Shown in pieces: positions 1 through 64,000 of a stretch of DNA of 64,000 bases; the stretch's first letter is position 1; each line of letters opens with the position of its first letter. The stretch is from the sequence record MZ501268.1; one strand, written 5' to 3'. Made by a program: the position numbers and the translations under genes. Under the pieces are notes generated by a model. That model did no database searches, was not told the origin of the DNA, and worked only from the letters and a program-made list of their open reading frames with translations.

Positions 1-41
1 CGTTTAGTTGTTGTCTGTATCTCTTCGGAGCTAGGTCGCGT

Positions 42-1037
42 ATGGCACATGATCATCAATTCAACGAAGCCTCGAACAGAGGGCTATTCGATTATGATGC
101 TGACTGTAAGGTTAGCTACTTTATTAAGTCCGATCTAAAGACTCCTTTAGTCATCCGTCAGCGTAACGGGATGGATAACGTGATACCGCCAAAGTTTTAT
201 GGTGGGGGAGTGATGGACAAGGTGGAGATCATGCTGGAGTTCCAAATCAAAGAGCATGTATTTCTCGACATTAACAATAAATCTATTGAGGAGCTACCGC
301 CCGAATACGCCGTGATTGCAAAAGCAATTAGCGTTATAAAAGAAAAGCGTGTGCGTGAACATGGCAACTACTATGTCGGTAGAGTTGTGTACACATTCAA
401 CAGCGAATACTTTGATCGCTGTGATGGTCAGTTTTATTTCTCTGTTCTTGATATGGTGCTATCCATAAACGGAATGGGAGACACTGATGATCATCCGTAT
501 TCTTTTAACGCCATGCAGCAAACCATGGCAGCAAAAATAAAGGACGATTATGCCGGCTTAGTCACGTACGCTGTTAAGTTGGTAGATTCACAAATGCGCC
601 TGGGTCCGAAGTACATCAATATTGCAGGTGATGTCTTTGAACTAATAGCAACCGAAGGACAAGGGACCGAATCAGCTGACGGCCTCTATTTCATTGGTGA
701 TGCGCCTGTAAAGAAAGGAAGACAACATTCAGCGGGCCGTACACGGTTTACGGCACTTGACACGATCTTGCAAAACCCTGAGAAGTACGGATTGTTTTCA
801 ACCATTGGGGAAGCGAGACACCGTGGCGATAAACCACTGGAAGCTGCACAGAACGCGTTAGATGTCGCAAATGGGAAGGAAAGGAAAGCGCAGCAGAAAA
901 TCGCCCAACTGGAAACTCAGTTGGAAGGGTATAAAGCGAAAGAGAAACAGGACAATGGACTGGTTCTCAACAAAGGGATAACGGAGCTCATCAAACTCAT
1001 TACGGCCACTATAGGCATTGTTAAACTCCTGAGGTAA
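42..1037 (+). CDS. hypothetical protein immediately upstream of nvRNAP beta; C-terminal coiled coil and hydrophobic tail
   Basis: 331-aa ORF abutting the RNAP gene; ends AQQKIAQLETQLEGYK...ITELIKLITATIGIVKLLR. Confidence 0.6.
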   Translation: MAHDHQFNEASNRGLFDYDADCKVSYFIKSDLKTPLVIRQRNGMDNVIPPKFYGGGVMDKVEIMLEFQIKEHVFLDINNKSIEELPPEYAVIAKAISVIKEKRVREHGNYYVGRVVYTFNSEYFDRCDGQFYFSVLDMVLSINGMGDTDDHPYSFNAMQQTMAAKIKDDYAGLVTYAVKLVDSQMRLGPKYINIAGDVFELIATEGQGTESADGLYFIGDAPVKKGRQHSAGRTRFTALDTILQNPEKYGLFSTIGEARHRGDKPLEAAQNALDVANGKERKAQQKIAQLETQLEGYKAKEKQDNGLVLNKGITELIKLITATIGIVKLLR

Positions 1038-1041
1038 CTCA

Positions 1042-2730
1042 ATGGACCCGTTGCTCGAAACAGCTATACAAAATATGGTACCAAAAATGAATCCGGATGT
1101 TTCTAATGGATTCGTTAAGCGAGAGTTAGACAAAGCTCTGGAATACTTGAGTAATGTATTCTCTAGCGCATTTGGTAGTTTGGGGTCGAACATAAAGTAT
1201 GTAGGGTATCAGCGTTGCAGACCTGATGAAGAGTATCGTTTCAGTCTGAAGCGCAATGGTGGAGCCACCGCATCGAAAGCGCGTTATGAGTTAGCGCGAT
1301 CAGATGTGTTCTTAACCAAGTTCAACTTCACAGTTGACGCAAAACCTACCAAGCCCTTGTTGCTTTATGTTCCATATTGCGACGATACGGGCCTGATGCA
1401 TTTACGTGGGACGGCACACACCATCTCACCAGTGCTAGAAGACCCTGGTATCTCCATTACGCGTGACGGGTGTTTCTTCCGAGTAACGTGCGATAAGATC
1501 GTTATCAAACGCACCGGACACACTGTGTGTCGTGACACGATCGACATCACTCAGAAACGTAAACGTGTGCAACGACACATCAACATCCCGTGGAGTAAGT
1601 TGTATCGTGCCAAACAACAGAAAGCGAACTCAGCGAAGACCGCACCGGTTACTTCTCTGCCGCATTATCTGTTTGCGAAATACGGTGCGACATACACTTT
1701 TAAGAAGTATGCAGGTGTTGACGTGGTGTATGGGACTGAGTTGGATATCACACCTCAGAATTACCCAGACAATGAATGGACACGTTTCTATTCAGCCAAA
1801 CAAACCCACCCAAACAACAAACGTCCGTCTCAGGAATGGGTACCAACTTCTGCAGCGCTTGCTGTTAGAACAACCAATCCGAGTCAGTTAGTGGATATCC
1901 TTGTTGCTGGCTACTTCTATGTCGCTGACTGCTATACCCATGAGTTCAATCCGATTCACTCTGATGAGCCAGATCATTGGCGTCTGATGATGGGTAAAAT
2001 GGTCTTTAACAAAACCGTTAAATATGTGCAGATGACAGAATACCTGGCACCGCACTTTGCTTCACTTGATACGTATCTCGATGACATTGCAAAAGACAAC
2101 CTGGCTGACGAAGGTGTGATGTGTGAAGATATCTACGAGCTGATGACTTACATCATTGCCAACCTGGATCACATGATCAACACCGTGAACCTGGCGAGCA
2201 TGTACAACAAGAAGTTGGTTGTATTGCCGTATGTACTCTCCCCGATCATCCACGGTATCTTCTATACCAAGTTTAACCTGATGCAACAATGTAAGAAACG
2301 TGCTGTCGACACCGTCACTGGTGAAGAGATCATGGTGTTTACTGAAGATACGTTATTCGACGTTCTTAATCGCAATCTTAAGCCGGAAGCCATCAACAAA
2401 GTGAAAGGGCCAGATCATGGCATGATTAGCTCCGTTGCAGCGCCAGGCGACAATAAGATGTTTAAGATCAATAATAAGATCACACTACAGCAAAACGCAA
2501 CACAATCAGGCGGACGTCGTAATGAGTCGCCAATGACTGATGATTCGAAAGGGCTGGATGTAAGTATCGCAGACTGTGCATCTTATCTCCACATTACCAA
2601 GCCTGATCCCACCGGTCGTTCTTTATTTAACCCGTTTAAATTGTTGGTGCGCGATAAACTCCTGCCATCTGTAAAGTACGAAAAGTTATTCTCAGAGACC
2701 CAGGCAATTATCGGTCGTCGCAACATTTAA
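1042..2730 (+). CDS. non-virion RNA polymerase beta subunit, N-terminal part (phiKZ gp123-like)
   Basis: Motifs PKMNPDVSNGF, YVGYQRCRPDEEY, LARSDVFL, LYVPYCDDTG..ISPVLED and size (562 aa) match the split-beta subunit of phiKZ-like nvRNAP as I recall it. Confidence 0.85.
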   Translation: MDPLLETAIQNMVPKMNPDVSNGFVKRELDKALEYLSNVFSSAFGSLGSNIKYVGYQRCRPDEEYRFSLKRNGGATASKARYELARSDVFLTKFNFTVDAKPTKPLLLYVPYCDDTGLMHLRGTAHTISPVLEDPGISITRDGCFFRVTCDKIVIKRTGHTVCRDTIDITQKRKRVQRHINIPWSKLYRAKQQKANSAKTAPVTSLPHYLFAKYGATYTFKKYAGVDVVYGTELDITPQNYPDNEWTRFYSAKQTHPNNKRPSQEWVPTSAALAVRTTNPSQLVDILVAGYFYVADCYTHEFNPIHSDEPDHWRLMMGKMVFNKTVKYVQMTEYLAPHFASLDTYLDDIAKDNLADEGVMCEDIYELMTYIIANLDHMINTVNLASMYNKKLVVLPYVLSPIIHGIFYTKFNLMQQCKKRAVDTVTGEEIMVFTEDTLFDVLNRNLKPEAINKVKGPDHGMISSVAAPGDNKMFKINNKITLQQNATQSGGRRNESPMTDDSKGLDVSIADCASYLHITKPDPTGRSLFNPFKLLVRDKLLPSVKYEKLFSETQAIIGRRNI

Positions 2731-2786
2731 TCGCAGTGTAACCAACTTTGTTTACAGGCCTTTTGGCTTGAAAAAGGAAAACCGTT

Positions 2787-5273
2787 ATGAGTAACATGAT
2801 CCCTCAGATGATGATGGCCCAAGGGGCAGGTATGTATCCTCAGCAGCAGATGTATCCGGGTATGATGCCACAGATGCAAATGCAGCCACAGATGATGCAA
2901 CCGCAACAAGCTCCACAGATCGATAAACAGGCATTGGCGCAAGCTTTCGCAAAATTTATCAATCAAGCGGCATCGCAGAACCAGAATCAGTTGACGGCAT
3001 ATATCTACAACCGCTATACAGCGCAACAGTATCAGAACCAGCAGTTCCAAACTGCGGTGAACACGGTACTGGCGATGTTTATGTTGAATATGCAAACAGC
3101 TGCTGGTCTGCCAGCGCATCAACTACAGGGGAACGCAGTTACTGATGCGTATGAGATCCATGCCATTCTGGAATTGCAACAGAACCCAGCAATGGTATCC
3201 GCTCTGCCGCCTCAGGTTATCCAGGCATTGGTACAAAACATCCCGCGCTTACAACAACAGTTAAACCAGAGCTTCCCGCAGTTACAACTCCAGGTACCAC
3301 AGTTGAACGTGCCGGGATACCAACTCCAGAACACAATGCAGCCGCAGCAGCATATGTTACCGGGGTATAATGCCATGTCACAACCTCAGATGGGTTATGC
3401 GCCACCGCAGACGCAGGGACTCTATCAGAGCAGTATGATGCCAGGCCAGCCGTACAATGGTTACAGTCAACAGACTAACGATAACTTCGGTATGAGCGAT
3501 GCTCGTGCACAGTTACCGGCCCCGCCTGAAGATGGTAAGTATTACGGTCCGGCAAGCATTGGGAATAACAATGAACCAAAATCGACCAACAGTGTGCAGC
3601 CAATTGCTGTTGCCGGTTTTGATACAGGTGAAGCCCGTGTGCCATTCCATGCAGTGGGTGTGTTGCAAGAATACAGCACACCTAATCTGCAGGCTGACAT
3701 CAGTGCTCAGCAGGAAGCCGTACCGTACAGCGATATTAACTTTGACCAAGTGATGTCTCTGGAATCGGAAGACACGGAAGAGGCCATGTTCAATGTACCA
3801 ATGGCAGATCGTGATGAACTGGCGTTAAATGCCAGCTCTGAAGAAATGCCATACAAGAGCATGTTCCCATCCTTTGCTGAAATCTTTAACCAACCTAATC
3901 AGGGTGGTAATATCAGCGTAGCGGCAGAAGCCGCTATGGTACCGCCACCGGCCGAAGCATTACTGCAACCACAGGTAGAAGTTAAACCTGCTGTTGTTGT
4001 GAAACAAGCTGTAGTGTCGCCAGATGGCCTGCCTGATGGCTGGATGTTCACAGAGTCACTGGAAGACGGTGAGTTCTTGCGGATGATCCGTGCTGCCAAA
4101 CGTAACCGTAAGAATCCATTACCGATTCATTACGACCGTACTTACATGACTCGCCTGTATCGCCAAGGTGAAGACGGTTCTATTGAACAGAAAATCGTAG
4201 GAGAAACCATGGACAGACTTCGTCATGACTTAAGCTCGTTGAACGACACCGATGACAGTGGTGCACGTGAGCAGTCAGCGCTGTTCTCCCCGTTGACAAC
4301 TGCAACCATTGATGAAGTCAATAAGGTTGTTAAAGAAGCCAACAAAGACGCTGGAAAGGTTACAGAAGTTCTGAAGGAAAAAGACATCGTGGTGTTAAGC
4401 AAACCCGTGACTGTCTCTTGCCGTCAGGAAGCTGCGATCTTAACTGCGGCGAAAGCGGGCGAGATTCAGAAGCTCAATACCAACAAACACGGTTATGAGT
4501 ATTACTACCGTGAAGCGATGGTACTGCAGTCAACGAAAGATGTCAGTGCGCTGCTGGAATCCACTAACGTGAAAGCGTTGTCTCAGCGTTCTCAGGTAAA
4601 CAACCTGGTTGAACTGTCTGAAGCGATTCGTGCAGTACGTGCTGATGGCGATCTCTCGGTGCAGGGTCTGACTAAAGTGACCGACCACATGATCGAAGTG
4701 CTGAACGATATGTTGACGCACGAATACGGTTACGCTGGCGGTCTGTTGTTGACCGGTCAGGATAGTGATGGTAATCCGGTACTGCTCGAAGATGAGCTGA
4801 TGGACTTCGTGGTCTACATGGACGGGGATGAAGATAACCGTGAAGTGTTGGATCTGATCCATAAGCGTTGGGTGCCACTGCGTGAACGTCTGTGCATTAT
4901 CTTAACCGATGGTGCGTTGACTTCTGCTCAGCGTATTCTGGCTAACCGTTACGGGACTGAAGGGGATAAAGGCGACATGGAAGCGATGGTTGAAGCAACC
5001 AGCCACATGTTGATTGCCATGACCTCGATCAGTGTTACTAACCTCAACAAATCTTCTCGTGAACTGAAGATTGACAGCAAGGATCGTATCTTCGCTGTAA
5101 ACGGTTCTGACAGCCCGTATCTGTACAGTGTGTTCAAAGGTATCTCTGATCGCATTAAACTGCATACAGCGCGTTACACGAAGCATCGGGTGGTTACCAG
5201 CGATGGTCGCTTCCTGAACTTCCGCACTGGCGGCTTAGGCGACGGAAGTGTCTTCATTGCTAACTTTGAGTAA
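2787..5273 (+). CDS. large protein with Q/P/M-rich low-complexity N-terminus and globular C-terminus
   Basis: 828-aa ORF, AAGGA RBS; first ~230 aa rich in Q, M, P, Y. Confidence 0.65.
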   Translation: MSNMIPQMMMAQGAGMYPQQQMYPGMMPQMQMQPQMMQPQQAPQIDKQALAQAFAKFINQAASQNQNQLTAYIYNRYTAQQYQNQQFQTAVNTVLAMFMLNMQTAAGLPAHQLQGNAVTDAYEIHAILELQQNPAMVSALPPQVIQALVQNIPRLQQQLNQSFPQLQLQVPQLNVPGYQLQNTMQPQQHMLPGYNAMSQPQMGYAPPQTQGLYQSSMMPGQPYNGYSQQTNDNFGMSDARAQLPAPPEDGKYYGPASIGNNNEPKSTNSVQPIAVAGFDTGEARVPFHAVGVLQEYSTPNLQADISAQQEAVPYSDINFDQVMSLESEDTEEAMFNVPMADRDELALNASSEEMPYKSMFPSFAEIFNQPNQGGNISVAAEAAMVPPPAEALLQPQVEVKPAVVVKQAVVSPDGLPDGWMFTESLEDGEFLRMIRAAKRNRKNPLPIHYDRTYMTRLYRQGEDGSIEQKIVGETMDRLRHDLSSLNDTDDSGAREQSALFSPLTTATIDEVNKVVKEANKDAGKVTEVLKEKDIVVLSKPVTVSCRQEAAILTAAKAGEIQKLNTNKHGYEYYYREAMVLQSTKDVSALLESTNVKALSQRSQVNNLVELSEAIRAVRADGDLSVQGLTKVTDHMIEVLNDMLTHEYGYAGGLLLTGQDSDGNPVLLEDELMDFVVYMDGDEDNREVLDLIHKRWVPLRERLCIILTDGALTSAQRILANRYGTEGDKGDMEAMVEATSHMLIAMTSISVTNLNKSSRELKIDSKDRIFAVNGSDSPYLYSVFKGISDRIKLHTARYTKHRVVTSDGRFLNFRTGGLGDGSVFIANFE

Positions 5274-5283
5274 TGACATAACA

Positions 5284-5310
5284 GGAGGGCTTCGGCTCTC
5301 CTTTATGCCG
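5284..5310 (+). terminator. hairpin terminator with TTTATGCCG tail
   Basis: GGAGGGC-TTCG-GCTCTCC followed by TTTATGCCG. Confidence 0.8.
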
Positions 5311-5587
5311 TCCGTTTAATACAAACCTTATTGTGCGTTTCTCATCAGACGCCTACCTGGATATCTTTGATGACGCATGGTCTACGCCACAGACTACACG
5401 ATCCTTTAAACCCCAACGGCTCTTAGTGATATTAAGGTGATATCCTACACGTTGTTTATAACTCACGTTTGATTTGAATTCCTTTGGCGATATTAAAGAA
5501 CAGTTCACGAAAAAGAACATGATACAGCAAACTTTCTTTAATCTCCCATTAACCTATCATCATTAATCTACTCATGGAAACCGTTAT

Positions 5588-5929
5588 ATGGACCTCTTAA
5601 GTTTGAAAGACACCCCAGCCATTGTCTACTACCAGGATGCACTCCCTCGTCTTGTTGCCGAGATGAATGCCGCCACCGATGACACCGATGAAACCCAAGC
5701 GGTAGATTGTGAAAGGGTCATCCATGGCTTGGTGCATCTGTTTGCTGTACCGGCGCCTGTTGCCAGTGTGACCATCCAACGCCATTGTGCGGCGTTCGAA
5801 CGAAAGCTCCGTTATACCGTCAGGTTGATTGATGGCGTCTGGGTGACTTTTGTAGGACCTGAACCTGTGGCACTGCGTTATCAGCTGGGGGTAGAAATCT
5901 TCAGCAGCATTACCTTCCCTGTAACTTAA
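5588..5929 (+). CDS. hypothetical protein
   Basis: 113-aa ORF ending at a bidirectional terminator. Confidence 0.55.
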   Translation: MDLLSLKDTPAIVYYQDALPRLVAEMNAATDDTDETQAVDCERVIHGLVHLFAVPAPVASVTIQRHCAAFERKLRYTVRLIDGVWVTFVGPEPVALRYQLGVEIFSSITFPVT

Positions 5930-5930
5930 T

Positions 5931-5983
5931 CGGCATAAGAGGAGGAGCATTTGCTCCTCCTCTGTTATGCTCTCTTTTTTTTT
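5931..5983. terminator. bidirectional terminator between convergent genes
   Basis: CGGCATAA-GAGGAGGAGC-ATTT-GCTCCTCCTC-TGTTATGC then T-run. Confidence 0.85.
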
Positions 5984-5986
5984 TGT

Positions 5987-8872
5987 TTAGAAAGTGAACT
6001 TCGGTCCGGTTGATGAGTCTTCTTCGAAGTCTTCATCGGTTGGATCTGCTGGGTCAGCTGGATCATCCGGATTCTGTTCATCGTCTGGGTTGGTTTCGTC
6101 CTCAGGGTTTTGTTCTGAGTTTTCGTCAGGGCTCTCATTAAAGTCATCGGTCGCTGGAGCAGGATCAGCTGCATTAGGATCAATCGGGTTACCAAACTCA
6201 TCTACTTGACCAGTTTGATCAGCCAATGGGTTAGCGGCCGTATCACCTATCTGACCGTCGGCCTTCAGTAGGTCGTAACGTTTCTGCATCTTCTTTTCTA
6301 CTTTCTTCTTGTCTTTCAGGTAAGTCAACAACCCTTCCCAGACATTCTCATTGTAGCCAATGATTTCAGAAAGCAGTGCGGCGGTGGAGTTGGTGTCCTC
6401 GCCCAGATCATTCAAGATAGCGAACTGTTGTGCGTTACCTGAATCATCCATCCATTTACGCATATACATCGCTACCAGAGACTGGCGCCAGGTTTCCAGA
6501 TCTTCTTCCGCACCTTCCATGAACTTCACCAGCACCGCATCAGGGAAGCGGTCATTGATCACAGCTTCAGTGTGTTCACGACGAGTTGCATAGGCACGGG
6601 TAACATCTTCCAGATCGGTGGTTTCTGGCTCTGGTAGCGTAACCAGGATAGAGTTGATGAAGTTGGTTAATAACCGATTAGCGATCGCTGTCTCGTCTTT
6701 TGCCACATCCGGGTTATTTTCCTTGAAGTCCTCAAACATCTTCTTGCCTTTAGCAGAAGACGGACTCCACAGGCTTTTGTTATCGTTGATGATTTCGTAC
6801 AAATCATTCATCAGATTCCCGGACTTAACGGTGAGCTTACGAATCAAGTCAGAGGCATGACCACAAACCGTTTTCTGCTGTACCGTGATCTCTTGACAAT
6901 AAAGCGCGTCGTTGTTGATGTGTTCGATCGCAAATTTGATGTCGTTTTGTGACGAGATCAATTCAGGACGCACACCCCACATCTGTGAGAGGAACTCCAT
7001 CAGACGGTCATTCCATTCTGGATCTGGCGGCGTGATGTCACGTTTAGAGTGCGACACTTCGGCGTTGATAGAAGGGTAATGATCGTTACCGGCGGTCTTC
7101 ACAATCACACTGGCGCTGTCAAGGATGTTACACACATCGCGTGGGCTCTTTGCACCGATAATAGACGAAAGGCCAAGCGTGGAGTTCAAGTGTGTACTGA
7201 TCACATCTTCAATGGTGTTCTCAGGCTCAACATCGTCTTCATCCAGCGGGATGTCAAGCGTGGTGATATTCACTGAGTTCGCAACGTTTGCAAGGGTAGT
7301 TGCAATGATGTTGGTCATCGCCATTGAAGCGTACAGACGAGAACGGTCAAGCAGAGAGCGGCCAATACCAAAGCGGTTGTAGTCAAAGGCAAAGTAAGTC
7401 ATTGACTCTTCTGGCAGGTAAAGGATACGGGTCTGCAGGTTACGGCACGTACGGGCAAACATAATACGCATGACTTCATTGGTTAACCCAACTGTCATGG
7501 TCTGTCCATACGTACCATTCGCCAGACGGGTAACCAGATCCTTCTCCACTTCTTCAACGTACTTGTTGTAGAATGCAGTTGTGTCAAAGTTACACTTGTT
7601 ACCTGACTTCATCTGGGCGGCCATCTCAATGATACCTTTGGTACCATCAATCGCGCTGCCGGTATCCTGCTTGTTCTTCATCTGATCTTGATAGAACTGA
7701 TCATTCTGTGCAGTACGCAGCGGGTTACCGTGTTCATCGAGTAAGACGAAATAACCGACACGGTGTTTGAAGTCACCCGGAACATGCACAGGAATCACAC
7801 ACTCAGACGGCAGATGCATTAACAATGGCTGACCTACGTTCTCTTTGCTGAGCTCATCGTCACGGCTAACTGTGATGTTGTTGGTTGCGACGTAATCACG
7901 CTGCTTGAACAAATCATTGTATACCTTGGCGTATTGCTCTTCGCTCAACGTTGGTGTCTGCGCGACCTTACTGTCTTTGTCTTTCCCACCTTTAGCCTTT
8001 GCACCACCTTTGTCTTCCATGGCTTCCATCCCAGCACGACGGACACGCATGCCGAATGGGATACGGGTCTTCTTCGCCATGTTGCGACGGGCCAATGCCA
8101 GCTTAAAGCGCGGCAGACTCAGGACAGCATCGTTATCAGTGACCGTCACCCCTAACTCGTTCTTCTCATCACAATTTAAATGATGCTTGGTCATTAACGG
8201 CGTCTCGCCATTCATTAATGATTCAAGTGAGGCGGTCAGCAGGGTATTCTGGGTACCGGGGTCACCTAAATAACCACGGGATTTAAATTGGTTGGTGGCT
8301 GTGTCGTAATCGTCGCCAATAGATTCCATCCCGGCGCTGCGGGTGTAGCCATTAATTACGTTGTCCAAAGACGACTGAGAAAGGACCGCCCACGCCGATG
8401 AACCGGTCTTAAATAACATGTCCGGAACGATCTCAGTGAGTTTGTCAGTAATTTTATAGTTCTTTTCTATGTATTCCCGCACAGCTGAGATCAACAGTCC
8501 GTTGAGTTCGGTATTCTTCCCTTCGTACGATTCGGTCGTGTACGTCAGAGAGATCGTGCGCAGGTTACGCGGAGACAGAATAGAGGCAGTAAGAATCTTA
8601 CACGCTTTAATGGCTCCGGGTACACTTTCCATCAACTCGGTATTCGAGTCGATATTGGTGCTGGTGATAGCAGAGATGTTCTGAAGCATTCCCGCTGAAG
8701 GACCGCTGTCCCGATTGCTACGACCATTTTTACGTGTGTTCGTATCTTTCGGTTTGTTGTCCCGAGGAACCAGCAGCTCAACGATCGCTTTTGTCGCAGG
8801 ATCTTTATTGAGTAAATTCAGTTTTGGCGTAGCAGCACGGCTGTTACCTGCCAAGCGATTCGATTCGGCCAT
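5987..8872 (-). CDS. portal protein (phiKZ gp129-like)
   Basis: ~961 aa from ATG 8872 (AAGGAG RBS); motif KILTASILSPRNL and KAIVELLVP N-terminus recalled from phiKZ-like portals; acidic C-tail; divergent from a virion gene. Confidence 0.75.
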   Translation of the reverse strand: MAESNRLAGNSRAATPKLNLLNKDPATKAIVELLVPRDNKPKDTNTRKNGRSNRDSGPSAGMLQNISAITSTNIDSNTELMESVPGAIKACKILTASILSPRNLRTISLTYTTESYEGKNTELNGLLISAVREYIEKNYKITDKLTEIVPDMLFKTGSSAWAVLSQSSLDNVINGYTRSAGMESIGDDYDTATNQFKSRGYLGDPGTQNTLLTASLESLMNGETPLMTKHHLNCDEKNELGVTVTDNDAVLSLPRFKLALARRNMAKKTRIPFGMRVRRAGMEAMEDKGGAKAKGGKDKDSKVAQTPTLSEEQYAKVYNDLFKQRDYVATNNITVSRDDELSKENVGQPLLMHLPSECVIPVHVPGDFKHRVGYFVLLDEHGNPLRTAQNDQFYQDQMKNKQDTGSAIDGTKGIIEMAAQMKSGNKCNFDTTAFYNKYVEEVEKDLVTRLANGTYGQTMTVGLTNEVMRIMFARTCRNLQTRILYLPEESMTYFAFDYNRFGIGRSLLDRSRLYASMAMTNIIATTLANVANSVNITTLDIPLDEDDVEPENTIEDVISTHLNSTLGLSSIIGAKSPRDVCNILDSASVIVKTAGNDHYPSINAEVSHSKRDITPPDPEWNDRLMEFLSQMWGVRPELISSQNDIKFAIEHINNDALYCQEITVQQKTVCGHASDLIRKLTVKSGNLMNDLYEIINDNKSLWSPSSAKGKKMFEDFKENNPDVAKDETAIANRLLTNFINSILVTLPEPETTDLEDVTRAYATRREHTEAVINDRFPDAVLVKFMEGAEEDLETWRQSLVAMYMRKWMDDSGNAQQFAILNDLGEDTNSTAALLSEIIGYNENVWEGLLTYLKDKKKVEKKMQKRYDLLKADGQIGDTAANPLADQTGQVDEFGNPIDPNAADPAPATDDFNESPDENSEQNPEDETNPDDEQNPDDPADPADPTDEDFEEDSSTGPKFTF

Positions 8873-8904
8873 TTTAAAGAGGCTCCTTGCAGTGGGAGAA
8901 TAGC

Positions 8905-11286
8905 ATGAATTTAAATGTAGACTATACAATTTACTTAGCGGACACCAAAAAGCTCGTCCGCACAATGGTCATTAATTCGGCGCAAACAGCTAATATAATT
9001 AATGGCCGTATGGATGGATTTGGATACAGCCGGGATGTCTACGATAAGAGTACCTGGAAGTATTACATGAACATGGCTGGGATCTATCATCCATCCAATG
9101 ACGCCATGACCGTGAAGTCTCTCGATAACGGTGAGGTCATTGACTTTACCCGTGAGAACATGGAGATCCATGTCAGCACCAAACGCTCCTACCAATACGG
9201 TACCGACTACTATAAAGCATTAGTGGCCAAGTTCCCGTACCAGATTGCCTTGATCAAAGGGATCCTCAATCCAATTGACCTGGCGGTATCAACGGTTGCT
9301 GATGACTGGGAGATCCTGTACTACGACCCATCGCTGGTTGAAGACGGTGAAGAGAACCTGATTCCCCGTGTACAAGAGTGGATCAATACATTCATCACCC
9401 AGAACTACCTGCCGGATTACGTGTACATCACTGAAGACTTGATGCACCAGTTCTACCTGGCGATGATTGCGGTGTTTGTCCCGTGCATCATCTTGGGTAT
9501 CCGTATTGAGAACATCAAGACCAATCAGGCGCACAGTTTCCATATCTGGTCGCATATTCTATCCCATGCGGATATCGAACAGTACAAGCCGTACCTGAAC
9601 CGTAAACAAATCTTGTACCTGTATAGAAATATCGTGTGGCATACCCGTAACCCTGGCGCACAGTATTCCTTCCAGAAAATGATCGATGCTTTCTTAACCG
9701 AACGTCGTATTCCCCTGCAGTCGTACAACGCCCAGCACAACACGTCAAGTATACTCACGGACATTAAACCGCAAGTCGAATTCAAACGTGAACTGTTGAA
9801 CATGCAAGATGCGATTGCCAATGTGAACTACGTCCGGTCTACACGGGAGATCCTGGAAGACGAAGTTCCTTTGGCGAAGAACAACACCGATGTTTACGAA
9901 GACCGTATTGGTGAGGTCACGCAGGACGTCAGTACTAACCGCAACAGTAACTTGCCAACCAAGGTGCTGGAATCCAACATGCGGGATCTGTCTGACTCCT
10001 TGCCCTTCCCCCATACGTTAACCTTGCTGAATGAATGGGTGCGGTTGTCATCGACAGGAATGTACACTGCGGTCATCACCACGGTTAACCCAAACACCGG
10101 GCTGACTATGACCATGACGGTGAAGGAAGCCTTTATCCTTTACTTGTACGGTGTGTGGCGGAACCACGGCGTGACACTGGAAACGATCCCGTACTTCAGA
10201 GCCAATATGGTCATGAAGATCCCACGTCCACAGTTCGCCTTCCTGAAAGCCCAGTACGGTTCGCAGTACGTCACCGACGATTTCATTAAGTATGCCTTGA
10301 ACCTCTGCCCAGATATCCCAGCGATTATCTCAACAGAGACCTTCTATGACAAAACCATTGAGATCAACAATGCGACTCAGCTGCACCGTGACCTGTATAG
10401 CTATCGCAACCACTTCCACGCCCGTGCTGAATTCGAAGCATTAGCCTTTGGGTTCTACCAGGATCTGGATTGTGACATCAATAGCGGGATGACCTATAAA
10501 GACTTCTTCAAAGCGAAGGGATGGGACTTCACCGATCTCCCGCCGGAAGAGTGGCTGGTCTTTGCAAACAAAGTGTCGTCCATTGCAACGGGGCTGGACA
10601 CCACCAATCAACAGAAGCTGTCGGATATCCAAGAAGCAATGCTTGGGTTGACCATGCAGTTATCCAGCTACACCATCCAAGTGATCAGAAAGATCAACGA
10701 AGAAGCGGTGACCATGCTGGACTGGCCAGCACTGCGTGGGGGTGACATGAACATGAAAGTCTCCCAGTACTGGCAGTTGGTGGATAATCCGGTGCGTCCT
10801 ATTGATACCCACATGGCCCAGAAGAAAAGCTACGACATCATCCATGATTTCCCAAAAGGGCATAACTCGGTTGATCGTCGTTGGTCTTACTGGTTGGACA
10901 GTACTCGTCAATTAGCAACAACTGGGTTTAACTCCCGCTACAGTTACGTTGATGGGGCAAGGATGCGATTGTGGTCACCTGATGACACAGACACAGAACG
11001 CAATGAGTTTGATGAAGACACTCCTATTAAAGACTTGCAGGGTCTGTGGATTGATCCGTACGGTGATGCTCGCCCACCGGAAGAGTTCCAGGCTGAAGTT
11101 CTTAATGGACTGTGGACTTATCCGTTGCAGGGTATTGCACCGATTGCGACCAGTTTAGGTGGTCTGTGGATCGATGGTCCTAAAGCCAGCGCCTTTGCCA
11201 CAGAAGAGGATCTGAATGGGTTAAACCAGGATGAACCTGCTGCCTTAAAAGCCTTACGTAACCCTACTCCTGACGGCACATCATAA
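8905..11286 (+). CDS. conserved virion structural protein (phiKZ gp128-like)
   Basis: ATG 8905 with GGAG RBS; WKYYMNMAGIYH..M.VKSLDNGEVIDFTREN..H..TK..Y.YG..YY motif; head-to-head with the portal. Confidence 0.7.
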   Translation: MNLNVDYTIYLADTKKLVRTMVINSAQTANIINGRMDGFGYSRDVYDKSTWKYYMNMAGIYHPSNDAMTVKSLDNGEVIDFTRENMEIHVSTKRSYQYGTDYYKALVAKFPYQIALIKGILNPIDLAVSTVADDWEILYYDPSLVEDGEENLIPRVQEWINTFITQNYLPDYVYITEDLMHQFYLAMIAVFVPCIILGIRIENIKTNQAHSFHIWSHILSHADIEQYKPYLNRKQILYLYRNIVWHTRNPGAQYSFQKMIDAFLTERRIPLQSYNAQHNTSSILTDIKPQVEFKRELLNMQDAIANVNYVRSTREILEDEVPLAKNNTDVYEDRIGEVTQDVSTNRNSNLPTKVLESNMRDLSDSLPFPHTLTLLNEWVRLSSTGMYTAVITTVNPNTGLTMTMTVKEAFILYLYGVWRNHGVTLETIPYFRANMVMKIPRPQFAFLKAQYGSQYVTDDFIKYALNLCPDIPAIISTETFYDKTIEINNATQLHRDLYSYRNHFHARAEFEALAFGFYQDLDCDINSGMTYKDFFKAKGWDFTDLPPEEWLVFANKVSSIATGLDTTNQQKLSDIQEAMLGLTMQLSSYTIQVIRKINEEAVTMLDWPALRGGDMNMKVSQYWQLVDNPVRPIDTHMAQKKSYDIIHDFPKGHNSVDRRWSYWLDSTRQLATTGFNSRYSYVDGARMRLWSPDDTDTERNEFDEDTPIKDLQGLWIDPYGDARPPEEFQAEVLNGLWTYPLQGIAPIATSLGGLWIDGPKASAFATEEDLNGLNQDEPAALKALRNPTPDGTS

Positions 11287-11297
11287 TCAGGTATCGC

Positions 11298-11320
11298 GAG
11301 GGGTTTAACGACCCCTCAAA
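11298..11320 (+). terminator. putative terminator hairpin
   Basis: GAGGGGT-TTAACG-ACCCCTC; no T-tail on + strand (A-run follows). Confidence 0.5.
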
Positions 11321-11364
11321 AGTAATCCTATGTTTACACCACCTCTACGCCTAAGGAGAAACAC

Positions 11365-12240
11365 GTGCCTGCTATTCAGCCGATTCATGGTGAGGGTGAC
11401 TATGTTGTAGACGTCAAGTTGACTTCTGCCGAACTTGTTTATGGTTTGATTAACCATGACAACGAAACAGATTATACTTCGCTGACGTTACGGTTAGGAA
11501 CCCCGACTGTTAATAACAACGCCCAGCATGATCGTAATACCAAAATCTTTGCCCAGACACGTCCAGGCGCGCCTAAGCAGGGTTCCACGTATTTCTATTA
11601 CGATCGTATCTCGCTGGCCTATTACCTGCAAAACTACCCAGACCTTGAAGTGGACATCACTGATGAGATGACCACCATGCGGGATTTGATTCCGTGGATG
11701 AACGAAACCTTCGGGCTAGGTCTGGTTGCTGAAGATGTCCGTGCGGATCTGATTGATCGCGGTCCAAATGCCGAAAACCGCTTTGCTATGTCCGCTGCCT
11801 CTTTAGCGTGGCAGGATTCTGTGCTATTGCAGGTCACTGTTCCGCCGGTCGATATCGCAGCCCTTGAAGGCAATCCAGAGTTTGATGCGATTGAAGTGGT
11901 ATCTGAACATCCACGCACTTACGGTCAGCTGTATGGCTACCAGGTTGATACTGTTGCAATGACTGCGTTGTTAACCGGTTTGCCGATTGGTGCCTTGAGC
12001 AACCTGAACGGTCAGAACCTGTCACAAGCGCTGTCTACTGCTACCACTGATTATTGGGCCTTCGATGCAACTCCAGTCGTCCGTAACCTCTATGGTGCTT
12101 CTGTGCGCTTTAATGGTCGCTCTTCTGACCAGGCCTTGTACCCCACTAAACCAGACAACGCGTACATGGTGATTGTGGATATCGTTGAGAGCGAGTGCCT
12201 GGAGTTCGAAGGTCCATTGGTTCTTTACTATACCCGTTAA
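11365..12240 (+). CDS. virion structural protein, paralog 1 of 3
   Basis: GTG start with AAGGAG; shares FYYDRISL and LYGASVRFNG motifs with 12256 and 13990 ORFs. Confidence 0.65.
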   Translation: MPAIQPIHGEGDYVVDVKLTSAELVYGLINHDNETDYTSLTLRLGTPTVNNNAQHDRNTKIFAQTRPGAPKQGSTYFYYDRISLAYYLQNYPDLEVDITDEMTTMRDLIPWMNETFGLGLVAEDVRADLIDRGPNAENRFAMSAASLAWQDSVLLQVTVPPVDIAALEGNPEFDAIEVVSEHPRTYGQLYGYQVDTVAMTALLTGLPIGALSNLNGQNLSQALSTATTDYWAFDATPVVRNLYGASVRFNGRSSDQALYPTKPDNAYMVIVDIVESECLEFEGPLVLYYTR

Positions 12241-12255
12241 CCGAGGAATCGCATT

Positions 12256-13077
12256 ATGTTACAACGCATTCTGCAAAAGACGGCTAACGAGATTATCGTT
12301 GAACCGTTTAATGCTGCCTTTGGCGCTAACCTGAAAGCAGCCAACTTTGAACTGAAAGATGTCAAGCCACTAACCACCGGGGCAAAAGACACCACAGCCA
12401 CACTTTCTGTTATAGACACCACTTCCGGTTATACCGGTGAGCGTCCAATCACGTACGATCGCTTGGACGCCACGGAACTCTTCTACGGCGTGCCGAAGTT
12501 CTTCCCAATGGGATCTGCCGACATCGATGAGTATTCGGTGGTTGGGATGATGGCCTTGCGTTACGGCCTGAAGCTTGACATCAACCACATCGCCAATGTG
12601 GCGATTACTGCCGGTAAAGCGGTAGTGACTTTTGCGGATTCCTCACCGATCATCAAAGGTGCGGTGCAGTTTGACTTCTACGATGAAGCCATTGACTTGG
12701 CAGAACTGATTGCGGATCCGGACATCGGTGTGTTGGATATGCCAGAGCGTACGGAGAAACCAAACGTCACGTACTATACCTATGCGCACGATATGACTTT
12801 CTGCAAATCCTTTGTCCCGGATATGCCTGTAGGGTCATTGGCAACACAACAACTGGCAGACGCCGTGGCAAGTATCACGGGTGACCCATGGGTTGTGGCG
12901 GAAGGTACCACCACCGAGTATAACTTGGCTGGTGCTGAATTGGTTTATAACGGTAATACCACTACCGCCAACGCACAGGGCTATCCGGTCAATAACGACT
13001 ACGCGATGGTTGCTTTGTTTAAATTAACAGATTTATGTAATAACTTTAGTGGTCTGCTAATGGTTAACATGAATTGA
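12256..13077 (+). CDS. virion structural protein, paralog 2 of 3
   Basis: ITYDRLDA and YNLAGAELVYNG motifs shared with neighbours. Confidence 0.65.
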   Translation: MLQRILQKTANEIIVEPFNAAFGANLKAANFELKDVKPLTTGAKDTTATLSVIDTTSGYTGERPITYDRLDATELFYGVPKFFPMGSADIDEYSVVGMMALRYGLKLDINHIANVAITAGKAVVTFADSSPIIKGAVQFDFYDEAIDLAELIADPDIGVLDMPERTEKPNVTYYTYAHDMTFCKSFVPDMPVGSLATQQLADAVASITGDPWVVAEGTTTEYNLAGAELVYNGNTTTANAQGYPVNNDYAMVALFKLTDLCNNFSGLLMVNMN

Positions 13078-13098
13078 TCTGTTGTAAGGGAACGATGA

Positions 13099-13974
13099 AT
13101 GAAACGTAATGTTAGATCACATGCGGGTAACATGTTGCAGGTTGCCCAGATGTTGGGTATTGCGCATGTGGTTCAGGAGCATACGACGCTTAACGAAAAG
13201 CTGAATATCCTCGCTGATCAGATCCCACAATCCGGCCGTCCTACGATGCAGTACTTCTGTATTGGTTACGGTGGCCATAAAGGTATTCTTGGCAAGAACA
13301 ACACGTACTTGTCTACGTCTATTGACCATTACCCAGATCACGCCGCATTGTACAAGATGCTGCCGTTTGTGTTACGTGAGATCGGCAACGACCTGACAGC
13401 TGACCAACGTGCTAAGTATCGCCTGCGCGCCATCATCACACTGGACGATGGCTCCAAGTACATTGCGTACTACCTGAAAGTTATCGACATGACCAACGTG
13501 TCCGTTCGTTCACAAAAGAACGTGCGTGATGAAAATGGTCTGATCACCACCACGGACTATGTGCCTGATGCCTCGGTGCTGAACCCACAACAGCCTGATG
13601 TCAACACCAATAACATCGACCAGGTCGTCACGTCAACCACCTTCCTGTCTGCGAATGCTGAACTGGATCTGTCGTTGAACGAACTCGACTGTGCTAACCT
13701 GCTCGATGTCGCGCGCATCCTCTTTAAAGATGAAGCCTATGCGTTGGTGTCTGAATACGGTCTGGTGTCTGGTAGCGATATCCCTGCACAGGGCAGTACC
13801 GGTGCCGGTGGTACGATTCAGTATACCGAAGTGGTCGCGGCCCAGGTTGTTGACTTCATGACCAACCGTGGTTCTGGTGCGGATGATGATGATAAAGGCA
13901 TTACCTGCCTGGTCAACTACGGTGCCACCGAGCCGTTGCTTGCTGACAGCGGTGCTAACGCAACAACGGTCTAA
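13099..13974 (+). CDS. baseplate/virion protein (phiKZ gp139-like)
   Basis: TTLNEKLNI...YFCIGYGGH...H..AALYKMLPFVLR...DLT..QRAKYR...YIAYYLK motif string typical of this family. Confidence 0.7.
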   Translation: MKRNVRSHAGNMLQVAQMLGIAHVVQEHTTLNEKLNILADQIPQSGRPTMQYFCIGYGGHKGILGKNNTYLSTSIDHYPDHAALYKMLPFVLREIGNDLTADQRAKYRLRAIITLDDGSKYIAYYLKVIDMTNVSVRSQKNVRDENGLITTTDYVPDASVLNPQQPDVNTNNIDQVVTSTTFLSANAELDLSLNELDCANLLDVARILFKDEAYALVSEYGLVSGSDIPAQGSTGAGGTIQYTEVVAAQVVDFMTNRGSGADDDDKGITCLVNYGATEPLLADSGANATTV

Positions 13975-13989
13975 TGACACGGGGGTGAC

Positions 13990-14838
13990 ATGAACATTCT
14001 TGGTAAAGACGCACAACAGTTGATTAAAGAGCTCGCTGCTGGACACAACAACGTGTCCTTACAGATGGACTCGGCCAAAGTGATCAACTTCCAAAACCTG
14101 GCAGGCACAGAAGGGATTGATGCGCAAGCAGATATCGTCCCGGCTGACCCGACGGTGTATTACCGGAAGAAGACCATTCAGTTCGGTAAGATTGACTTGT
14201 CTAAACACTGGCTCAATCAACACCTGACCATCCCACTGCAGGCGAACTCAACCAGCCACAGCATTTTGCCACAGCTGATTGAACGTTACGGGTTACTTCT
14301 GACCACTGACGATCTGGTGTTGACTACGGTCAATACCACCAAAGAGATCTGGGAACTCCCGATTCGTGTTAAAGCGACATCGTGGACTTACAAGAACACA
14401 TTGGATAATGTGATCGTGTATGCTTCTGATACATCAGTGGATCTGCAGTATGTGATCAAACGACCATCGCTGACTGGCCTGGCTTACCCAAGCGCAGATA
14501 CCACGAAGATCCAAGGACCGTTGTTAACGTACAACGTGTCCATCCTGGCAACTGATGTTGCGTACCAAGCAGTGAAGAATGAGAAGGTCGGCTACAAAAT
14601 GGCGATCCCATCAGACGACGACTGGTTGGTTGCGGATACCTTTAGTACGCAGTTGGATCAGGCCTGGGCATTCAAGCAAACGGGTTACAGCCTGTACAAT
14701 GCTGAAGTCGTGTATAACGGCACAGCATCTGCTGCGCCAGCGACTTACCATGTTAACCGCACCAAAGCCAATGTTTTGATTCTGAAACTGAGCGGTGTGG
14801 GTAATGTGGGCGGTTACGTCTGCTTGCATTACGCCTAA
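13990..14838 (+). CDS. virion structural protein, paralog 3 of 3
   Basis: IQFGKIDL and YSLYNAEVVYNG motifs shared with 11365 and 12256 ORFs. Confidence 0.65.
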   Translation: MNILGKDAQQLIKELAAGHNNVSLQMDSAKVINFQNLAGTEGIDAQADIVPADPTVYYRKKTIQFGKIDLSKHWLNQHLTIPLQANSTSHSILPQLIERYGLLLTTDDLVLTTVNTTKEIWELPIRVKATSWTYKNTLDNVIVYASDTSVDLQYVIKRPSLTGLAYPSADTTKIQGPLLTYNVSILATDVAYQAVKNEKVGYKMAIPSDDDWLVADTFSTQLDQAWAFKQTGYSLYNAEVVYNGTASAAPATYHVNRTKANVLILKLSGVGNVGGYVCLHYA

Positions 14839-14849
14839 GTGTAATACCG

Positions 14850-14876
14850 GGCAGGGCCTTAGGGTTCTGCCTTTAT
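14850..14876 (+). terminator. terminator hairpin
   Basis: GGCAGGGC-CTTAGG-GTTCTGCC followed by TTTAT. Confidence 0.6.
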
Positions 14877-14886
14877 AGGGAGTCTT

Positions 14887-15492
14887 ATGATGGTGTTTCA
14901 AGATGCCCGTCCGGTGGGAGAGATCTTGCAGGTTTCCATCGACCCAGGAACTGATACCATGGGCGTGACGTTGATGGGCTTACATCCGATCACCCTTGAG
15001 ATGTCCTGGAAGGAATCGTTTACGCTGTATGGGTCGTTGTTGAACTATCGATCAGAACTGGTGTTCCAAGAAGACCGTTTACGTGATGCACGATTAAAGG
15101 GCCTCACAGACGCTCTCCTGCGTTACTTCTGTTCGGTAAGGCCTCACGTCATTGTGTACGAAGATAACTTCTTACGACACTCCCCACAAGCGTTTAAAGC
15201 ATTGATTGAATCGGTAGAGGCTATCAAGCGTGCAGTATGGGGATATAACCCGTATCTTCCGTTTTATGAGATCTCACCAATGCAAGCCAAAGGCGCAGTG
15301 AACGCCATTGCCCCACGTGGGCAGAAACATGATAAGGAGTTAGTGCGTAAGGGACTGATGAATTGCTCACGACTACACGTTCCTCACGCAATATTACAGT
15401 CACTCTCGGAACACGCCATTGACTCCATCGCCATTGGCGTATATGGTCTGGATCAATTGTCTCTGGCCTTGAGTGCTGGTCATTGGAGATAA
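14887..15492 (+). CDS. ruvC: RuvC-like Holliday junction resolvase
   Basis: SIDPGTDTMG (D1), VYEDNF (E), QAKGAV (K), EHAIDSIAIG (D): RuvC catalytic pattern. Confidence 0.85.
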   Translation: MMVFQDARPVGEILQVSIDPGTDTMGVTLMGLHPITLEMSWKESFTLYGSLLNYRSELVFQEDRLRDARLKGLTDALLRYFCSVRPHVIVYEDNFLRHSPQAFKALIESVEAIKRAVWGYNPYLPFYEISPMQAKGAVNAIAPRGQKHDKELVRKGLMNCSRLHVPHAILQSLSEHAIDSIAIGVYGLDQLSLALSAGHWR

Positions 15493-15493
15493 C

Positions 15494-16006
15494 ATGACTA
15501 CGCAAGCTACAGAAGAAGAACCAAAGGTGGAAGTACCGGCAGGTAGTTTAGTTGAGCCGGTGATCGAGTCGGTTCATCCACCGGTTGTGCGTGCAATGAA
15601 CTTTGCCGGGGTATTGGCAGTCGTGACCACCTGTTTGTGTGCTGTTGCCTTCTTCGCTAACATGTCGATTCATGTCTGGCGTAATGGGTCATGGCCACCT
15701 AACGTTGGTGCGGTGATTGTTGCCGTGGTATTGATTGGTCCGGTATTGACAGCATGGCAGTTTATGGGTGTACGCAAAATCCTAACCTCATTACTTTCTA
15801 ACGAGAATGGCCTGGGGTTAGGCGGAATTGCGAAAGAAGTGGTTGCACGTCGTATGGGGTTCCAATACCAACCGACACAGCCCATGACCCAGCAACAAGT
15901 CCAGCAGAACTACCCGCAACATAACCAGCCGGCTGAGTATCCCTCTCCGCCTGTGGGTTATGCGCAAAACGTACCACCGGTTCCACCGGGAGAGGATGCA
16001 CGATGA
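15494..16006 (+). CDS. holin candidate (two TM helices, Q/P-rich C-tail)
   Basis: Two hydrophobic segments (FAGVLAVVTTCLCAVAFFA; VGAVIVAVVLIGPVLTAWQF); adjacent to the spanin pair. Confidence 0.5.
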   Translation: MTTQATEEEPKVEVPAGSLVEPVIESVHPPVVRAMNFAGVLAVVTTCLCAVAFFANMSIHVWRNGSWPPNVGAVIVAVVLIGPVLTAWQFMGVRKILTSLLSNENGLGLGGIAKEVVARRMGFQYQPTQPMTQQQVQQNYPQHNQPAEYPSPPVGYAQNVPPVPPGEDAR

Positions 16007-16027
16007 ACAGCACTGAACTGATCTGAT

Positions 16028-16080
16028 CAGCATAAAGACAGAGAGCTTCCTTGCGGAGGCCCTCTGTCTTGTTTATGCCG
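16028..16080. terminator. bidirectional terminator
   Basis: CAGCATAAA-GACAGAG...CTCTGTC-TTGTTTATGCCG between convergent genes. Confidence 0.8.
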
Positions 16081-16089
16081 TCTTGGGTA

Positions 16090-16626
16090 TTACTTGGTAT
16101 CTGGTGCAGTTGGATTGACCTTTAAGTTGTTCAGCTGCTTGATAGCGGTGAGTAACCCATTGGTGTATTCCTGCAGTCGTGTCAGACGTCTTGCAACATC
16201 GTCTGCCTCTGCGCCGGTACTGATTAAGAAGGCCGTGTCCTCAGGCGGGAAGTAGAGATAATTATCATCTTCCAATGCACTGGTGACTTTATAATTTACA
16301 GTCGGTAGGGGTGCGGTCACTGCCGTGGGTGTTGCAACTGCACCTGCGGGGTCACCTACTTGCGTAGCTGCTACAGGTGCTGTGTCACTACCGCCAAAGT
16401 GGTCAATGATTCGCTTTTGGAATGTCGGAGCCGCTGGTCGCATGAGGGGAGCCGGCGGCTCCTGGACTTGCAGTACCGTCTGCTCCAGCAACGTTCCGGT
16501 AAGGGACGGTGACGGGGACACTTGGCTTCTTGATTCGCAGCCGGAAAGAACCGTCGCCAACAGCACCAAGCAAGTTCCCAGTAGTAGTCTGCGCATTAAG
16601 TGTATCCTCATCATAATCTTTTCCAA
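16090..16626 (-). CDS. o-spanin (Rz1-like lipoprotein)
   Basis: Basic N-terminus, hydrophobic core and lipobox LSGC; Pro-rich; overlaps the i-spanin in another frame. Confidence 0.75.
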   Translation of the reverse strand: MEKIMMRIHLMRRLLLGTCLVLLATVLSGCESRSQVSPSPSLTGTLLEQTVLQVQEPPAPLMRPAAPTFQKRIIDHFGGSDTAPVAATQVGDPAGAVATPTAVTAPLPTVNYKVTSALEDDNYLYFPPEDTAFLISTGAEADDVARRLTRLQEYTNGLLTAIKQLNNLKVNPTAPDTK

Positions 16627-16867
16627 TACGTTTAGTCAGCTCCATCTGCTGTTGCTGGATCGCCCTCGTCTGCTCCCCGAGGACCTTTAGTTGATTAACA
16701 GACTCGCCTATCGATTCAATCTGTTTCGACATTTGTTTCTGTTGCTCACCAAGCGTGGCTACCGAGGTTGCTGTTGACCACAAGAAGTAGACAACAACGG
16801 CTACCGCTGCAATTATCACAACGAGTTTAAAGTTTTTAGTAAATAACGCTTTCAGCAGTGTAAACAT
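16403..16867 (-). CDS. i-spanin (Rz-like)
   Basis: Single N-terminal TM (LVVIIAAVAVVVYFLW) plus coiled coil; its 3' end overlaps the lipoprotein gene by 224 nt. Confidence 0.75.
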   Translation of the reverse strand: MFTLLKALFTKNFKLVVIIAAVAVVVYFLWSTATSVATLGEQQKQMSKQIESIGESVNQLKVLGEQTRAIQQQQMELTKRIGKDYDEDTLNAQTTTGNLLGAVGDGSFRLRIKKPSVPVTVPYRNVAGADGTASPGAAGSPHATSGSDIPKANH

Positions 16868-16876
16868 ATGCCGACC

Positions 16877-18106
16877 TTAATAGGTAGATATCTTTAACCA
16901 CCAGGCTTTAGCGAGGACCCAGGGTTTAGGCATGAGCCCATAATCTGTTACGATATCCTCGTTTTCATACTGGATGGTGGTGTTAAGAGCAAACCGCCGA
17001 CGATGGTGTAAAGTAAGTAACCGAGAGCGACCCTCGCCCGGACGTAGCAAAGGCTCCGCCATCACCCCGTTGTTTAATTGAATGGGGATACGAGTGTTAT
17101 CGGGCACAGTAAACATACCAGGCCATTTGTGAGTTTCCAATGGGATCTGTTCCACTTCTAAGAGCGGATTATCAAACACCACCCAGAAACTCGTCGATAA
17201 TAGTAACCAGGCTTTATAGAAGGCATCCTTCTGGTAATCACCCTTACTGATTATCCGAGGCGAATCGGGATTGACGTTGGCCGGAATGGTAGATAGGTCT
17301 ATGAATTCGCGGTCATAGAAATAGCGACCAATCCAGTCAATGTAGACAGTTGATAAACTGACGAGACTTTCACCGAGGATAGAAATGACTTCATCCTGCC
17401 AGTAAAGAATCCCACCGATCACAATACCCACTGACTTACCCTGCGTACTGAAAGGCGGTGCTAATAACACTTTCTCTTTATACGGGTTGAGTTCATCAGA
17501 GGGTTGGATCTGATCAGCCGTGATGGAATAGCATTTCAAGGTACTGACATTGTGGAATGACAATACACCGGATTTCACATCGTTGCTGACCTTGGCATTT
17601 TTACACGCATCAATCAAATAGATGCCATCATCGGATAACGAGCTGCGGTGCAGGTAGCCGTTGACGGTAAACAATGCACAATTAAACAGTTGAGGGTAGT
17701 CCACTCCTTCTTTGATCAGGATGACATCATTAGCGTCCGCATAGCTAAAGTCACGTTTCAGGGATGCGTTGATGTTGGTGGGTTTTTGTGTAAACCACCA
17801 TTCATTAATGTTATTGAATAAAGCAAACTTCTTGGTCAGGTTCGGAAGCGTGGTGCTGGTTGTTAGCGCCCGCGTTCCTAATGAAGCTAACCACTGCACG
17901 ATTGTGCCGTTAAAAGCAGCCACTTCATTATAATAATCCTGCAACACCAAGCAGACGTTCTTCTGCAGGTATGGCGAAGATAATATGACCCGGTTTTGGG
18001 AATACGTCTGTAGCACCGTTTTCAGCTGCATGGACGAGATATCGTCGTCAACTAATTTCGGGCGCTTGCCCACGGTTTTTGAAATACAGGCAACGTAGTT
18101 ATACAT
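16877..18106 (-). CDS. putative virion structural protein
   Basis: 409-aa ORF divergent from the tail-fibre cluster; LFTVNGYLH and IVIGGILY motifs typical of phiKZ-like virion proteins. Confidence 0.55.
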   Translation of the reverse strand: MYNYVACISKTVGKRPKLVDDDISSMQLKTVLQTYSQNRVILSSPYLQKNVCLVLQDYYNEVAAFNGTIVQWLASLGTRALTTSTTLPNLTKKFALFNNINEWWFTQKPTNINASLKRDFSYADANDVILIKEGVDYPQLFNCALFTVNGYLHRSSLSDDGIYLIDACKNAKVSNDVKSGVLSFHNVSTLKCYSITADQIQPSDELNPYKEKVLLAPPFSTQGKSVGIVIGGILYWQDEVISILGESLVSLSTVYIDWIGRYFYDREFIDLSTIPANVNPDSPRIISKGDYQKDAFYKAWLLLSTSFWVVFDNPLLEVEQIPLETHKWPGMFTVPDNTRIPIQLNNGVMAEPLLRPGEGRSRLLTLHHRRRFALNTTIQYENEDIVTDYGLMPKPWVLAKAWWLKISTY

Positions 18107-18135
18107 GCGCTCCGCCCTTAGTTTAAAAAATCAAT

Positions 18136-18141
18136 CATATG
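18136..18141. promoter_or_regulatory. candidate bidirectional late promoter (CATATG, i.e. TATG on both strands)
   Basis: Palindrome in the gap between divergent virion genes; the phiKZ late promoter consensus is TATG. Confidence 0.4.
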
Positions 18142-18191
18142 TGCTCGTTACTTAACTATACCTAAGCTATAAAATTACTTTGGAGACCGAC

Positions 18192-19166
18192 ATGGCTCAG
18201 CAGATTACCGTGGACGACGTTGTCTATCCATTCAACCCCCTTAATACCGTGGCCGGTGCCAAGGGTATTGTTGAGTCCCATACATTAACGCCTGCGAACG
18301 GTGTTAACTATGTGACGTTCATTCCACGCGCTGCGCCATTCTTCCGCCGGACAATGGTGCTGAAGAACAAAGCCAATAACCAAGTGTTAGTGGAAGGTCA
18401 GCATTATACCCTCGGGTACTTCTTCTCTCCTTTCACACAACTGGTCTATAAAGGTGTCTATGGGTGTATTACCGTTAACGAACTGGATGCACCGATTGAA
18501 GTTGAGATCACCTACGACACCATCGGTGGTGACTTTGTTCTGGACGCTACCGGTTATGCGGAGTTGGCAGCGAACATCGTCAACAACCCACGTGAGTTGG
18601 ATTGGTCGCAGATTGCTGATACTCCAGATACATACCCGCCGATCGATCATACCCATCCGGCTGATCAAACCCTGAACTACATGGATTACGTTGAGCAATT
18701 GCAAGCAATGCAAGCGTTGACCGTATCTGCCATCACCGGGTATGTTCAAGCCCTGAATACCCACATCGATACCGAAGGCAATGCACACAACGCTAAACCG
18801 ATTGACTTCGGGTTAGGGAACGTCATGAACTGGGCACCTGCTGTATCTGCAGATATCCCAAGTGGTGGTGCGACCTTGTATGCATCGCTGGCAATCGTCA
18901 AGCAGACCTTCCAGTACCTATTCGGTGGAGCAACTGTACCGGCATTGAACAGCGCCATCATTGATGACTATATTAACGCTGAGTCAGTGTGTAAAACCCT
19001 GAACGTGTTAAATGAAGCATCACTGCTGACAACAGATGAGGTGACTAACCTGAACTTATGGAAGGTGTATCGCGCACAGATGTTGATCAAGGCGTCTACT
19101 GGCACCACGACCGTGCTGACCCCGCCTGATACCAACGCGGCCTTTGCGCGCCTGTTAGGAGTCTAA
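18192..19166 (+). CDS. tail-fibre N-terminal module fused to a Tfa-like C-terminus
   Basis: YPFNP..ESHTL..PRAAPFF..YDTIGG module; C-term EVTNLNLWKVYRAQM..TPP resembles tail fibre assembly chaperones. Confidence 0.6.
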   Translation: MAQQITVDDVVYPFNPLNTVAGAKGIVESHTLTPANGVNYVTFIPRAAPFFRRTMVLKNKANNQVLVEGQHYTLGYFFSPFTQLVYKGVYGCITVNELDAPIEVEITYDTIGGDFVLDATGYAELAANIVNNPRELDWSQIADTPDTYPPIDHTHPADQTLNYMDYVEQLQAMQALTVSAITGYVQALNTHIDTEGNAHNAKPIDFGLGNVMNWAPAVSADIPSGGATLYASLAIVKQTFQYLFGGATVPALNSAIIDDYINAESVCKTLNVLNEASLLTTDEVTNLNLWKVYRAQMLIKASTGTTTVLTPPDTNAAFARLLGV

Positions 19167-19167
19167 T

Positions 19168-20430
19168 ATGGCCAGTACCTTATTCCCTGACGTTGTCAGG
19201 TTAAAGTTTGATCGGTCGGGAGTGAGTGCGGATAACCATATCACCGATGACTACATCGACCTCCCAGCCCCAGGCTCGAATCGTGCGATCGTGTTAAAGC
19301 ACGGGACCTTCTACACGGACTCGTTGGTATTAAAAGACGACAGTGGGAACGTCTTGACCAAATGGGTGGACTATCAACCTGTTTGGCCATACACCCGTCC
19401 TGAGCTGAACATCGCTGAGATGACGGGCAAAGACAATGCTGCTTTTATCATGGTATTGAATGATGCGTTGACCGGTCGGGTTATTGCGGATTATCAAGCA
19501 GTAGGGATTACCAGCGGAATTGCTAACCGGGATCTGATCGACATCCTGAATGCGATTGCTAACGATGATCGTAAATACTACTGGGATGACATCTTTGATA
19601 AACCAGAGAAGTTCCCGCCGTCTCCTCACCTGCTGGATATTAAGGACACATTCAACTGGGCACCCATGACAGAAGCTATGGCTCGGTTTGTGAACTGCCT
19701 GAACAACCTCAGTCATCTACCCGACATCCAGGATTATATCGCGGAACTTGATGCGACGTATGCCGCAGGGATCACCCGACTTAATGGCGTGATGACCGCG
19801 TTTATTGCCCACCGTCGTGATTACAACAACCCGCATGTTGATGTCAAAACCAATATTGTTGATCTTAACAATGTTGATGATTTTGATATGGCGACTTTGG
19901 CTGAGACTATTGCCGGTACCGCAACCAATAAGTTTGTGTCTCCGTATAACGGCTCACAAGCGGCGTACAGTACATTGCTGAAGAACGATGGTTCACTGGT
20001 GCACGTTGACCGTGTGCCGATGGTGCAGTTCGGTGATCTCTCAACCACAGCTATTCCTTATACGGTTGCCGGGTTCGTACTGAACATCACTGCCGATGTA
20101 CCTGCAATGCTTGCTTCTCGTGAATTCACGTTAGCGAAGACTGCCATCAATCTGGCATCCTGGGTAGCAGCGCCAGCCAGCAAGACATTGTATCTGTATG
20201 TCCGGGTCCGTAACGGTCAGGCCAGCTATGAAGTCGCAGCTGCTGCGTCACCTGAAACCACCACCTACATCAACATTGGTCAGATTGTCACCAATGCGAC
20301 AGCGATCTCATCGGTTACGATCAATAAGATCTCAGGATTAGGTACGGTACGTGTTAATGAAACGAAAGTGGGTTCAGCTATTTCTGCGATCCCTGGTCTG
20401 CCTTCTCAGCCGGCGAATTTGAACTGGTAA
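19168..20430 (+). CDS. tail fibre-associated protein
   Basis: Shares the N-module (KFDRSG..HGTFY..DYQ..WDDI..KP..FPP..H) and the C-module (TLYLYVRV..INIGQIVT..SAIP) with neighbours. Confidence 0.7.
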   Translation: MASTLFPDVVRLKFDRSGVSADNHITDDYIDLPAPGSNRAIVLKHGTFYTDSLVLKDDSGNVLTKWVDYQPVWPYTRPELNIAEMTGKDNAAFIMVLNDALTGRVIADYQAVGITSGIANRDLIDILNAIANDDRKYYWDDIFDKPEKFPPSPHLLDIKDTFNWAPMTEAMARFVNCLNNLSHLPDIQDYIAELDATYAAGITRLNGVMTAFIAHRRDYNNPHVDVKTNIVDLNNVDDFDMATLAETIAGTATNKFVSPYNGSQAAYSTLLKNDGSLVHVDRVPMVQFGDLSTTAIPYTVAGFVLNITADVPAMLASREFTLAKTAINLASWVAAPASKTLYLYVRVRNGQASYEVAAAASPETTTYINIGQIVTNATAISSVTINKISGLGTVRVNETKVGSAISAIPGLPSQPANLNW

Positions 20431-20431
20431 A

Positions 20432-20465
20432 GGTGAGTGGGTGATACCCTCACCCACTTCCTTAT
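20432..20465 (+). terminator. terminator hairpin
   Basis: AGTGGGTG-ATACCCT-CACCCACT then TCCTTAT. Confidence 0.55.
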
Positions 20466-20483
20466 AACCCAGGAGAGGTTTCG

Positions 20484-23400
20484 ATGAACACCCCTATTTT
20501 AACGAAATACAAACTTGATACCACGGGCAAAGATCCCGAGAACTTAATTGGCGGTGAACGTCATACGGTTGCAGCTGGACCAAAGAATAAAATCTTCGCA
20601 GCGTACGAGGGGCCGTTCTTCTCAAACACCGCGAAAGTCCGTTTAGTGGATGGGAGTTACTTAGAACCTTGGGTCGACTTCCAACCGGTACATCACTTCC
20701 CTGAAGCGTCAAAGAAAACCGGCCAGTCATGCACCTGCTTTATCAAGATTCTAAATGAGTCGGTCAGCGGGGATGTCTTCCTGGAGTATCAGGTGGTTGG
20801 GGGTGACTACACCTTTAACAGTGTTACCCTTGAGAACTTACTCTGGGCAATCATCAATGATGAACGTTCGGTATTGTGGGATAACATCAATAACAAACCG
20901 GCTACCTATCCGCCGTCTTACCACATTCACGATATCTTCACGGACACGTATGGTTGGGATGACCGCATTGCTTTCAGTAACTGGGTGTCTGATTATTTGA
21001 TCGGTGGTGCTGAGGCACTGGATTATGTTGGTTTTACCAATAAAGTCAATGTCGTGCTGGATGAGCTTACCACCATTCAAACCAGCATCCTGGCACAGAT
21101 CGCTGCTCATGATGCTGAGCAGGATAACCCGCATGCGGATACCCGTAAGAAACTCGGCTACACCAAACTGCAGAACCTGGCAACAGCGACTGGTAACCAA
21201 CCGGTGGAAGGTCAGCGTACGGATCTGCGTTTAACGGTGAAAGGGGCGGAAGACATTCTGTCTGATGCGGTAGAAGGTTATGCGGTTAACTTGATCCATC
21301 AGGGTATCTTACCAGTAAGTCGTTTTGGTAACCTGAACTTCCTACAACCGGGGATCATCGGGTCGTTTGAAGGTGCGTCAATGATTGAGGCATTTGACCG
21401 TTATGCTCAGATGGTTGAAGCGGATGGTACCTTTGTGCGTCTACGCCCAGGAACCAATGGTGAATCGATCGCGTTGTATTACGATTACATCACCAACATC
21501 CACCGTAACCTCACCACCCCGAACCTGGTGAACACCAACAACAAATACCGCCCTGCTGGGTTAAACCAGGATTATCTCCCGGGACGTTTGTTTGATTGTC
21601 AAGGTGATATCTTAGCGGGGATCATGTACCGCACCTCAGCCCTGCCAGCGACAACTGATTACAAGGTGTTTGTAGCGATTACCAACAGCACCCTGGACAG
21701 CACAAAGCATAACTGTGCTGAGATCAGTAACCCAACGTTCACTTACGATGATGGGTCTACGGGTACTATCAAGACAGGTTGGACTGCTTTCTGTTTGGTC
21801 GGTGATCGTATTTATGTTGTTCATCATAAAGAGACCATCAACAGCGCCATCGAGAACGGGGTGATTGCAAACGGTGAGAACAACATCGTTCAGATCTATA
21901 TCGGGTATATATTGGTTGCGGATGTGATCAACAACGCATCGGTGACTATGACCCAGATCACTGGTTGGTCAACGACGTTTTTAGGTCAAACCCGTACGGC
22001 CGCTCGTAGCTTAAAGATCTGTGACCAGAACATCGGTAAGAGCTCTCAGCATGTGTTGGTGCGTTATGACGGGAATGCGTTTGCACGTGCACAGTATCGT
22101 TCCTGGTCGAACATGCAGACGAAGATTGCTGCCAATGCCGATGGTACATTGACCCTGACTACTGACTTCACGCTTAATGTTGACAGTAAAATCAATACCA
22201 ACGTGTTACAGTTCCCGTTCCGTCTGCAATTGAACCTGGCTAACAAAACAGCGACCATGCTGGATAACCTTCGTCCGTTCGTGATCGTGGATAGCGCCGG
22301 TGGGACTTTAACGGCAACGGTTAACACCAACAACAGCAAGCTGAACCTGCGTAACTGGCGTGGATCGGCTTACGATGAAACTGCCCTGGGAGCAGATTAC
22401 CACGGTAGTCGTTTCATCAGTAAGAAAGGGTATTCCATCACTACTGGGCGTTCTAACTCAGCCAACGTCGGGTTAGGGGTTGTGATCCAGTCAATCACTG
22501 GCTTTACAACTGAGCAGGAGTATTGGAAGAACCCGGCGGCATTCCCTGTGGCGGTAATCACCAACAAACCTGACCCAACCCAATACGGTTCAGCAGCACG
22601 GGGTAACTTGCGTGCACCGATTCTGTTCCCAAACAACCGGGTAGGTTTCTATACCTCGGATGCCAACTTCTCTTCTCGGTATGTGACCCAGCCGTTGATA
22701 GGGGATGGAACGTATTCGTATAAACTGGTCGGTGTTGGGACGTTACCGGGTTATCAACCCTCCAATGACCGCACTGCACCCACCAAAGCGGAACCTGACC
22801 GTGACATCATCACTGAGATCAATGGCAGTAATGTAGTAACCCATTGTCGTTGTATCAGTGAAGAAGTCCCTACCGGTGTGGCGAATGTGGATTACCTGTT
22901 GAATACCACAGGGGCGATCAGCACAGATCTGGCGTACCTGAAAGCCCAGAAGCAACGTTTGTTGACTCAGGCAGGGATAACTGCCACTGACTCAACCAGT
23001 TCGCTGTGGGTGCCTACAGACGCCGGTATGCCGTTGCTGTTAAAGGTCACTGGTTATACACCGGTTAATCCAACCACGGGTATTACCACAGCATTCACTA
23101 TGGTTGCATCGGTGACGTATGCGGGTACGAGGGATGGGGTGTTGTCAGGCTGGGTAGCGAACGTTGATGATCTGATTGTCAAATCACAGGAGGTTGGTAC
23201 AACCGGTTTGATCCGTCGACCTAAAGTGGTGGGGATGATCAGCTATAAGGTGGGGAATGAATACATCATTGCTTTAGGCGGCTCTCAGTGCCTGGTGACA
23301 TTAGGTCCTGCGAACAACCAGATGATGCTGTACATCAAGAGCACCAATGGCCGTATCTCAGGGAATGCTTCCCGGTTTGACTTCGTAGCCCCTTACGATG

Positions 23401-23984
23401 ACCTGTTGACCAACTCACCATTTGCACTGCCGGGTAAAGGTTTCTTTATCACCTACTCCGATACCAACTACAACATCCCAGTGGGTCCAGACACGCAAGC
23501 TGCTCAGGGTCCGTGTGCTATCGTCCTTGCCCAACAAGGCGAGAGTTACGATGCACTGATGAACTGGGGGATCACCGGTAAGACCGCCTCGGTGTTGATC
23601 TCGCAAACGGTTGAGCAAGGCTGGATCTTGTACTTTGCCGAAGAGATCCCAGTGATTCTTAATGGTCGTGAGTACACCATGGCAATCACCAGTGTGGACT
23701 TGCGTAACATCAAAGCATCTCCGGGCAATACCACCTACTACGTCTATATTGAAGTGGTGGATGCCTTAACGGCCAAGTACACCGTGTCGGCTACAGAGCT
23801 TGCTGCAACCACTACCCGGATGTATATCGGTCAGGTTGTGACCAACAGCTCACAGATCAATACCATCAATATCACCAAACGCTCAGGTATCAACAAATAC
23901 CAGATCTCGGCCACCAAGATGGGCTCGTCTATTCCGGTCTCTACCGGATTGCCGTTCCAGTCTGGTAACTGGAGTCAAGAGTAA
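20484..23984 (+). CDS. tail fibre protein (phiKZ gp145/146-like N-terminus)
   Basis: 1166 aa; N-module KYKLDTTG..NLI.GE.H..GPFF; HQGILPVSRFG..GSFEG middle; shared C-module. Confidence 0.75.
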   Translation: MNTPILTKYKLDTTGKDPENLIGGERHTVAAGPKNKIFAAYEGPFFSNTAKVRLVDGSYLEPWVDFQPVHHFPEASKKTGQSCTCFIKILNESVSGDVFLEYQVVGGDYTFNSVTLENLLWAIINDERSVLWDNINNKPATYPPSYHIHDIFTDTYGWDDRIAFSNWVSDYLIGGAEALDYVGFTNKVNVVLDELTTIQTSILAQIAAHDAEQDNPHADTRKKLGYTKLQNLATATGNQPVEGQRTDLRLTVKGAEDILSDAVEGYAVNLIHQGILPVSRFGNLNFLQPGIIGSFEGASMIEAFDRYAQMVEADGTFVRLRPGTNGESIALYYDYITNIHRNLTTPNLVNTNNKYRPAGLNQDYLPGRLFDCQGDILAGIMYRTSALPATTDYKVFVAITNSTLDSTKHNCAEISNPTFTYDDGSTGTIKTGWTAFCLVGDRIYVVHHKETINSAIENGVIANGENNIVQIYIGYILVADVINNASVTMTQITGWSTTFLGQTRTAARSLKICDQNIGKSSQHVLVRYDGNAFARAQYRSWSNMQTKIAANADGTLTLTTDFTLNVDSKINTNVLQFPFRLQLNLANKTATMLDNLRPFVIVDSAGGTLTATVNTNNSKLNLRNWRGSAYDETALGADYHGSRFISKKGYSITTGRSNSANVGLGVVIQSITGFTTEQEYWKNPAAFPVAVITNKPDPTQYGSAARGNLRAPILFPNNRVGFYTSDANFSSRYVTQPLIGDGTYSYKLVGVGTLPGYQPSNDRTAPTKAEPDRDIITEINGSNVVTHCRCISEEVPTGVANVDYLLNTTGAISTDLAYLKAQKQRLLTQAGITATDSTSSLWVPTDAGMPLLLKVTGYTPVNPTTGITTAFTMVASVTYAGTRDGVLSGWVANVDDLIVKSQEVGTTGLIRRPKVVGMISYKVGNEYIIALGGSQCLVTLGPANNQMMLYIKSTNGRISGNASRFDFVAPYDDLLTNSPFALPGKGFFITYSDTNYNIPVGPDTQAAQGPCAIVLAQQGESYDALMNWGITGKTASVLISQTVEQGWILYFAEEIPVILNGREYTMAITSVDLRNIKASPGNTTYYVYIEVVDALTAKYTVSATELAATTTRMYIGQVVTNSSQINTINITKRSGINKYQISATKMGSSIPVSTGLPFQSGNWSQE

Positions 23985-23990
23985 TCAGTG

Positions 23991-24018
23991 CGGGGGAGGT
24001 GACTCCCCCTTTCTTCTT
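23991..24018 (+). terminator. terminator hairpin
   Basis: GGGGGAG-GTGA-CTCCCCC-TTTCTTCTT. Confidence 0.7.
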
Positions 24019-24032
24019 TGAAAGGAGTTGCC

Positions 24033-27000
24033 ATGAGCAGCAACCTTGTGGTTGAACCAGGTAGCTGGGGTGAGTTCTATGCCTCGATTGAGTCACTGAC
24101 CTGGAAGTTACAAAACTCACGCTACTCTAAGTATGACCTGGCGACTGCCGTGGTGGTAAACTTAGCAGCGGATATTGATGACCTGGTTACCAGCGCTCAA
24201 TCACTATTAAGCACACACATCGCCCGTAAAGATAACGTTCACCAAACCAATGCCTTGCAGTTAGGGTTTGGGTTAGTGGACAACTATAAGACAGCAACCT
24301 TAACCCAAGCCGGTGAAGGCGGATACGATGATCTGTTCATCACCCCGCAGGGTTTCAATACCTTGGCATCTAAAGTGTTTGCTGACTTCGGGACCTCACT
24401 GCATCACCAGGGGATCAACCCGATCTCTTCTTTTGGGTCGTTGTCATTCTTACCACCGGATATCTCAGGGTCGTTTGAAGGCTCTGGTCAGCGCAGTGGT
24501 AACAGTTGTGGTCCGATGATCATTGAGGACGATGGTACATTGGTGGGTCTGCGTTATGGCACAACCGGTACGACGGAAGGGTTGTATTACTTCTATCTAC
24601 CCACCGCTGAAGACCGCATCGATTCCATGTCAGTGATTCGTACAAACTTTAAGTACGCACCTGCTAACCTGCCGGCCGGCGCCTACTGTTCGGATATTCT
24701 GAACAGCGAACCTGATGTGCTACTCGGAAAGATCACCGGGTCAAGCAGTTATCAGTGGTTTATCTCGATCACCAATGGTACGTTTGATGCAACGAAGCAC
24801 AACACCGCGTACTTCACCATCGCAACCGATCCGGATGTGAATAACCTGGGGCCATTCTCCACGTCGTTAATCATCAACGGGTATGTGTACATCTTCTCAA
24901 TGATTGATGATGGTTTGGGTGCAGTCCGTGAGATTGGTGGTGCGTTGTCTAATACCACGCCGGTGACCATGACCGTATGGCGTGTGCCAGTCAGCAGTGT
25001 TATCAATAACAACACCGTAACGTTAGAACGCATCACTAACTGGTCAACCAAAGACTTGTGGGGCGACACAACAACGAACGGGCGTATCCAGCTGGCCAAA
25101 GTGGCAGTCAGTGATAATGCGGCTGATAAACCTTACGTGTTGGGTGGTAGTACCGCCATTCGTCAGGTCAATACCCGCAACTCCCAGCGCCGTATGTTTG
25201 CAACTGTCGATCCAGGTAATGTCAACCAGATTCGTTTGGCATTTGCACACACCCTTTATGCGACTACCACAACAGGCAGCAGTCAGATGTTGATCGTTGG
25301 CATTAGTCTGCTGGTTAATGTGTCAGCCAAGACAGCGGTGGTGGAAGACGGTGCTGATTATACGCGGGTGGTGGTTAACGGTAATGCACTGACGTTAGTC
25401 GGTAACTCACTTATGGGCGACAGTCTGTTAACCGGCTGTCCCCTGGCAGGTAACTGGCACCCTAATGTGTTGGTGACCTCGCGTGGGTATCTGTTATCCC
25501 GTACCTCAGGTAACCAACCCGATGAGGACCCACGTTACACCAAAGGGTTGATCACCAACTTTACCACACGCTTTGCTGCATTGCGTTTACGGTATCGTCA
25601 GGTGCGTCAGATTGGCATTATGGATGATCCACTGGTTACGGGTACGGCGATCACCAACGGGTTCATGAAACCACAGATGTTAGCGGGCGGTTGCTTGTTA
25701 CTGACAGCTAACCCGTACAAAATACCACGCTACTATAGCTACGGTACGGTGAAACGTGTGTTGTGGACAGGTGACCCTACCTTTACCTACAACCTGACTT
25801 CTGGCGGCAACATAACCGGCTGGGCGCCAAACAGTAATCGTTCTGAAATCCCGGACGTTAATGTCCCACCCCGTAATCGTTTCTACCACATCATCACCCA
25901 GGTAGATTCTACCCAGGCCATTACTTCTAGCCCAGCGGTGTTATCTGAATCCAACACCAATGTCGGTGTGTCAATCGATGCTAACCTGAATATCACTGGG
26001 TCGATTACCTTTAGCCAGACTGAACTGAACAACGTGGCGAAAGCTGCGGTGCAGGTTGCGTTGGGTACTGCGCCTTCAGCGTGGAAAGGATTGATCTATG
26101 TTCCGCAGGATACTAACCTGCCATTGATCATGATGACGACGGGTGAAGTGTTGCGCGGTGACGGTGATGGTTATCGTGTTGCCATGTCGATGTCTGAGCT
26201 GAACTACACCGGGGCACGTACGGGGAATATCACCGGGTTTACATTTAAACGTGTGATCAACTCACAGATCAGTGAGCAACAACCCACCGGGTGTGTACTT
26301 GAACTGGCTGCACATGGCGGCTTGAACATTTACAAAACTGCGGCAGGGGATTACTTGCTGGGTGTGGGTGCGCCTACAACACACAGTACGTATGGCGGTA
26401 ACTACGGGTATGTGTGGTATGCTGCAGTGAGGGCGGGAACCAAGACCATCGAAGACAATACGGTGAAATGTTTCCACCACAGTTACTACCCGACAGACAG
26501 TAACCCAACTCCGGTTGCGATTCCTGGATTCGGGTTGTGTGTGATGGATTCCGCCACCCAGGTTGCTAACGCCACTGCGGTTATGGTGGTTGATGTCATG
26601 GCAGTCACGTATGAAGAGTATCTCACCTGGACATCAAAGCGTAAGTTGGTTTTGGCAGCACAGCAGGTAGAGCAAGGTTACCTCGTTTACTTCACGGCAC
26701 CCACCCAGGTGTTCATGGCAGGAAACGAATACACCTTACCAGCAGGGAATATTGATCTACGTAATGTGGTCAGTAACCCGGCCAGTAAAACGTTCTACGT
26801 GTATGTCCAGCTCGTCGATGAAGCGGTAAGTTATCTGATCACCACCGACCAGTTAGCCCCAACCATGACGTTGATGTACATCGGCTCAATCACCACCAAC
26901 ACCACACAGATTGCAACGATCGCGGTTGATAAACGCATTCGTGTGGAAACCTTTGAGTTGTCAGCCACCCATATCGGTTCAGGCATTCCTATCACGACAG

Positions 27001-27485
27001 GGGTTCCTACTACCACCGGTAACTTTGCTTGGCGTAATGGTTACTTGAAACTGATGAGCTTTGCAATACAGCTGGACTATAGCGGTATTGTGACAGTGAA
27101 TCTGAGAACGGGCGCGGTAACCATTGAGATGAGTGTCTCTGGTACACCACCAGATTCTGTGAGCAGAACAAGAACACAGACTGTCTGGTCTACGGGTGAG
27201 ACCTGGACACCTGGTCTGGTGGCACCGGGGACTGAAGCATCAGGGGCAAGCGATGCATTCAATACGTATGTGAGTACATCGAAAACCTTCCCAGCTCTGG
27301 CGAGGTCAAATATCGCAAGCAGTACTGCGCTTGCAGTTATGATGGGTAACGAAAGTAACCCAAATAACAAAGGCGCCTTTACTCAGCAACCAAGTGCGGC
27401 CAATGACTATACCCTTAAGTGGAAAGTCACTGACACACCGAGCGGTGCTGGTGAATACACCTTTGATCTGTATGTGAAATACTAA
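24033..27485 (+). CDS. tail fibre protein paralog with extra C-terminal domain
   Basis: ATG 24033 with AAGGAG; HQGINPISSFG..GSFEG and C-module shared with the 20484 ORF; ~150-aa extension after GNFAW. Confidence 0.75.
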   Translation: MSSNLVVEPGSWGEFYASIESLTWKLQNSRYSKYDLATAVVVNLAADIDDLVTSAQSLLSTHIARKDNVHQTNALQLGFGLVDNYKTATLTQAGEGGYDDLFITPQGFNTLASKVFADFGTSLHHQGINPISSFGSLSFLPPDISGSFEGSGQRSGNSCGPMIIEDDGTLVGLRYGTTGTTEGLYYFYLPTAEDRIDSMSVIRTNFKYAPANLPAGAYCSDILNSEPDVLLGKITGSSSYQWFISITNGTFDATKHNTAYFTIATDPDVNNLGPFSTSLIINGYVYIFSMIDDGLGAVREIGGALSNTTPVTMTVWRVPVSSVINNNTVTLERITNWSTKDLWGDTTTNGRIQLAKVAVSDNAADKPYVLGGSTAIRQVNTRNSQRRMFATVDPGNVNQIRLAFAHTLYATTTTGSSQMLIVGISLLVNVSAKTAVVEDGADYTRVVVNGNALTLVGNSLMGDSLLTGCPLAGNWHPNVLVTSRGYLLSRTSGNQPDEDPRYTKGLITNFTTRFAALRLRYRQVRQIGIMDDPLVTGTAITNGFMKPQMLAGGCLLLTANPYKIPRYYSYGTVKRVLWTGDPTFTYNLTSGGNITGWAPNSNRSEIPDVNVPPRNRFYHIITQVDSTQAITSSPAVLSESNTNVGVSIDANLNITGSITFSQTELNNVAKAAVQVALGTAPSAWKGLIYVPQDTNLPLIMMTTGEVLRGDGDGYRVAMSMSELNYTGARTGNITGFTFKRVINSQISEQQPTGCVLELAAHGGLNIYKTAAGDYLLGVGAPTTHSTYGGNYGYVWYAAVRAGTKTIEDNTVKCFHHSYYPTDSNPTPVAIPGFGLCVMDSATQVANATAVMVVDVMAVTYEEYLTWTSKRKLVLAAQQVEQGYLVYFTAPTQVFMAGNEYTLPAGNIDLRNVVSNPASKTFYVYVQLVDEAVSYLITTDQLAPTMTLMYIGSITTNTTQIATIAVDKRIRVETFELSATHIGSGIPITTGVPTTTGNFAWRNGYLKLMSFAIQLDYSGIVTVNLRTGAVTIEMSVSGTPPDSVSRTRTQTVWSTGETWTPGLVAPGTEASGASDAFNTYVSTSKTFPALARSNIASSTALAVMMGNESNPNNKGAFTQQPSAANDYTLKWKVTDTPSGAGEYTFDLYVKY

Positions 27486-27487
27486 AT

Positions 27488-27533
27488 CGGCATAGAGGGA
27501 GAGGCGTTAGCCCCTCCCTCGTGCTTTATGCCG
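27488..27533. terminator. bidirectional terminator
   Basis: CGGCATA-GAGGGAG(A)GGC-GTTA-GCCCCTCCCTC-GTGCTTTATGCCG between convergent genes. Confidence 0.85.
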
Positions 27534-27536
27534 TCT

Positions 27537-28475
27537 TTATACTGGACCGGATGTTTGTGAACCGCCCTTCTCGACACCACCGTGTAAGTGCCCTTTCAAT
27601 GAGATCCCGCCCGCAACAACATCCGCAGGAGTGCTTAAACCACCTGTTGTCTCAATGGTACCTGTGTGGGTGATGTTACCGTGGATGTTCACTCCACCTG
27701 GCGATGTGATGTCCGTGGTGTTGGTAACCAGGGTAAATGATTCATTGGCGTTGATCTGCATGGTTTGACACAACATCGTAATCATCTTCTGTGCCGTTAA
27801 CCGGAAGTTCTCTTGCGCAATGATTTCGATGTCTTTCTTACTCATGGTGATCAAACACTTGTCGGTGTTGGTAATCTGCCACATGGCATTTAAGGAATCT
27901 AATACCAGGTTGTTATCAAGATCATCTGCAATGGAGAAGAGCGCTTCACCAAAGTCGGCCTTGATAACATACTGGACTTGCTCCCCATTTGCCTTGGAGT
28001 TTGACATCATGAAGTGTTTTTTATGAGAGGACCATTCGATGAAGTACCAATCTCCTTCACTGATGTCTTTGTCATCACCGGTTGCCGGTGAGCCACTGAT
28101 GGCAATGATGATGGTCTCTAAACGACGCAGGTTGTCATCTAACCCGCTTTCGGTCCAGTAGTATTTGTCCTCATCCCCAATCTGCCAGATGACGACACGT
28201 TCACCTTTTACCACATCAGGTGCAGTAACGCGGTTAGAACGAAACGGGAACCAGGTTGCAGCGATAGTGGAGTCAGTCACCACTTTGTCTTGTACACTGT
28301 CACCTTTGGTGTTCTTGCCGTTATAGGTCATGACCTGCGGGTTGACTTCAGCCGAGCCTGACATCATCGGGGCGGTTTCACGCGGGATGACATGGATCTC
28401 TTTGGTATTGGTTTCCTTTACAGCGGCTACCACACCCATCGAATAAAACTTCAAGACGGAAATATTACTGGCCAT
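27537..28475 (-). CDS. baseplate central spike (phiKZ gp164-like)
   Basis: OB-fold-like N-terminus, beta-helix-like T/I-rich repeats, C-terminal ISLKGHLHGGV HxH metal motif as in P2 gpV-type spikes. Confidence 0.85.
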   Translation of the reverse strand: MASNISVLKFYSMGVVAAVKETNTKEIHVIPRETAPMMSGSAEVNPQVMTYNGKNTKGDSVQDKVVTDSTIAATWFPFRSNRVTAPDVVKGERVVIWQIGDEDKYYWTESGLDDNLRRLETIIIAISGSPATGDDKDISEGDWYFIEWSSHKKHFMMSNSKANGEQVQYVIKADFGEALFSIADDLDNNLVLDSLNAMWQITNTDKCLITMSKKDIEIIAQENFRLTAQKMITMLCQTMQINANESFTLVTNTTDITSPGGVNIHGNITHTGTIETTGGLSTPADVVAGGISLKGHLHGGVEKGGSQTSGPV

Positions 28476-28548
28476 AGCAAACCCTAATGTTATTTTTTAC
28501 GTAATCCGACCATTGTATAACCCAGACCGAATTAACAGGAATCGATAA

Positions 28549-28740
28549 ATGAATGATGTCTTCTTTATTAACGCAGAACCGAAACCACTTCCAGAGTGGT
28601 TAACTCAGGCGATTCTTGAAGGACGCGTTATCGTACGCAGCGATTCAACGAGTAACATTCCGTTTTATGTTGTTGACGGACAAGTCGCAACCCTCGGCGA
28701 AACCCTCATTTATGACGGGACGAACATCACTATCAACTAA
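28549..28740 (+). CDS. small hypothetical protein
   Basis: 63 aa, CAGGA RBS, precedes SbcC. Confidence 0.55.
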   Translation: MNDVFFINAEPKPLPEWLTQAILEGRVIVRSDSTSNIPFYVVDGQVATLGETLIYDGTNITIN

Positions 28741-28751
28741 CGGCGCACATC

Positions 28752-31244
28752 ATGCTGATCAAGTTTATTGAGCTATACAATTATCAGCGATTGAAGAACA
28801 AAGGGATCAATCGCATCAGCCTGACCTTTACGGAAGTCGTGCAAGTTATCCTGGGAAAGAACGGCAGTGGCAAGTCATCGCTGATTCGTGAGCTGTCTCC
28901 ATTGCCGCCAGCAAATGACGAATATGACAAAGATGGCTACAAGCATATCGTCATTGAGCATAAAGGTGCGGAGTATGAACTGTACTCGCAGCCCGGGTCA
29001 CCTTCGCGCCATACCTTCAAACGTAATGGCGAAGACCTGAATGAAAGCATGACCATGAATGCCCAGAAGATTCTGGTTAAGGAACACTTCGGGTATACTG
29101 CTGAAATTCATGAAGTCTTGCTTGGAATGGTAAACGGGATCTCCTTTACTACCATGACGCCTCAAAAGCGCCGTGAATGGTTTACCATGCTGCACCCGAC
29201 TGACCTGAGTTATGTCATTGAACTACACCAGGTATTGAAGGTAATGCTGCGGGATGCCAAAGGCGGGATCAAGACCGGTAACCAACACATCACCGAGCTT
29301 TATGGTCAGCGTAAAGAAGGGATGACTATCGAAGGGCAGCAATCACAGCTGGATGACATTCAACGTCGTCGTGATGGTATTGCCCGCTTTATCTCTGATG
29401 AACTGGCTGGGAAGAACTTCCAGCAAGAGATTGATAATGACATGTATCGGTTAAAAGATCTGGCTGAGCGTTTTCAGACCAATCCCCCGATTCTGTCTCA
29501 GCCGTATCAGTCTCGTCAGGATATCCTATCAGCCTTAGAACAATGCCGTGGTGAACTGAGTAAGTTAGAGTTCGCCCATAAGACCCACAGCAACGAATTG
29601 GCTGAGTTGGCAAAAAATGAGATCTTTAGCAGCGGTAATGCTGAGAAAGATAAAGCCGAGCTTGAAGTGTCTAAGGTGGCAATTGCCGAACACTTAGAAC
29701 AAAGCCGAGCTGCGCATGAGGATGCCTTGCGTCGTTTAGGGGATAACCCTTTATGGCAAAAGATGTATGCGATGCCGTTTGACCAAGTGCGTGTGGTATT
29801 AGGACAGCTGGAGCAGTTGATCGACTATCTGGTGCGTATGGTGCCGTTGGAAGATCGTACAGTCACCACCATGTTCTATGACCGTGCACGCCGTGGGCAA
29901 TATGACCTGTCGGTAATGATCGATGGGTTAGAGCAAAAAGACAAGAAGCTGTCACATCAACTGGCACATTTCGAATCCACAGATAAGACTGAATGTCCGT
30001 CCTGTCACCACCGTTGGATCCCAGGGATCTCTGAGCATCAGATGAAGGATGTGAAGAATCAGCATGCGGCAATCAACATTGAACTGACCACGACTCGTGA
30101 GCGGCTTAAGCGTTGTGAAGCGTACCTGAGTGAAAACGAAAGCTGGTATCAGGCAGCTACGGCTTATCTGCGTTATACCGACACTATGCCGGAATGTCGT
30201 GAGATCTTCGAATGGATGCTGGCAAACGATGTGCTGTACTTGGCCAACCGTGATTTCGCCAGCATTCTCCCAACCATCAAGCACGGTATCCTCAGTCGTG
30301 AAGCCTTGTCTTCTGACGAGCAACGTTTAGTGCAGATTGAAAACAAACTCAAGCTGTTTACTGATGATGCCATTGAATGGGGTAAACGTCGTTATGATGA
30401 GCATGAGACTGCACTGAGTCGTGTAATCGAACGCACCAAGGAAGTTCAACGGGATGTCGCTATCCTGACGAAAGACTTGCGGTTGGTCGATGATGGTTTG
30501 ATGATGGCTGAGATTGCGAAGGCGTCGATGGAAGGAGTGCGGGTCAATACAGGGTTGTTGGCGAAGCAAGCAATTGCAAATACCGCTAACGATGAATACC
30601 GGGTATTGGGTGATCAGCACAAGTCCATCACAGCAGGCCTCTATAACGCCCGCTCGTTGGAGTCGACCATTGCCAGCACTGAGTCTCACATTCAGTCGTT
30701 AAAGCTCTCTAAAGACGCCCTAGAGCTTCTGGTGAAGGCTACGTCACCTACGGAAGGCATCCCCGCTGAACAGCTGTCTGAATTCATTGAAACCTTCGTC
30801 GGTAACATGAATGCAATCATTGCTGATATCTGGGATGACAACCTGCAGATCAAACCGTGCAACATGGAAAACGGCGATCTCTCCTTTAAGTTCCCCTTGA
30901 TGTCGGGTGACTTTGAAGGCGGGGCTAAAGATGTTTCTGAATCATCCACGGGTGAAGCACAGATCATCAATTACGTCTTCCGGTTGGTAGTGATGCAGTA
31001 TCTCGGCTTTGAGCAGTATCCGTTGGTTATGGATGAAGCCGGTGCTAACTTTGACGAAGCACACCGACCTGCGTTAATGAACTACATCAAACGGGCATCT
31101 GAATCTGGGGTGTATTCACAGATCTTCTTGATCTCTCACTATATCGCCCAGCACGGAGTATTGACTCATGCAGAGACCTGCGCCTTGTCTAACGACGGTG
31201 TGGCTTTGCCGGAGCATTACAACGACCATGTGGTGATCGAATAA
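28752..31244 (+). CDS. sbcC: SbcC/Rad50-like SMC ATPase
   Basis: Walker A GKNGSGKSS, coiled coils with CPSC zinc hook, signature SSTGE, Walker B LVMDE, H-loop ISH. Confidence 0.92.
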   Translation: MLIKFIELYNYQRLKNKGINRISLTFTEVVQVILGKNGSGKSSLIRELSPLPPANDEYDKDGYKHIVIEHKGAEYELYSQPGSPSRHTFKRNGEDLNESMTMNAQKILVKEHFGYTAEIHEVLLGMVNGISFTTMTPQKRREWFTMLHPTDLSYVIELHQVLKVMLRDAKGGIKTGNQHITELYGQRKEGMTIEGQQSQLDDIQRRRDGIARFISDELAGKNFQQEIDNDMYRLKDLAERFQTNPPILSQPYQSRQDILSALEQCRGELSKLEFAHKTHSNELAELAKNEIFSSGNAEKDKAELEVSKVAIAEHLEQSRAAHEDALRRLGDNPLWQKMYAMPFDQVRVVLGQLEQLIDYLVRMVPLEDRTVTTMFYDRARRGQYDLSVMIDGLEQKDKKLSHQLAHFESTDKTECPSCHHRWIPGISEHQMKDVKNQHAAINIELTTTRERLKRCEAYLSENESWYQAATAYLRYTDTMPECREIFEWMLANDVLYLANRDFASILPTIKHGILSREALSSDEQRLVQIENKLKLFTDDAIEWGKRRYDEHETALSRVIERTKEVQRDVAILTKDLRLVDDGLMMAEIAKASMEGVRVNTGLLAKQAIANTANDEYRVLGDQHKSITAGLYNARSLESTIASTESHIQSLKLSKDALELLVKATSPTEGIPAEQLSEFIETFVGNMNAIIADIWDDNLQIKPCNMENGDLSFKFPLMSGDFEGGAKDVSESSTGEAQIINYVFRLVVMQYLGFEQYPLVMDEAGANFDEAHRPALMNYIKRASESGVYSQIFLISHYIAQHGVLTHAETCALSNDGVALPEHYNDHVVIE

Positions 31245-31266
31245 TAATTAGATAAGGGGTATAATT

Positions 31267-32643
31267 GTGTCGTCTATTCCTGCTAACTTGTATTACGGTC
31301 CGGAGGTTCCGGACGACGCAATTCCCGGTGCTGTCTTTAATGATGGTGTCTGTTTATATCGCGGTGGCGAGCATGGCTGGCTATATATGTGTCATGTGAA
31401 CGTTGCTGCGCAAGACAAAGACGGTTTAGCAGCTTATGCTGCCGAACCAAGCGAAGACACCATCGCTTGTCTGAACTCACCCATGTGCGTTTACAAAGAC
31501 AAGCAGTGGCTTATCTTGCAGGGTGATCCTGAGATTGTCCCTCTCAGTCACATTTATGCAGATTACGACGAAGTGCTTAGTGTCCAGCCACCGAATGACT
31601 CAGTTGTTTTGATCGTCGAACAGGAAGGCATGTACAGTTGGGATTCAGTCAACGTTACACTGGCGTTGTATCTTGACGGTAAGCTGTATCCCTTTGATTA
31701 CGAGCGATACCACACCCGTAATTGGTTATACGGTTACATGCAAGGATATATTACCGATAGGAGGTTGTCTGTGAAATCATATCTTGAACTGGATATGACG
31801 GCGCGCTTTGTCGTCAATACTGACGTCCTGCCTGAGCCGGGTGCCATTTGGGTGGACGGTGACTTTAATCAGTTTATGTTCAGAGCAACACGCGTCTGGG
31901 AATTTATAGGGAAACTCCCTTTTCAGTTTAAAGGCAGTATGGTCAGTGGGATGGATGTCCTGCGGCGTGTGGGTGCGAATGACAACGGGGATACTTATAT
32001 TGTTGATAACTTCCTCTACGTCTACAACAAGATCGTCAATCGCTTCGTGGTGATTCAGGCCGCGCCAGGTAGTGACAATCTGCCGTTTGATCTGTTCTTA
32101 GAAGGGGCGCTGGAACCCATTCCCATTCAGGGGATCTATCGCCGGAACGTCGACCCATTACCTTCTGAGCCAAACGGCTGTGGTTACCTGGTGATTAATG
32201 AAGACGGGACACACAACGTTTATAACCAGTTTGGGTTGCTGATCGAATGTTCATTTGATGAAGCTTCAGAAGAACGGGGTGATCGCACGCCAGTGGTCGT
32301 GTTGGGTGACCGCAATTACCTTCAGCTGTGTTACAGTATCGAAGGTGTCGAGCCAACAGAAGGGGATGTGTGGCTTAACGGTAAAGTATTGCATACCTTC
32401 TATAAACACGCTTGGGTACCGCTGCCTATCGGCGTACTGTACTCTGCCCGCCATACACGACTGCGTGATAAAGTGAACGAAGTCAAGGCACGCATCGCCG
32501 ATGAGAAGATCGCCCATGTGATGGCTAACGACTACGATCGTTTATTCGACGAACAAGCCAAGAAATACAACCCAGCGACCCGCGTAGAAGCGCCGGTTAA
32601 AAAGCCCCGTACCTGGTGGCGACGTTTATGGTCTAAATCTTAG
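31267..32643 (+). CDS. hypothetical protein with degenerate G-D/W-containing repeats
   Basis: 458 aa; repeats such as PGAIWVDGD..WEFIG, NGDTYIVDNFLYVY, EGDVWLNG..YKHAW; ends WWRRLWSKS. Confidence 0.6.
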   Translation: MSSIPANLYYGPEVPDDAIPGAVFNDGVCLYRGGEHGWLYMCHVNVAAQDKDGLAAYAAEPSEDTIACLNSPMCVYKDKQWLILQGDPEIVPLSHIYADYDEVLSVQPPNDSVVLIVEQEGMYSWDSVNVTLALYLDGKLYPFDYERYHTRNWLYGYMQGYITDRRLSVKSYLELDMTARFVVNTDVLPEPGAIWVDGDFNQFMFRATRVWEFIGKLPFQFKGSMVSGMDVLRRVGANDNGDTYIVDNFLYVYNKIVNRFVVIQAAPGSDNLPFDLFLEGALEPIPIQGIYRRNVDPLPSEPNGCGYLVINEDGTHNVYNQFGLLIECSFDEASEERGDRTPVVVLGDRNYLQLCYSIEGVEPTEGDVWLNGKVLHTFYKHAWVPLPIGVLYSARHTRLRDKVNEVKARIADEKIAHVMANDYDRLFDEQAKKYNPATRVEAPVKKPRTWWRRLWSKS

Positions 32644-32656
32644 ATCATTTTATTCC

Positions 32657-32664
32657 TACATTAC
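32657..32664 (+). promoter_or_regulatory. candidate early promoter (TACATTAC)
   Basis: One mismatch to the phiKZ early consensus TATATTAC, in an AT-rich gap 27 nt upstream of an ORF. Confidence 0.4.
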
Positions 32665-32691
32665 AAGACTGGTATAGTCATCGAGGTTTTC

Positions 32692-33036
32692 ATGTTAGTG
32701 ATCTTACCTATTGGTAACCTGGGTATGCGTATTAATAATGCGTTACAAGTTACCGATTATGTATTCTCGCCGCAAGAGATTGCTGACGCTGCAGTGCAAT
32801 ACATCAATGGTGATGTTGACTGTGCGATGGACCATCTCTTTCGTGAGATCAATGCATTAGATGAAACCTTCGTTGACCTGCCCTATGCCACGCCTTCTGA
32901 TCAAGTCTTAAAGAAAGTCATTGGTCATGTTGGACGTGAAATCAATTCCAGTCTATTTAACCTTTACCGCGATGTATGTATCCCCCGTTTTGTCAGTGCG
33001 GGAGAACACCACATTACGTTAACCGTCGAACTGTAG
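32692..33036 (+). CDS. hypothetical protein
   Basis: 114-aa ORF, GAGG RBS. Confidence 0.6.
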   Translation: MLVILPIGNLGMRINNALQVTDYVFSPQEIADAAVQYINGDVDCAMDHLFREINALDETFVDLPYATPSDQVLKKVIGHVGREINSSLFNLYRDVCIPRFVSAGEHHITLTVEL

Positions 33037-33044
33037 GAGTTCTT

Positions 33045-33605
33045 ATGAGCAGGATTGAAAATCAACCATACCACATCTACCAGTACAAGCCTGCCTTCGG
33101 CACGGCACTCAACCGTACCCTGTACGAGAAACCCGCTATCAACGAACTGTTACCCGAATCTGTTAAAAGTGATGAGGAAGACAGTGTCGCTGCCTCCCGG
33201 AGAATCGCTATGGCACTCGCGCACCAACAAGACTTCCTATTACTTTTCAAAGACCGTGCAAAAGAATGCACCGATGGTTTTGATAAGTGGCGGATGATTG
33301 AAACCAATAACCCCTTCTTCGAACAAACTGCCCGTCAGCGTTTAGTCGGTACTGCAGTTGAGATATACCAATCAGTCTCAGGCGAAGAAGTCAGTGAAGC
33401 GACTAAACGTGAACTGATCACCTGGGCTGAAACCAACAAGATCATTATCATCAACCACGTCGTTGGGATGCAACTCTTCCACCGCATCACTAACAAGACC
33501 CCGGCAGATACCTTGCTGGAGTTCACCGGTGGCCGTCGTCCAGGTATGGAAAGTATCATGTTTTCCTTCAAAATCCCTGGGGCCAAACATCCTTATTCTA
33601 TGTAA
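33045..33605 (+). CDS. hypothetical protein
   Basis: ATG 33045 after TAGGAG. Confidence 0.6.
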   Translation: MSRIENQPYHIYQYKPAFGTALNRTLYEKPAINELLPESVKSDEEDSVAASRRIAMALAHQQDFLLLFKDRAKECTDGFDKWRMIETNNPFFEQTARQRLVGTAVEIYQSVSGEEVSEATKRELITWAETNKIIIINHVVGMQLFHRITNKTPADTLLEFTGGRRPGMESIMFSFKIPGAKHPYSM

Positions 33606-33611
33606 GGTGTC

Positions 33612-33944
33612 GTGATGAAGCTGCAATATCACGCTATCATCCCTATTCCCTCTATGCCGATCGTTTGTCAGCGCTACGATATTACGCATGAGGGATTAGC
33701 CAGGATGATCATCGAATCGTTAGAGGGTAATGATTATCAGGTGATGCGGCGTGTACAGGAACTCCCGTGTGTAACCGATCCGGATATGGCACATCACGTG
33801 CTAAATGCGATGAACATTGCACTCGGTGAGTTCTTGGACTTTATGCCTGAAATGGGTTTAGGTCAACATATTCGGGATATCTATTTGATAGCAGCCCATC
33901 CATTAACCGTCCATGTCGGGTTTTCGATATGTGATGATGAGTAA
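33612..33944 (+). CDS. hypothetical protein
   Basis: 110-aa ORF tiled between neighbours. Confidence 0.55.
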   Translation: MMKLQYHAIIPIPSMPIVCQRYDITHEGLARMIIESLEGNDYQVMRRVQELPCVTDPDMAHHVLNAMNIALGEFLDFMPEMGLGQHIRDIYLIAAHPLTVHVGFSICDDE

Positions 33945-34377
33945 CATCATGACAGCATATAACGAGCATCACATTCTTTGTATCGTCCAATCGGATGAGG
34001 CAAACAAAGCTTGGGCTGAGTTTTCTCAGCTTGTTATGGATAACCCAGAGTTCCAAATAAACCGACAGGCGTTTGATGACGTCTTGAACCTAATCCTTGC
34101 CACCCGTGTTAATGACGTAGCAGCAATGGATGAAGCCCGAGAGCAGATTCAAAAAGCGGCGAGCAAACCGCTCAGTGAAGAAGCAATCAATTGGTTTATC
34201 GACGCGATAGATGATATCGCTGCGGCATTAAAGAAAGCAATACCGTTTCTGACTCCGTCCTGTCCGGGACTGATCACGAAATGTGCGCTTTTGAATCACA
34301 GCAACCGTAACTTCGTTATGAAGGTTACTATTCTTGAACCATTACCTAAGGAGAATTGGACAGTTACTCACTTCTGA
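33934..34377 (+). CDS. hypothetical protein
   Basis: Overlaps the upstream stop (translational coupling). Confidence 0.55.
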   Translation: MMSNIMTAYNEHHILCIVQSDEANKAWAEFSQLVMDNPEFQINRQAFDDVLNLILATRVNDVAAMDEAREQIQKAASKPLSEEAINWFIDAIDDIAAALKKAIPFLTPSCPGLITKCALLNHSNRNFVMKVTILEPLPKENWTVTHF

Positions 34378-34450
34378 TTGTTGGGGAAGTGACCAGGCCG
34401 TGGGGGTATAAACCTCCATTTAAAGAACCACGACTCGGTAAAAACCTAAA

Positions 34451-35215
34451 ATGAAAAAGATCACAGCGATCCTTCACTCCATGGTGCTTTTAGCACTCTT
34501 GTTCGTAGCGCAGTCCACAACAGTCCATGCGAGCACTTCTACTGCTAAAGCCGTAGAGTTCAACCAGGAAGGTTGGGATAAATATAAATCCACTTTAACG
34601 AAAGCGTCAATCGCTTCTGGGGTATCGGTCACCGACCTGGTTATCTTTACATCTATTGAGTCTGACTTCAAAGCCAAAGCCAGTAATCGTTCTGGCAGTG
34701 GGGCCGGCGGACTTACGCAGTTTGTTCCAAGTACTTGGCGTGCGATGGTGAACACTCACCACAAAAAGTACGGGTTAAGCAAAAACGTGTCTCGTTTTAA
34801 TGCCTATGCTAATGCGGTTATGACTGCAGAATACATTAAACAGAACAGGGGCCTTCTACAACAGGCACTAAAACGGGAGATCACCACTACCGATGTATAC
34901 ATGGCACACTTCCTTGGCCCTGGCACTGCGATCCAGGTATTAAAAGCCAAAGGCAACCGCCCGATCACTTCTGTTGTCAGAGCGACAAAAGGGAATGCCC
35001 GCTTATTCTACAACAAGGGTCGGCCTATTTCGGTTGCGCAGTTCAAAACCAATGTAGCACGTAAAGTGGCTAACCATCGCCAGACCTATAAGCCGGTGGC
35101 GACAAAGTACGCTGTACGATACGAGCAAAATCAACAGCTCAATGCGCTTATCGCTAAAGTCAATGATAAGCCAGTACGATTAGGGTACAGCACCGCATTC
35201 GTCAGGGAAATGTAA
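34451..35215 (+). CDS. lytic transglycosylase (SLT; phiKZ gp144-like catalytic domain) with Sec signal peptide; endolysin candidate
   Basis: IESDF (catalytic E), GLTQFVPSTW, YMAHFLGPG; N-terminus MKK plus hydrophobic core plus VHA cleavage site. Confidence 0.85.
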   Translation: MKKITAILHSMVLLALLFVAQSTTVHASTSTAKAVEFNQEGWDKYKSTLTKASIASGVSVTDLVIFTSIESDFKAKASNRSGSGAGGLTQFVPSTWRAMVNTHHKKYGLSKNVSRFNAYANAVMTAEYIKQNRGLLQQALKREITTTDVYMAHFLGPGTAIQVLKAKGNRPITSVVRATKGNARLFYNKGRPISVAQFKTNVARKVANHRQTYKPVATKYAVRYEQNQQLNALIAKVNDKPVRLGYSTAFVREM

Positions 35216-35246
35216 AACCCGACATATATAGATGATATTATACATT

Positions 35247-35277
35247 GGGAGGGACGCAGGTCTCTCCCTTTATGCCG
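35247..35277 (+). terminator. hairpin terminator with TTTATGCCG tail
   Basis: GGGAGGGAC-GCAG-GTCTCTCCC-TTTATGCCG. Confidence 0.8.
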
Positions 35278-35310
35278 TGTCCGTTAATTTAACCCGCAAG
35301 GAGCTTGTGT

Positions 35311-35730
35311 ATGAAAGATTTACCCCGCCCACTGAATACGGGCAGCAACCTGATCACCACTGAACCCCGCTCGCCGATTAGTACGAATAAGCTGCTGATT
35401 AGCGACAGCCAGATGCACGCCTTGGTGAGTATGGATATTGTTGATTTAAATAGACTGACCTGGGAAGCGACGGTCTATGCGGATAACGGCATTGAGGCTG
35501 TTGTGATTAACCCAATGTTTATTGAGATGGCGTGTTACATCCAGCTCATGACGTATATGCGTGATCCCAACTGGATGCGTAACGAGCTTACTAACGCCAC
35601 AGCAATCCTGAAGGTGACAGGCAACAAACACCCCAGTCGTATCGAGGCCTGCGTGTATATGCAGAACTGCGGTGTGGTGCATGTGAAGCGACCAATCACT
35701 GCATTCGCAAAAGCCCTCTATATGTCTTAA
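35311..35730 (+). CDS. hypothetical protein
   Basis: ATG after AAGGAG. Confidence 0.6.
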   Translation: MKDLPRPLNTGSNLITTEPRSPISTNKLLISDSQMHALVSMDIVDLNRLTWEATVYADNGIEAVVINPMFIEMACYIQLMTYMRDPNWMRNELTNATAILKVTGNKHPSRIEACVYMQNCGVVHVKRPITAFAKALYMS

Positions 35731-35775
35731 TGAACAAACCCCTTCTATTATCTGTCGATTAACCCGGAGTCTGTT

Positions 35776-36219
35776 ATGTACCAAGTTCCTTCATTCGGTA
35801 AAGTAATTAACCCTGAATTATCCCACGATGTCATGTTGATGTCAAATGAGCAGCTGGGGCGTTACTCTGTTGCGGCTTTTGATCTGATGGCATTGAACAA
35901 CACCATTTACTACGGCGAGTTCGGTAGCTACGTCACCCCTACCAAAGATGCTTTCATGACAGCATACCTGCAACGTGGACCGACACCTGAAGAAGTCGCG
36001 CAGTATATTGTCGTGCGCTCCAGTGAAGTGGCCTGTATGGTGGATTCGATCTACCGTAATGATAAGGGTGATCTGATGGGACGTTTGATCCCGTATGGTC
36101 CGCATGGCGAGAAACTTGCAAAGCTTATGACCGGCAAGAAACTCAAGTACAAAATCTTCCCGCGTTTACGTTGGGAGAATGGCTGGAAGTTTGTAGCTTT
36201 TGATATAGGGTATAAATAA
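35776..36219 (+). CDS. hypothetical protein
   Basis: 147 aa, GGAG RBS. Confidence 0.6.
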   Translation: MYQVPSFGKVINPELSHDVMLMSNEQLGRYSVAAFDLMALNNTIYYGEFGSYVTPTKDAFMTAYLQRGPTPEEVAQYIVVRSSEVACMVDSIYRNDKGDLMGRLIPYGPHGEKLAKLMTGKKLKYKIFPRLRWENGWKFVAFDIGYK

Positions 36220-36548
36220 TGCAATGCTCGAAAAGCTTAGATGATGTGACGCCAACGAAAGGACGTGTTGTACGTTTAAGTGTTACGGGGTATGGGGCAA
36301 TGGGTATGGAAGGGATTGTCATTGACGATCCTAAGCGACGGGTCGGTATGCGGCCTGCTCACCCTAGTCAAAGCTACCACCCCTTTGATGGTCATGTGAA
36401 GTGGTACGAAGTCAAGCGCGTAGAGCAAACCCCAAATGGCTGGTACTATCCGGTGGTCGGATGGTTTGCTTACACAGGCGATGCCACACACTTTATCAAT
36501 AAACTTATCAAGAAGTACAAACTCGATCAGGAAAAACCCCATGAGTGA
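36219..36548 (+). CDS. hypothetical protein
   Basis: TAATG coupling with the upstream gene. Confidence 0.6.
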   Translation: MQCSKSLDDVTPTKGRVVRLSVTGYGAMGMEGIVIDDPKRRVGMRPAHPSQSYHPFDGHVKWYEVKRVEQTPNGWYYPVVGWFAYTGDATHFINKLIKKYKLDQEKPHE

Positions 36549-37023
36549 AATTACAGTTAAAGTCTTCGGTTCTATTCAGGCTGGTAAAACGGCAATCAGT
36601 TCTGTGCTGGACAACGCCCTGCGTGCCAATGGCATCCAGACGCGGATCAAATCAGACTCTGCGCTGTCTTACGTACGCGATGCCAAGAACCACGTGCCGA
36701 ACAACACCACCGTGCTGATCGTTGATGGTGGTAGCTCAGTAGATCGTGAGTTCGGTAACTTTGATACCGACATTCAGATCCGTGGCCGTATCACTCAGAT
36801 CGAAGTGACGCCGGTGAAACTCAACTTCGATGAAGCCCATGCGGTCGAACTGTCTGAAGCGGATGCCTTTGGGGTGTATCGCCGTGAGCACGTTAGCGGG
36901 ACTGATCTTGCTGTGTGGATCGGTGACTTCCGTGATGAACAAGCGGCCATCGAGTGCGCTAACTTACTGGGTACCAAATACGGTACGGTAGTTGACCTGA
37001 CTTACCGCGAGGGTTCCAAATGA
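36541..37023 (+). CDS. hypothetical protein with P-loop-like N-terminus
   Basis: ITVKVFGSIQAGKTAIS; CAGGA RBS. Confidence 0.6.
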   Translation: MSEITVKVFGSIQAGKTAISSVLDNALRANGIQTRIKSDSALSYVRDAKNHVPNNTTVLIVDGGSSVDREFGNFDTDIQIRGRITQIEVTPVKLNFDEAHAVELSEADAFGVYRREHVSGTDLAVWIGDFRDEQAAIECANLLGTKYGTVVDLTYREGSK

Positions 37024-37295
37024 CACAGCATGCATTCAGTGGTGAAATGAAAGACGTATTAACCGTGCTGGAAGGCGAGCTTGAGTTTGCTAAGCTTCAT
37101 CACCCTAATCGTGTAAATACGCTGGTAAAGAACAAATGTTTTACCCTTGCCCGTAAGACCAAATCCCCACACGTTAAACGCGTGCTGCAGTCGATCAGCT
37201 CTGTACCCCTGTCTACCGTTAAGCTTGAAGAGGTCCTGAAACTTTATCACGAAGTGGAACGTGGTGAAGTGGAACTCTCTGTCGTCGCGATATGA
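37020..37295 (+). CDS. hypothetical protein
   Basis: ATGA coupling. Confidence 0.55.
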   Translation: MTQHAFSGEMKDVLTVLEGELEFAKLHHPNRVNTLVKNKCFTLARKTKSPHVKRVLQSISSVPLSTVKLEEVLKLYHEVERGEVELSVVAI

Positions 37296-37768
37296 AAGGA
37301 ATTGATTGGCGTTGGGTCAGTGCATTAAACGAGACTGATTTCAACGCCATGACATTTCTTGCAGTTAAACAGTACTATGCGCAGTCGCTCCATTGGCAGA
37401 AGCTGCGTGTGGACTGGAACACCCCACGACCAGAAACTATCCACAAGTTTATGGCGACCTACGTCAAGCAAGCGGCAATCAAGATCATGATTCGCACCAA
37501 AGATGGGGTGATGATCGGGTTTGTGTTGTTAAGCCTTGAGCGTACGGATAAGGGACAGGTGTGTCACATTGACGAAATGTTTATAGACGAGGCATATCGT
37601 AATAAGGGAATCGGCACAAAGACCCTTATTAAGATTAAGCGCCACGCTGAGAAGCAGAACATCGCTGGATTAACATTAAACGTCAGTGCAGCTAATCCGG
37701 CACGGGGTCTGTATGAACGCATGGGTTTTGAACCGGTGCAGATCAAGTATCAGATGCGGCTGGACTAG
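37292..37768 (+). CDS. GNAT family acetyltransferase
   Basis: IDEMFIDEAYRNKGIGTKTL (motif A R/QxxGxG) and NPARGLYERMGF (motif B). Confidence 0.9.
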   Translation: MKGIDWRWVSALNETDFNAMTFLAVKQYYAQSLHWQKLRVDWNTPRPETIHKFMATYVKQAAIKIMIRTKDGVMIGFVLLSLERTDKGQVCHIDEMFIDEAYRNKGIGTKTLIKIKRHAEKQNIAGLTLNVSAANPARGLYERMGFEPVQIKYQMRLD

Positions 37769-37789
37769 TAGCACAAGAAGGAGGCTGTT

Positions 37790-38344
37790 ATGTCAATTAG
37801 TCGTCTGGAGATAACCCCGAGTATATCCAACGGGTTATCGGTCACTGCCACGACCAGTGTCGGCAAATACAACCTCGGTTTACGTGAAGGGTGTTCTGAG
37901 AAAGGCACCTTTGTTGTCGTACGGGATCGTGTGGTTCGTTTCTATCGTTGGGGTATGCGAACAAAAGGTGTGCAGGCATTATTCGCTGAATGTGGGCTGG
38001 CGCATAATGAGTTGGTGGGGATTGAGGCACTGCTGTGCGCTAATAAGGAATGGGGGTGTGGTCGATTACGTTTCGTGGCGTATATGGCAGGCCCTCCTAC
38101 GCATCGCTGGAGCGAGTACAGCCGCACGAAAGGATATATCCGTGCTGAGTGCCATTACATCATCCACACCAGCGTAAATCGTGCGACAGAGCGTATTACC
38201 GTGACATTGGGTGATTGGGCGGCAAGGCCTCCTTGGCAAGCGCGGATCTCTAAACAACAGTCGTACTCTGCCAACTTTCGAAAAGAGATTGAAGCAGTGA
38301 TGCGCAATGAATTTAAGTACCCTGTTATCTTTAATGAGAATTAA
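37790..38344 (+). CDS. hypothetical protein
   Basis: 184 aa, AGGAGG RBS. Confidence 0.6.
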   Translation: MSISRLEITPSISNGLSVTATTSVGKYNLGLREGCSEKGTFVVVRDRVVRFYRWGMRTKGVQALFAECGLAHNELVGIEALLCANKEWGCGRLRFVAYMAGPPTHRWSEYSRTKGYIRAECHYIIHTSVNRATERITVTLGDWAARPPWQARISKQQSYSANFRKEIEAVMRNEFKYPVIFNEN

Positions 38345-38358
38345 TCTAAGGTGATCGA

Positions 38359-38844
38359 ATGGATATCAATCAGTATCAACCTTCGCGACAGACATTAGTA
38401 TTGTCCGACATGTTCTGTGAATATTTTGGGAAGACCTATCCGTACTACAACTTTGATCTGGGTAACCGAATCTATAAAAAGGTTTGGAAGTCCGTTAACG
38501 GCGCAATTACCACAGACCTCAAAGAGATGGAAGAGTCGCATTACGCCAGCCAGTTGGTTATGGTCGCCAGTGAGTTACTGAAGCTGTTTCCAACCATGAT
38601 GTATAACTCTGACGAATGTAACGGGTTACTCTCAGGGTTGTGTAATGGACGTTGTGTGCAGCTCTTGGATAAAGGGCAGCTTTGCCGAGGGATTGTGACA
38701 TTGCGTGGGGTTGTGTGGATTGATACCTTTGATCACCGTCATTTAGATCCCGATGCATTACATTATGAGGAGATGGCCAGAATCATCAAATCAAACCGAG
38801 ATACCATTAGATTGCAGGTTCTGGCCCTGAAACGTCTTTTATAA
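38359..38844 (+). CDS. hypothetical protein
   Basis: 161 aa, AAGGTG RBS. Confidence 0.6.
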   Translation: MDINQYQPSRQTLVLSDMFCEYFGKTYPYYNFDLGNRIYKKVWKSVNGAITTDLKEMEESHYASQLVMVASELLKLFPTMMYNSDECNGLLSGLCNGRCVQLLDKGQLCRGIVTLRGVVWIDTFDHRHLDPDALHYEEMARIIKSNRDTIRLQVLALKRLL

Positions 38845-38864
38845 CACACGCAGCGAGGTAAGCG

Positions 38865-39449
38865 ATGAACTACATCTACCGTGCAAATGGGCATTTGTTT
38901 GTGGTGTTGTATCGTGCAGAAGTCCTTGACGTTGATCCCAACGAGATGACTCACTGGGAACGCGTGTTACATTACTTTCCAATCACCGTAGATCTTGGGC
39001 CGGGGATTGGGCGTTTGATGGCATTCATGCCTCCACATATGCAGGAAGATGACTTCCAGGTATTTGAGGAGAGTGGGCGATTGAAAGATGGGATCTATTT
39101 CATCATGGATGGGAAGCTTCGCATGAGTATTGATGATTCAATACGGATCATCGAAACACTTCCTGACGTGTTTCATAATCTGGACGTTTCGACGTACAGA
39201 AGTGAAATGGATCGCTACACCCAACCGTTCGAATTTATTGAGTCCCTGAACCACCGTAAGATCCGATCGTATAAAGCGGCGGATGACCTCACCGAGAACT
39301 TCTTGCGGATGATGGACGGTTTTCAGGAAGCCGTGTTATGCCACTATGTAAATGAACGTACCAAAATGTGGTCTACCATGGAAATTCCATACTCACTCAT
39401 TCCTCGTCGCCGGCAGGCGGTGATGAACGACCCTATCGTGTTACATTAA
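38865..39449 (+). CDS. hypothetical protein
   Basis: 194 aa, GAGG RBS. Confidence 0.6.
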   Translation: MNYIYRANGHLFVVLYRAEVLDVDPNEMTHWERVLHYFPITVDLGPGIGRLMAFMPPHMQEDDFQVFEESGRLKDGIYFIMDGKLRMSIDDSIRIIETLPDVFHNLDVSTYRSEMDRYTQPFEFIESLNHRKIRSYKAADDLTENFLRMMDGFQEAVLCHYVNERTKMWSTMEIPYSLIPRRRQAVMNDPIVLH

Positions 39450-39459
39450 CGGAGTAGTC

Positions 39460-39927
39460 ATGTCCGAGAATAAAAAGATTATCCCTTTAGTACACTTCCA
39501 GATCGACGCCTTTCGTAATTTCTTAATTGCTAACGGTTTTACTCCGTATGCAGTTTTCGCATTACCGAAAGGCCTGGACCCTGTGCTGGATCAGTTTATC
39601 AACGATGGCCAGATCATCCTGAACGTAGGACTGACTGCCTGTGGTCATTATGAGATCACAGATGACGGTTATATGGTGATGGAGCAGCGCTTCAATGGCA
39701 AACCGCATCGCTCGTTTGTTCCGGTCAAATACCTGCTCGCGATGTACGCCCGTGAAGATGTCAAGCACGCCATGATGTTCCCGGATCTGGCAGAACTCGA
39801 TGTCAGTGGTGAAACTGAAATGCTGCCTGACGATCAGGTGGTGATGCAGGCTGATGTAGAAGCTGAAGCTGCACCTAGCAATGTCACGCCTTTACGCAGA
39901 GGCCCAAGCCTGTCTATCGTCAAGTAA
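39460..39927 (+). CDS. sspB: SspB-like ClpXP adaptor (stringent starvation protein B)
   Basis: TPY..F, DGQIILNV, RFNGKPH..FVP..LLAMYARE...MMFP, acidic linker and C-terminal RRGPSLSIVK resembling the ClpX-binding tail. Confidence 0.88.
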   Translation: MSENKKIIPLVHFQIDAFRNFLIANGFTPYAVFALPKGLDPVLDQFINDGQIILNVGLTACGHYEITDDGYMVMEQRFNGKPHRSFVPVKYLLAMYAREDVKHAMMFPDLAELDVSGETEMLPDDQVVMQADVEAEAAPSNVTPLRRGPSLSIVK

Positions 39928-39989
39928 ATTCTATGGCAGTAATTGCAGGTGGTGAGTTCATCCTTGTTAGGGATTGAAGTTCAGCAGTC

Positions 39990-40033
39990 GGGTGGTATTT
40001 GCCACCCTTCTATACACAGCTTCCTTTTTTTTT
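39990..40033 (+). terminator. terminator hairpin(s) with T-run
   Basis: GGGTGG-TATTTG-CCACCC and a downstream run of T. Confidence 0.5.
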
Positions 40034-40109
40034 ACTAAAAATAGTCAAGCCTACATTATCTTTAGGCAATAGCTAGTCTGTTGTAATACGCACCACTGAG
40101 GCTAGGTTT

Positions 40110-40403
40110 ATGATGCTGCATGTTTATCTTGATCATATTGTGGCAACACTTGTCACATTTACTTTGTTGCTTATACTGGAGCGTATAATCCACAGAGACG
40201 AACCCGACCATACTGTCATTGAGCTGTTCATCACAGCGATTGGCGTATCCATCACCATCCCATTAACCTTTATCATGATAATTATGACTTACGTGACGCT
40301 GTTAATACGTAAGCAACCCAATGCCCTAACCAGGGCAAGTTACTGGCCTGTCGAGTTACTCCGACTAATTACCCGTCGGAATCACAAACAGCATTCGGTT
40401 TAA
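40110..40403 (+). CDS. small membrane protein
   Basis: Two hydrophobic helices; TACATTAT motif at 40052 upstream. Confidence 0.55.
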   Translation: MMLHVYLDHIVATLVTFTLLLILERIIHRDEPDHTVIELFITAIGVSITIPLTFIMIIMTYVTLLIRKQPNALTRASYWPVELLRLITRRNHKQHSV

Positions 40404-40412
40404 CATACCGCT

Positions 40413-40442
40413 GGGGTGAGTGAGAACTCGCCCTTTATGCCG
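40413..40442 (+). terminator. hairpin terminator with TTTATGCCG tail
   Basis: GGGTGAGT-GAGA-ACTCGCCC-TTTATGCCG. Confidence 0.8.
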
Positions 40443-40503
40443 ATCTGTTTGAGTAAACTATTTCACTCTATTATTTAGACCCCGTTAATTTAAGGAAACT
40501 GTG

Positions 40504-41061
40504 ATGTCCATCGTTGACAAATTTAAGAATTGGAAAGCAAGCAAACGTATTGAGTTGCTGGAAGAACTCACGGAAATTCATTACTCCATCGGTGATGTGG
40601 TGTGTTATCCGGATCCACCGCATTTCGAGGTTTGCTGGCACGATACGCCAGAAGAGATCCACCGTGCTCACTGGACTAATATCGCTGACTCGATGCAGAT
40701 GAGCTATGAAGATTTCTTCAAGGCCGCACGTGTCGGCCAGTTGCATGACAACACACCGGTTGAGATTACTGGTGAGCAAGAGATTGCTGACATGCGCACA
40801 CAGGGCTGTTATGCCTTCTGTAACTGGGTGACCTGGCAGCTGCATATCTGGGTCGGTGATTTGCCTCACGATGACCCGCGTACCGAAGAACTCCTGCACA
40901 CCATGATCGCCAGTGAGCTGGCACACCTCACGCCGAACCGACACCGTAATGAGCAACTGGAAATGTATCGCAGCATGCAGTATGCCGTGATCTCCCGTTC
41001 TGCCAAAACGGTACTGACTGATGCACTGGATCGCCTGAAGGAGAAACAGTTTGATGAATGA
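40504..41061 (+). CDS. hypothetical protein, zincin-like degenerate motif
   Basis: LHIWV...LLHTMIASELAHL (HExxH-like with S for the first H). Confidence 0.55.
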   Translation: MSIVDKFKNWKASKRIELLEELTEIHYSIGDVVCYPDPPHFEVCWHDTPEEIHRAHWTNIADSMQMSYEDFFKAARVGQLHDNTPVEITGEQEIADMRTQGCYAFCNWVTWQLHIWVGDLPHDDPRTEELLHTMIASELAHLTPNRHRNEQLEMYRSMQYAVISRSAKTVLTDALDRLKEKQFDE

Positions 41062-41251
41062 AGATCTGTATAATGTGCTGTGGGATGGCCTGGTTGATAA
41101 TGGCATCGACCCTAACGACGAGGTCATGGCGGTTTGGGAAACAAAGATCCCAAAGGACATTCGCGACATGGCACAGATGTGGGAGTGGGGCGACACCGAA
41201 GTGCGTGAACGCCTGTATGTCTTCATTAAACAGGAGCTGACTAAACCATGA
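41054..41251 (+). CDS. small acidic hypothetical protein
   Basis: AGGAG RBS, coupled to neighbours. Confidence 0.6.
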   Translation: MNEDLYNVLWDGLVDNGIDPNDEVMAVWETKIPKDIRDMAQMWEWGDTEVRERLYVFIKQELTKP

Positions 41252-41556
41252 AGCTTGAACTCAGGACAGTGCTGGTTGTACAGGGTGTGCGTAAATCCCC
41301 TATCACGGTATTCATCAATCAAAATGAAATCGATATTGATTATCGCGTCAGTATGGTTATTGACTGTTATAAACGCGCGCACAAAGTTGATACCGAAATC
41401 AACAAAGAGCAGAAGGTTGCTGCGCTGCATCTGTTAGAAGTAATGCGTACTGCGATTCATGGCGCTGCACACACAGTGCCGGTAACCACGATCGCGGCAG
41501 ATGATGTTGCGCTGGAATACCAAATCTATACCAGTCAGTTTAAAAATGAAGAATGA
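41248..41556 (+). CDS. hypothetical protein
   Basis: CAGGAG RBS, ATGA coupling. Confidence 0.6.
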   Translation: MKLELRTVLVVQGVRKSPITVFINQNEIDIDYRVSMVIDCYKRAHKVDTEINKEQKVAALHLLEVMRTAIHGAAHTVPVTTIAADDVALEYQIYTSQFKNEE

Positions 41557-41616
41557 TCGCGGACAATAAACTCGATACGCGACTATCAACAAAAACAAAA
41601 AGAAGGAAATGGGATT

Positions 41617-42318
41617 ATGGGTTGGATTAAAGATGCATTGTTTGGCAAAACTATCACCCGTCAATTAGCTGAAGATCTGCACACACATGCAGATGCCAAA
41701 AGCGATCTTGATAAACCGGCGTATGAACCGAGTTATCAGCGCGCCTTCTTTGCCAAGTTAGTCGCCGACTGGCAGAGTGTAAATGGCGAAACCAACCCGG
41801 TGGATGCTGAAGTTGAAGCGAAACTCGTGGTGATCGGTAAATCAGCCTATCTGTTACGCGGCGCTGTAGCCAACACACCCGATGAAGTGCTCTGGGCGTT
41901 CCTCAGGTCCACCTGGAGTGATTATGTTTATCTGGAATACTCACCAGCCGGTGACCAAGAAAGAACACTGACACGTGGCATTAAGGTGTGTCAAGCTCGT
42001 GACAGTCATGGCATGTATACCGATGATACAATGATCCTGGCACGATTCTTGCCGGTGACCAATGTCCATCAATATACCGCTTGTATCCCACGTGCGGGCG
42101 GATATAAAGAACAAGTATGTAGTGTAGAGCTGGATATAAAGGTAGGGCCGTTGCTAATGAGTCGTCTGGCTGATCTGTTTTCATTGGGTGAGGTCTTGTG
42201 TGTATCCGACCGGGATGTGGGCAACACCACCGCGCTGCTAGCCCTGGGGTATCAAGTTGTCAGTGGACCGCATGACACGATCAGTCAGGTATTCACTCGT
42301 CTGAGTAAAGTCGAATGA
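41617..42318 (+). CDS. hypothetical protein
   Basis: 233-aa ORF. Confidence 0.6.
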   Translation: MGWIKDALFGKTITRQLAEDLHTHADAKSDLDKPAYEPSYQRAFFAKLVADWQSVNGETNPVDAEVEAKLVVIGKSAYLLRGAVANTPDEVLWAFLRSTWSDYVYLEYSPAGDQERTLTRGIKVCQARDSHGMYTDDTMILARFLPVTNVHQYTACIPRAGGYKEQVCSVELDIKVGPLLMSRLADLFSLGEVLCVSDRDVGNTTALLALGYQVVSGPHDTISQVFTRLSKVE

Positions 42319-43427
42319 TCTACCTGGTCTGGATCTTGATCCCGTCCTTGCTACTCGTCCTTCTGTCAAAGGTGGTGTTCCCGCACCACATTACTTTCAT
42401 GGAATGGACGATGCAAGGCGGTGCCGTGGTCGTGGGGACAGTATTGTCTGTGGGGATACTGTATGCAACAACCGTTGGAATGAGTATTGATCACGAAGTG
42501 TGGAATGGGCGGGTGGCGTCAAAAGCACCGGTTAGGGTATCCTGCACCCATGAGCACAAATGTGGCGAGACGTGTTCCACTGACAGCAAGGGAAACAAAC
42601 ACTGCACGCCGGTGTACTGCCCTGACCACGCCTTTGATGTTGATTGGGATGTCAAGACAACGGTCGGTACATTTACCATTGATCGTGTTGCTTTTGACCG
42701 TCAGGGGTTACGGGAACCCAAACGCTTCTCATCCGTAATCATCGGTGAGCCGGCTGCTGACGAACGCACGACCAGAAACTATCTCTTACTCGACCCTGAG
42801 CGGTTTAAAGCGCCAGAGGGGACGGTAGAGCGTTATAAAGGTCGTATACCGGATTATCCCTCCACGTACGACTATTACCGATTCAATCGGGTGGTCAACA
42901 CCACCAAGGATGATTTCAATTACATCAACGACTACCTTAATAAGGAACTGATTACACTCGGCGCACAAAAACAACTCAACGTTGTAGTGGTGATCACCAA
43001 CTACAGCAAGGACTTCTATGATGCTCTCCGTGAGACCTGGGCCGGTGCTCGTAAGAACGATGTGATACTCGTCTACGGTATCGACAAGGAACATCATGTG
43101 AACTGGTTTAAAGCAGATGCGTTTGCTGATGGGCAGTCGAACATGTCGATGATCAAAACACTGAACTCGACAGCACTCGATCGTACGTTGGATGCGGATC
43201 TGGTACACGAACAACTTCACGTGATCCAGGAGCGTTTTAATAGGCTTCCGAATAAAACCTTTGAATACCTGAATGAAGACTTCACTCCTCCGATGTGGGT
43301 TGTGGTCATGACGGTATTATTTAACCTGTTATTAAACGTTGGGGTCGCTGCTTATTTTGTCGCAAATGACATGGGCGAATTCCAATTCATGAATCGACGT
43401 AAAGGAAATAGAAATGCAAGATGGTAA
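42315..43427 (+). CDS. membrane protein with TPM-like domain
   Basis: Two N-terminal TMs, Cys-rich loop, LGAQKQLNVVVVIT..ALRETWAGARKNDVILVYG resembling TPM domains, C-terminal TM. Confidence 0.6.
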   Translation: MIYLVWILIPSLLLVLLSKVVFPHHITFMEWTMQGGAVVVGTVLSVGILYATTVGMSIDHEVWNGRVASKAPVRVSCTHEHKCGETCSTDSKGNKHCTPVYCPDHAFDVDWDVKTTVGTFTIDRVAFDRQGLREPKRFSSVIIGEPAADERTTRNYLLLDPERFKAPEGTVERYKGRIPDYPSTYDYYRFNRVVNTTKDDFNYINDYLNKELITLGAQKQLNVVVVITNYSKDFYDALRETWAGARKNDVILVYGIDKEHHVNWFKADAFADGQSNMSMIKTLNSTALDRTLDADLVHEQLHVIQERFNRLPNKTFEYLNEDFTPPMWVVVMTVLFNLLLNVGVAAYFVANDMGEFQFMNRRKGNRNARW

Positions 43428-44010
43428 CAAGAAAGGTCTGTCTACTGGTGCTATTGTGGGTCTCGTCGCTGGCGGTTTCCTGGTGCTGGTCCTGGCCATA
43501 GCCGGTAGTCTGTTCCTGGGGTATATCTCTGCCTCTAATGGCGGGGTGCAAGCCGAGTCACGTATCGAGCAGTTGAACAAAGACTCCGAGAACGTGCTGT
43601 CGACCTCGACCATCAAGATCAAGAACATGGCCCAGATTCCTGGGATGTATGTTAACGATCTGAAAGAGATTATCCGCGGGACGTTTGAAGGGCGGTATGG
43701 TAAAGACGGGTCGAAAGCCGTGGTACAGTTCATTCAAGAACAAAACCATCAGGTGGATTCGAAACTGTACCTGAACATTCAAAACGAAATGGCGGCCGGG
43801 CAAGATGAGTTCCGTATTGCACAAAGCAATAAACTTACCGCTTGTCGTAACTATGAAAACAGCCTGGGTTATTTCTGGCAGGGGATGTTCTTGCGCTGGG
43901 CCGGATATCCGAAGAAAGACCTGACGAAACTTTGCCAGGTGGTATCTGATGACGCTACCCAGGAAGCGTTTAAAACTGGGAAGCAAAAGACCATTGAACT
44001 GGGTCGTTGA
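43414..44010 (+). CDS. LemA-like membrane-anchored helical protein
   Basis: N-terminal TM then helical body; ends CRNYENSLGYFWQGMFLRWAGYP, like the LemA YN..i..FP..i.A..fGf pattern. Confidence 0.55.
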   Translation: MQDGNKKGLSTGAIVGLVAGGFLVLVLAIAGSLFLGYISASNGGVQAESRIEQLNKDSENVLSTSTIKIKNMAQIPGMYVNDLKEIIRGTFEGRYGKDGSKAVVQFIQEQNHQVDSKLYLNIQNEMAAGQDEFRIAQSNKLTACRNYENSLGYFWQGMFLRWAGYPKKDLTKLCQVVSDDATQEAFKTGKQKTIELGR

Positions 44011-44051
44011 TTGATAGAGGACAGGGATGTCCTTTTAACAGGAGAGTCGTT

Positions 44052-44396
44052 ATGCCGTTTATTCGATTCAAAGCAAAAGAGATCAAACTCACACCAGACT
44101 CGGTAACAAGTCTGAAGCGGTTCTTCGGTTTGATTGATAAAAACATTGACGCTGCTAAGATTGTCCAGGCATTTCAAACGGCCGATACCCGCAACGAACC
44201 CCTGCTGGAAAACTCGTTGTTGATTATCACCCGGATGCCAGACGGAACAAAACGTCACTCCCATATCTGGAACTCGAAGTTCAAAGAAGAACTTGCTGCA
44301 TTTAAACCTGAACTGGTTGGTGAAGTCCGATCGTTCAGACTCGATCATCAGTTGTATATGGACGGCGATGAGGATAACCCCCTTAAGCGGTTCTAA
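44052..44396 (+). CDS. hypothetical protein
   Basis: ATG after CAGGAG. Confidence 0.6.
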   Translation: MPFIRFKAKEIKLTPDSVTSLKRFFGLIDKNIDAAKIVQAFQTADTRNEPLLENSLLIITRMPDGTKRHSHIWNSKFKEELAAFKPELVGEVRSFRLDHQLYMDGDEDNPLKRF

Positions 44397-44406
44397 GGAA
44401 TCTAAA

Positions 44407-44929
44407 ATGAAAGGTACGTTGGTTGAGCATCTTGCCAGTCGTGGCTATGATGTTGCGCGTTATAAAACGCAGTGGTTGACAGACACCCAGTTGACTGTCC
44501 CGTTATTCGACTTCGATCACAAACTCAAAGGGTATCAGGTTTATACACCGGATGCACCGAAGAAAACTGACAACCCGAAAGAAGCGAAGTACTTTACTCG
44601 CGGTCTCTCTCGTCAGTTGGTGTGGGGTCTGGAGTTGGAAATTAGTATTAACAACCAACAGATTACCAACCGTATTCTTAACTGAATCGGTCTTCAAGGC
44701 TTGTGCGCTACATCGCTTAGGATTGAACGCTTGGTCTGTTTTAGGTTCTACGGTATCTGACCCACTCTATCATCAGCTTCGTTTATTGCCTGTTGACTTG
44801 GTTTGTTGCGGGGATGACGATAAAGCAGGGAAGGAGTTCTCAGAAACCTTCGGTCGGTGATTCGTGTCACACGACCTCGATGAACTATCACCGAAAGAAT
44901 TACTGTGCTTAACTGCGCCGTTTTTATAA
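44407..44929 (+). pseudogene. small primase-like Toprim gene disrupted by a frameshift and an in-frame TGA
   Basis: Frame 1 HLASRG..GYQVYTP..KYFT..VWGLE; frame +1 PTVFLTESVFKACALHRLG..CGDDDKAG; after TGA 44858-44860 the frame continues FVSHDLDEL.. to TAA 44929. Confidence 0.7.
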
Positions 44930-44940
44930 AGGTAGACATC

Positions 44941-46179
44941 ATGTCAAACATTATTGAATTAGAAGGCAAGCAGGTCCCCATCAAGATGTGGACGAAGTTT
45001 GTTCCGGTAGAAGAACGTGCTCAACAACAATTACTAAACTTGAGTGAGTTACCTTTCATCTTCAAACACCTCGCAGTGATGCCTGATGTACATTGGGGGA
45101 TGGGCGCGACCATTGGTTCGGTTATTGCAACTAAAGGTGCGATTATTCCTGCCGCAGTGGGTGTTGATATTGGCTGTGGGATGATTGCCCAACAAACCTC
45201 TCTGGTTGCTGCTGACCTACCCGATAACCTCAGTGCTTTGCGCAGTCGTATTGAAGCAGGCATTCCGCATGGGCGTACTGATAACGGCGGTGTAAACGAT
45301 CGTGGCGCTTGGGGCGAAGAGTTTGCCATGAGCTTAGACGATGTGCATCGTGAAGCATTGCTGGTTCTTCAGCAACGTTTAGTGGCTATTGTGGCTAAGC
45401 ACCCGAAGCTCACCAAAGCAGCAAGTAAGTTCACCAAACATACTGGCACGCTGGGCAGCGGTAACCACTTCGTTGAAATCTGTTTAGACGAAGAGCAACG
45501 CGTTTGGGTAATGTTACATTCGGGTTCACGTGGTATCGGCAACACCATCGGTAAATACTTCATCGAGAAGGCCAAAGAAGAGATGAATCGTTTCTTCGTC
45601 CATTTAGTTGACCAAGATCTGGCGTATCTCCCTGAAGGCTCTCAGTATTACGATGACTACCTGCAAGCGGTGCAATGGGCACAAGACTTTGCAGCACTTA
45701 ATCGTGCGGTAATGTTGAGTGCAACACTGAAGGCACTGCACAGTACCGTTGCTAAGCCATTCACTGAAAGTACCATTGCGGTTAACTGTCACCACAACTA
45801 TGTCGCAATGGAAAACCATTTTGACACCAATGTCCTGGTTACTCGTAAAGGTGCAGTACGAGCGCGTGTAGGTGACCTGGCGATTATCCCAGGTAGCATG
45901 GGTGCGAAGTCTTTCATTGTAGAAGGCCTGGGTAACCAGGAAAGTTTCTGCTCATGTTCTCACGGTGCAGGTCGTCTGCTATCCCGTTCTGCCGCAGTGA
46001 AGCAATTCAGTCTGGAAGACCACATCCGTGATACCGAGGGTGTGGAATGTCGTAAAGACAAAGACGTCCTCGATGAAACACCGAAGGCGTATAAGTCGAT
46101 TGAAGACGTGATGCGCTCACAAGACGATTTGGTGAAAATCAAATATACTCTGAAACAGATTCTTTGTGTAAAAGGTTAA
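44941..46179 (+). CDS. rtcB: RtcB RNA ligase
   Basis: MPDVHWG, VGVDIGCG, GTLGSGNHFVE, HSGSRG, HHN, PGSMG, SHGAGR, DETP.AYK. Confidence 0.96.
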   Translation: MSNIIELEGKQVPIKMWTKFVPVEERAQQQLLNLSELPFIFKHLAVMPDVHWGMGATIGSVIATKGAIIPAAVGVDIGCGMIAQQTSLVAADLPDNLSALRSRIEAGIPHGRTDNGGVNDRGAWGEEFAMSLDDVHREALLVLQQRLVAIVAKHPKLTKAASKFTKHTGTLGSGNHFVEICLDEEQRVWVMLHSGSRGIGNTIGKYFIEKAKEEMNRFFVHLVDQDLAYLPEGSQYYDDYLQAVQWAQDFAALNRAVMLSATLKALHSTVAKPFTESTIAVNCHHNYVAMENHFDTNVLVTRKGAVRARVGDLAIIPGSMGAKSFIVEGLGNQESFCSCSHGAGRLLSRSAAVKQFSLEDHIRDTEGVECRKDKDVLDETPKAYKSIEDVMRSQDDLVKIKYTLKQILCVKG

Positions 46180-46181
46180 TT

Positions 46182-46514
46182 ATGAGCAAGAAAAAGCAAG
46201 TCACTGTTTTTGTGGCAGGCGATATCAATTCAGCAAAGACCACGGTCATCGCTATTATTGAGAAGGCATTGAAAGAGGCGGGTATAGATGCCAAGCTGCT
46301 TTCACATGCTGCAGCTGATGCCGAATATTTCGTTGGTGAGAAATTAACACCAGAGCATGTCTCCGCTATCAATGAGAAGGTTGAGGTCTCCATTGAAGAA
46401 CTCACCTATCCAGCGCCGTTGAAAGAAGATGGCTCTCAACCAACGGGATATGCTGCAATTCGACATAGTGCCGGCATCAAGATCATCCCCCGTGGTGTCT
46501 CACCCGCCGAGTAA
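46182..46514 (+). CDS. hypothetical protein with degenerate P-loop-like N-terminus
   Basis: VTVFVAGDINSAKTTVIAIIEKAL; paralog-like to the 36541 ORF. Confidence 0.6.
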   Translation: MSKKKQVTVFVAGDINSAKTTVIAIIEKALKEAGIDAKLLSHAAADAEYFVGEKLTPEHVSAINEKVEVSIEELTYPAPLKEDGSQPTGYAAIRHSAGIKIIPRGVSPAE

Positions 46515-46522
46515 ATCCTACT

Positions 46523-46548
46523 GGGAGGGTTAGCCCTCCTTTTATACC
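46523..46548 (+). terminator. terminator hairpin (variant tail TTTTATACCCG)
   Basis: GGAGGG-TTAG-CCCTCC-TTTTATAC. Confidence 0.7.
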
Positions 46549-46594
46549 CGCTAAATTCTATATACACCAAATTAACGTTTAGCTGGGAGACATC

Positions 46595-47533
46595 ATGCTC
46601 GAAGTACTCATGGTACGCAAACCTACTGCTACGGGTGGCGGGGGTCAACAAGAAGACAACAAGACTGATGTCAGTGGATTGATTGCTAAGTACGCAGGGA
46701 AAGGGTCAGTCAGTGCGGTCAACGTCGTGGTGGCTGCAAGCGGCGGTATTGCGATTTACAATAACCAGCTGATTATTATCAGTGCGGGCAGTATTTCGTA
46801 TTACGACATCAATACCTTCGCCTTAATAAAAACCACAACCAACAACCTGACTATCAATGTCAGTTATAATGCTGTGGCACATCAGTCAGGTAAGCATTGG
46901 TGGTCAGGACAGGATCGTACTACCGCTGCGATCTACCATGTCGATTTAGAGACAGGTGCCGTCACCTTATACCCAACCCCTCCAGTGAAGAAGGGGATGT
47001 TTTATGCGTATAAAGATAAGCTGTGGTTATTGGGTGGATGGGTCGGTACCACGAGTAACAACCGGACCATCTACAGCATCGATATTGCAAACCCAACTGC
47101 CTGGACGTCACGCACCTTATCTGCTGACTTACCAATGCAACTGCATGGCTCAGCTGCTTACTTTACCACCAAGGGGTTAGTAGCATTTGTCGGCGGTGGG
47201 TTATCAAACGCGGCTAGTACAACAGATGGTGCGGCTTACAGCACCATCATGACCATGAACCCCGATTCGTTTGCATTCGGTAGCATACCAGCAGCGAACA
47301 TGGGCGGGGGTTATCATAACCCGAACTTCATTGTTAAGGATACGGCGTACCAGTTCAAATACACCAACACCGGTTATCGCTGGCCACTAGGGGATACGGG
47401 TCCGACGGGGTCAATTACCCCAGCGCCAACAATCAGTGGTTTTCATAACCAGTTTGGTTTAGCTGGACGTGTTGCCTTCTATGGTAACAGCTACAGTACA
47501 GCCCCGGTCTATCTCTACGTATTACCTGAATAA
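46595..47533 (+). CDS. kelch-like beta-propeller protein, possible accessory virion/receptor-binding protein
   Basis: LWLLGGW, FVGGG, IY..D repeats; T/G/S/N-rich; MLEVL N-terminus followed by a Gly linker. Confidence 0.6.
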   Translation: MLEVLMVRKPTATGGGGQQEDNKTDVSGLIAKYAGKGSVSAVNVVVAASGGIAIYNNQLIIISAGSISYYDINTFALIKTTTNNLTINVSYNAVAHQSGKHWWSGQDRTTAAIYHVDLETGAVTLYPTPPVKKGMFYAYKDKLWLLGGWVGTTSNNRTIYSIDIANPTAWTSRTLSADLPMQLHGSAAYFTTKGLVAFVGGGLSNAASTTDGAAYSTIMTMNPDSFAFGSIPAANMGGGYHNPNFIVKDTAYQFKYTNTGYRWPLGDTGPTGSITPAPTISGFHNQFGLAGRVAFYGNSYSTAPVYLYVLPE

Positions 47534-47538
47534 TCCAT

Positions 47539-47566
47539 GAGGGGCTTCGGTCCCTCTTTTATGCCG
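47539..47566 (+). terminator. hairpin terminator with TTTTATGCCG tail
   Basis: GAGGGGC-TTCG-GTCCCTC-TTTTATGCCG. Confidence 0.8.
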
Positions 47567-47584
47567 TTCAAAAGGAAATTAATC

Positions 47585-47995
47585 ATGCGTACACTTATCA
47601 TCATCCTAACGGAACCTTCTGCGCAAGAATCGATCGCGGTCACGATCAAAGACCCGTATCACGAACTGACCTTTGAGACCATCAAAAATGGACTTGAGTC
47701 AGCAACCCATCGTGATGTATTTCGTGACAGACTCGGCCTATTGTGTAACAACTACACCCTGGAAACCCTCGTTGATGTCATTGATGAAGGGGATGTTCCG
47801 ACCATGCACTTTATCTACAGTGGTACGGAGTGGTCAGACTGGGTGAAAACACTGGCAAAAGCCTTTGTTTATGATGCGCCTCATTTTCGTCGCTACTGCT
47901 CAGTGAAAGCGGCAGCAGCTTTACTCACACACGTAAACCCAACGTTAAGTAACCTGCACGGTGATCTGTGCGGTATCGCTTACGTCGAGGAGTAA
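47585..47995 (+). CDS. hypothetical protein
   Basis: ATG after AAGGA. Confidence 0.6.
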   Translation: MRTLIIILTEPSAQESIAVTIKDPYHELTFETIKNGLESATHRDVFRDRLGLLCNNYTLETLVDVIDEGDVPTMHFIYSGTEWSDWVKTLAKAFVYDAPHFRRYCSVKAAAALLTHVNPTLSNLHGDLCGIAYVEE

Positions 47996-47997
47996 TC

Positions 47998-48435
47998 ATG
48001 ACTGATAAAATTAAAGTTGTTATCCTGAAAGACGATTCGTACGCATCTGCGGTGCTGTTCCTGCAGTCTGTTGCTGAAACCACTGACGCTGAACTGGATG
48101 CTAAATTACAGAACATCATCACCAATGCCAAGCCACCGAAGGTTCATGCGTTCGTGGCTAACCTGACAAAGATTGGGCTGGGGTCAATCCCGTGCTCTAA
48201 TATCGTCACCATGGAGTATGTTGTATCGTCCAATCATACTGGTGCAGCCAAACAACTGGCCCGCGAGGTCCTGAAAGATCCGTTCTTTAAACGGGCACAG
48301 CATGCCGATTCATGGACCGTGGCGTTGGCGATGTTAAACAATGAAGATTGGAAAGGACTGCAAACCATCGACCTCATGGAGAACCGTCCGTTCCTGACCA
48401 TTGATCTGACAGGTGAGTCATGTCCAACGAACTAG
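47998..48435 (+). CDS. hypothetical protein
   Basis: ATG after GAGGAG. Confidence 0.6.
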   Translation: MTDKIKVVILKDDSYASAVLFLQSVAETTDAELDAKLQNIITNAKPPKVHAFVANLTKIGLGSIPCSNIVTMEYVVSSNHTGAAKQLAREVLKDPFFKRAQHADSWTVALAMLNNEDWKGLQTIDLMENRPFLTIDLTGESCPTN

Positions 48436-48713
48436 CGGTACGCTTTGATGATCCAGCCTCTCTTGAATATAAAGAGATCATGGATAAGCTCAAGTTGTTA
48501 CTGGCCAGCGCACGTAATGATCGTGGCGCTAAACCAAACAGTATGGTCCGGGCGTTCTGTGTATCACAGGCTGCGAAAGCTGTACACCAAACTAACATCA
48601 ATATCCTTGATCACATTCGTCGTAAGGTGCTGTCCGCAGCCGAGGCTTATAAAGCCATCGAAACTTACGACGCGTTATGGTCAGGTGAATTGGAAATCAA
48701 TACCATCAGTTAA
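48420..48713 (+). CDS. hypothetical protein
   Basis: AGGTGA RBS, overlaps the upstream gene. Confidence 0.55.
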   Translation: MSNELAVRFDDPASLEYKEIMDKLKLLLASARNDRGAKPNSMVRAFCVSQAAKAVHQTNINILDHIRRKVLSAAEAYKAIETYDALWSGELEINTIS

Positions 48714-48724
48714 GGATATCCGTC

Positions 48725-49711
48725 ATGGCACAAGTTGTTGAGTTACTTCCTGGGATGAATCACCATCCTGCGTACCCGGGTATCTGGGTGCCGTTTCGCA
48801 GTTACCGTATGAAAGACCGTTATGACATCAAGTTAAAGACAGGAGAGATCTATCGTTACTATTATCCTAACGGCGGGTCATTCGCTAAATGGACAGCTGC
48901 ACACGACGGCCCTGATCGCGTTAAAGATGACGAGATTGCTGAGATCCGTCTGCTGCCTGATGATGAAATCACAGAGCAGTACTTCCACCGTGGTGCAGAA
49001 CGTATTGAACGTAACCTGCGGATGTTCGGTGATGTGATTCCAAAAGTTGAAGTGGCTGAAGATGGCACGGTAACGTTCATTCCGATCACTCGCCGTATCT
49101 TTGATGAGATGGTGGTAAGTAGCTGGTCAGGTGAACCGGGGATGTGGATGTTGCCAGAAGAGATGACAGTTGAAGAACTGAAGGCCGAGCTTGAGCAAGG
49201 TAAAGGTGACATCGATCCATATTCACCGGTCGGCACTAGCCTGCACAATTACCTGAGCTTACTCTGCAAACAAGCCAAGTACGTGCTGTCACTGCTGGAG
49301 GTTCCTTGGGAGGGACGTACCTTCCATTTCAATCTGGAGCACCCAACTGACTATCAACGCAGCGCCTGTCTGAATGCAGTGCTCCTGCTTGAAGGAATGG
49401 CTGCTACACAGAAAGAGAAAGATGCGGGTGAGCAGAAAGAAGCAAGCCTGGTTGATGAACTTGGGTTCACGCCAAGTGGTAAATCGGCCAGACGCAGCAT
49501 CGCACTTACTACTCTGACTGCCCAGCTGGCTGCTGCCGTGGACCGTAAGATCCCGGGTGGTGGCAAGTACGAGAAGGACGACCGTTATATCACCAAGGCG
49601 GAAGCCCGTGTTATCGACGGTAAGAAACTCACTGGTAAACAGCTGCGCAAGCTTCGTAAGAAACAAAACAAGCAAACGCGTTATGTGGAGACAGTTGATG
49701 GAACTGAATAA
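48725..49711 (+). CDS. hypothetical protein with basic C-terminus
   Basis: 328 aa, AAGGA RBS; ends LRKLRKKQNKQ. Confidence 0.6.
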   Translation: MAQVVELLPGMNHHPAYPGIWVPFRSYRMKDRYDIKLKTGEIYRYYYPNGGSFAKWTAAHDGPDRVKDDEIAEIRLLPDDEITEQYFHRGAERIERNLRMFGDVIPKVEVAEDGTVTFIPITRRIFDEMVVSSWSGEPGMWMLPEEMTVEELKAELEQGKGDIDPYSPVGTSLHNYLSLLCKQAKYVLSLLEVPWEGRTFHFNLEHPTDYQRSACLNAVLLLEGMAATQKEKDAGEQKEASLVDELGFTPSGKSARRSIALTTLTAQLAAAVDRKIPGGGKYEKDDRYITKAEARVIDGKKLTGKQLRKLRKKQNKQTRYVETVDGTE

Positions 49712-50123
49712 AACTCACGTGATTTCGCCAGAGATAATGTTGGCACTCGAAGACCCTAACAACGAATTGGTTGTAGGCATGTCTCACGAGCTGGTATTCA
49801 TTCTAGAACGTAAACTGCCGGCAGGTCATGAGATTAAAGTTACAGCTCATTTGTTAATTCCGATTGAGGGGTACGGTACATTCCAAAAAGAATTCACCTG
49901 CACCGGAATGATGAATTTGGATGATCCTTTAAGTCTTGATACTAAAGACTCTGTCTCGGTTATTTTCCATGGCTCAAAGTCGGATGATCGTATTAAAATC
50001 AGCGGTCCGGTAGGCTGGTCTGTTTCTTCGAACACACCCGTGGAAAAGATCGAAGTGTTCGAAGTCGAACTCCTCATGCGAAATACGGTAGAAGGAACCA
50101 TTACCGAAATCAATGTGCAATAA
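49698..50123 (+). CDS. hypothetical protein
   Basis: ATG after GGAG. Confidence 0.55.
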   Translation: MELNKTHVISPEIMLALEDPNNELVVGMSHELVFILERKLPAGHEIKVTAHLLIPIEGYGTFQKEFTCTGMMNLDDPLSLDTKDSVSVIFHGSKSDDRIKISGPVGWSVSSNTPVEKIEVFEVELLMRNTVEGTITEINVQ

Positions 50124-50125
50124 CC

Positions 50126-50365
50126 ATGACAAACAGTAATGTTTATCGGGTATCTGAAAAGGATCCGTTAGCACATGTCGACCGGGTCGGCATTATTATA
50201 GCGAGCTCCGCACAAGAAGCCATTGATCTGTTCGTCAGCAAGGTCAATGATGGAATCGCGCTCAAACGGGGTGCTGAGGTTAAGGTGTGTGTTTATACCG
50301 AGCGTCAGCATAAGTCCCGTGTATTAAGCTGGCACATTGTAGGATATGGAGCCACTGATGACTGA
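50126..50365 (+). CDS. hypothetical protein
   Basis: 79 aa, tiled in operon. Confidence 0.55.
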   Translation: MTNSNVYRVSEKDPLAHVDRVGIIIASSAQEAIDLFVSKVNDGIALKRGAEVKVCVYTERQHKSRVLSWHIVGYGATDD

Positions 50366-50684
50366 TGATATCATTGAACCCTTTCATGTAAATGAAGGGC
50401 AGGTTACTGACGTTTGGTATGTTGCCAGTGACATCAATCATGCACGTGAGCAGTACGAACACTTTGTTGAAAATCATTCACACCACGGAATCTCTGAAGG
50501 TGAAAACCAATGGGAACAAGTGTGTCGTGAAGCAGAACTTGAAGATCAGGAATACCCGGCGATACTGGTGTTCTATTTAAACTTCGATCATGCCGATCGT
50601 CACGAGTGTCGTATTGCGCCATTAAGTGGTGCTTTACTTGCCACACCTCCTGAGCTTATTGCTCATTATCAATTAACCAATTAA
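50358..50684 (+). CDS. acidic hypothetical protein
   Basis: GGAG RBS, overlaps the upstream stop. Confidence 0.55.
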   Translation: MTDDIIEPFHVNEGQVTDVWYVASDINHAREQYEHFVENHSHHGISEGENQWEQVCREAELEDQEYPAILVFYLNFDHADRHECRIAPLSGALLATPPELIAHYQLTN

Positions 50685-50693
50685 GGACAGTCC

Positions 50694-50984
50694 ATGTCAT
50701 TTACACTTTCGAAGAAACTGGTTCCACTGCTCATCGCTGCCAAAGATGGCCGTCAGTACGCAACCGTGAAAGGCGGTAACCGTGCGAAGCTGGTACTGGG
50801 TTTTGACGACGATGTTACGCAAGAGATCGCTGTGCCGTCTGAAGTCATCCCGGAAGAAGCCCGCACCAATGGCACCAAGCTGTACTTTGATGCAGAAGGC
50901 GCGGTAACAGGCTGGGATGCAGTTGTTCAGAAAACTCAGGGCAGCAGCACCGGTGGTTCTATCACCATGCGTAAAGCAGGCTGA
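50694..50984 (+). CDS. hypothetical protein
   Basis: AAGGA RBS, followed by a terminator. Confidence 0.65.
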   Translation: MSFTLSKKLVPLLIAAKDGRQYATVKGGNRAKLVLGFDDDVTQEIAVPSEVIPEEARTNGTKLYFDAEGAVTGWDAVVQKTQGSSTGGSITMRKAG

Positions 50985-50994
50985 TAACCTAACA

Positions 50995-51022
50995 GGGGGA
51001 GGGTGATCCTCCCCTTATGCCG
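50995..51022 (+). terminator. hairpin terminator with TTATGCCG tail
   Basis: GGGGAGG-GTGAT-CCTCCCC-TTATGCCG. Confidence 0.8.
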
Positions 51023-51034
51023 TTTGGAGGGGTT

Positions 51035-51568
51035 ATGACATTAGTGGTCTATCGTGATGGGATACTGGCAGGGGATCGTCGGGGTTCACGCAACGCAGCG
51101 GGATGTGAAATGATCCGTGACATGCAGAAGGTGTTTGTCTCTAAATGCAGACGTCTGGCAGTGGCAGTGGCGGGTGAGGCGATCCATGATAAAGACCTAC
51201 CTGGGGTGATGGAGTTTTTCTTAGGTTCGTTGACGGATCATTACTACCGTGAGCACGATATGGATTATCTGCAGGAGTACACGCTGGATGATGCTATCCG
51301 GATGCGCATGACCAATCGACATTACCTGCTAATGACTCAAGACCGTCTCTTTGTAATTAATGAAGGGAAGTTGGTTGACCTGGAGGGTGAGCCTTGGTAT
51401 TGCATTGGTAATGGGTTGGTCATGGCAGACATCTTCTTGACAGACGGGATGGGTGCGGTTAAGACCATCAAAGAAGTGGCCAAGCTTTCTTTAGAAGTCG
51501 GGTCGACCTTTAACCGGGTAGTGCAGGCGTTATTGAAACCTTTGATTAAGAAGGTGGAGGTAGTATGA
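51035..51568 (+). CDS. HslV/proteasome-beta-like Ntn peptidase
   Basis: ATG after GGAGG gives N-terminal Thr; (M)TLVVY..LAGD..QKV..VAG and YCIGNG parallel HslV T1/D17/K33 and the GSG loop. Confidence 0.6.
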   Translation: MTLVVYRDGILAGDRRGSRNAAGCEMIRDMQKVFVSKCRRLAVAVAGEAIHDKDLPGVMEFFLGSLTDHYYREHDMDYLQEYTLDDAIRMRMTNRHYLLMTQDRLFVINEGKLVDLEGEPWYCIGNGLVMADIFLTDGMGAVKTIKEVAKLSLEVGSTFNRVVQALLKPLIKKVEVV

Positions 51569-52077
51569 GTATCGTTGCAATAAGCGGGAACAATATCGTT
51601 TATGCGGATCAGTTTGAAAAAGGCTCGGGGTTGTACTTCACACCGTCACCAGAATCCTACTGGTTACCGTGCGGGCGTTACTTCCCATTGTCGTTCAGTG
51701 GTTTTAACTTGATCGAGCATTTTGTCTTATGCGAGCAACTAGGGTCAGAGAGTTCTTACCAGACACATGTCCTGGGTATATTGGTGACGCCTAAGAAACT
51801 TGTGTATGAATACATCAACACCTACGAGGGTATCAGACGTCGAGTGATCCCAATGGGCCCAGGAACGCGCTACTGTCGTTCTGCTGACATGCAATTAGAA
51901 GAAGCGATGACGGCGGCAATGGCAATCAAGTCCGAGTTAGTGGATGCGATGAACTTGGTGGCCAAATCCCGTAAGCTGCTTTTAAATGCGTACAAGTATA
52001 CAACACTGCACAAAGTATATGACGAGATGGCTAAAAGAAATATCACTCTGCAGCCGCCGAGTTTCGCACGGGAATAA
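51565..52077 (+). CDS. possible Ntn-fold paralog
   Basis: (M)SIVAI..VYAD start and C-terminal AMTAAM..LVDAMNLVAK helix pair parallel to the upstream gene. Confidence 0.4.
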   Translation: MSIVAISGNNIVYADQFEKGSGLYFTPSPESYWLPCGRYFPLSFSGFNLIEHFVLCEQLGSESSYQTHVLGILVTPKKLVYEYINTYEGIRRRVIPMGPGTRYCRSADMQLEEAMTAAMAIKSELVDAMNLVAKSRKLLLNAYKYTTLHKVYDEMAKRNITLQPPSFARE

Positions 52078-52117
52078 AGAACCATTTTAATTTAACCCTG
52101 TCCATAAAAGGAAACTT

Positions 52118-52570
52118 ATGAACAACTATGCCGACGACGCTTTAGACATTATTGAACTTAACGAAAACAGTGCATTAACCGAGCTATGTCGCAAACAGGA
52201 AGCGACACTCCCAAATTACATCCTGAAGTTAGCCACGAAGTTAACCAAGGTTATTAAGAAAGCATTCCACATGAAAGGGGTGCGCAATGAAGATTTTGTT
52301 CGTCTTGGCGAGTGTAGTGATCGTTGGATATTTTGTCTTGGCAACCGTATCAGCCGTTTTGCGGTTCATACGTCAGGTCGCGATGCAGTCTATATTACAC
52401 TGGACTGGGCTGAGTTTATTCGTGATCACAAGTTACATGCTGTGGCAAACCGACTACTGGAGATGGTTCTTTCCAAGCTGCATCCTGGTTATCGGGTATT
52501 GCTTCATGGCGAAACGTTCAAACACGAACATGAATTCCTCATCAAAAAATTAAAGCCGATAAGTGAGTAA
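52118..52570 (+). CDS. hypothetical protein
   Basis: AAGGA RBS. Confidence 0.6.
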   Translation: MNNYADDALDIIELNENSALTELCRKQEATLPNYILKLATKLTKVIKKAFHMKGVRNEDFVRLGECSDRWIFCLGNRISRFAVHTSGRDAVYITLDWAEFIRDHKLHAVANRLLEMVLSKLHPGYRVLLHGETFKHEHEFLIKKLKPISE

Positions 52571-52573
52571 CTC

Positions 52574-53368
52574 ATGATTAACATGTATGCAGTAACCAAT
52601 TTACGGTATGTTCCACCGGGTGATCTCTACAGCATCTGGATCATTGCAGCAAAAGACCCTGCCAACGCTGTTGCACTGGCCGGTGTCGGGATGACAGTCG
52701 ATTTGAAGCTGTTGGGTGTCGCTTACACTGATGAGATGGTCATTAGCAAAAAGGACATTGAATCGCCGTTTGAACCACGTGTGCGTGAAGAGGTTGTTAC
52801 AGAAACCTATCACCCCTTAATGGATGGTTACAGTCAAGCGCGCTATCATGCCCTGCTGGCAAAGATTGAAAGTCTGGCTAACCGTAAGCTGGGGCTGGGG
52901 TCGAGCGTTGCTGTGGATAAGATCTATATTCACTCATCTCGCCCCGAGGTCATGCTGGATATCTCAGGTGATCAGTTTGGGTCATCGCGTGCCTTCTATC
53001 CGTTATCAGAAAAAGGTGCAGCCGAGATGCGTGATGTGGATAACTCACCTTTTGAGTTTGACTTAACCAAATCAATCGAAGTTAAACGGCGTGTGATGGT
53101 GCCGTTGGATTTGTCATGGCGATCCCGACTATCCCGTTATGTACAAGCCGCTAACCGCGATAAATCCGTAGCTGAGCAATTGGCTTTATATTGGATGTTG
53201 GCCTTTAAACTGATCCGTGATGCACAAGAAATTGACCTGACTGAGACGATCACACCAGACCCATGCCTGCCTGACTTTACCATGGTGGTGCCAGGTGGCG
53301 ATGATACCATGATACACCAGGTATTGGATCGCATGGGTATTCCGCGTAAGGTTGATGCAGCCCATTGA
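52574..53368 (+). CDS. hypothetical protein
   Basis: 264-aa ORF. Confidence 0.6.
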   Translation: MINMYAVTNLRYVPPGDLYSIWIIAAKDPANAVALAGVGMTVDLKLLGVAYTDEMVISKKDIESPFEPRVREEVVTETYHPLMDGYSQARYHALLAKIESLANRKLGLGSSVAVDKIYIHSSRPEVMLDISGDQFGSSRAFYPLSEKGAAEMRDVDNSPFEFDLTKSIEVKRRVMVPLDLSWRSRLSRYVQAANRDKSVAEQLALYWMLAFKLIRDAQEIDLTETITPDPCLPDFTMVVPGGDDTMIHQVLDRMGIPRKVDAAH

Positions 53369-53566
53369 AATTATTGCCTATTATATAGGTTGTAACTCAA
53401 TGGGATGGTGATCTCTTTATCTTCCTCGGGTGAGGGTTAGAACCCGGCTGTGGCTGCATAGCCAAAGTCGGTCAACCAAAGTCGACGGATTTAGGTTGAC
53501 TGGCGGACTTGTCATTGTTTCACTTTGCTCTTTCTACACAAACAGCTCAACTCTCTCATAATCCAA

Positions 53567-53595
53567 GGGGTGAGGTAACTCACCCCTTTATGCCG
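53567..53595 (+). terminator. hairpin terminator with TTTATGCCG tail
   Basis: GGGGTGAG-GTAA-CTCACCCC-TTTATGCCG. Confidence 0.8.
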
Positions 53596-53607
53596 CAAGG
53601 ATTTATA

Positions 53608-53931
53608 ATGGCCGCTTTTCTTAAAGAGTATATCCACTGGATTTTCTACTTGTTTATGTTCGTGATGTGTTTTATCTGGGCCTATGCAGGCAACGGGGGT
53701 TCTCACACCAGTAAACGCCTCTGGGTAAAGTACGGTATGCCGATTGGTTTTGGTGCATTCGCCTGTCTGCTGATCTACGCCGGGGATTGCTACGCCACCC
53801 ATTCTGAGCGCCAAGAGTGTCGGGAGCTGCCCGCGAAAGCAGAAGGTAAGTTAATCAACGGGAAGTGTTATCAGCTGATTGAAGGTCCGGTGTATGTCAG
53901 AAACAACACCGAGGTCTACCGACTGAAGTAA
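53608..53931 (+). CDS. small two-TM membrane protein
   Basis: ATG after AAGGA; two hydrophobic helices and a Cys-containing C-terminus. Confidence 0.6.
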   Translation: MAAFLKEYIHWIFYLFMFVMCFIWAYAGNGGSHTSKRLWVKYGMPIGFGAFACLLIYAGDCYATHSERQECRELPAKAEGKLINGKCYQLIEGPVYVRNNTEVYRLK

Positions 53932-53940
53932 AGGTGTCAC

Positions 53941-54129
53941 ATGACCGTGAATCAACTTACCTTCTGTGTTTTTGTGGTAGCCAGTCTGGCATGCTATGTC
54001 ACTACTCCTTATCCAACAGGGGTTACTCGTACCGCCAGGCTGTTTAACTCCGTATGCTTTGGCGTGGCGATGACTATCCTGGTGTTTGGGTGTGACCTGT
54101 ACGCACGCTATATTGCACCAACTACCTAA
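53941..54129 (+). CDS. small two-TM membrane protein
   Basis: 62 aa, AAGGTG RBS. Confidence 0.55.
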   Translation: MTVNQLTFCVFVVASLACYVTTPYPTGVTRTARLFNSVCFGVAMTILVFGCDLYARYIAPTT

Positions 54130-54138
54130 TCACACAAA

Positions 54139-54166
54139 GGAGGGCTTCGGCTCTCCTTTTATGCCG
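54139..54166 (+). terminator. hairpin terminator with TTTTATGCCG tail
   Basis: GGAGGGC-TTCG-GCTCTCC-TTTTATGCCG; hairpin identical to the one at 5284. Confidence 0.8.
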
Positions 54167-54232
54167 TCTTTTCTTTTTGTTCTTTCCAACATCGGCTAAC
54201 TAATCTTTTAGCTGACTATAAAAGGATAACCT

Positions 54233-54781
54233 ATGGACCCGGTAACAAGTGCGAGTATTCTCAGTAGACTGAAAGAAGTTAGTGGGGAAAAGAGAGAGGG
54301 TCAACGGAAGGGCATTGATACGATATGTCGAACGATGATTCGTAATCTTGAAGCGGTCGTCAAATTAATTGAAATAAGTGGCGACCTGAGTATCAACCTG
54401 CTTGATACAGGCGCCGTCAATTCAATACTCGAGCCCTATTGTGAAACTAACAGGGATGACGGGTATCAAATAAGTCACGCTGCCGCAACGATAGGTATGA
54501 AAACGCTTACGGGCAGTGCGCGTATTTATTCCCATCCTGAGACCGGGGAAGAAGCTGTTCGTATTGTCACCCTCTTCCAATTTGAACGGGAGTTCATTTC
54601 ACCCGAACTGTTACCAGAAGTATTGGAAGCATTTAAACAAGCCGTGTGGTGGAATGGTCAGTTTGACATGATTAGTGTTCACCGCGAACCTGGAGGGCCC
54701 GGCATCGTCCGTATTGAAGACGGTCGTTGGGATATCAGTACTGCTGTCCGTGATAATTCAATTATAATTACATTAACTTAA
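54233..54781 (+). CDS. hypothetical protein
   Basis: 182 aa, AAGGA RBS. Confidence 0.6.
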   Translation: MDPVTSASILSRLKEVSGEKREGQRKGIDTICRTMIRNLEAVVKLIEISGDLSINLLDTGAVNSILEPYCETNRDDGYQISHAAATIGMKTLTGSARIYSHPETGEEAVRIVTLFQFEREFISPELLPEVLEAFKQAVWWNGQFDMISVHREPGGPGIVRIEDGRWDISTAVRDNSIIITLT

Positions 54782-54795
54782 TAAGAGGAACCAAA

Positions 54796-55497
54796 ATGAT
54801 TATTGGTGTTGTTGACGCTGAATCTACTGACCTGGTTGACAGTGCGGGTCTGTTTACCATTTCCGGCATTATCATGAATGTCACTGATCTGGCTGACATC
54901 GAAAAGCAGATTGCTGATTACAAAGCGGGTAAGCGCCCTGAGGGCTGTGTGCATGTGGTGTTAAACATCACAGAACAGTATCTGCTGGGTCGTACCTTCT
55001 TAGCCAGTACACAAGCCTGGTGGGTGAAGAAAACCACGCCTGCTGCTCGTGCGGCGATCCTTGAGCAACCAACCCCATTGAAAGAAGCCATGGAGTTGTA
55101 TGCGGCGTTCATTCAAAAGCTCATTGATCTTTCTAAAGAAGAGCGTGGACCAAATGCATTGGTTAACCTGTATTACCGTGGTGACTTCGACGGCCGTGCT
55201 ATTGCTTCATTGGCAAAAGCCACCGGGGTGCAGTTGCCGTCAGGGTATCGTTCTAACAAAGAGATCCGTACCTATATCGATGCCAAGCTCGATACCGATA
55301 TCGGCTACATTCCATGGCTGGGTTACCCGGCTGGCCTTGAGCGTCATAACTCCTTAGAAGACGTCTTAATCGATGGCTTTGAAATGGCAGTGGCATGGCG
55401 TATCAACGATATGCAAAAGAACGCAGCAAAAGCAGTTGAAGCTGAAATTGCTAAGCTCTCGAAGAAATATCCACCTAAGGAGAATCAGCATGTATAA
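54796..55497 (+). CDS. DEDD 3'-5' exonuclease (RNase T/DnaQ fold)
   Basis: VVDAESTDL (ExoI), YRGDFDGRAI (ExoII), RHNSLEDV (ExoIII, DEDDh). Confidence 0.8.
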   Translation: MIIGVVDAESTDLVDSAGLFTISGIIMNVTDLADIEKQIADYKAGKRPEGCVHVVLNITEQYLLGRTFLASTQAWWVKKTTPAARAAILEQPTPLKEAMELYAAFIQKLIDLSKEERGPNALVNLYYRGDFDGRAIASLAKATGVQLPSGYRSNKEIRTYIDAKLDTDIGYIPWLGYPAGLERHNSLEDVLIDGFEMAVAWRINDMQKNAAKAVEAEIAKLSKKYPPKENQHV

Positions 55498-56272
55498 AGA
55501 TCTGCCGTCGCCTGAAGATCAAGCACGTCTGGACTGGGTAACCACCAACACCCAACCATTATCAGAAAAGATCTTTGCCAATTTAGATGCGTGCCTGGAA
55601 ACCATCGATCATCACTTCAAACCTGATCATCGGTTGCAACTGGCTGAGCAAATCATCCCAGCTGAGCAGATGGGTAAGCTTGTAACCTGGATGGATCACA
55701 ATGCACATGTGGAAGGGTCATCAGTATATCTGATGGAACTGATCCCTGATGTTGACAAACCTCATCCTGCACAGGCAGAGATGCGTGTGTTTATTGCACT
55801 TGGTGTATTTGATCGTGTGGTTGATCCTAAAATGCCGTACTGGTGTCATGTACGTAATCACTACCCGGTCAGCCTCGGTGTGGATTTAATCATCACCGAT
55901 ATGCAGTGTGATCCGGTGACGCATGCTGTACTGACTACATTCAATGCGTTCGATCGTAATCGCACCTACAGTCGTGATTCGGGCGTTAAGCGCGAACACG
56001 ATAACCACCACAGTATCCGCACGGGTGTTGTTGACCATAGTGGTAACGTGATCTTCGAAGCGTACGGGAATATCAACCTGCACACTAAGAACGCTATCCG
56101 CCTGTTGGCTGAGCGACAGATCATGCAGGGAGATACTGAAGTATCAGCAGTGTGGTTACTGGCTGGTTTAAAAGCGGGTGTTAACTGGAAAGTCGAAGAC
56201 CATGTTGACATCATGAAAGCAATCGACACGTTCCGTCCGAGGAGCTCAAATGGCTATCACAGCGATGTTTAG
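55490..56272 (+). CDS. hypothetical protein
   Basis: ATG after AAGGAG. Confidence 0.6.
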   Translation: MYKDLPSPEDQARLDWVTTNTQPLSEKIFANLDACLETIDHHFKPDHRLQLAEQIIPAEQMGKLVTWMDHNAHVEGSSVYLMELIPDVDKPHPAQAEMRVFIALGVFDRVVDPKMPYWCHVRNHYPVSLGVDLIITDMQCDPVTHAVLTTFNAFDRNRTYSRDSGVKREHDNHHSIRTGVVDHSGNVIFEAYGNINLHTKNAIRLLAERQIMQGDTEVSAVWLLAGLKAGVNWKVEDHVDIMKAIDTFRPRSSNGYHSDV

Positions 56273-57014
56273 AAAATGGTTTGGTGCGTCACGTCGTTTT
56301 AAAGAAGACGACGGGTCTACTCGGGTAACTGGTCGTCAGTTCGAACTAACTTACGGCCGGTCATATCACCCTAAGCTTAAACGCAAGGTCGGTCATGGAT
56401 TTGGGTTCTATGTCGAGAACGGTGAGAAGCTGGAACTGGTCTGGCGATTCTACTGGTTCGTACTGATTGCCTGGGGCAAGAAGCACAAGTCACTGAAATG
56501 GGACGAAGCTGAGAATGCCCCGGTCTATGGCTTCAATGTGGTCGATTCTGATTTGGCTATCTATTTAGGTAATGAATCAGATAAATCAGGCAAGCACATC
56601 AGCATGCGCAGTCGCTCCAAATACATTCCATTGCCGTGGGCCTGGACCTTCCACAAACGTGAAGTGCTCACGACGGGCAGCGTGTGGATTGATCGCAAAG
56701 CAGAACCAGTTGCGCAGCAGTGGTCATTCCCAGCGACGTACACCACCAAGGCCGGTGAAGTGCAAGAACTGATGATCGAAGCAAAGATGGAACGTGCTAG
56801 CTGGCGTTTGGCTTGGTTTCCTTGGTTCTCTCCGGTTACCAAAAAGAACCGTGTGGCTGAATACAAGTACGGCGGCAATGGCGGGAACGGTGTGGGTCAT
56901 GATGCCAGTGGCTGGAAAGGCGGGGTAATTGGTGGCAGCATTACCATGCGTGATACCGAACACAACCCTAAAGAAACATTCGACCGTTTGATCAAAGAGC
57001 ATCATTACGGTTAA
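56250..57014 (+). CDS. hypothetical protein (W/G-rich)
   Basis: 254 aa, GAGGAG RBS; SGWKGG motif. Confidence 0.6.
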   Translation: MAITAMFRKWFGASRRFKEDDGSTRVTGRQFELTYGRSYHPKLKRKVGHGFGFYVENGEKLELVWRFYWFVLIAWGKKHKSLKWDEAENAPVYGFNVVDSDLAIYLGNESDKSGKHISMRSRSKYIPLPWAWTFHKREVLTTGSVWIDRKAEPVAQQWSFPATYTTKAGEVQELMIEAKMERASWRLAWFPWFSPVTKKNRVAEYKYGGNGGNGVGHDASGWKGGVIGGSITMRDTEHNPKETFDRLIKEHHYG

Positions 57015-57026
57015 GAAGGAAAAGCT

Positions 57027-57869
57027 ATGCGTCAATATTTAGATGGTATCCGTTACATCTTTGAGAACGGGTCACAACGTGGAGATCGTACCGGTGTTGG
57101 CACACTGTCTATCTTCTCAATGAAACAGTCTTACGACCTGCGTAAAGGGTTTCCCCTCGCCACCAGTAAAAAGATCCGCTTCGACTATATTGCCGAGGAG
57201 TTGATCTCTTTCCTATCCGGCGATCCCGATATGGTGGGTATCAAGATCTGGGATGACTGGCGGGTCAAAGACGAAGTTTCTCGTGAAGTTCCAATGGATA
57301 ACCACGAGCGTCTGGAAGCCTGGTGTAAATTGTCTGACCTTAAGCATGAGGTCGCCATGACACAGCTCAACGGTATGGGTAGCGCTTCTGCCGGCCATGC
57401 ATTTCTTGACCAGCAGGGTGTTCCGCGTAATAAGAAAGTTGTGCTGGTAGAAGAAGGTGCGTTGAATGCACCATACGGACCAGCGTGGCGTGCGTGGAAG
57501 GGACGTCAGGGTGAAGTGCATGATCAGATCGGCTATCTGCTTAAGTTGCTTAAAAACAATCCTACGAGCCGTCGTATGTTGTTGTCCGCCTGGGATCCGG
57601 CGAACATGCCTGATGAATCCATCAGCCCGCAGGATAACGTGGTTGATGGCAAACCATGCCTGACTCCTTGCCATTGGGCGTTTGAGCTGTACACCGATGA
57701 AATACCATTGGATGAACGTGAAGCGTATTGCCGGGATCACATGCCGTTGCTGTATGAATCTATTCAACAGGCAATGAGTTTTCCGGAATATCGGTCCGTG
57801 GATTTGGAAGGCTTACTGGATAGTAAAGAAGTCCCGCGTTATTACCTGGACCTGAAGTACCATCAGCGT
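57027..57869 (+). CDS. thyA: thymidylate synthase exon 1
   Basis: DRTGVGT, FPLATSKK, ELISFL, IWDDW, YGPAWR, SRRMLLSAW, LTPCHW, YHQR. Confidence 0.95.
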
Positions 57870-58724
57870 AAACATGACTGCGCCCTTGTAGCGTGAGCTA
57901 CATTGAAATTAACTTTCCTTAATGCTGGAACACCTCAACGTTCTTTTGACCACAACGCAATCGGTGACGATAATCGTGATGGTTTCAAAACAAAAGAATT
58001 ACGGTCAATCAGCAGCTAAATCACCTCAGGTTTATATTACACCCGTGAGTTAATAAGGAGTGTAATATGCTAAACGATCCATTGGTTAGGCGTAATTTAT
58101 CTAAGCGCTGGTACAACATGATGTCAAGGTGTAATAACCCCGATCATGCTAACTACAAAACGTATGGCGCTATTGGTATTATGGCCAGCTTACGTTGGCG
58201 GGATAAAGAAACGTTTATTAAAGACGCAATCACATTACCTGGTTATAACCGTGAGTTACTGCTTAGCGGTCAGTTATGGTTAGACAAAGATTTTATTGTT
58301 CCAGGTAATAAAGTGTACGACGTCGCTTTCTGTTGTTTCTTATTGAAAACAGAAAGTAATCAATACAAACCTCAGCAAATGAGACCATTCGTTGCGATAG
58401 CTCCAAATGGCCATGTTTACAAAGGTAATAACCAAAGTGAGTTTGCCAAAACACATGGGTTATCCCAAACAACTATAAGTGAATGTCTTGTTGGAAAACA
58501 TGCGGGTCATAAAGGTTGGGTGTTTAGGTTTGAGTGATCAGTTCAGAGACTATCGAAAGCCCCTGCAGGAACATAGATGGGGAGCGAGTAGAGTAGGCGA
58601 GCAAGTGCCGCCGAAAAGGGAAAGGGTCTTCATGGATGAAGATCGTGATATAGTCCGACACCCTCAGTGATGGGGGCTGCGATTAAATTCGCGGAGATGG
58701 AGTAACGTCTATCTTGAACAGTTG
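57870..58724 (+). mobile_element. group I intron in thyA
   Basis: Exon 1 ends in U, intron ends in G; P (AATGCTGGAA), Q (AATCAGCAG), R (TCAGAGACTA) and S (GATATAGTCC) core elements; P1, P2 and P10 pairings found; splicing restores QR-SCD. Confidence 0.92.
58067..58537 (+). CDS. intron-encoded HNH-type homing endonuclease with C-terminal NUMOD1-like HTH
   Basis: WYNMMSRCNNP..YKTYG..GI..W, LDKD..GNKVY..C.F..N, then SEFAK.HGLSQTTISECL.G..HKGW. Confidence 0.85.
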   Translation: MLNDPLVRRNLSKRWYNMMSRCNNPDHANYKTYGAIGIMASLRWRDKETFIKDAITLPGYNRELLLSGQLWLDKDFIVPGNKVYDVAFCCFLLKTESNQYKPQQMRPFVAIAPNGHVYKGNNQSEFAKTHGLSQTTISECLVGKHAGHKGWVFRFE

Positions 58725-59021
58725 AGTTGTGATTACATGGTTGGCGTGCCATATAACATCGCCAGTTATGCGCTACTTCAGACTATGTTCGCAGCTACGG
58801 TGAATATGGTGCCGCGTATCTTAGAAGCGGACATGACCAACGTCCACATCTATAACTTCCACAAAACGAATGCCATCATGCAGGCAAGTCGTACCCCACG
58901 TGAGTTACCGACATTAAAGGTACTCACACACCGGGACAAACTGGAAGACTACCGGCTTGAAGACTTCGGGTTGTATGGTTACGACCCACAAGGGTTTATT
59001 AAATATGAGCGAGCGGTATAA
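58725..59021 (+). CDS. thyA: thymidylate synthase exon 2
   Basis: SCDYMVGVPYNIASYALL, NVHIY..H, ELPTL, YDPQGFIK. Confidence 0.95.
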   Translation, partial: SCDYMVGVPYNIASYALLQTMFAATVNMVPRILEADMTNVHIYNFHKTNAIMQASRTPRELPTLKVLTHRDKLEDYRLEDFGLYGYDPQGFIKYERAV

Positions 59022-59043
59022 CTAACTGATTGAAAGGAGCACG

Positions 59044-59421
59044 GTGACAATGGACAGAGAGTCTACTCATACTTTGGTGTTTGGGGTTGACAGTACTGTT
59101 GCAGATGTTGATGTCATGCGAAAGCTGTGTGGCGATATGTCTAAGCTGATTTGTCATAAACGATTCGGATTGGCTGATGTGTATGTTGTGCACTACGAAG
59201 CAGTAACTACCACCGGCCTTGTTGTTGAGAAGACGACCTGGATTAATATCAGTTCATTGTTCGATGTGTCCGATTCAGACTGCTTGCGAACAAACCTTTT
59301 GACGTATAAAGGGTTAGTGGCTGAAGACTTACTGCGGATGTTAAGAGAGAAGTTTGATTGGTCGGGCATCTACTTGAAAGTCACCCTTCGCTTGATAGGT
59401 AGTAAGCCGGAGTCAAAATAA
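59044..59421 (+). CDS. hypothetical protein
   Basis: AAGGAG RBS. Confidence 0.6.
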   Translation: MTMDRESTHTLVFGVDSTVADVDVMRKLCGDMSKLICHKRFGLADVYVVHYEAVTTTGLVVEKTTWINISSLFDVSDSDCLRTNLLTYKGLVAEDLLRMLREKFDWSGIYLKVTLRLIGSKPESK

Positions 59422-59423
59422 AC

Positions 59424-59464
59424 CAGCATAAGGAGAGGGCGTTTGCCCTCTCCTGTTTATGCCG
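59424..59464. terminator. terminator with flanking GCATAA/TTATGC arms
   Basis: CAGCATA-AGGAGAGGGC-GTTT-GCCCTCTCCT-GTTTATGCCG. Confidence 0.85.
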
Positions 59465-59561
59465 ATTAAATATCTACGGTTTGAGCTGCAGATGTTTTCA
59501 AACCTATATGACGTAAGTGAATATCCCATTCATTAATTAACCCTTTGTAAGGAGTATTACC

Positions 59562-60890
59562 ATGGCCGTATTAAAATCTAAAACAGCTTTGTTCGACTGG
59601 TATGTGGGTCTGAAAACAAATCTTAAATCCAACAAAATCACTGTCATCGAATTTGAGAAAGAAATCATCGATACCATCGTTGATTTCTTTGAAGGCAAGA
59701 AAGAAGTTACGCCGACCAAAGCTGACCTGATTGCCGATATCTTGAATGCCGTGGGATATGATCATCTCTTCACAAAGAACTGGTCTGTGCATCTGGCGTA
59801 TGTACTGGGCGAAAGTGGCGCCACCACTAATGAAGTCGTTAAGACAGCTCTGGATAACTTTACATCGGTCCAGGTCGCAGGTTGGCAAAGAAAAGAAAAG
59901 GAAGCTGCAAAGACTTTCCCTGAGTTCACAACTTACGATGCATTAAAGAACTGGTTACATAGCACGTTTCCAGCTATTAATGCTAACCGTAATCTGGGGC
60001 AGCCTCAGCAGGTCATCGATTATGCTATCGTTGGGGAAGTAATCGCCACAAAGCTAGGCAAATTGAATAAGCTGCTTGATCCTGCCGATCCACAGCACTA
60101 CCGTAACATCGGGATCATCGATCAGTTCGTGTCCGTGTTCACCGCCATGCCGTTCCCGTTGGAAACTTACGGGTTGCTTATCGAAGTACTTCACGACCTT
60201 TACACTAACCCAGCAGTAACGCCTAATATCACAGCTTTTGTACACAGTAAAGATGCGGCTAAAGAGCTGGTTGTACAACCCTCTGCTGCTGAAAGAGCAC
60301 GGCAGCGTGCAGATCATTGGATGTCTCAGAACCCTGGACACATCAGTATACTGGAAACTTTTGCTGAACGTTACTGTCCTGTCACCACTGCACTGCAGCT
60401 TGCCCGCTCAGAGCTCACTGACTTTATCGTAGAAACTGCAAGATCTGTTCTAATCGCCATAAGTAATCCAGTCACGGCGGAGTACTCTGCGTTCTTACTG
60501 ACCGGTACGCGCACCGACACGCTTGAGTTGGATAACGGTGTTGTTGCGATCAACACCCAGATCAAGTCAAACGGCGTAGTGGAACTTCGTATCTATAAAG
60601 AATACACTACCCAGTTAGTTCCCCGTGGACTTAACGCTAACTATCAAACACAAAGAAAAGAGAACTACGCACACAGTCAGCAACCTGGATTTGTGGGTGC
60701 TGTTATTGACCAACTGATTCACATGTGGCCAATCCCTAATCGTCCTCCACGTTACGATAATAATCGTTTTAATAATGGACCGACGGTTCTTGATGACGTG
60801 TTGGGTAAAGTCGGTCTTGTGGCCGATGGGTATAACGTCGTTGCGAGTGTCGCTGCACTTGATGATTATCTGATGGTCGTCCTGCACTAA
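59562..60890 (+). CDS. hypothetical protein, paralog family member 1
   Basis: 442 aa; N-term WYVGLKTNLKSNKITVIEFE shared with the 60954 and 62253 ORFs. Confidence 0.6.
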   Translation: MAVLKSKTALFDWYVGLKTNLKSNKITVIEFEKEIIDTIVDFFEGKKEVTPTKADLIADILNAVGYDHLFTKNWSVHLAYVLGESGATTNEVVKTALDNFTSVQVAGWQRKEKEAAKTFPEFTTYDALKNWLHSTFPAINANRNLGQPQQVIDYAIVGEVIATKLGKLNKLLDPADPQHYRNIGIIDQFVSVFTAMPFPLETYGLLIEVLHDLYTNPAVTPNITAFVHSKDAAKELVVQPSAAERARQRADHWMSQNPGHISILETFAERYCPVTTALQLARSELTDFIVETARSVLIAISNPVTAEYSAFLLTGTRTDTLELDNGVVAINTQIKSNGVVELRIYKEYTTQLVPRGLNANYQTQRKENYAHSQQPGFVGAVIDQLIHMWPIPNRPPRYDNNRFNNGPTVLDDVLGKVGLVADGYNVVASVAALDDYLMVVLH

Positions 60891-60900
60891 ACCAATCCTA

Positions 60901-60925
60901 GGGGGGGGGGTAATCCTCCCCATTT
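60901..60925 (+). terminator. terminator hairpin
   Basis: GGGGGGG-GTAAT-CCTCCCC-ATTTC. Confidence 0.55.
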
Positions 60926-60953
60926 CAATTAACCTTAAATAAGGTGATCTACC

Positions 60954-61529
60954 ATGAACGAAGAATCAATTGATCAGTGGTTTCATGAGTTAAAAAGTAA
61001 AGTGATGTGGATGACCATCACCGTTGATGAATTTCAGGTAGCACTTGTGAATTACTTAACCGACTTACTGCGGGGGTACGAGACAGATTCATCGTTCGAT
61101 AAAGAGACCACTGTCAGTGCTGTCAACCATTACTTCAAGTTGATGACCGAGGTTCAGTTCAATGCTTGTTACAGTTTGACTATTTTCAGACTGGTAACGG
61201 GTACTGATATCCATGACCGGGGTATGAACACAACCCATATCCTTGAATGGCTGGCTGCAAACCAACCAGCGACCTCGCGTTATCATGAGAAGCCGGTAAT
61301 GGCGGTCTCACTCGACACCCTAGTTACGACGAAATGGTCATCCGTGGTTGCATTGTTCTATCAGGATATTCTGACTGAACTGACCAGGGATGATAAACAC
61401 ACGTGGACAGAAGCCACAAAGATCTTAGTCGCAAACCTGGCAATCCCTACCCAGGAAGTGGTTGATATCGTACACTGGTTAGTTGCCCGCACTGTTGACG
61501 CCACCCATACCCCAATTATTCCGGAGTAA
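60954..61529 (+). CDS. hypothetical protein, paralog family member 2
   Basis: WFHELKSKV..ITVDEFQ..VNHYFKLM. Confidence 0.6.
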   Translation: MNEESIDQWFHELKSKVMWMTITVDEFQVALVNYLTDLLRGYETDSSFDKETTVSAVNHYFKLMTEVQFNACYSLTIFRLVTGTDIHDRGMNTTHILEWLAANQPATSRYHEKPVMAVSLDTLVTTKWSSVVALFYQDILTELTRDDKHTWTEATKILVANLAIPTQEVVDIVHWLVARTVDATHTPIIPE

Positions 61530-61537
61530 TACAACCC

Positions 61538-62212
61538 ATGTTAACCGCCAAGAAAGCTAATAAGTCCTTAGGTGAACACGCAGCATCGTTCGAGGCAATA
61601 AATCGCTCAGGCAAAAAGACCAAAGCCCCAAAGAAAGCAAAATGGACGATCGGTAATGTGGGCGAGAACCTCGTTGTCCAAGGTATCGTTTCGTTCTTAA
61701 AGAACAGCAAGACCCTCAAGATGCGTGAGGTTAATGAAGCAGCTATTCGTATCACGAAGATCATGGATGCACAGATCACGATTAATGAAGCCAAAAACTT
61801 TGTTGCTTCCGTGATTGGTTATCGTAACTACGATGCAATCAATGTTGAGATCCGCACGGCAATTCCTGTACGCAATAAAGTACAACAACGTAAAGCAGCC
61901 AAGATGCCGGAAGAGCGGCTTGACGATGGCCCATTGACGTTGATTGAGAAACGCGACCCAGGAACTGATGGTGAAGTTAAAGCAGATGTATTACCGACCT
62001 TATACCTCTTGCTGACCCCAAGTATCTCTAAGGGGCAATTCCGTCGTACCGGTAAGGCATATCGCGATTATATAAACCAACGTGAACCTGAGCACTATGT
62101 CACGCTTATGCAGGCGTATAACCACGTAGCCAAATGTTTGGGGTATCCGAGCTATCATGAGATGCCTCGTGTTTACCCGTTAATCAACCTCAATGCCGCT
62201 GATTGGAAATGA
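61538..62212 (+). CDS. basic protein with two copies of an A..VA..(I/L)GY..Y motif
   Basis: EAKNFVASVIGYRNYDAI and QAYNHVAKCLGYPSYHEM. Confidence 0.6.
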   Translation: MLTAKKANKSLGEHAASFEAINRSGKKTKAPKKAKWTIGNVGENLVVQGIVSFLKNSKTLKMREVNEAAIRITKIMDAQITINEAKNFVASVIGYRNYDAINVEIRTAIPVRNKVQQRKAAKMPEERLDDGPLTLIEKRDPGTDGEVKADVLPTLYLLLTPSISKGQFRRTGKAYRDYINQREPEHYVTLMQAYNHVAKCLGYPSYHEMPRVYPLINLNAADWK

Positions 62213-62252
62213 GTCAGCAAACCCATTTAATCTTAAGTGAAGGATACTCCCC

Positions 62253-62966
62253 ATGAACAAAGAAACATACACTGAATGGTTCAAAGGTCTTAATGCGCGT
62301 TTGGCTGATGGCACTTACACCAACAAAGTATATGAACGCCTCATCATTGATAATTTGCAGTCGTTAATCGTTAAGCGCTATAACGACAGACACAACCGCG
62401 ATCAAATGACCTGGGCTGAGCACTACGAGCTAATTAACCATTACTTCGAAATGTTAATTGATGCGCCGCTGACCAATACTGGAGTAGTAACCCTGCTGCT
62501 GTCAGTCAGGACAAACTTCAGGATGTTGCCTGCCGCGCGGGAATTGGCTGCTAAACATAAAACCACAATAATTGATCCCAACTTTTTAATGCCTGGGCGG
62601 TTAATGGATAACCCTGGATTGCTGCGGAAGGTGGTTGTGCGCGGCACTGAGACAATGGTAGATCGTCCGGTGATCACACAGGTCAACGAGGCGGATGATG
62701 AGATGACTATTGCACTGCCATGGAAACTGGCGCTGCACGTCTATAAGGGATTCCTGGTAAAAGAGCTGATGGCGAATCATGACTTCAGCTACCATGATGC
62801 TTACAAGTATATCACTGATCATTATAGTGAGTATGATGAGTTGTTAGATAAACTCATCCAGGATATCATTACTCATAAGGAATCGCATTTAGTGTCAGTC
62901 GGTGGCGGTATCACCGCAGCAGGGACGGGTCTGGTTGTGAGTGGAGTTATTAAACCGGAGGAGTAA
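62253..62966 (+). CDS. paralog family member 3 fused to an RNAP beta-prime-like fragment
   Basis: N-term WFKGLNARL..INHYFEML; aa 121-206 GLLRK..G..RPVIT..LPWKLA..LLDKLIQDII resemble the beta-prime switch-2/dock region. Confidence 0.65.
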   Translation: MNKETYTEWFKGLNARLADGTYTNKVYERLIIDNLQSLIVKRYNDRHNRDQMTWAEHYELINHYFEMLIDAPLTNTGVVTLLLSVRTNFRMLPAARELAAKHKTTIIDPNFLMPGRLMDNPGLLRKVVVRGTETMVDRPVITQVNEADDEMTIALPWKLALHVYKGFLVKELMANHDFSYHDAYKYITDHYSEYDELLDKLIQDIITHKESHLVSVGGGITAAGTGLVVSGVIKPEE

Positions 62967-63535
62967 TGGAAAAGGATATACAAACGACCTTCAAGGAACG
63001 TTACGGGGATTTAATTAAACCAGGTAACGAAATTACTGTTCCTTTATACCACATCAGTTTTCATGGTGATCGTGAAGGCATCTGGATACCTAAAGTACCG
63101 GACTCCCCTTTCGACACACCAAAGAACCCAAGCATCTCTTACGAAATGCCAATACCTCGTATTTGTGTAGCCCCTTCTATCGAGCAATGTTTCTGGGCAA
63201 TCTACCCGAACATCTCTCATTACTTTGAGGAGGAGAACTACGCTGCGATGTGCTTTACGGTGTACCGACCCATGTTAAACGCGAACAGTGCGGTGGTAGA
63301 CACTGCCGCATTAACTCAACGGCAGTTAGTGTGTGATGCGCATGTCACCGGAGAGCACTGGTTGCTTGGCGAGACCTTCATGGAGATTGTTGATCAGATT
63401 CGTATCAATAATACCTCTGCTGGGGAATTCGTCAAGTATCGTCCGTATAACTCTCAGGAAGGTTATGAGTGGGAACTTGCGCCTAAGAATGTAGTCTATA
63501 CTCAATTAACCTATTGTCCCTGCGGTAAGGAATAA
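62966..63535 (+). CDS. putative ADP-ribosyltransferase-fold protein
   Basis: LYHIS .. PKVP .. PRICVAPSIEQC .. DAHVTGEHW ordered like ART H/S/E strand motifs. Confidence 0.45.
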   Translation: MEKDIQTTFKERYGDLIKPGNEITVPLYHISFHGDREGIWIPKVPDSPFDTPKNPSISYEMPIPRICVAPSIEQCFWAIYPNISHYFEEENYAAMCFTVYRPMLNANSAVVDTAALTQRQLVCDAHVTGEHWLLGETFMEIVDQIRINNTSAGEFVKYRPYNSQEGYEWELAPKNVVYTQLTYCPCGKE

Positions 63536-63540
63536 AAAAT

Positions 63541-64000
63541 ATGATCAAAGCTTCTACTGATGACACGCATACTGCTTATGACATGTCAAATAACGAAATC
63601 AACGAACTGGCGTTTGAAGTCAACCGCATTGCCGGATTTGCTATTCGTCGTGAGCATATCGTGATCGCCATGTTTCATTACAAAAAGAATGATCCTGCGC
63701 ATCAACCCGACCATGCGATTACTGTAATGAATGAAGCGAGCTCCATCATCGCACGCTTCCCACAACTCGAGAAGTGGCGTAAACAGATCATGCTGGGTTG
63801 TCTCTTCCACGATACGCATTGTCATGTGGATCGTGATATGCATCATCTACTGGGGGCGAATCATGTACAACGCATACTCGGAGCCAGTGCCGATGATTAT
63901 GGGTTAAGCTTAGCAGACGTCTACCTGATCTCTCAAGCCGTTCTTGAACATCGTGCCTCTTGGAAGTACCCGCGTATTAACCCTGTATCCAACGCTGTGG
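63541..64000 (+). CDS. HD-domain phosphohydrolase (truncated by window end)
   Basis: Not in the ORF track; translates MIKAST..YKKNDPAHQPDHA..CLFHDTHCHVDRDMHH..VLEHRASW. Confidence 0.8.
   Translation, partial: MIKASTDDTHTAYDMSNNEINELAFEVNRIAGFAIRREHIVIAMFHYKKNDPAHQPDHAITVMNEASSIIARFPQLEKWRKQIMLGCLFHDTHCHVDRDMHHLLGANHVQRILGASADDYGLSLADVYLISQAVLEHRASWKYPRINPVSNAV

Follow-up and report, generated by a model that had tools for sequence, protein, structure and literature searches.

A phage gene that joins an unrelated N-terminal domain to a copy of one segment of the jumbo-phage RNA polymerase beta-prime subunit

The window analysed here is a stretch of 64,000 nucleotides that matches without difference positions 1-64000 of Erwinia phage AH06 (MZ501268.1, 275,293 bp), a phage of Erwinia billingiae that belongs to the genus Agricanvirus. 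This genus also contains RAY, a characterised nucleus-forming phage. Towards the right end of the window lies gene 78 (AH06_78), the subject of this work. Its parts and its surroundings are the following, in window coordinates:

59562..60890, plus strand: gene 75 (442 aa), the first ~110 aa of which (59577-59891) are paralogous to the N-terminal domain of gene 78
60954..61529, plus strand: gene 76 (191 aa), the first ~85 aa of which (60954-61208) are paralogous to the N-terminal domain of gene 78
62253..62966, plus strand: gene 78, 237 aa plus stop, a member of PHROG 11276
62253..62567, plus strand: N-terminal helical domain, aa 1-105, six helices with an AF2 pLDDT of 85-98, of a lineage-specific paralogue family
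62568..62594, plus strand: variable linker, aa 106-114, of low pLDDT and differing in length among homologues; left edge of the recombination patch
62590..62920, no strand: recombination patch, in which identity to contig L014 drops to 53-70%
62595..62885, plus strand: beta-prime N-derived module, aa 115-211, as aligned to the gp55 family by hhalign and matched by PDB 7OGP_A
62613..62630, plus strand: switch-2-like motif PGLLRK, aa 121-126, with G122 and R125 invariant and K126 nearly so
62664..62684, plus strand: RPVITQV, aa 138-144, counterpart of the first double-psi barrel strand (R-x-V-I-T/S)
62715..62876, plus strand: dock-like helical sub-domain, aa 155-208 (LPWK.ALHVY.GFL.K.L ... LLDKLIQDII), pLDDT 89-96 in model 2
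62877..62963, plus strand: Gly/Ala/Thr/Val-rich tail, aa 209-237 (KESHLVSVGGGITAAGTGLVVSGVIKPEE), nearly invariant, AF2 pLDDT below 40
62966..63535, plus strand: gene 79 (189 aa), not related to beta-prime, of a family more widespread than that of gene 78

The whole of gene 78 matches PHROG 11276, an uncharacterised Agricanvirus family (E 3.9e-90, aa 1-237 against positions 1-233 of 233). Its start is conserved, with the N-terminus MNKETYT found in the orthologues of all 11 clusters of the family, and is preceded by GAAGGA, a ribosome-binding-site-like sequence. The stop codon overlaps the start of gene 79 (TAATG), and this overlap is conserved as well. A scan for sigma-70-type promoters gave matches at chance level.

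The C-terminal half of gene 78 is a copy of one segment of the beta-prime N subunit, comprising switch 2, the first barrel strands and the dock helices. Residues 121-206, which read as they had been quoted in a preliminary description made from the sequence, were said there to resemble the beta-prime N subunits of phiKZ-like phages, and several profile comparisons bore this out. Gene 78 matched PHROG 2987 ('RNA polymerase beta subunit'), the family of gp55-type subunits, with an E-value of 7e-13 (aa 90-209 against profile positions 257-368 of 478). Using a profile of the 11 clusters against PDB sequences, we recovered phiKZ gp55 (7OGP_A, E 5.7e-10, aa 113-208 against 290-385) and AR9 beta-prime N (7S01_d, E 7e-5). 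Alignment of the gene 78 family with 29 gp55-family proteins by hhalign gave a probability of 98.7% and an E-value of 2.1e-16, pairing aa 115-211 with aa 292-387 of gene 240, the gp55 of AH06 itself, to which the module is ~29% identical. Searching 1.84 billion representative proteins with the gene 78 profile yielded 231 matches at E<=1e-3; among the matches listed, nearly all were beta-prime N subunits of 370-570 aa, matched at about 260-370. Bacterial beta-prime was not significant by itself against this profile (E 0.16-0.52).

The content of the segment also agreed with the preliminary assignment of switch 2, a barrel strand and the dock domain. The PGLLRK motif falls on G299, R302 and K303 of gene 240, V140 and I141 do not vary when the gene 78 and gp55 families are taken together, and the module retains the LPW helix start and four dock helices. 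Two comparisons had been suggested at the outset, and their outcomes differed: gp55 of phiKZ was matched, but gene 78 gave no match to the Pfam family RNA_pol_Rpb1_2 (PF00623) at E<=10. This family was present in most of the gp55-family proteins found, including all near-full-length ones down to P0052. A sub-threshold Pfam match of gene 78 to SH2_2 (20 bits, with a cut-off of 27) was taken as chance.

Regarding the structure, two AlphaFold models of gene 78 were available, with pLDDT values of 71 and 76. The proposed check with AlphaFold and Foldseek was favourable in part. phiKZ gp55 and AR9 beta-prime N were the top PDB matches of both models, and the dock helices superposed on 7OGR_A at 1.3 A over 68 columns, but the E-values were weak (0.05-1) and the match was local. 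Besides, the fit of model 2 to gp55 is partly circular, since gp55 sequences are in its alignment. Low pLDDT was found at aa 112-150 and 213-237 despite the invariant residues that lie there, and the models suggest that these two segments probably fold only on a partner.

The match to gp55 stops ahead of the catalytic parts. In gene 240, the RNPTL motif (aa 396-400) and the NADFDGD motif (aa 433-439) both lie beyond it, as the preliminary description had stated in calling the fragment non-catalytic. Gene 78 continues for 26 residues after the last aligned one (aa 211) and has no counterpart of R396, N397, P398, L400, D435, D437, G438 and D439, all of them invariant in the gp55-family alignment. 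In phiKZ gp55, DFDGD is found at 417-421, and by colinearity gene 78 would end 2-3 residues before the start of the catalytic loop. It also lacks the ~290 N-terminal residues of gp55, with the Zn-ribbon/clamp region and counterparts of C72, C87 and C90 of gene 240, which are invariant in the same alignment. Having no Zn-ribbon/clamp region, no RNPTL and no magnesium loop NADFDGD, gene 78 cannot polymerise.

A genuine subunit, whose presence elsewhere in the genome was a point to be confirmed, is encoded intact by gene 240 (188773-190260, 495 aa). Its product contains RNPTL and NADFDGD, is a full-length member of PHROG 2987 and aligns from end to end with PhiPA3 gp054 at 31% identity (E 9e-76). 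When gp55 proteins were compared with the whole AH06 genome by tblastn, we found gene 240 and the gene 78 fragment only. Of the annotated polymerase genes, among which 171 also counts, the five scanned (162, 172, 267, 268 and 287) are full-length members of their own families, and the families of genes 75 and 79 show no relation to the gp55 family by hhalign (probability 0.2%). From the intact gene 240, the full-length polymerase genes and the unrelated neighbours, it follows that gene 78 is an extra partial copy, and not a piece of a split subunit or an assembly error.

The N-terminal domain stands apart from beta-prime. Its comparison with the gp55 family by hhalign gave a probability of 0.4%, in keeping with the earlier claim of no relation to RNA polymerase. 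One could argue that the domain is a diverged upstream part of gp55, since some HMM alignments run colinearly into it, but the profile-profile result ruled this out; an AR9 alignment that extends into the domain was equally unsupported in that test. The local paralogue family that had been postulated is also real. An HMM of the domain, run against all 1385 AH06 ORFs, matched gene 76 (E 1.4e-8) and gene 75 (E 0.004), with no further convincing match among them; a 77-aa minus-strand raw ORF with an E-value of 0.004 was taken as chance. The similarity to gene 76 was also detected by BLASTP (E 5e-5) and that to the gene 75 family by hhalign (probability 85%, E 6e-6, aa 2-99). Gene 76 is found only in the lineage of AH06 and L014. 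Gene 75 is restricted and fast-evolving like gene 78, and the remainder of its product, beyond the shared domain, is unrelated to beta-prime. In two relatives, ORFs of ~105 aa adjoin the gene 78 counterpart and are probably stand-alone copies of the N-terminal domain. Gene 79, for its part, belongs to a wider jumbo-phage family that is not tied to gene 78.

The tail, which the preliminary description had passed over, is the most constrained part of gene 78. Its 29 residues are 83-100% identical in all homologues from the 11 clusters, whereas AH06 and all but its closest relative are 39-45% identical in the N-terminal domain and 48-60% in the module. Between AH06 and each relative, the tail presents 12-18 synonymous and 1-4 non-synonymous differences. 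Synonymous changes being frequent and non-synonymous ones few, the constraint acts on the protein; an RNA or DNA element as the cause of the conservation was ruled out, given that third codon positions vary freely, and a search of Rfam gave no match. A six-frame translation of AH06 contained no second copy of the tail. The sole match outside the family, P0065, is a gene model in eukaryotic style that spans a stray fragment of phage, and we discarded it as a sign that the tail is a module reused elsewhere.

We also considered what the tail could be. It shows a small-xxx-small pattern with charges on both sides, but its hydrophobicity falls short of a confident transmembrane helix: the Kyte-Doolittle 19-residue mean is 1.35-1.50, below the membrane threshold of 1.6, and the summed Hessa-scale value is about +4 kcal/mol. 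A Rossmann-like GxGxxA motif was discarded, since the tail, judged from its sequence, is too short for that fold. By itself, the tail is predicted to be disordered. By colinearity only, we infer that it would stand where the RNPTL hairpin of the barrel would be.

The full-length gene 78 family comprises 11 clusters of 233-270 aa with identities of 47-100%. Nine of them are found on long contigs (89-288 kb), of jumbo-phage size, and the other two are known from short contigs only. A survey of relatives, as had been proposed, reproduced the gene 78 architecture at the same syntenic place. The gene is there in 17 phage records (AH06 and 16 Agricanvirus relatives), and ten further protein clusters (at 90% identity) occupy the same position, nine of which come solely from assemblies of metagenomes or runs. 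The gene order in RAY and in six metagenomic relatives is 75 family, 78 family, 79 family and 77 family, usually with the stop of 78 over the start of 79. This recurrence across independent genomes rules out the mis-assembly that the preliminary description had named as the case against itself. Next door to gene 78, a homing-endonuclease insert breaks up the thyA gene of AH06.

The reading frame has stayed intact throughout the 11 clusters, free of stops and frameshifts, and the family alignment contains about 70 invariant columns. Values of pN/pS were 0.41 for the N-terminal domain, 0.34 for the module and 0.08 for the tail. Compared with the true subunit, gene 78 evolves fast: between AH06 and Ea35-70, gp55 is 96% identical and gene 78 is 54% identical, and the module reaches the 48-60% identity given above with homologues from phages whose gp55 is 89-96% identical. 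In a tree of a 96-column segment, the gene 78 family was monophyletic, on a long stem (1.26) and with no supported sister.

Contig L014 is the nearest relative of AH06, and in 60-nt windows from 59.5 to 64 kb the flanks of the patch are 92-100% identical to it, mostly 95-100%. The patch itself covers the beta-prime module and the first half of the tail. Within it pS is 0.79 (saturated), as against 0.04 in the N-terminal domain of the same gene; a saturated value indicates replacement from a distant allele rather than local adaptation. In the family as a whole, the N-terminal domain and the module repeatedly give discordant identity matrices, so exchange at the linker is common. These alignments indicate that near-identical genomes exchange the beta-prime module as a recombination cassette.

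Similar fragments are found in two other lineages. Halocynthia phage JM-2012 encodes TSMG0136, an intact orthologue of gp55 with NGDFDGD, together with an 84-aa protein, TSMG0162. The latter shares 47% identity with aa 288-363 of TSMG0136 and aligns to positions 288-362 of the gp55 profile (E 2e-13 to 6e-13). The metagenomic P0148 is a complete ORF of 126 aa, present on four contigs, that matches gp55 profile positions 268-367 (E 1e-22) and has neither RNPxL nor DxDGD. A word-index search with an alignment of the dock segment gave no further small proteins, an outcome that carries no weight as a negative. The gene 78 module, TSMG0162 and P0148 have a common C-terminal boundary, the end of the last dock helix, and the comparison indicates that the same dock piece has been freed independently at least three times. 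Both small proteins carry the beta-prime segment of gene 78, and JM-2012, the one phage checked in this respect, also retains an intact gp55 orthologue. However, neither of them has the N-terminal family domain or the glycine-rich tail, and TSMG0162 is a recent copy of a gene of its own phage, whereas a long branch leads to the gene 78 family.

Other known proteins resemble gene 78 in part. The gp55-type beta-prime N subunits (phiKZ gp55, chain A of 7OGP, 7OGR and 8QUE; gene 240; RAY gp223) contain the homologous segment and share its G, R, V-I and P positions; against them, gene 78 has its unrelated N-terminal domain and a unique invariant tail, and lacks the N-terminal region, RNPTL and NADFDGD. 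AR9 beta-prime N (chain d of 7S00 and 7S01) is matched over the same segment, but is a full catalytic subunit. In split beta-prime proteins (cyanobacterial gamma/rpoC1, chain D of 8SYI, and the split phage subunits), a polypeptide likewise holds part of beta-prime; there, complementary pieces rebuild the enzyme, whereas gene 78 has no complement and the full set is encoded elsewhere. A further parallel lies in viral mimicry. The K3L protein of poxviruses is a shortened look-alike of eIF2-alpha that binds the partner of that protein. Gene 78 resembles mimics of this type in being a shortened, single-domain copy of a larger protein retained by a virus, but it copies a protein of the virus itself, and its binding of a beta-prime partner is hypothetical.

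The preliminary description knew of no account of such a fusion. This was correct as to any analysis of it, but the duplication itself had been noted: the GenBank product name of gene 78 is 'DNA-directed RNA polymerase subunit beta-prime', and a figure legend in Prichard et al. 2023 gives RAY gp070 and gp223 as both homologous to phiKZ gp055. The homology can be read from PHROGs as well. A review of jumbo-phage polymerases and the Agricanvirus genome paper contain no discussion of the gene 78 duplication. Relative to the searchable papers, what appears to be new is the architecture, the tail, the behaviour of the module as a cassette and its recurrence in other phages.

Of the identity of gene 78 we are highly confident. 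The gene is real and under selection, and it encodes a non-catalytic accessory protein of two modules in nucleus-forming jumbo phages of the Agricanvirus type. The explanation taken as a whole, with the mode of action, is plausible though by no means assured. As for its mechanism, we propose, still more tentatively, that it is an RNA-polymerase-linked mimic or adaptor. The gene 78 protein would act by binding: its folded dock sub-domain, together with the switch-2, strand and tail segments, which are conserved yet unstructured, would show a partner the polymerase-internal face. Candidate partners are the beta-like subunit, the orthologue of the sigma-like gp68, or an exit-channel or import factor. 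The N-terminal domain could tether this partner, or the gene 78 protein could compete for it. The invariant tail may be the main contact with a conserved partner, and the remainder of the module would be exchangeable between phages. In phiKZ, the polymerase subunits are imported as partly assembled complexes and are mutually dependent for import, and gp68 contacts gp55. A simple look-alike decoy of gp55, one of the two roles first envisaged, is disfavoured by a module that is so distant from gene 240 and evolves so fast. Fast evolution and cassette exchange of the module also disfavour a partner as conserved as the polymerase, whereas the invariant tail favours a conserved one.

Swapped cassettes and rapid change are more what one would expect of a gene for host interaction, and this counts against the polymerase-linked reading. 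One could argue that the dock-like module and the tail bind a protein of the host, such as an RNA polymerase subunit, sigma factor or immune sensor, so that host transcription is shut off or defence is blunted and variation in the module tracks variation in the host. Gene 78 does lie within a variable, early-type block of fast-evolving, lineage-specific genes (gene 75, in the same block, is 34% identical between AH06 and RAY), its module has been replaced as a cassette between genomes otherwise nearly identical, the relationships of its two parts are discordant, and RAY leaves the chromosome of its host undegraded (Prichard 2023). We nevertheless consider a host- or defence-directed factor unlikely. 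The similarity to bacterial beta-prime is not significant alone, the nearest relatives of the module are phage subunits, the saturated pS of the patch reflects replacement and not a burst of positive selection, and no defence system is known to sense the beta-prime dock segment. It is also improbable, in our judgement, that the beta-prime ancestry is mere history and that genes 75, 76 and 78 form a family of N-domain proteins with differing cargo domains, the hydrophobic, glycine-rich tail of gene 78 working as a weak membrane anchor or self-association element. Such an exapted scaffold would fit the tail being the most conserved part, its small-xxx-small pattern between charges, and the occurrence of the N-terminal domain on genes 75 and 76 and probably as stand-alone ORFs. 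However, the hydrophobicity of the tail is under the usual membrane threshold, and G122, R125, V140, I141 and P156, switch-2 and strand residues common to true beta-prime, stay invariant, which suggests that the ancestral surfaces still matter.

Two further explanations were weighed. A decaying, functionless duplicate, the pseudogene remnant of a gp55, would explain the truncation at both ends, the long branch and the absence of the catalytic motifs; set against the intact frame in every cluster, the pN/pS values of 0.08-0.41, the invariant columns, and the conserved start, upstream GAAGGA and overlap with gene 79, it is very improbable. We give hardly any credence to a piece of a further split but functional beta-prime, or to a fragment of the true gene displaced by mis-assembly. 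In jumbo phages the polymerase genes are frequently split, and the neighbouring thyA is interrupted, but the families of genes 75 and 79 are unrelated to gp55, tblastn reveals no further fragment, the annotated polymerase genes scanned are all full-length and the locus is reproduced in independent genomes.

Jumbo-phage polymerases function without the alpha and omega assembly subunits, and work is still under way on how their split pieces meet, how they get into the phage nucleus and how the sigma-like fifth subunit is loaded. It is conceivable, though doubtful, that free copies of the beta-prime N dock make up a class of accessory proteins, recurrent but unrecognised, that are linked to the polymerase of nucleus-forming jumbo phages, and that the Agricanvirus version, with its targeting domain and a tail strand at the site of the RNPTL hairpin, controls assembly of the nvRNAP, its nuclear import or the loading of a promoter factor. 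GFP-fusion localisation during infection has already been done for 24 proteins of RAY (Prichard 2023), and the role of gene 78 would be cheap to test there, whichever reading holds. A small, selected protein with the beta-prime dock face alone would be a ready-made probe of what reads that face; should its target instead be in the host, it would represent a novel type of phage modulator of transcription or immunity, built from the phage's own polymerase.

The gene that follows gene 78 was characterized through its family.

Window 62966-63535: gene 79, 189 aa, well conserved; its start overlaps the stop of gene 78.

Many Cys, His, Trp and Pro positions are invariant in this family, which also has members in Salmonella SA002, Klebsiella FBKp24 and Eowyn, Yersinia phiR1-37 and JM-2012. 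Gene 79 gave no match against Pfam, and the phiR1-37 member is annotated as a 'phage structural protein'.

Three contigs of other records carry an extended homologue of gene 78 or a short ORF adjoining one.

L012 6001-6813: P0004, a gene 78 homologue with 25 extra residues beyond the tail.
L011 5676-5996: ORF of ~105 aa adjoining a gene 78 homologue.
L010 6779-7093: a second such ORF of ~105 aa, likewise adjoining a gene 78 homologue.

The extension of P0004 includes 'PDFDGA', recalling the catalytic motif lost from gene 78, a likeness that is probably due to chance. Both short ORFs resemble the N-terminal family domain alone, by weak alignment only. We also detected ~650 bp of Agricanvirus-like DNA (L018 9284-9925; GCA_054859325.1, contig JBTAPL010000082.1, 4.7 Mb) in an assembly that looks eukaryotic, surrounded by retroelement genes. 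In this stretch a gene 78 homologue, represented by its final 53 aa, precedes a gene 77 homologue, whose tblastn match is broken into three separate pieces, and a gene model (P0065) joins the stretch by splicing to unrelated exons. Contamination or a chimeric assembly could account for it, as could a genuine insertion.

Upstream of gene 78, two further features were mapped in the window.

Window 60901-60921: hairpin rich in G with a T-rich stretch after it, immediately past gene 75; terminator-like in a simple scan.
Window 58067-58537: HNH/NUMOD homing-endonuclease ORF, within an insert interrupting the thymidylate synthase gene.

In the same simple scan, the regional count of terminator-like hairpins was just modestly above the shuffled expectation. 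The thymidylate synthase gene (57027-59021) is in two parts, 57027-57896 and 58722-59021, with the insert between them. A comparison with Rfam at a cut-off of E<=0.1 gave no match to a group I intron. At the same site, the contig of the nearest relative (L014) carries a GIY-YIG/NUMOD3 ORF, and the gene is uninterrupted in RAY and five other relatives.

Elsewhere in AH06, one gene was considered as another orphan polymerase fragment.

L006 35660-36334: gene 162, 224 aa, annotated as RNA polymerase beta subunit.

Gene 162 matches its own ~225-aa family, PHROG 3233, over the full length; it is therefore no further orphan fragment. Two mini-proteins consist of the beta-prime N strand-plus-dock segment only.

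L022 4645-4899: TSMG0162, from Halocynthia phage JM-2012.
L023 776-1156: P0148, a metagenomic ORF.

Both stand alone and are of independent origin, and JM-2012 retains an intact gp55 orthologue, TSMG0136, besides TSMG0162.
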